Below, piece after piece: positions 1-64,000 of a stretch of DNA of 64,000 bases (position 1 is its first letter; each line of letters begins with the position of its first letter). The position numbers and the translations under genes were made by a program. The notes below the pieces were generated by a model that had not been told where the DNA came from, made no database searches, and saw only the letters and a program-made list of their open reading frames with translations. Origin of the DNA: Iphione sp. A-MEVVRFRX5. Its lineage: Eukaryota. Location of the stretch: the NCBI GenBank assembly GCA_976226885.1, contig OZ320321.1, positions 56,544,001-56,608,000 on the forward strand, written 5' to 3'.

Positions 1-94
1 CAACAAAACTCAGGTGTGCAGATCTCTATGGCGAACTGTGTTGTGTATGCCGACTGTTGATGTCCAATGGCCGACCGATTCCTGGATTGGTATT

Positions 95-229
95 ATGGAT
101 AGCATTAACGAACACTATGAAGAGAGACTTCGGGCGGTTTTCGATCTATGTGATGTACAAAAACAAGGATTTATTACTGTAAGACACTTCGTTGACCTGG
201 CCAAAGAACATTTTGGAGGGGCCGATGAG
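95..229 (+). CDS. RAB11FIP3/4: FIP exon 1 (start codon, EF-hand 1)
   Basis: tattATGG start; MDSINEHYEERLRAVFDLCDVQKQGFITVRHFVDLAKEHFGGADE; donor GAG|gtgagt, phase 0. Confidence 0.92.
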
Positions 230-3200
230 GTGAGTTGGCGACGTTGTTATTTTCACCTGAACATAACTTCCGTCAGGTGTGTTAAGGTGTGCTTTTAAAG
301 TTCATGTCCGATTTTTATCCAACTGCTCAGAGTCACATTTATGCTGTAAATATATGACACCAGTGTTGTCTTAATATGTCTATAGTGTTATTCCAGTTAT
401 GATCACATACCATACAAATATTGATCATTTCGTAATGGTATAGAGTAGGCTTGACATAAAAGGAGTGATAGGTATAGGCCCCAGATATCTGTAGACCATA
501 GCCTGTCGTATATACGTACATGCCAATATATTTTTCATTATTGCTCATTTATCATTATGTGAATTCAGACCATATAATAGAATATAGCCTCCTTCTTTCT
601 GCCATCAAACTGACATCGCGAATGACGTTTCTGACCTCTTTCTTTCATGTATGTTCTTGGCTTGGTTAGGAAAAGTGACAGTAGTCAGAGCGGGTATATT
701 AGGTTACAGCTGACATACCTCCATATTCTCTTTGCGGTTAGAACCCACCCAGTTTTTACAGGAGTAGCGTAACCACAAAGAACTCTTCACAGCAAAGAAT
801 TGATTATATAATACTCCTTCATCTTGAAAGCAAGTACACCTCTAGTGTGATTGACCACAGTAGGATGGGCTTAGAATGTTTGTGCACAATTCTCTAAGGC
901 GTTGGTCATAGCGTGCCTTAATGTTGTACGCTACCCGGTACAGGTGCCCCAAGGCGTAGATATACATTATTCGTGTCTGCTAGGTGGACAATCATAAAAC
1001 GTCAAATTGTAAATTTTGTCTCAAGTATTTTGGTCCATATTTTTTTGGACTTCAGTGAAGAGAGAGCAGGAGTGAAAGTAAAAGAGGAATACATGTCATG
1101 CATGTTTGACTTATGTAATCTGATCGATGTCTGTTTTATGTTTGTCAGCCAAACAAAATGTTTCTGCGTGTCCCATAGTATACTTTGTAAAGCTATGTTA
1201 TATAGCAACATAATTTGTAAATATGTATCATCCAATACAGAAGGGTGTGTACAAGAATCACCTGATTTGAAACAAGTGACACTGAAATGTATGACTACCA
1301 CAATGACGCAAACCAACCCTTGTCCAACAGCTGTTAGTAATGATGTCCACACTCATACCCTTGCTGATACATATCTGTCTGGTTATTCATTTTGTTGCAG
1401 TGATGCACACGTGGATCGTTTCACGGCCACAGATATAACTGTCCTATTTATGTGAATATAGACAATATATTTTAATTAAGATATGTTTAGCTGGAATGAT
1501 TAGAACATTATATATCATAGTAAGTAGTATGCCATAATAAACGCTCCCAGATGTTGTCGCCACTGACTTGTCATCAATTCAATTATCTGCGCCGCATTAA
1601 TTTTACCTCTTCACAGTCTATACACCAAGAACCAAATGAAAATGGTCATAATTCCGAAAGTGTGAATCGCCATATCAGACTTACTTTCAGTAGCGGTCGG
1701 TATCATGATTTGATTATCGTCCGTATTGTTCAGTAGTCTACTTCATCTGTCAGTACATGTGTTTGTTTGCTGTACCTTTTGTGAGTTCGCACTAAATGAA
1801 CTCATTTAAGGGGGCCTAGATCGCTCTCGATGTACTATCCTGGAATACGTGTCATTTACGACGGCAGTGAAAAGGCTGGTACAATGTACTGTGAAACGCA
1901 GTCCCGAGCTAATATTCCTGTCAAATTTCTTGTTCCCACACTTTTCAGGACGAAAGTTAAGGATGCCACAGTCCTGTGATCACGCCCATGTGTATCTTGT
2001 GATTCCAGCCAATAAGAGTATGACCATGAAATTTTCACTACTTGTAGCTCTATGGACTTCTTTTCTGTCCCTTTTTAAGGGGAATTGGAAGAGATTTCTG
2101 GGCGGAGAAGTATAAAAATATCCCTCAACACTATCTGGGATAATGGTGCCTGAAAACATTGACAGGCAAGAGGTGAATGGTGTCTGAAGGCATTATGGAT
2201 CAAAATATATTTGGAAGGAATTTGTCAGCACTGTTTTGGAAAGAACCTTGCAAAATTAATTTATCATATCCTTATGATTTATTGGAGGGTTTCATAAGCT
2301 TTCCCTCATTAATTCTCATAACCCTTGCCCTCTGAACATTTGGTTACATAGGTGATATTGGTATATTGTTGACAGTTATCTCAACCCCGAAAGGGTAAAA
2401 CCTAGCTGCTACCTGCTGCACTCTGTGTTTGGTCAGTTGAGTTTACGTGAAGATACATAATCCGGTCCTCTAGTTTATGCTGGGATAGGTTATATATTGA
2501 GACTTACTTTAGTAAAGCACTATTTTATGGAAACAGCTAAACTTGCTTAGCCAAGTATACCAAACCACAATTAGATTAATACTCCATGCACAGTCCCGAA
2601 GAAGAGAGGATCTCTGTACTGCATTGGAGTATTTTGATTTTAAAAAAATCATTTGGAAGTAAGTGGTCATTTTTAATGCAGTAAATTATTTTTTAAAAGT
2701 GCTGCACAACCTGCTAATTTGAAATTGCCTCACACATAAAAATTTTCAGTGGTAGTTGTATTATTTTGGATGGCAGATCGCAGTGCGATAGTTTTTGAAC
2801 ACACACTTAAGAAGAACACCCATGTGTATTTGCAGCTTGTAGAGAATATGTCGAAAACCGGTGCCCGTAAATTTCTGTTAAGATTTTTAACTACCAGACA
2901 AGGGCAAAACAGTTTTACAAGTTGTATGGAGGCGTAACCGGGACTGTCAAGTATTCGTAAACACGTCACTGAAGATTAACACTTGAGCCCATTCACTGTT
3001 TTCTCGTGCACTGTGATGTTTAATTAAGGCCGAATGTTAATTTTTAAAAACCTTGCCATACAGGTAGAAAGACGGACCTCAGTGGCCCTTGCTTTGTCAG
3101 CAGACGGGGCAGTGTTAGTCACTGGGGCTGACAGCTGGCCGTTCTGTCACCTGTACACGCATCCACCCACCTGCCGCTGAGCCACGCTGCCCAGCTCAAT

Positions 3201-5143
3201 AGTCCCCTCCCTGTAGCCGACCTCTTCATCTAGGTCGCCCTCGGCTCAACACGCATTGACCGATTCTAATGGATTTCCTGGCGCGTAGAAAACGAAAGCC
3301 TGCATCCGTGTTGGTTACGGGACGTCATGCATAAGAGCTATTGTTGTGGGCCCATTGATATTGTCAAGAAGTAGAGTTTGATGTACATGTGCATGTACAG
3401 GTCTAGATATGAATTGATCGAAACTGGGTCGTGTTTGAAAAACCGAATTCAGCAGGTGGCCTAAGCTTTTATAGAATGCCGGGCAATTGTAAGTCAACAT
3501 GGTAATGTAGCTTTCTTAGTAATATAAATTACCCTGAAGTACAACCTAAGCAGTGCTTAATGATAAACATCGATATTACTAGTAAGAGTATAAGTAGCTT
3601 TATCTAGCAATATTACGTGTACTTCTATACATGTATGATTTTCAGCCCTGGTTCGCCTTACGTAAAACAACGACACACCCCCAGGCGAAGCACTTGATCT
3701 CATTCAAACACGCATAGTCCAGTGACCTATTGAATTAAAACTCCTTTAATAAGGCTTTCCTCCAGCCCGAAAGTTAATCGATTTTGCAAAATGGAAAACG
3801 GGCTGGATGTTTCCCCTGTAATAATAATTACAGCGTGATAAAGGATACAATCGCAAAGATTAATGAAAATGATGGGAGAACTGCTGAAGTGAAATAAAGG
3901 CTAATGTATGATTCTACATGTATGTACTAGAAGGACTTTGTCTCAAATAGTGGCATCCTCATATGAAGAGGGCTACTGCATTATACACGTACATATAATT
4001 TTGCATTGCAAGGATATGTCACATATCGAGCCGGTCTTAATTGAAGGAGAATGCATTCATATAATTGTGTATATACAGTGTACATATATGCTTGTATATT
4101 ACAAAAATGGATCACGGTATCTTACTTTAATGCCATTGCACTCGAACTACGCCTACAACCTGGGGAGTGTCCACGAAAACATGGGCACCAGCTGATCACA
4201 CATAGTTTGGAAAGATTCAAAACTGCTATCCGTGCACCAGGTGGAGACGTAAAAAGTCGGACTTGATACAGGCAGCGGCTAATTTTTGAGAGAAGGAAAG
4301 TTTGACTATCGTGGATCGGTGTTGAATTATGTTTTATATGTGATTCCGATACAGGCTTGACCAAGTGGTCTTATTGTGGGGTTACACATTAGGCTAGGCA
4401 CACTCAATAACATTACACAGATTATTCTTCTATATTTGAGATATTATATGACATATGTCCAAGGAAAGGCACTCGGTACATATACACAGGTGTATACCCC
4501 TCTTAATAAATCCTGTAAGAAGATTGAAGCCTGTTTACAACAAAGTTAGCAGTTTTCAGTGCATAACGTTATACTTGATCATTTTCGGAATTGGAGTGTT
4601 CGGAATCAATGTAGATATACGTACATGTATATATGCATATCCGACTGAATGGGATACGGGTCGTTTGGATGGCCATAATAGCAATGTGATTTCTTAAGGC
4701 CCAGTTTCCGTGTGTGTGTTTGGCTCCATGAGGCTGTGTGACAGGGCCGGGACAATGTGTTTCTCACGCAGCCTCACACAGCCTCGCTGGACAGGGGTAC
4801 TCTTGGGTGGTACTGTGGACAGTGCATTTGTGTGCAAGAATGACTGGAAAAAGTATTTTTAAAAAATGCAAGTTTGCGAGCAAATTTGACTGGAATACAG
4901 AAGAAAAACAGCAAATTTGACTGACAGAACTAAGAAAAATGTCAAATCATGCGCATAGCAGAAAAAAAGGTGAATTGGACTGGGAAAAATAAGAAAAATG
5001 GTGAAGTTGTGTGGATATGTGTGGAAATGTACAGAAAATATTGAAGACAAGTGTTGAAATACCCATGCATTGCCTTGCATTTGTGCATTTTGTGAGTGAA
5101 ATTATCGGACTTGTTCTATAATGCACAACGGATACCTAATGCG

Positions 5144-5174
<31 letters not shown>

Positions 5175-8100
5175 ATTAGACACCCCCCCACCCACTGATT
5201 CAATAAAAATGCACAGCACCGCACTACAATGTACACACACAAACACATGTAAAGAAACCTGGCCTTAACCTACCTTTGATGCAGTCCGAAAATGTTGACA
5301 TTTAATCCCTTTAAGATAAGCTATGATGGATAGATGGTCTATTAAATGCTGACTCCCAAGGGACCCCTTCGTACCTCTCTATTAGTAACGAGTGGTATCC
5401 ACTTACAACAAACCATTTGTACATTGTCGATATACGCCTTGAATAGAATTGATTGATTTTCAACTGAAATGTCTGCTATCAGACCTGATACATGTTATAT
5501 TCGAATAAATGCATGCTGTGCCTTAGCGTGAAGGTACCGAGCGATCGGCGAAGCTTTACGATATATAATGCTTCCCAGAAAACCCGCCATAATGATGCAC
5601 TTGCTGGCCTAATAAAATGTCGTCTGGGAGCCCTAGCAAAATGTCCAGAGCTCCCTGTCCTTCTGAAAGGTCAACCCGGTGTTCTAGAAGTTTACATCAT
5701 CCATCACTGGCTGCGTTCCTGCGATCCAGTTGAATGTACATTGCCAATTCAGCCTTATTTTCATTCTAATGGAATGATTTACCATGCATCTCCGACAGTG
5801 TGTGCATGCCTTTTAGGAGTAGGCCTCGGTGTGGACGTGTCCGCATCTACACACACATAGACTTCATGTCGAGCATGAGGCATTCTTGTGCGGATACGGA
5901 AGGAGATGCAGATACCCATATTTTTTTCAAAAACTATTGTAAGCTTTTGTCATTGCCCCGTGTACATGTACATATCTGCAGCGGCATGGTGCCAATATGG
6001 ACACATGGGGTTATATGTCTGTAGTCATACTCTGAAGTATATGTGGATTTAGATATTTCCACCTTAAGAAGAAAAAAAACAATCGAATATAGTCATTTTG
6101 GTTGACCAATTAAGGAAGTGTAGCTGAGTGACTCGGTGTTCTCCCCTTTGCACAGTGCTCATAGTTCTTCCTTTTCATAACGTTAACAAGATCATACGTG
6201 GAGGTATCGCAGTGTAGTCTGTTTCTGAGTAATGAACGGTACGACGCACGCCGAACCAGTACAATGTCAATGACAATCGGTGGGGGAATGTTCACCCTGA
6301 TGCCGCAAACTGCTCCGACCATCCTTTCGTCACATATGATTAATACTCGGGTGCATCCTGCGGACCCTAAACCCCGCCTATTTCTTAGGCAAAATTCTGC
6401 AATAAAGAGAAACAACATACATGTCACCGCCAAGTGCCAAAACAATCACACGAACCCACTGCGGATCTTCATTAGTACAACACCCAGTAGATTCGACCCT
6501 ACGGTAGTTCCATTATTGTTGCCACCTGCATGTAAAGTTTGACCCATGCCGAGAACATGACATCTGTCAGCATATAGTAGCTCACTGTCACCAGTTCTGC
6601 ACAGGACCTCTTTCAGATGTGGATGCAGGTCATACTTCGCTTTAAGAATTTGCGTTAAAATTACCTCGCACTTTTCTGCCCATAATGTAGTCGTTTTGAT
6701 ACGCGATCCTATTCTCCTTGCATGGAATCCGGAAGCACAATTGTTTAACTCTCGCCCAGAACGAGAGTCGCCACAGATGCGCGATTTCGCATCCTGGAAC
6801 GCCGTCTCCGCTGAATCAAAACAAATGCTATTGAAAATAAGTGGAGATCGCTCCATTGTAGAAAGACCAATCGCATTGTTGCTGAAATGACATTTGTTGT
6901 CATTCCCCAGACGAATAGAGTCTTCCAGCGGGACAATAGTGGCAGGTAGCTCAGCAGCATCACACGGAGTGTACGTCTCTCCTTCAATCACTAAGTCGAC
7001 ACCTTTTACCGTCGCGCGCTTGCCTTGCTTTTTAGCAGACGAAGCATGGCGTATCTGTAATCGGTGCGTATCCAATGCCCTGATTGGGATGTCTTCCTTT
7101 ACAAATGTCTTGTTATATTTATTAGACTTGGCCAAATTTGGTTTGTTCTTCAAGGCTTTGTTCCGTGCTCCCTTCGAACGAAGTCTTACCTTCAGCCGAT
7201 TGCCAGTATCGCTCCCCGAAAGCTTGTTGACACTCACGACATCGCCCCTGTCAATGTCAAGGATGTTCTCTAGTAAAGAGCGCGATTCTTCCTCAACATC
7301 GGCATCGTTGTTACCTGGTAGACCATCCACAATCAGACTGTCTGCCCTGTCCTCAATTTCATAACGTGATAGCTCATGATCCAGTCGATCACATTTTTTC
7401 ATCAAGTACGTTGTCCTAGCTTCGAGCGAGAGTAAGTGATTCTTGATTAACTTGTCAAAACATTGTGACATTGTGTCCTTCCAGGCAGCCAGCTCTCCAT
7501 TTTGCCTCCGTAGCTCAGCCACCTCAGTCTGTAGACTCTTGAACAGTAGAAGCAAGTCCTGCTTATCACCTGTGGAGTCCTCCCCTTCACCGGTAGTTTC
7601 GTCAATGCTTTCCGTTATCGGACTGTCAAGTGTCACGCCATCATCAGCATTGACACCGACATCATGTGTTGCGCCTTTGTTTACGTCCACCGGTGCCGGT
7701 GCCGTGTCTTTGCCTCCTCTATTATCGCCCCTGTTGCTATCACTGCAACTTTCGAGGGTTGACCCGCTTAAAGTCTCATTCCTCCCCCTGTTTCGAGTGG
7801 AGGACCTCAATACCGGAGTATTGATCCTCCCTTTAGACTTATTTCCGGACTGTGATCTCATAATTACTCGTCAACAGGTGCCTTGGTGTGTGTGGGCGAA
7901 AAACACGCTTCTAGCTCAACGCCATCACTGTTTCTGGTTCTGGTATACCTACAATATTGTAGGTATACTTCATGTACATTGAATTCTCACAATGGTAGCA
8001 ACACATGGAGGGCGTATTCGGATGCGGGGAATACCTGACACTACCCTCGAGATCCCTGTGTGTACACATCTATAGGAACTTCGTGTTTTTAAGTGCACCT

Positions 8101-8184
8101 TAGTGCAGTGGTTTAAGTGGTGACTTGGAAGGTCCGCCTTCTTCGATTACTACAGCACAGACGTGTGTAAGCCAGAGGGAGAGA

Positions 8185-8252
<68 letters not shown>

Positions 8253-11200
8253 CAGAGAAAGAGAGAAAAAAAGTATTTGCCCTGCACACACACATGTACT
8301 CACACTTGGAGGGTTTCTGAGAGGGAATCTGTGCTGAATTAAGGCACTTGTGATGTTTACAAATCGGCGCAGTGATACACCTCTTGATGACGTCATCACT
8401 GGGAAACCCCCTTGAACTGAGAAAATAGTTCAATGTAATATTCTGTTTTTACTATAAACACTCATAACCAAGATAAAATATACAGAGCTTGGCTTCCTTT
8501 GCAATATTTTCACTGAATACATTAGTTACCATAAAAAAATAATCTCTCTGTTTTAACTCTCATGTGTGTGAGACCTACTCCCCAGTGCCGTACTACTTTC
8601 AGGCAACGTTTTATATAGGTAGTGTAATAATTCCGGTTGTAAGCAAGTGGTCAGTCGAAAAATCCATCAATCGTCTATTGTACATGGAGGATTGGTTTCG
8701 GAACAAGGCTCGTTCTGAGCAGACGTGATCAGGGAAAACAACCGACCTCATGGCCCATCCACAGAGAATAAACCTAACAACACATTAACAGCCTTTAAAC
8801 CCAGTCCGTTCCATATAGAGAGGTATAGAGCGGTACCATCTGTCAAAAGTGCTGGTAGTCGTCGATTGTTTTATAAGGCAGTGGCAGAAATCAGCCACGT
8901 GCCCTGCCGTAGACACGTGTTCTGGTGCACGCACACTCTGGTATAGGGCGTGTGCTGTTTACAGTCGCCGGGGAAAGATGCAGATAATACTTTTCGTATA
9001 GACGCACATATCGATGACCTTGCCAAGCTTATCGGTGTTAGCACCTTTCGCCGACCGAGTCAATAGTGTAAAGCCTCTACAGATCAATCACATTGTTATC
9101 ATGCACGAAAAACATGTATTAATGTATATATATTATCCATTACTTCTTTCACTGAAGTTAGTTGTGCGTGTAGTTTTTCACTAACTTTATGCAGGATCAT
9201 TATCCCTAATTTTTTTTATCAAAGTCTTTAATAGACCAGTCAATTATATGACTGACGACAGGCCTCGTACACCAGTCATACCAGGAAAGAATTAGTGGCC
9301 GCTCAATGTTACATGCAGTTTTAATTCCGCATAATTAGCATCATGCACAATACCCTGCGAGGAAAGCACTGCTTATTGCATGCATTTTATCCCTGAATTA
9401 TTGAACGATCAAGTTGAACTAGGGGGGAAAAAAATTAAAAACGGCGTTCCTTTCGTTAAAGTTCTGTTTTTGAGATAATCTATGTAAACACGCGACGGGC
9501 CAAGATCAAGATTTCAGGTCTAATATATCAGCGGCCATGAGAGAGTTTCTGATACATACAAAGGGCAAAGTTTGAGCGCTACTGTATACAGAGGGGCTGG
9601 AGCAGCATGGAGATACAGAGCGAGCGAGCGTGGTGGGCGGTACAGTAGACCTATCATGAAAGGCATGAATTATTAAGAAGCATGTATGTTCGAACATAGG
9701 CGCGCGGGGGGACAGAGTACACCTGCATTAAAATCGTTGACCTCTAGCGCGCTCTCCTGCGTATACGTGAGGTCGAAGCCTTTTCGGATCGATTCCGTCA
9801 AATAGCACGAGATCAAAGGCAGGAGAGGTGTGTCTGTAGACTATGACTGCGAGTAAATATACCAGCAAAACAAATCTTCCCCGGATATGTCCTGAAACAT
9901 TGGAAATCGTGCAGAAACTGGTGCGCTGGAGCATTTTTTTCAAGTACAATTTCGCTGATTATGAACCTCTGAGGCACCGTATTTTATACCAAGTGCTTTA
10001 AGAATACACTACAATTCCAATCCCGGTGCAGTCAAAAAATATTTTTTTTTAAAAAAAAGGGATGCACATGTCGTGAGTCCAGTCCCCGTCTACCCTATAC
10101 ATGTACTTAAAGATCTCAGTAGAACTAATGGAGAAATTTCTTAGCGGAGTGAACTGATGACCTCACAACAGTTTCCCATGTGGTCCAGAGTATGCAGGTG
10201 CTTGGGTATTTTATTTTGGTAATGGTAATGTTTTATTCAGCAGAACTTCCCTTCATATTCAGTATGCCTTTCATTTTGCATATAACGAGCTGACTGCCAA
10301 AGTAGAACGTCAAAACGGTATGTGTAATGAAGAACTCCCAACGGTCAGACATTAACGTAACATCATTTTATTATAATTTTTAGTTAACATAGACTGCTTG
10401 TATGAAACCTTTGCCATGTCATTGTATTATTCTTCTCCTTACTAGTGCAGGTATGTTGATTGTCCTTGTCCGTGTTTTGCTCTTTTTAAAATATAGAAGC
10501 AGGTGGCAGAAGTTTAGCGGATAAACATTTTGAAAACCTCGTACACTGCCCTCACTTGCATTTATTTCACCTTAAATGTAAACAACCTTGAAGCCCAAAT
10601 ATGGACATGTTTTGTGAAACCTCACTACTTTGAGTGCTAAAAAAAAACTCCTCGATATTTCGAAAATAATGAGGTAACAGTGGTTTCTTTGCCGACGTTA
10701 TGTAATGATTCTAGTACTTCAGATGATTCAGTACGCGGCAGACGACATTTTTGCAACCACAGAGGTGTCGAAGTATTGAAGCCTGACTGTACATATATTA
10801 GTGCTGAGCTGGGTGCTCTTCCCCGGTGTGTCATACAGGGTGGTTAGTCATGCTGGCTGTTGTACGCTATGTACGCACACAATTCTACGGTGAATACCCC
10901 GGTGATGAACGCGTGCGGTTTGAACAGCTTGCACGCGGTGACAGGCACCGTGACGATCTGTCTTCAGGGGCGGAGGAGGTGCTGCAGCAGCAGCGGGGGG
11001 AAAGAGACAAGAGACATGAGTTCCGTGGTGGAACAGGGGGGGGGGGCGAGCAGGTGGAAGGGCGGGCGTGGTATGGTGGAGGAAAACCCGCCTCACCTGT
11101 ACGGCGCCGCCGCTGATGGAGCATTGGACAGTCACACCGTCAGCGCCGAGTTGTCATCCCCCCACCCCGCCCACCAACACGGCCCAGCGCACACACACAC

Positions 11201-47600: not shown

Positions 47601-50600
47601 TATTTTAGTCAGTAGTGGAACTATTATTCAGTGTTTGTATGTCTTTGGTTTTACTTGCAGTTTGCGACATATAGAGCGGGAGTACCAAGTTCTCAAAGAA
47701 GAGGCTCCCCGGCTTCGAGCAGAGATCGACAAACTTAGAAAGGTAAAGTGTTCATCCCAACATGTCTCTCCTTACTAATCGGGAAAAATCCCTTCATTGG
47801 CAGCAGATCATGGTGCGGTGATGGCGACAAAGCTGTTTTCCAACATTGTGGGAAACTCTGTCATCTAGTGAACGTATCTTGACAGCAGCAAATAAAAAAC
47901 AGCTATAATAGCATTAACATACAAGCCTGCTGCGATCTTAGGCTACATTTCCATGCGCCCGTAGATGCCGCCCGTATTTCGCCCGAAACAACAGAAAGGC
48001 TATATTTTTTTTCCAAATTACAACGACCCCAGAACACAGTGCCCGTGTTTTTTTGTCAGGACATATGCACACACACTCTAATGGACACACACACGGACAC
48101 ACACTCAATAGGTGTTACTCTAAAAATAAAGAAGTTGTATTTACTATGATGGAAATAGCAGTCACATTAAGGACTAATCTGAGTACAGGTATACCTCTCT
48201 GAACAAATCCTCTGAGAACGAAGCTTCTTAATAATGAGGTCAGGGGTAATAGTGGGAAAAATATCCACTGAAGATCAACTATCAGTGTCCCCGAAAGTAA
48301 ATATACCATGCTTCTGTCAACAAAGTTTCTGATATCGAATGGATTCCTTGGAACAACTTTTGTTCTTTAAGAGAGGTACATGTATACCGGTCATTGTAGT
48401 TTTCCAGGTATTTTCATGAGAGTAAATTATGGCAGAGAATTGCAGATTTTTCCAATTGTAGTCATTCTCCTTATGTTGTAAATGTCCCTCTATCCAATGC
48501 TCTATATTATGTTTTTCTATCCTTGTCTCCAGGACAATGTGCACCTGGAGGAGAAGCTCAGTGAGACGCAGTACCAGCTGCTCTCCATGGCTGAGGAACA
48601 CCAGGACCTGCAGGACCGCTCCAGGGGCTACAACGACGACCTCCGACAGGAGCGCGACGTACACTCACAGGTACGCGCTATCAGCACCACAGGTGGTGTA
48701 GTGAGTCGGACTAAACATTTGATAAAACTGGCGCGACGAACGTAGCGGAAATAAAAATATTGGGAAAAAATGACAATATCGTTAACCCAGGATGTATGAA
48801 TGAGTGAATAAATAAATAGATAGATGATAAGGCATTTGGCCACATAAATCTGAACATATTACCTAATTGTTTCCTCTGTGTCGGGTCCTAGTTGTTGGAC
48901 GAGTTAACGAAGGAGCTGGAGGAGTTGAGGAGTTACAAGCTGGAGATGGAGGGGCGGAGTCGTTCGCACAGTCAGTCGCCCGCCGACATCAAAATGGCGC
49001 ATCGACGAGAGCTCGAGATGAAAGTCATCCAACTCAAAGAGGTCGGTGAAAGGATGTATACACGACAATAGTCATCTTAAATGTTTTATTCCTGGTTAAA
49101 ATGGGACTCTTCACCAAGTATGCGGTGCTGCCTCCTACTGATAGCCAACCTCATCATCATTTCTATCTTGTAATGCAGTATAGTTTGGTTTAGTTCTCAG
49201 GGTTCTCACTGTGATTGAGAGCACGTTCATAAATGGTTTAGGGGTTTCCAGAAGAAGCGAGTCTATGTTGCATTAATGTTTCGGTGGAACTAAACACCAC
49301 ACACACTGAGCTCGTGCTAGTCTTACTTGCTCCTCGTCCCTGTAAGGTTACTGTGTAACTAGTCTTATTTGCTCATCATACCCTTCAGGTTGCTGTACAA
49401 CTCTATAACATTTCACGTAGATGTCATCCTGTTTGAGGCCAAAATCAAAAGCTCAGTCCCCTGATTTGTTCTTGTTCTCTTTCCCTCGGTGAATCGATCC
49501 ATTTATCATCCCCTCCTCCTTCTCCTCCTGTCCCGCAGGAGAACGCGAGGCTGAAGGAGCAGAACGATGACCTGCACGCCCAGCTGCTCAACACGCGCCT
49601 GGAGGAGGGGCGCACGCTCCTCCAGAACGGCGCCCAGGCCTCCCTGGCCGCCGAGATGGAGACCCTACCGCGCGACGAGGTACGAACATCTGCTTGCCTT
49701 ACTCTTTAGTTGGTGTTATAAATAGAGGGACGTCCGAGGCTTCTGGTCGACTGGTGGCATGGAGGGTTGTCTCGAGGTGGAGGGGGACTTCCTCGCTTCG
49801 TTTCATGTGACAGCTGACGGGCCGGGGTTGATTGACACTTGGTTTTATACCAGGGAAAATCAACTGGAGTATGGAACGGGAAGGTTCTTTAGGGAGGGTC
49901 TTTCCTCTTGGTTTCTTCTGTGAACGTCTGTCTCGGCTGGTTTTGGTGTGGGAAAATCGACTGGAGTATGGAACGGGAAGGTTCTTTAGGAAGGTTCTTT
50001 CCTCTTGGTTTCTTCTGTGAACGTCTGTCTCGGCTGGTTTTGGTGTGGACACCCTTGGATGACTGTGTCTGATCAACACGGTGACGGACGAAATGCTGAA
50101 CAGCACATTTGTATTCTCAAATTTGGCCGTATCTAAATTGAACAATTATGTAGTCGGCTTAAGCTAACGTCCTTTTCCTGCATTCAGTCAGTTTCACATT
50201 CCTCTTATTTGTAATTTATTTTACAGAACTTTTTACAACAACCAAAAAAAAGAACAGAAAGTTATATCCCCAATTGATAGCATGTTCTTCTTCCATCTTC
50301 TTCTTCGGTTCTGTGTTGCCCTTGGGCAACCGAAGCTGCACTGTTCTCTGGAACAGGCACCCCCACTCCATCTGACTCTATGCACCGTATGCTCCCTCAG
50401 CCACTATCCAGCATCGACCTTTATGTTCTCGGAGATGTTTAACTACTGTTCAGATTGGTGATATGTAAACGTGTACCGCATATATAAATGTTTTGCATGA
50501 TCTGCATTTTGAGGCTGACAAATGTACTGTGCTGCGAAGCCATAAGCCTACGAGATCTTGGCACCGATTTTAAGCTTTGCCTTGCTATGAATATATCATT

Positions 50601-52466
50601 ATTGCCCTGCTTTCAGTTTATTTATAATACGTCAGTAAACACCAACAAGGTTTTCTCTGCGCAGAACGAAAATTTCTACTGCCTTTTGCTGCAGTTATTA
50701 TTGATTTATATTAAACTTATTTCTCAGCTTCATAACTTATGTTTTGGCTCATTTTAAAGCTGTTCGTATAAGATCATGTGTCCGAAAGAAAGGAGCTGCT
50801 ACAGATGACCCAGAAGTTTTCATAGAAGGAATCATGTTTGTAGAAGGTCAAAAATGTTTTATACTTTCCAGAATTCGGTTGAACGACAGCAGAAACAGGA
50901 GGTAGTTCTGCTTGCCTCTCTGTCTTTATTACTCAAGCTTTGTAAAGTATTAATATCATCAGATAAATATACAATGAGATACTTATTAGCTTCATCTATG
51001 TGAATGTGGTGTTTGCTTCACTTGTCAAAAGTTTCTCTTTATATCTCTCATTTCATATAGCATTCTTTCAAATGTTTCTGACATTATCAAGGTCAACTTG
51101 ACCCTATTTATGTTTTTATCTCTGTAGTAGTTTTTTTCCTTCCATATTCTTTTTGTTTAACAAAACTGTTGGAGTTTTGTTGAACAGATGAACATGGTAT
51201 ATATTTATACTTTTGACAAGTTCCTACTGGGAGATAAATCTGTAGAACCTAGGCTGGAGCGACATAAAGCTTCGTTACCTAGGCAGTAACTTTATCCTGG
51301 CAGTGCCAAAATACTTGTATGAAGTTAATGGTTTAGTGGTCATTTTACTTTCGTCTGCACTATTCCCTGCTCTAAAATCTAACCATATACCCTCGCTGCG
51401 CCGGTAAAGTCTGCTGATGTAGCTCCAGTCGTGTTGCTATACTAAGCGACCAAAAGCTACCTAATCGCTAACTTCCCTACTGCCTTAAAGTCTTGATCGT
51501 AATTCTTAATCCTCTCAGACAACATTTCAATCAAAATATCATAATCCCTGCTTTCATGTATCTAATATATCTACATACCATTACTATAGAAGATAAACCC
51601 CGTTTCACTATGAACTAATATTCTGTGACGTACCTGAAGTAGAGTCGTAACTCATCTGAAATGACGTACATTTTAACATATTATTCCCTATTTCGGTCTC
51701 TCAACACTGAGTCATGAATCAATTTTCAAATGATCACTTGTTAAACGTTAGTCTCGAAAGTAAGGGAGTAGAGAAAGAAAAGATCCGTGAAAGTGAGACG
51801 GTATGTATTTCCGATTAAGAAACCGTCACAAGTAGATTAACTTTTTTGTAAGATAGATTTCCAGAAGTCCCACTTGTCGTTCCGCCTAGGTATACTGATT
51901 CCCAAATTGATTTAGTTGTTTCTCTTTTTTATTTTAGTTACCCAATGATTCGAAAGTGAGCTTAACCTGGGTGGAAAGTGTAATAAGCTCATCTGTTTTC
52001 AGTTATTTTCATATTTTGAAGTCACAAGGAAAATATGTTTCTGGGTTTGTCCTTCTAATCGACACGTTTAATGGAATTCGTTGGACTCTTGTATATTATG
52101 TTGGAAATGTATTAAATACTTTTTCTTATTTATGTATCGACAGCTCTTTACCTTGGATCATTTCTTTAGCATAACCTTCCTTTTTATGATGACGCTGTGG
52201 CATTTTAACCGTGTCACATTTACATACGTGCGAGGATAGTTCGATTTAATTTGTTTGCACAACTTTTTTGTCAATATCATTTGTCTAACCAACACGTTCT
52301 ATAATTTCAGTTGCTACAAGCCCTGAAGGAACAACAGGAGGCCAATGGCAAGTTACGGGAGTATATCGACAGAATCATGCTCCAAATCATCGAGAAGGAC
52401 CCATCCATTTTGGAAGTCAACAATCGGTCACCGAGCAAACAAAAGTCGTCTGCTAAGAAGTCGTAG
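95..52466 (+). CDS. RAB11FIP3/4: Class II Rab11 family-interacting protein (FIP3/FIP4/nuf-like), 15 exons, 1779 nt CDS, 592 aa
   Basis: Exons 95-229, 12914-13013, 14295-14404, 28321-28583, 28984-29103, 40892-40927, 41790-41898, 44023-44126, 44940-45030, 45449-45492, 47661-47742, 48533-48670, 48892-49041, 49539-49679, 52311-52466 join in frame, all GT-AG with matching phases. N-terminal EF hands (RLRAVFDLCDVQKQGFITVRHF; LDSEGDGRIYFSDFCRG), FEDYGE motif, long coiled coil, and C-terminal FIP-RBD (SLAAEM...LKEQQEANGKLREYIDRIMLQIIEKDPSILEV) recognised from family knowledge. Confidence 0.95.
4694..5268. mobile_element. Candidate non-autonomous DNA transposon (MITE), 567 bp, TTAA-flanked with GGCC termini
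   Basis: TTAA at 4694-4697 and 5265-5268; termini GGCCCAGTTTC and (reverse complement) GGCCAGGTTTC, 9/11 identical; no coding capacity. Confidence 0.4.
5141..5175. repeat. (GC)n(AC)n microsatellite
   Basis: Read directly. Confidence 0.95.
6446..7861 (-). CDS. 471-aa intronless ORF: LINE ORF1-like (coiled coil, RRM-like, CTD) fused to a C-terminal NADAR/YbiA-like domain; probably transposon-derived; nested antisense in FIP intron 1
   Basis: Uninterrupted ORF. aa 1-99 low complexity. aa ~100-170 heptad coiled coil. aa ~171-305 show ORF1/Transposase_22-like motifs (EDRADSLIVDGLP...LKVRLRS...TFVKEDIP...KQGKRATVKGVDLVIEGETY). aa ~324-469 show the NADAR pattern (SAETAFQDAK...ARRIG...W...ILKAKY.LHPHLKEVLCRTG...GSNLLGVVLMKIR). 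Domain calls are by recognition, not by search. Confidence 0.8.
   Translation of the reverse strand: MRSQSGNKSKGRINTPVLRSSTRNRGRNETLSGSTLESCSDSNRGDNRGGKDTAPAPVDVNKGATHDVGVNADDGVTLDSPITESIDETTGEGEDSTGDKQDLLLLFKSLQTEVAELRRQNGELAAWKDTMSQCFDKLIKNHLLSLEARTTYLMKKCDRLDHELSRYEIEDRADSLIVDGLPGNNDADVEEESRSLLENILDIDRGDVVSVNKLSGSDTGNRLKVRLRSKGARNKALKNKPNLAKSNKYNKTFVKEDIPIRALDTHRLQIRHASSAKKQGKRATVKGVDLVIEGETYTPCDAAELPATIVPLEDSIRLGNDNKCHFSNNAIGLSTMERSPLIFNSICFDSAETAFQDAKSRICGDSRSGRELNNCASGFHARRIGSRIKTTTLWAEKCEVILTQILKAKYDLHPHLKEVLCRTGDSELLYADRCHVLGMGQTLHAGGNNNGTTVGSNLLGVVLMKIRSGFV
8175..8266. repeat. (GA)n/(GAGACA)n compound microsatellite
   Basis: Read directly. Confidence 0.95.
8385..8398. promoter_or_regulatory. 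Extended palindromic CRE/ATF-like site TGATGACGTCATCA
   Basis: Perfect 14-bp palindrome around the TGACGTCA core; function untested. Confidence 0.35.
12504..12750. repeat. Two-copy tandem duplication, ~123-bp period, rich in GTCT
   Basis: cagtaaatt(c/g)acagatactacctgtccgtccgtctgtctg starts at 12524 and 12647. Confidence 0.85.
12914..13013 (+). CDS. RAB11FIP3/4: FIP exon 2 (EF-hand 2)
   Basis: Acceptor ctttgcacag|; DLSDIVAVLDSEGDGRIYFSDFCRGVKQITELT; donor G|gtaaca, phase 1. Confidence 0.93.
13832..13866. repeat. (CA)n microsatellite
   Basis: Read directly. Confidence 0.95.
14295..14404 (+). CDS. RAB11FIP3/4: FIP exon 3
   Basis: Acceptor tttacttgcag|; GPGTPVSPIGSPQFPLTHHIGSEETLVPLDDDTISNG; donor |gtgagt; phase 1 to 0 fits neighbours. 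Confidence 0.82.
17519..17688. repeat. CT-rich tract ending in a pure (TC)n microsatellite
   Basis: Read directly. Confidence 0.95.
21681..21694 (+). promoter_or_regulatory. CTCF-like motif ACTGCAGAGGGCGC
   Basis: 12/14 match to CCASYAGRKGGCRS. Confidence 0.3.
27484..27507 (+). mobile_element. Possible 3' tail of a truncated non-LTR retroelement (AATAAA followed by TTTGAA repeats)
   Basis: aataaactttatttgaatttgaat; no coding remnant identified upstream. Confidence 0.2.
28321..28583 (+). CDS. RAB11FIP3/4: FIP exon 4 (acidic/Pro-rich linker)
   Basis: Acceptor ccttcag|; TQETSELSTYNEYDMMTDED...DDVDSAISGKSSDPNEQF; donor AG|gtgagc, phase 2; GC-rich coding-like composition. An in-frame tandem acceptor 6 nt downstream (acgcag) is possible. 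Confidence 0.88.
28984..29103 (+). CDS. RAB11FIP3/4: FIP exon 5 (FEDYGE motif)
   Basis: Acceptor ctgtggcag|; REQEVSEEEERFEDYGEADELESETDSHGTPSHGPKLNT; donor GG|gtaagt; symmetric phase 2-2. Confidence 0.9.
30115..30510. repeat. Minisatellite, ~95-98-bp unit, about 3.5-4 diverged copies
   Basis: ttggttga...tgagtgagag...cgcctgatgc recurs at 30180, 30275, 30372, 30470. Confidence 0.9.
34596..34636. repeat. (GT)n/(GCGT)n microsatellite
   Basis: Read directly. Confidence 0.95.
36278..36291 (-). promoter_or_regulatory. CTCF-like motif CCACCAGGCGGCGC
   Basis: 13/14 match to CCASYAGRKGGCRS; lies in a CpG-rich patch. Confidence 0.45.
40320..40810. repeat. GT-rich degenerate minisatellite with ~123-bp higher-order period
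   Basis: actatggatgtgtgtgtc at 40530 and 40653; gtggatctctg.gtgtttggatctgt twice; interspersed (GT)n. Confidence 0.8.
40892..40927 (+). CDS. RAB11FIP3/4: FIP exon 6 (36-nt mini-exon)
   Basis: Acceptor cgtttcag|; SCRRVTSNALA; donor AG|gtgagt; phase 2-2. Joined to exon 7 it gives RVTSNALASQLY, resembling the segment that precedes the coiled coil in FIP3/4/nuf. Confidence 0.85.
   Translation, partial: VMSPGHKQCPG
41790..41898 (+). CDS. RAB11FIP3/4: FIP exon 7
   Basis: Acceptor gtcttcag|; QLYRGIGSSAGTSRRSSCSDEVFDDIDGNLMELNDK; donor |gttagt, phase 0. Confidence 0.88.
44023..44126 (+). CDS. RAB11FIP3/4: FIP exon 8 (coiled coil)
   Basis: Acceptor ttctcccag|; VKKLEGQIGNLTDGQSKSEEKHIRLKEENGILIT; donor CG|gtaagc, phase 2. 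Confidence 0.92.
44940..45030 (+). CDS. RAB11FIP3/4: FIP exon 9 (coiled coil)
   Basis: Acceptor ttttcgatcag|; RIHTLEEQLRDVEFKANSTLEEERRKQRELM; donor |gtgagt, phase 0. Confidence 0.93.
45449..45492 (+). CDS. RAB11FIP3/4: FIP exon 10
   Basis: Acceptor cctctttgcag|; SRSDRAQEIELLTI; donor AG|gtaaga, phase 2. Confidence 0.88.
47661..47742 (+). CDS. RAB11FIP3/4: FIP exon 11
   Basis: Acceptor ttttacttgcag|; LRHIEREYQVLKEEAPRLRAEIDKLRK; donor |gtaaag, phase 0. Confidence 0.92.
48533..48670 (+). CDS. RAB11FIP3/4: FIP exon 12
   Basis: Acceptor ttgtctccag|; DNVHLEEKLSETQYQLLSMAEEHQDLQDRSRGYNDDLRQERDVHSQ; donor |gtacgc. Confidence 0.92.
48892..49041 (+). CDS. RAB11FIP3/4: FIP exon 13
   Basis: Acceptor gtcctag|; LLDELTKELEELRSYKLEMEGRSRSHSQSPADIKMAHRRELEMKVIQLKE; donor |gtcggt. 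Confidence 0.9.
49539..49679 (+). CDS. RAB11FIP3/4: FIP exon 14
   Basis: Long pyrimidine tract then cccgcag|; ENARLKEQNDDLHAQLLNTRLEEGRTLLQNGAQASLAAEMETLPRDE; donor |gtacga. Confidence 0.94.
49853..50048. repeat. Near-identical 97-bp direct tandem duplication
   Basis: gggaaaatc.actggagtatggaacgggaaggttctttagg...tctcggctggttttggtgtgg begins at 49853 and 49950. Confidence 0.93.
52311..52466 (+). CDS. RAB11FIP3/4: FIP exon 15 (Rab11-binding domain, stop)
   Basis: Acceptor aatttcag|; LLQALKEQQEANGKLREYIDRIMLQIIEKDPSILEVNNRSPSKQKSSAKKS then TAG; matches the FIP-RBD consensus (YID.....I....P.ILEV). Confidence 0.95.
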   Translation: MLQALKEQQEANGKLREYIDRIMLQIIEKDPSILEVNNRSPSKQKSSAKKS

Positions 52467-55400
52467 GGCGGGAGTGAGGCTTGGTCAAAAGCACTGGTGC
52501 ATGCCATACGAGGGTACATACGATGATAAAACAAGTTTAATCTTGTTAGATATTGTAATTTAAAGTAGGAAAATGTCTTTTTTCAACGTGAACCATCCTG
52601 TCTGTGCACAGTTTTATGTGACTACAAACGCCTACTGGCGTTTGCTGTGGACGGGACGATTTGCGTCTTGATACGTACGTGTATTCGACAATGACCTCCA
52701 TGTTATTGCCTAAATAACCAGCAGTGGCCTCGACTCTCATCTCAGTATAGCTGTTACATCTGATGTTTCTTTTCTCTATGGTGTGCTGCTGGAATGTAAT
52801 TTATAGGGTATTGAGATGCGTTTCCAGAAAAAGCTATGTTTTCCCCGGTCATTACATTCCTTTTATTGAAAACTGTTAAGACATACTGATATCCTAGGAT
52901 AATCAGACGGTATATATTCGTGTATATCCTTGTGAAAACGATGCAATTTCTTCCTATTAATACCATAAAGGGACTGTTATGAAATTTGTATATGAACTTT
53001 TTGTCTTTATATACAATACTCAAGAACAAATTAGATCTGGTATAAATAGTATTATTAACTTAATGAATAATGTTTTGAAAACCTGTTTATAGGATTCTTA
53101 AATGGAAACATCTTTTTTTAAAGGAACTGTGGAATGAAATGCAGAGAGATAATTTATTGAACTGTATTTGTTGCGGATGATATTTTCACCCGTTGCGTGA
53201 TGTTAACCTGGAGCAATTGTAAATAAGCGTTTACACACCATATCCGCCGATCAGTTAAAAAGGGACCAGATCAGGATCTACCGAGAGAACTTGTTCCTTC
53301 ACTTGGGTTGGTGCGCAGCTCCTGTTTTTGATTGAAAAAGACGTGAATTACTTGTCGATGGAAGAATAATGTAAATACATGTATCAATTCAATGCCGTTC
53401 GACACATGACGTGAACGTTGCGATACAAATCTGTAATATTGTTGCACAAGTGAACACTTCCAAGGCTTAGTCGTTAAGTGAAGGTCATATTTTTAGCACA
53501 GAATTTTATTGACCAAAATACATAGGTCAGCAGGTGCTGAAAAACAGTGTTAAATGATTTTAAGCCACACGAATGAGAAAAATTATATTTTTCCCCAAAT
53601 GTGGGTGATGATTGCATGAAACTCATTTCGATGGAATGATCTAGTTATACGTAGGGAACAATGGTTGGTTTAGATCGACAAATCAGCTAATATTGGTAAC
53701 CATTGACTCCCTATTGATTAGTCAGTTGGTTAGTTTCACACAAAGAACTTCATATGCATGGTAAGCAAAAACACACATTTCAAGATACACCGAAAATGAT
53801 CCAGTATTGTTAGTCGAAAGTGTTAGTAGAACCATTGTATTTCCCCCTCGTAAGTCTAAACATTGTTTATAGAAGTAAGTAATTTTTGCGGGATTCGATT
53901 TCCGATATATAACTAGTAACATTCTAATGAAAAGTTGCCTTGCTCGGCATCTTTAAGATCATTTCGTCGGTTTCGTTTTTGGCCTTTTGTACGTAATGAA
54001 GAAATATGACGGTCTACTTTTATATGTAAATCACAAACATTCAAACGCACATCTTGTTGGTGTTACTAAGGATATAATACTGGCCATCTGGTTTGGGACA
54101 GAATCGATATGGAATACTATGTGCTTAATAATTGTAGGCGGTTTCATGCTAACACCTTCATTAAGAGTTCTTTTTTTTATTGTAGATTAGAAATCAGTAC
54201 ACATATATATATATATATATCATGAAAAATGAAAAGAGTGTGTATATGATATGGATATGGATGTTGAATGATGTATGTATGTCCTTTCAGGAGCTGATAA
54301 ATAGCGATGCTCGATGTGTATATAATTCTATGGGTGTTCCTCTCATCCGTTGCTTATTGTAATACTTCCTTGTAGATACCGAGCTTTTTATATGTATAGG
54401 ATTATGTATGAGGTACAGCCGGGTGGAACTGTGAGAGAAAAGAAAGCAATATCTCTGGGAACTTCACCGTTGCTCTCATAAACTACTGTGTGTGGATTTT
54501 TAAATGGATAGCGTATCTCCCATCTGCTTTTTCCCCCCCTGTGCTTTTATTTTTCTGAAGGCTGCCTTAGATGGCGTTGCATTCTGTGCCCTTTATAGGT
54601 GCCTTTCATCTTCTATCTCTTCCTGGCCACAGGAAAGTTCTCTCTCCGTCCCGCATGAAGAATGGTGTTCGATCACTTGAAACGCGTTTAACTTGCCTAC
54701 CTGTGCCCTCAGCTGTAGTTTGTACTGCTCGGTATCTGGGTTAGGAGAAGCACCTGAAAAAAAATCTTAACATAAATACAAACATACTACTTAAGAGTGT
54801 TCAATAAACTCATGTATATTTGTACTTTACCAATGCTGAGAAAGTTCCTCGACCACCGTTGCAACGAAAAAAAAGAGGAATATTTGATGTCTCCTCAGGC
54901 TGTACAACCAATAATTGTCATTTTGATCTTACTGCTACGTTTTAGATTAGTCAGAGGGTGTGCCCGCCCCTACAGATTGTATTAAGGGACTAGCTTCTTT
55001 TAAGTATTTCTTCTCTATACTTTCGTCAGGTGACAGAATTTTAACTCGAGTAAATGATGATTATTTTCTTGAAAGCAGAAAGTAGGTCATCTTTTAGTAA
55101 CGTGCACTTGGGGTAAGCATCCTTTAATCTCAGTGTATCATCATGCTAAGATAATTGCAGTTACCTGCAGGAAAGCTGAAACTATTGTGAAGGGATATGA
55201 TCTTTAATATTTCCTTTGTCTAACGGTTACTCGGAAATGGAAACGTACCTTCTGCTACGGTCTTACTTAATCAAATTATTACATTCGAGCCGGGAGGAAG
55301 TACGAGGCGACATTGAAAATGCAAAATCAGTATCTTTATGTTTACGCTCACTTTTGTGTTGACATTCCATGTAGCATGATCTCAGGCTTCGTTTCCCCAG

Positions 55401-58400
55401 TCTTAACTTCAACATTTTCCACTTGTTGATTGGAAGTGTGCTCAGAACACTTGCTGTGAACATGGATCCTGTATACCTGTGCATGTATACGCACACTTTT
55501 TCTCAGCTCAAGTAAGCCCCAGTTTCCATGTACACATGCAAGGGTATTTTTTTTAGTTCATGTTCCTGCTCTCACAACACAAAATCAAAGGAGTACAGAT
55601 TCTGCGTCGGGAGAGAAGAAAAATGGATGGCAAACATGGCTGCATGGAAATTGAGCCTTAGTTCAACAATTATACCTATGTATGTATATATGATGCATGT
55701 GTAGATGAAAATATGTCTCTGTTTGAGTGTTACTGGTGCAGTACTGATATACAAAAATACAAAAAATGTATTCACCCAACAGTGAATGATCAACTTTTAA
55801 ATTGCTTGTGTGCAGGAGCCTCTGTAAGGTCATAAATACATATTTCATCATGTTAAGCAGTTTACGTCCGTTTATCTCTGTTGAGATGTTGTTTGCAACA
55901 TGATATCAATCCCTAGAGTATTTTGAGATAAGAGCATGTACTAAAATCAAGTACCCTTTTCCTCTCTGAAGTTTGTTGGTATTGCCTTATTCCTTAATCC
56001 ACATAGAATGGGAATTCAATCACTTAACAAGTTGCTACTACTTATGAAGCTTGACTGCTTTGTTTTGTGGACCCCCATTGGGTACTTATGACATATCAGC
56101 GCAGGTAGGCCCCGCTTTTGCTATTGCTCTTAGACCATTCAGGACTTGTTTTTGTTTTTAACTGCGAGGTCGATTTTACAACAAAAGAACGTCGCCTGCA
56201 GAAGGTATTGAAGTACTTAGAACTGCGAAATCATCAGATGATAACGAGCCCAATAGCACCCTAACCATCTTGTACATTATACTGTATTGTATTTAATCGC
56301 CATGGATGGACACAGAAAAGAACTCAAAAATATATAATCTACATCGATAATCGTCTCTGAATTATGGTTCACATATAAAAATAGGCTGGAAGTGGAATTA
56401 ATTCTTGCAGGAAATCCTTTTCATTTCCGTTCATCGGTGCACTTAAATTGTAATTGTTAATACAAACCACCCATGTTATATGTTTGGTGATGATTCTTTG
56501 CGGTCGGAAGCGGTATCCATCCTAACGCTCCGACGTATTCTCTTGGAAACTCGGCTGTCTCACTTGGTACACGCAGAGAGTAGCTTTATAGACTCTTGAG
56601 CGATCTATTGACCGGCAGTTAAAGTATGGTAGGACTAACCTATTTATGATGTTTTCTACAATATGAAATAGTCCATGTGTTCCTGCTCCGTCCGACTATT
56701 TCTGAATGGTAACTACCGTGATGATTCTGTACGTAACCCATCAATGATCCTTTGTATACTTTTCTCCCATTCATTTGAAACTCTTTGTCAGTTAGATGCA
56801 AATCGTAGTTATTAATAAATGGCACCCACTTTAAGACATGTTTTCTGTGTTTTATATTATTGTCGCTAGGTGGCATTATATTGTCTTGTATAGTGTCATC
56901 TCGCGTGTAACAGTCACATAGAAATACTTACGTACCGTATGTCAGCAAGGGAACGACAAACGTTAACTTTTATCAAGCTTGCTTCTTGACCAGTTCACTA
57001 CATAAGGAACCATGCCCCGCCCTGATAGAATTGATCATTTGTCTCTTGCATTCAAGAGGGGAGAGGTTTGGGGGGCATAGGAATACACGTAATAATGTCT
57101 GACTGGCAATCATTCATCACGACGATGTGGGGATGAACCGATCTCGTAATGTGTTTTCCTTAAAAAAAAGTTGATTACCACTGACTAGTTCCTCTATGAT
57201 TTCAAGGTATTTCAAGATTAAATATACAGGCACCTCTCAGCCGTAGTCTGCTCAGCGAAGCAGAACCATCAATGGTTTTGCGTGATTGAACAGCCAACGA
57301 GAAACCAATTGACCCTACGCGTCCCAATGATTCTTGTTGAGACTTGCAGTGTCCAAGATTATCGTTCGATGTCGCTGAAATTGGCCCGCTAATAGCGAAA
57401 AATATTTATGGATTCAAGTAACTGCAGCAAGTAGAACTAGATATTATCAGCAATGATGTTGATTTATCATGTTGGACTGCAGCGCCACCTATGGAGACGT
57501 TGGTATCTCTCTGTCCGCCAGAATACGGGCCGCCACTCTATTACTCATTCCATCCTACTCTCTGCGACAGTATGCAAACGTGGGACACACATGGATGGTT
57601 GTTTTCTGACAATGAAAACATTTAATATTAGTTTCTGTATGCTCCATAATACTATGACAGCTATACACAATCGAGAAGAACCACTCGCTACAGACAAGTT
57701 AATCGTTCATTTCCGAATGATTCTAAAACTTACGGTGCCTCGTAACACACGTAATCACACTAAAACTATATGTCCGTATGTGAAACGACAATGTAAGAAG
57801 CACTCATAGATATCGATTTCGATTCCAACAATGAAAAACCCATCATCTCACGACGAAAAGGAAATAACCTACGGACACAAGTTACATGACTGACGGCGGG
57901 ATGGCCGGTTGTTTTGCATTGTCTTGGACTTGGTGCTGAGTTGGGGGCATGTCAGTCATCGAAGTTTTTCCTTGGCATACACTTCAGTCTCTCTTCTTAG
58001 GGGCTTTTTACATGCGTCCTGACTTGTCTGTCCTACATCCAGATGCATATGCCTAGGTTTTCCAGCCTTTTACAAGCAACACAGTCATTTAGATGTGTCC
58101 TCCCTTTTACGGATACGTGCCTGGTTGCAGATCTCCACCTATCCAGGTCGGATTTTCTCTAGGTCGGGGCACGGATTCCATAAGAAGCAATAGTAAAATA
58201 CATCTGGTAACCATATGTAAAGCATTATCCACAGGGGGCCTTGACATACCCGTCAGGATGCGGGACAGAAAAATAAGAAAACTTGTGAAAAGCCCCTTAT
58301 TTTCCATTGCCGAGCACAGACCAGGTTATCAAGGACACGATAGGAAAACGTGTTCTCAAAAGACGATGACAGTCGATATTGCGATCACTGTCTGCCTCTA

Positions 58401-58955
58401 ATGATGCATCTCTCGCCATGTCCACAACAAAACTTGATCATTATAATACAGTTCATAAGTCCACAGACTGACTCTTCTTTCGAATAGAGGAAAATTTCAA
58501 TATTTTAAACCTAGTTTACACATAGTAGAATGATTCGTGTAAAAAAAAATACATGTTTGTTTTAGCAGAATGATTCGCGTTAGTTAAAGAAACACCAGGA
58601 GGTGCAGGTGTCCCCAGGGCAGGATGCCTTAACAATGAGCAAAGGTGATCCGGTTTCTATCCTACTGCACTTTGTGGCATCAGCAGGTGTCTCCGTAACC
58701 TTGCCATTGCAGAAGGTTACGATTCTATCTTATTTTTACAACAAATGTTTTCCCTTCGCATGTATACGAACAACAACTCTTCGTTCAGTTCTAGAATTGC
58801 CAACAGTGTTTTTCATGCATGCTTCATGAGAGAAAATGGGAAAGAGAAACATTTCGGAATCTGCGGTTCTTTTTCCAACGACGTTACCAAAGTGCCCGAG
58901 TATAAATATAGGCAGTGTTTTGTTTGTACAAAAGCGAACTTTTGAAGCGCTTTTT

Positions 58956-59654
58956 TCAATCCTGAGAAGAGGTGCTGAATTCGTAGGCTGGAGGAGGCTC
59001 GCATTGCGAACTGGGATTTGCCGGGCCTCCATTCACTGCGTCTTCGTAGGTGGGCGGGGCGGCCGGAATACCCTGTCCGTCACTGGCGCCTGTAGCCCCG
59101 CCGACCCCGCTAACCGCAACCAGGTCCTCCTCGCCTTCAATGATGACCACAACTCCTGGTTCCTGTTCGTACGTTTCCGGTTCCGCCCGCGCCGGCGGTT
59201 CGGTTCCGGCCGCGCAGCGAGCGTCCTCGAAGGCCAGCAGCGGGTACCGCAGGTCGAGGAGGACGTCGATGATGTTGCCCCTGCCTGTCCTGGGTTGGGA
59301 GCCGCGCACCCAGACACGTATGAACACCAGGTCGAGCATGCCGAAGACGAACTGAATGCAGCCGATGACGCCGAAGTAGCGCAGCACCACCGACGTCGAC
59401 TCGACGGCGAAGCCGACGACCATGAAGAGGAAGCCCAGCATGATGAGCAAGGCGCCTGTACAGACGAAAACGTCAAAGAGCGCGTCGCGCGTCTTGAGGT
59501 AGTCGACATCGTCGCCGTCCGCTAGGGTGCGCACGCGTCGACTGACGTAGAAGGCGCCCATACTGGTGGGCACGCCGAGCGCGCAGAGGAGCATGGCGCA
59601 TACCTGGGGAGAAATATATAAATCAATCATGAAGCTTGTCATAATCTACCTAGC

Positions 59655-59694
<40 letters not shown>

Positions 59695-61464
59695 CATCTG
59701 TCTATTCTATTTATCTCTTGCTTCAATAACAATATCATTATGCTGATTAAACCCCCCCCCCCATGACCATGCAGTGTTTTATACTGGCTAGTTGCTACAG
59801 TGGCCATCTTCATGGGTAGCAAAAGGGAACACGTGCGTTAAAATATATGAATATGAGATCTTCGAGTTTGTTGCACCTACAATATAAAAAGCAATGTGTT
59901 GGGCACACATCGACTAAGAAACAGAATTAGAATATCACTTAATCACAAATCAGTTGTGTAGTTCACATAACACTAATCCGAAGGGTTGATGTTTTCTTTC
60001 ACGCTGACTCCCATCCAACAAGAGATAAAATCAATATATCATATCTTTAATTGTATCAGTACATTAATAGGGTTCGTATAAAACCCACCACAGATTGATA
60101 TTCATACAATTGACATGCAAAAATGTAGGCCTATTAGTTTATTTGTAGGAAACGTGATAAGGGGAAACACCGTTGTATATATGCATGTAAGTGTGCATAC
60201 ATGGTAGACTCTCTCTGGGGCAACCACTTGGGGGACTGGAGGAATCTGATTGCCTCTGCTATTTTGTGGCAATTCGTGCCAGACTTACACAAATTTGGCT
60301 GAAAAAGAGTAGATTTTGTGCAATTTGTGCCATTTACAAATGCATAAATTTGGCTGAAAAGGGGCACGTTTTGTGCAATTTATATGTCTATACTTCATTT
60401 ATACATCCCTCTGCTGTCTGTACCCCTTTTTCATGTACAGCAGCCTCCCGCATAGAGACCAGATTGCAGGGGCCACCAGCTGAGGGCAGAGACCACTATA
60501 TCATAGAACCAATATGTAATGAAATGATCTGGTGCTGCCCAGTGGACATCTGGGGAACTGGAGAAATAAACAAAGGCTTCCAGCATAGCTACTAGCCCTA
60601 CTTACTAGTCTCTGTGCCACTCTCTGTATTTGGAGTTAAGATGTGCTATCGTAACACAATAGAAGGGGGAGAGGGGAGATAATGGTTGTCAAGGGAGACC
60701 AGATCATAAAGGCAACCAGATTCCTTCAGTCCCCGATTGCAAGTAGTCGCCTGAGTGAGAGTCTACCCTGCTTCTATGCTAAATATATCTGTGTTCCATA
60801 AGAAATTGGAACATGTTCCAATCTGAGGCATGGATCTGTAAACAAATACAAGAAAATATATGTACAGGTGCGTGGAAGCACTCCATTTCATAAACACAGA
60901 TGCAAAAACCATGGCAATACTTATTTGTGGACATAAACACACAAACATGAACACACATGACTTTAATACGACTTTCTATAATGATACATGCAGTATTAAA
61001 CTTAAATGACTTAAATAAACCTTTGTTAAATCCATGTCCAACTTACACGTGTCTAACTAAATTGACTAAAGAAGAAGCCTGTAGAGGTGACTAGGCTGGA
61101 GACCAGGCAAGCCTGGTTTTTCCTGTCGTCCAGGCACGCATATTAGATATTATCTGTATAGAGTAGTAGACTACTTTTATTCTGAGAAAACTTGGACTCT
61201 CCCCTAATCTGGTCTCCCCTGAAATTTGGCCCTTAATTGGGTATCCACTGTATACAAGCAATACCCACATTACTTGAGTTGAAGTCTTTCATAAGAGAGG
61301 AAATGTGTGGATGAGATTACCTTCATGAGTGCATCAGTGGAGGGTATCAAAATGATGTGTTCTCAACTCAGCCTTTCTTTAAAGAGCTTTTTAAGACCTT
61401 CTTAAAGATGGATATACATAAAAAAAGAGACTATGTTTGTGTTTTTTGAGAGATAAAAATACAG

Positions 61465-61518
<54 letters not shown>

Positions 61519-61900
61519 CAGAGAGACAGAGAGAGACAGAGAGAGCGCATCCCACTGGCAACCGTCATAGCACTACTTGTAACTTCTGTGTATTCTTTTG
61601 CTGTGCTACTTAGAACACCCATACACATGGGAAGTAAGGAGCAAGATAGAGACAAGAGGGACACAGGTACTAGACAGAGTGGGTCAGAACACTATACACA
61701 AGAGATATTATGCCCCTAAAGACAGCACACACCTTGAATACGTCGACGTCCTTGGCGTCGGCGAGAGCGGTGAAGCCGAAGATGCAGGTGATGATTCCCG
61801 CCGACAGCATCCAGAGGCCGACTTGTATCATGACCGACACCAGATTGGCGCCCCCATGCCGACAACAGCAACATCCCTCACAACAACGCGACTGAGCCAT
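58956..61900 (-). CDS. Two-exon gene for a 271-aa four-TM membrane protein with N-terminal Cys cluster and two C-terminal PPxY motifs (architecture resembles MS4A/LAPTM; family unassigned)
   Basis: Exon 1 61900-61733 (MAQSRCCEGCCCC...DVDVFK, donor AAG|gtgtgt) and exon 2 59603-58956 (acceptor ttctccccag|, VCAMLL...EFSTSSQD stop), both phase 0. Four hydrophobic segments; PPTY and PPAY in the acidic tail; GC-rich coding-like composition. Confidence 0.8.
59655..59692. repeat. (GTCT)n microsatellite
   Basis: Read directly. Confidence 0.9.
60436..61252. mobile_element. Old Tc1/mariner (Tigger/pogo-like) MITE relic in the intron of the four-TM gene
   Basis: TA|CAG...CTG|TA ends; 44-nt terminal inverted repeats about 29/44 identical; internal GAGACCA motifs. 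Confidence 0.4.
61466..61545. repeat. (GA)n/(GAGACA)n compound microsatellite
   Basis: Read directly. Confidence 0.95.
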
Positions 61901-63399
61901 GATTAGTGCTCTCTGCTAAAGGCGCGATCGGGATTCATTTGTCGCGTAGATCACTTCAGTCTCTTGCCTTACGTTAAAGGTGCGATGCCCCTTGCGTTCT
62001 TGTTACAGCACAGGTATATGTACATAACGTACTGTTTTTTATAAGCACGTGAACAGTTATATTGCTGTAATGCACCCGAAGCATCTGTACCTTCAGCAGC
62101 ATCTACAGGATCCCCTTTAATCGCTATATAGTTTTTCTAGTAAACATCTGGAACCAGTGATAGATTCTAAATCAGCCAATGTCCATCTGAAAAGTTAGAA
62201 CCGTTTCCGATTAGACACGATGCAAGCGTGGCATGAAGTAATATCTGAAACGATCGATTAAAAAAATAGCCTGATCACCATAGAATATCTGGCCACACTG
62301 GCGTATGATCTCAGGTAAGACTGAAATGGAGAGACCTGTGTAAACATTTTGTGAAGTTTAAACGGAAGAGTATGCTGTCTGCGACTGATAGGAGAAGGAT
62401 ATTGATCTCTGTCCAATCAAAAACTTTTGCACGCCTATGGGGCATCTGCACTTACGTGATATAAAAGAGTCAACAGTCGTCACTAATATAGAAAATGTGT
62501 ACAGATTTAACAAACAAACCAAGCCAGTACCTTTCCTCAGTTCAAACCTAACCTTCAAAAGTGTAGATTTACATTCCCAAGGTTTCGTTCTGAGTACGAA
62601 GGAAATTTTACTGATCACTGATTCACTGATCATTTTTAAAGTTGATAAGATATGGCCTACCTGTGCAGACGCCATAGTGTGTCATTTTCAGGGGTGCTTG
62701 TCAGAAATAAGCTCTAAATACGAGTCCATTGATCACTCATCTTAATCAGCGTGAGATGTCAGCGTAGTAAATAGACAGTTCGCATTCCTGAACTTTGATT
62801 AGTAGTTTACTCAGAATCAGAATCATGTCTGCCGCAACGACAACCAACAGGACGGCTTTGGTACCAGGTTCCCGTCTCTCCATATGATGATAAGGCTGGG
62901 ATGACCTAGTTACGGTCATATCATATCTGACGACATTTTGTCATTAGGCCAGATTGTGCAGATATGACGAAAGAACGCGTCCAAATTGGGCACAGCTTTG
63001 GAAACTTTCGTCAAACATATGCTGGATACTATAGGTCATCACTTTTACAATTTTATTTCACATTTCCTACACGTGAACTGAATTCATATAATTGTGTCTT
63101 TTAATTCTATCACGGAGAACTAGATTCGCTTCTAAATTCAGGCGGGAGAACCAAATCCAAATTGCTACCTACAGGTCGAGGTGAGCCACTGCGTGGGGTG
63201 GTTGCGTACCCATGCACCTGACCACTGGCAGGCTGTGGGCTTGCCGCGTGATAAAATTGTACGGACAACATTTTGGCAACAGTGCAATTACTGGTTGATA
63301 AATGGATAATTAATGGATGCATGAAATACCTTTGAGCATATATATGATGTGTAAAGAATATCTATAATATAATACATTTAATGATGGTTAGGTATTACC

Positions 63400-63650
63400 T
63401 ATACCGGCGGCCCCCCTTTATCGGACCCCTCTCTTCCGGAATCATCGTATAACCGGATGGTATTTGAATAACCAAGGTTTTTTCTATTAAAATTATATTA
63501 CTTAACCGGACCCTGCCTTTCCGTATTCGGACGAAATTTAGCTGCATTTTAGAGCGTTTAACATAGGAAATACATTCAGTTAACCGGACTAGAGAGAACA
63601 AAGGAAAAATGTCAGGGAAGCGCGACAACGGATAGGGGTCTGTTTGAAGT
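63400..63650. mobile_element. Degenerate MITE-like fragment with reiterated (TT)AACCGGA / TCGGAC motifs
   Basis: ttatcggacccc, taaccggat, ttaaccggac (twice), attcggac within 250 bp; termini not resolved. Confidence 0.25.
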
Positions 63651-63756
63651 ACCGGTAGGCTCAAAGTCAAACACAGATGCGCGAAACTATTACATAACAG
63701 CAATATGCAGGCCAGACCATCCTAAAGGAAGAAACAACAGAGCGCAGAGAACAAAG

Positions 63757-63962
63757 AAATTTGAAGTTTTTTGACATTTTCTCCATGGAATATGCCTCAA
63801 TCTCCATGAATTTTGCCGTTTTTTGTCACATTCTCCTTGAAATTTGTCGTTTTTGACACTTTCTCCATGGAATATGCCTCAATCTCCATGAATTTTGCCG
63901 TTTTTTGTCACATTCTCCTTGAAATTTGTCGTTTTTGACACTTTCTCCATGGAATATGCCTC
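63757..63962. repeat. 82-bp tandem repeat, about 2.5 copies
   Basis: ctccatggaatatgcctc at 63781, 63863, 63945. Confidence 0.93.
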
Positions 63963-64000
63963 CCATACTTTACAATTATGACAGTTTTCCCCACCAGGAG

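What the first reader, a model, noticed from the sequence alone, without database searches (positions are those of the whole stretch)
6446..7861. Intact LINE ORF1-like protein fused to a NADAR (YbiA/DUF1768-like) domain, antisense in FIP intron 1
Seen: an uninterrupted 471-aa minus-strand ORF with coiled coil, RRM/CTD-like ORF1 motifs and a C-terminal block carrying the NADAR pattern. Established: ORF1 proteins are RNA-binding RNP chaperones, and some CR1/L2/RTEX ORF1s carry accessory domains such as an SGNH esterase or PHD finger. NADAR enzymes are N-glycosidases; bacterial and phage members remove ADP-ribose from guanine in DNA as DarT1 antitoxins, and YbiA cleaves riboflavin-pathway intermediates. 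Inference: a mobile element whose nucleic-acid-binding protein carries an ADP-ribose eraser or reader, possibly countering host PARP marking of element RNA or DNA, or a domesticated copy of one. I do not recall this fusion being characterised, but could not check.
Basis: partly seen in the sequence, partly recalled or inferred. Interest (0 to 1): 0.85.

Follow-up and report, generated by a model that had tools for sequence, protein, structure and literature searches.

The report
Truncated LINE copy: ORF1 with NADAR
This is a broken copy of a jumping gene (a LINE) whose RNA-packaging protein is still intact and ends in a NADAR enzyme-like domain; the design is real and old, but a 2025 paper already noted it, this copy cannot move by itself, and the domain lacks several residues that known NADAR enzymes need.

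Summary
Window 6446-7861 (-) is an uninterrupted 471-codon ORF. Its product has a disordered basic N-terminus, a long coiled-coil helix, an RRM and a CTD that superpose on human LINE-1 ORF1p, and a C-terminal NADAR domain (Pfam E=1e-15; Z=19.2 to a solved NADAR).

It is the ORF1 of a very large, old LINE family in this genome. Intact relatives carry ORF1-NADAR, then a separate SGNH-fold ORF, then an endonuclease/RT ORF2. The window copy is only a fragment: the first 87 codons of the SGNH ORF follow, homology stops at 6186 against unique DNA, and no ORF2 exists in the 64 kb. It is a DNA-level singleton.

Its private substitutions show purifying selection, but so do those of a dead relative, so domestication is not shown.

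The NADAR active site is non-canonical. The class-defining Glu is an invariant Tyr family-wide, the Trp is Leu, and this copy also has Cys for a near-invariant Asp. The first Glu and the Lys are kept.

The fusion is widespread in public data and was mentioned in one sentence of a 2025 paper (PMC12477816). This scan has flagged it many times on other DNA of this genome. Function is untested. Expression could not be checked. 'FIP intron 1' is only partly verified.

The parts
6446..7861 (-). ORF1 of a LINE, 471 codons plus a TGA stop (6446-6448), intact
   Evidence: ORF listing. (about 4,000 first-look relatives in the same genome; 90 scored, all near full length).
7577..7861 (-). ORF1 aa 1-95: disordered, basic N-terminal region with a conserved motif around P16, R19 and S20
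   Evidence: pLDDT below 50 over residues 1-95. P16, R19 and S20 are at least 90% conserved among 28 paralogs.
7349..7573 (-). ORF1 aa 97-171: a single long helix, read as a coiled coil (the trimerisation module in L1 ORF1p)
   Evidence: Helix 97-171 at high pLDDT. Weak profile matches (E about 0.005-0.1) to coiled-coil chains. Its C-terminal part (from residue 125) is included in the alignment to the L1 ORF1p trimer. The oligomeric state was not tested.
7094..7339 (-). ORF1 aa 175-256: RRM domain (beta-alpha-beta-beta-alpha-beta)
   Evidence: Secondary structure. VIA Z of 8.5-10.2 to many RRMs over model residues about 170-260.
6947..7093 (-). ORF1 aa 257-305: CTD, the most conserved part of the protein (mean pairwise identity 60%)
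   Evidence: The alignment to human L1 ORF1p runs through the CTD, model 125-331 against chain 107-323. Conservation figures.
6449..6931 (-). ORF1 aa 311-471: NADAR domain with a non-canonical active site (E352 and K359 kept; Y430, C434 and L437 in place of the E, D and W of YbiA-class enzymes)
   Evidence: Pfam. Profile vs YbiA E=1e-6 and vs 8bau E=0.0055. Foldseek 8bau E=1.7e-7. VIA 8bau Z=19.2 and YbiA Z=15.3. hhalign register. Residue counts.
6186..6445 (-). Remnant (first 87 codons or so) of the element's second ORF, an SGNH/GDSL-fold protein. Here it is in frame with ORF1 after the single TGA. Homology to all relatives ends at 6186.
   Evidence: tblastn. Junction comparison. Alignment A3. 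Fold of a full-length relative: Foldseek GDSL esterases, E=6.7e-7.
7862..7906 (-). Probable 5' UTR. DNA similarity (76%) to the closest full-length relative on C22 continues to about 7906, so the 5' end of the element lies between 7906 and about 7950.
52308..52418 (+). Context only: exon encoding the Rab11-binding domain (RBD-FIP) of the host FIP gene, on the opposite strand and 44 kb away
   Evidence: PF09457, 50.7 bits, above the cut-off.

Best explanation
The ORF is the first gene (ORF1) of a LINE retrotransposon. The family's intact members carry ORF1, then a separate SGNH-fold ORF, then an endonuclease/reverse-transcriptase ORF2. The window copy is a dead-end fragment. It keeps the 5' UTR, a complete ORF1 and the first third of the SGNH ORF, and it lost everything downstream of 6186 by deletion or rearrangement after insertion. 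It therefore cannot retrotranspose by itself.

Shown: ORF1p has the L1-type build (coiled coil, RRM, CTD). Inferred by analogy with L1 ORF1p: it oligomerises and coats the element's own RNA. Shown: the C-terminal NADAR domain is a conserved, selected part of the family's ORF1p. Inferred: it is carried into the RNP, where it recognises an ADP-ribose- or NAD-derived N-glycosidic group on RNA or on the nascent cDNA.

The family has an invariant Tyr where every characterised NADAR class has Glu, Asp or His, and Leu where YbiA has a critical Trp. I therefore consider ligand binding or an altered hydrolytic chemistry more likely than canonical guanine de-ADP-ribosylation. In this copy, with Cys at the D130 position, activity is more doubtful still. 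The ORF is probably still open because the copy is young in neutral terms.
For: ORF and domains. Three-ORF layout in 10 relatives, with ORF2 matching PF03372, PF14529 and PF00078. SGNH fold of the middle ORF. Window copy lacks ORF2 and ends at 6186. The flank beyond 6186 is unique DNA.

Family size and age: about 4,000 first-look candidates, 90 scored at 33-61% identity. Synonymous sites are saturated between subfamilies while NADAR dN is only 0.14-0.29, giving omega about 0.09-0.14 where it can be computed. NADAR (45% mean identity) is more conserved than the coiled coil (35%) or the RRM (31%).

Window-branch substitutions in ORF1: 16 synonymous and 10 nonsynonymous, omega 0.18, p=2e-5 against neutrality. 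So little of its divergence is neutral decay.

Active-site register. Counts. Roles of these residues: PMC11543638 section 12 and PMC9303266.
Against: No biochemical or expression data exist, and no sequencing run could be listed. A LINE copy that keeps its 5' end but lacks its 3' end cannot arise directly by target-primed reverse transcription, so a later deletion has to be assumed. No second copy of this subfamily (90% or more identical) exists in the 1.18-Gb assembly, which is odd for a young insertion and leaves room for selection in place. Invariant Y430 and D432 could form a working alternative catalytic pair, so 'not a canonical eraser' is an inference from alignment, not a measurement.
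Confidence: 0.75

Rival explanations
1. Domesticated gene. The host has kept this single-copy ORF1-NADAR protein for its own use, as mammals kept the L1 ORF1-derived gene L1TD1 (from my own knowledge), while the rest of the element decayed away.
For: It is a singleton at the DNA level: the N-terminal half has no relative above about 76% identity. The 471-codon ORF is intact although ORF2 is gone. Omega is 0.18 on its private branch in the ORF1 part, against 0.53 (not different from neutral) in the stranded SGNH remnant.
Against: The pseudogene relative L032 shows the same contrast on its own branch (0.10 against 0.43), so the pattern reflects family-wide constraint before insertion, not selection in place. 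The estimated neutral share of the divergence is only about 1-2%, at which an open 1.4-kb frame is unremarkable. There is no expression or orthology evidence. Many other ORF1 copies in the genome are also intact.
Confidence: 0.1
2. Functional eraser (a separate axis: what the family's NADAR does). The domain is an active hydrolase that strips ADP-ribose from bases of the element's RNA or cDNA, countering host ADP-ribosyltransferases such as PARPs or pierisin/CARP-1-type guanine-specific enzymes known from shellfish.
For: The NADAR fold matches strongly (Z=19.2). The E43 and K50 equivalents (E352, K359) are kept in this copy, and E in 24 of 28 paralogs. A eukaryotic NADAR not linked to a toxin-antitoxin system hydrolyses guanine-ADP-ribose, and CARP-1 and the pierisins write that same linkage (PMC11543638). 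Selection on the domain is strong.
Against: The position of the class-defining catalytic residue (E125, or D171 in E. coli C7 NADAR, where D171A and D171N lose activity) is Tyr in 28 of 28 paralogs. W133 is Leu in 27 of 28. K50 is kept in only 16 of 28. This copy also has Cys at D130. No writer enzyme was looked for successfully in this genome.
Confidence: 0.2
3. A still-mobile non-autonomous element: an ORF1-only unit copied in trans by the ORF2 protein of related LINEs.
For: Its closest DNA relatives (about 15 copies, 73-89% identical) form a repeat unit of about 2.9 kb that lacks ORF2 but has its own 3' region.
Against: The window copy shares neither that 3' region nor any other element 3' end. 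It stops inside the SGNH ORF against unique DNA and exists once only.
Confidence: 0.03

Closest known systems
NADAR-bearing ORF1 of Tx1-classified LINEs of Crassostrea gigas in Repbase, mentioned in PMC12477816 (Genome Biol 2025)
   Same: A YbiA-family NADAR domain inside a LINE ORF1 protein of an invertebrate. That paper also speculated about processing of the RNA intermediate.
   Different: That paper gives one sentence and a supplementary alignment, with no anatomy, active-site analysis, selection test or count. I could not compare sequences directly because Repbase is not available here. Family members here carry an extra SGNH-fold ORF, and their ORF2 is short (about 930 aa), so the Tx1 assignment is not confirmed for this family.
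Human LINE-1 ORF1p (PDB 2ykp, 2yko, 2ykq)
   Same: Coiled coil, RRM and CTD in the same order. Structural match Z=11.6 over 183 residues. Encoded upstream of an APE-RT ORF2 in intact relatives.
   Different: Only 11-14% sequence identity and no Pfam Transposase_22 match. L1 ORF1p ends after the CTD, whereas this protein continues into a 160-residue NADAR domain.
P. nicotianae NADAR (PDB 8bau) and E. coli YbiA (PDB 2b3w)
   Same: Same fold (Z=19.2 and 15.3). The E43/E48 and K50/K55 equivalents are present.
   Different: The hallmark Glu (E125/E124) is Tyr, D130/D129 is Cys in this copy, and W133/W132 is Leu. The domain is fused to an RNA-binding protein rather than standing alone or joined to riboflavin enzymes.
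Esterase (SGNH) ORF1 of CR1/L2 LINEs, e.g. ZfL2-1 (PMC3905857; PMC4120745)
   Same: A LINE-encoded SGNH-fold protein upstream of ORF2.
   Different: Here it is a separate second ORF placed after an L1-type ORF1. The Ser of the GDS-type block I is present in only 3 of 12 relatives covering it. Only its first third survives in the window.
C. elegans SNA-3 (PMC9303266)
   Same: An animal protein in which NADAR domains work inside an RNA-protein particle.
   Different: SNA-3 is a host gene specific to nematodes, has three NADAR domains, and keeps the E and D-x-x-W residues whose mutation inactivates it. There is no relation to transposons.

Membership tests
L1-type (type II) LINE ORF1p | Coiled coil followed by RRM and CTD | tested here: met
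   Model. Foldseek to 2ykp/2yko/2ykq, E=4e-6 to 1e-4. VIA Z=11.6, 183 residues, model 125-331.
L1-type (type II) LINE ORF1p | Sequence match to Pfam Transposase_22 | tested here: not met
   No hit at E up to 1. The similarity is structural only.
L1-type (type II) LINE ORF1p | Encoded upstream of an APE-RT ORF2 in the same element | tested here: met
   Met in 10 relatives and in another assembly. Not met in the window copy itself, which has lost ORF2.
L1-type (type II) LINE ORF1p | Homotrimer formation and RNA chaperone activity | not tested
   Inferred from the fold only.
NADAR superfamily (PF08719) | Profile match above the curated threshold, and the NADAR fold | tested here: met
   58.7 bits against 35.1. 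hhalign to YbiA, probability 97.3%. Z=19.2 to 8bau.
NADAR, YbiA class (active N-glycosidase) | Class-defining catalytic Glu (E125 in P. nicotianae, E124 in YbiA) | tested here: not met
   Tyr in 28 of 28 paralogs, by two independent alignments.
NADAR, YbiA class (active N-glycosidase) | D-x-x-W motif (D130 and W133), whose homologues are needed in SNA-3 | tested here: not met
   C434 and L437 in this copy. The family has D in 26 of 28 and L in 27 of 28.
NADAR, YbiA class (active N-glycosidase) | First Glu and phosphate-binding Lys (E43, K50) | tested here: met
   E352 and K359 in this copy. E in 24 of 28 and K in 16 of 28 paralogs.
DarG1 / BC4488-class NADAR antitoxin | Asp at the D171 position and linkage to a DarT1 toxin gene | tested here: not met
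   Tyr at the aligned position. The gene neighbours are LINE ORFs.
Any NADAR hydrolase | Hydrolysis of an N-glycosidic ADP-ribose or riboflavin-intermediate substrate | not testable with these tools
   Needs enzymology.
Autonomous LINE | Own endonuclease/RT ORF and a 3' end | tested here: not met
   No ORF2 match anywhere in the 64 kb. Homology ends at 6186 inside the second ORF.
Domesticated transposon gene | Selection in place, expression, orthologs at the same locus | tested here: inconclusive
   Omega is 0.18 on the private branch, but the same pattern is seen in a dead relative. No runs could be listed. No close protein exists in public sets.

The most novel reading that the evidence does not exclude
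LINEs of this lineage carry a working eraser, or a high-affinity reader, of nucleic-acid ADP-ribosylation on their RNA-coating protein. It would act as a transposon counter-defence against host ADP-ribosyltransferases, for example the guanine-specific CARP-1/pierisin type known from shellfish, using a new Tyr/Asp active-site variant. On this reading the window copy could be an exapted single-copy survivor.
Probability: 0.15. Interest if true: 0.8.

Novelty: new member of a known kind. Interest (0 to 1): 0.38.

Why it matters
NADAR domains are rare in animal proteins (PMC9303266), yet here they sit on the RNA-packaging protein of thousands of LINE copies and have been kept by selection across lineages old enough that synonymous sites are saturated. 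That points to an unrecognised step in retrotransposition, or in host defence, involving an ADP-ribose- or NAD-derived mark on nucleic acids. This particular copy adds little. It is a truncated singleton, useful mainly as a natural 'ORF1-only' allele and as a candidate for a domestication test. The most useful result for the family is the active-site finding (invariant Tyr in place of the catalytic Glu/Asp/His), which tells experimenters not to assume canonical guanine de-ADP-ribosylation.

Tried and rejected
(1) The word-indexed protein search with the whole ORF1 returned nothing. The exhaustive profile search later found thousands of hits, so the blank was a sensitivity limit.

(2) RNA and DNA run searches: none was listed, so expression is untested and read laying was not used.

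(3) I first read the shared end point at 6186 as an element terminus. I rejected this because the relatives continue past it into conserved SGNH-ORF sequence.

(4) A 'short-form CTD+NADAR ORF1' suggested by 255-aa open frames: the case examined (C4:4.13 Mb) is a frameshifted full-length ORF1.

(5) The sequence profile of the middle ORF against PDB gave nothing convincing. Only the fold search identified it as SGNH.

(6) LINE clade: ORF2 is about equally distant from R2 and L1 reverse transcriptases in PDB, no 3' microsatellite or poly(A) tail was seen, and source names of ORF2 homologs were uninformative. The clade is unresolved. PF14529 and the SGNH ORF hint weakly at the Jockey/CR1 side, while the paper calls the oyster families Tx1.

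(7) Pfam on ten other long ORFs in the window found nothing above threshold.

(8) Looking for a guanine-ADP-ribosyltransferase 'writer' in earlier scan notes found nothing. I had no verified family accession or sequence with which to search the genome.

(9) Cluster look-ups of top public hits gave no names or taxa.

Branch counts were parsimony tallies only.
Full report
OBSERVATION. The minus-strand ORF at 6446-7861 exists exactly as described: ATG start, 471 codons, TGA stop. The next longest ORF anywhere in the 64-kb window is 229 aa, so its length is far beyond chance. Pfam finds one domain, NADAR (PF08719), over aa 323-468, E=1.1e-15, 58.7 bits against a curated cut-off of 35.1. NCBIfam's riboflavin-type N-glycosidase model matches below its cut-off (50.5 against 73.7 bits). 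No ORF1 family (Transposase_22) is detected by sequence.

DOMAIN ANATOMY. I aligned the protein with 27 intact paralogs from the same genome (A1) and folded it. Mean pLDDT is 79, and 80-96 from residue 100 onward. Residues 1-95 are disordered. Residues 97-171 form one long helix. Residues 175-256 form a beta-alpha-beta-beta-alpha-beta unit, and 260-304 a helix plus three strands. Residues 316-470 form an alpha-rich domain.

Foldseek against PDB puts three things at the top: the P. nicotianae NADAR (8bau, E=1.7e-7), the human LINE-1 ORF1p trimer (2ykp/2yko/2ykq, E=4e-6 to 1e-4) and E. coli YbiA (E=9e-6). VIA-align gives the ranges. 8bau scores Z=19.2 (rmsd 3.3, 159 residues, model 311-471). YbiA scores Z=15.3 (model 310-471). 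L1 ORF1p scores Z=11.6 (183 residues, model 125-331 against chain 107-323). Generic RRMs score Z 8.5-10 over model residues about 170-260. The protein is an L1-type ORF1p (coiled coil, RRM, CTD) extended by a NADAR domain.

THE ELEMENT. The protein has about 4,000 first-look relatives in the window's own 1.18-Gb genome. The 90 that were scored are nearly all full length, 33-61% identical, and mostly open. Wider flanks around ten of them show a constant layout: ORF1 of about 470 aa ending in NADAR, a second ORF of 215-260 aa, and a third of about 930 aa. The third ORF matches Exo_endo_phos, Exo_endo_phos_2 and RVT_1. The second ORF has no Pfam or PDB sequence match. Its AlphaFold2 model (pLDDT 81) is an SGNH/GDSL hydrolase fold (Foldseek E=6.7e-7, all top hits from that family). 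The Ser of the GDS-type first block is present in only 3 of the 12 aligned sequences that cover it.

THE WINDOW COPY IS A FRAGMENT. tblastn with a relative's three proteins finds ORF1 and only the first 80-100 residues of the SGNH ORF (down to about window 6186), and no ORF2 anywhere in the window. In this copy the SGNH remnant is in frame with ORF1 after the single TGA. About 15 DNA relatives (73-89% identical) match window 6186-7190, and all appear to stop at 6186. Inspection shows that they continue beyond that point into sequence conserved among themselves, so the break is private to the window copy.

The DNA beyond it (5200-6185) is essentially unique in the genome. Upstream, similarity to the nearest full-length relative (on C22) reaches about 7906. 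The 200-bp stretch at 7952-8150 is an unrelated low-copy repeat. The copy therefore spans roughly 6186 to 7906-7950. It must have lost its 3' two-thirds after insertion, because target-primed reverse transcription always starts from the 3' end (established LINE biology).

RELATIVES AND AGE. No other copy in the assembly shares the N-terminal half at the DNA level, and the nearest protein is 61% identical. The closest DNA relatives (L063, L064) are a repeat unit of about 2.9 kb: a different 5' segment, then CTD-NADAR, an intact SGNH ORF and a 3' region, with no ORF2. This is probably a non-autonomous deletion derivative. The window copy keeps the full ORF1, which is the ancestral state.

I used those copies as sister and outgroups, with tree ((window, L032),(L033, L035, L036)), and assigned substitutions to branches by parsimony. 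In the ORF1 part, the window branch has 16 synonymous and 10 nonsynonymous changes (omega 0.18, p=2e-5 against neutrality). In the SGNH remnant it has 6 and 10 (omega 0.53, not significant). The branch leading to L032, which is a pseudogene, shows the same contrast (0.10 and 0.43). The pattern therefore reflects constraint in active elements before insertion, not selection at this locus. From these figures the neutral share of the window copy's divergence is of the order of 1-2%, and at that level an open 1.4-kb frame is not surprising.

FAMILY-LEVEL SELECTION ON NADAR. Among the 28 paralogs the CTD is the most conserved part (60% mean pairwise identity). NADAR follows at 45%, ahead of the coiled coil (35%) and the RRM (31%). 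Between subfamilies, synonymous sites are saturated (dS above 1 or undefined) while NADAR dN is 0.14-0.29, giving omega about 0.09-0.14 where computable. The domain is thus an old and selected part of these elements.

ACTIVE SITE. A HMMER profile alignment to 8bau and YbiA and an independent hhalign to E. coli YbiA (probability 97.3%, E=2e-11) give the same register:
- E352 aligns to E43 (P. nicotianae) / E48 (YbiA).
- K359 aligns to K50 / K55.
- Y430 aligns to E125 / E124.
- D432 aligns to YbiA E127.
- C434 aligns to D130 / D129.
- L437 aligns to W133 / W132.

Across the 28 paralogs these positions read E in 24, K in 16, Y in 28, D in 28, D in 26 (Cys only in this copy and its nearest relative) and L in 27.

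According to PMC11543638, E125 defines the YbiA class and is replaced by Asp in the DarT1-linked class and by His in phage NADARs. Mutating the equivalent D171 in E. coli C7 NADAR abolishes efficient activity, and K95 (= K50) is essential. PMC9303266 reports that the E and D-x-x-W residues are critical in YbiA, and that mutating their homologues inactivates SNA-3. The LINE domain is therefore not a canonical member of any characterised catalytic class. The invariance of Y430 and D432 argues that the pocket still does something. Whether that is binding or a variant chemistry cannot be decided here.

DISTRIBUTION AND LITERATURE. A profile of the whole protein, searched against 1.84 billion representative proteins, finds 2,034 hits at E of 1e-10 or better. 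Most of the best 150 are 400-500 aa proteins matched in one stretch from the coiled coil to the end of NADAR, and none is close (best 170 bits). One of them, on an 880-kb contig of another assembly, lies directly upstream of a 956-aa APE-RT ORF with no SGNH ORF between them. The ESM Atlas holds all-NADAR eukaryotic clusters of 415-489 aa, labelled Annelida where a phylum is known.

The only published mention I found is one passage in PMC12477816 (Genome Biol 2025). It says that ORF1 proteins of several Tx1 LINE families of Crassostrea gigas in Repbase appear to contain YbiA-family NADAR domains, and it speculates about RNA processing. Two papers on ORF1 architecture do not mention NADAR. This scan has already recorded the fusion many times on other DNA of this genome (108 notes). 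Those notes agree with what I found.

HOST GENE. An exon encoding the Rab11-binding domain of a FIP protein lies at window 52308-52418 on the + strand. The LINE ORF is therefore antisense to that gene and 44 kb upstream of its last exon. I found no exon upstream of 6446. The G+C-rich stretch at 11-13 kb could be the first exon, so the copy may lie upstream of the gene rather than in intron 1.

VERDICT. The copy is a truncated, non-autonomous singleton of a huge, ancient LINE family. The NADAR domain is selected but non-canonical. Domestication and an eraser function remain possible but unsupported. The design has been noted in print, so this is a new member of a known, barely studied kind.

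Noticed in passing
L063:7363-9600 and L064:2552-5674 (G000 C4:16.63 Mb, C14:0.80 Mb): The window copy's closest DNA relatives form a repeat unit of about 2.9 kb: a distinct 5' segment of about 740 bp, CTD-NADAR (ORF1 from about aa 226), an intact SGNH-fold ORF and a 3' region, but no ORF2. About 15 copies at 73-89% identity to the window. Probably a non-autonomous LINE derivative.
   Followed up: partly
window 6446-6448, against L002 and L023: The junction between ORF1 and the SGNH ORF varies. In the window the second ORF is in frame after a single TGA. In the closest relatives it is in another frame and abuts or overlaps the end of ORF1, and it often has no ATG near its start. How the second ORF is translated is unknown.
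   Followed up: no
window 8350-8633: A short interspersed repeat of about 280 bp with at least 25 copies at 81-92% identity across many contigs (SINE- or MITE-like). A (CT)n microsatellite lies just before it, at about 8.2-8.3 kb.
   Followed up: no
window 7952-8150: A 200-bp stretch with a single 93%-identical match elsewhere (C17:24128719-24128921). It has no LINE coding similarity next to it.
   Followed up: partly
window 52308-52418 (+): Exon encoding an RBD-FIP (Rab11-binding) domain, 50.7 bits. The only other such hit in the genome is at C19:22020731-22020865.
   Followed up: partly
window 11000-13000: G+C rises to 0.52-0.55 against about 0.40-0.45 around it, with a 180-aa + strand ORF (11987-12529) that contains a long acidic run. 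It may be a CpG-island-like first exon of the host gene. No Pfam match.
   Followed up: no
window 49699-50145 (-): A 148-aa ORF with a weak, sub-threshold match to NDC10_II (E=0.0048, 16.4 bits against a 26.3-bit cut-off). May be a remnant of another mobile element.
   Followed up: no
ORF1 aa 14-22 (window about 7796-7822): A short N-terminal motif (P16, R19 and S20 at least 90% conserved among 28 paralogs that otherwise share 24% identity in this region). It sits inside the disordered tail and its role is unknown.
   Followed up: no
P0004 (1075 aa, ENA) and P0103 (2914 aa, NCBI): Public proteins much longer than ORF1 that hold several stretches, or an embedded stretch, matching the NADAR part of the profile. 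These are other NADAR architectures and were not examined.
   Followed up: no
L063:2861-4803 (-): Gag-pol-like ORFs with a CCHC zinc knuckle (an LTR retrotransposon) lie downstream of the 2.9-kb unit on C4.
   Followed up: no
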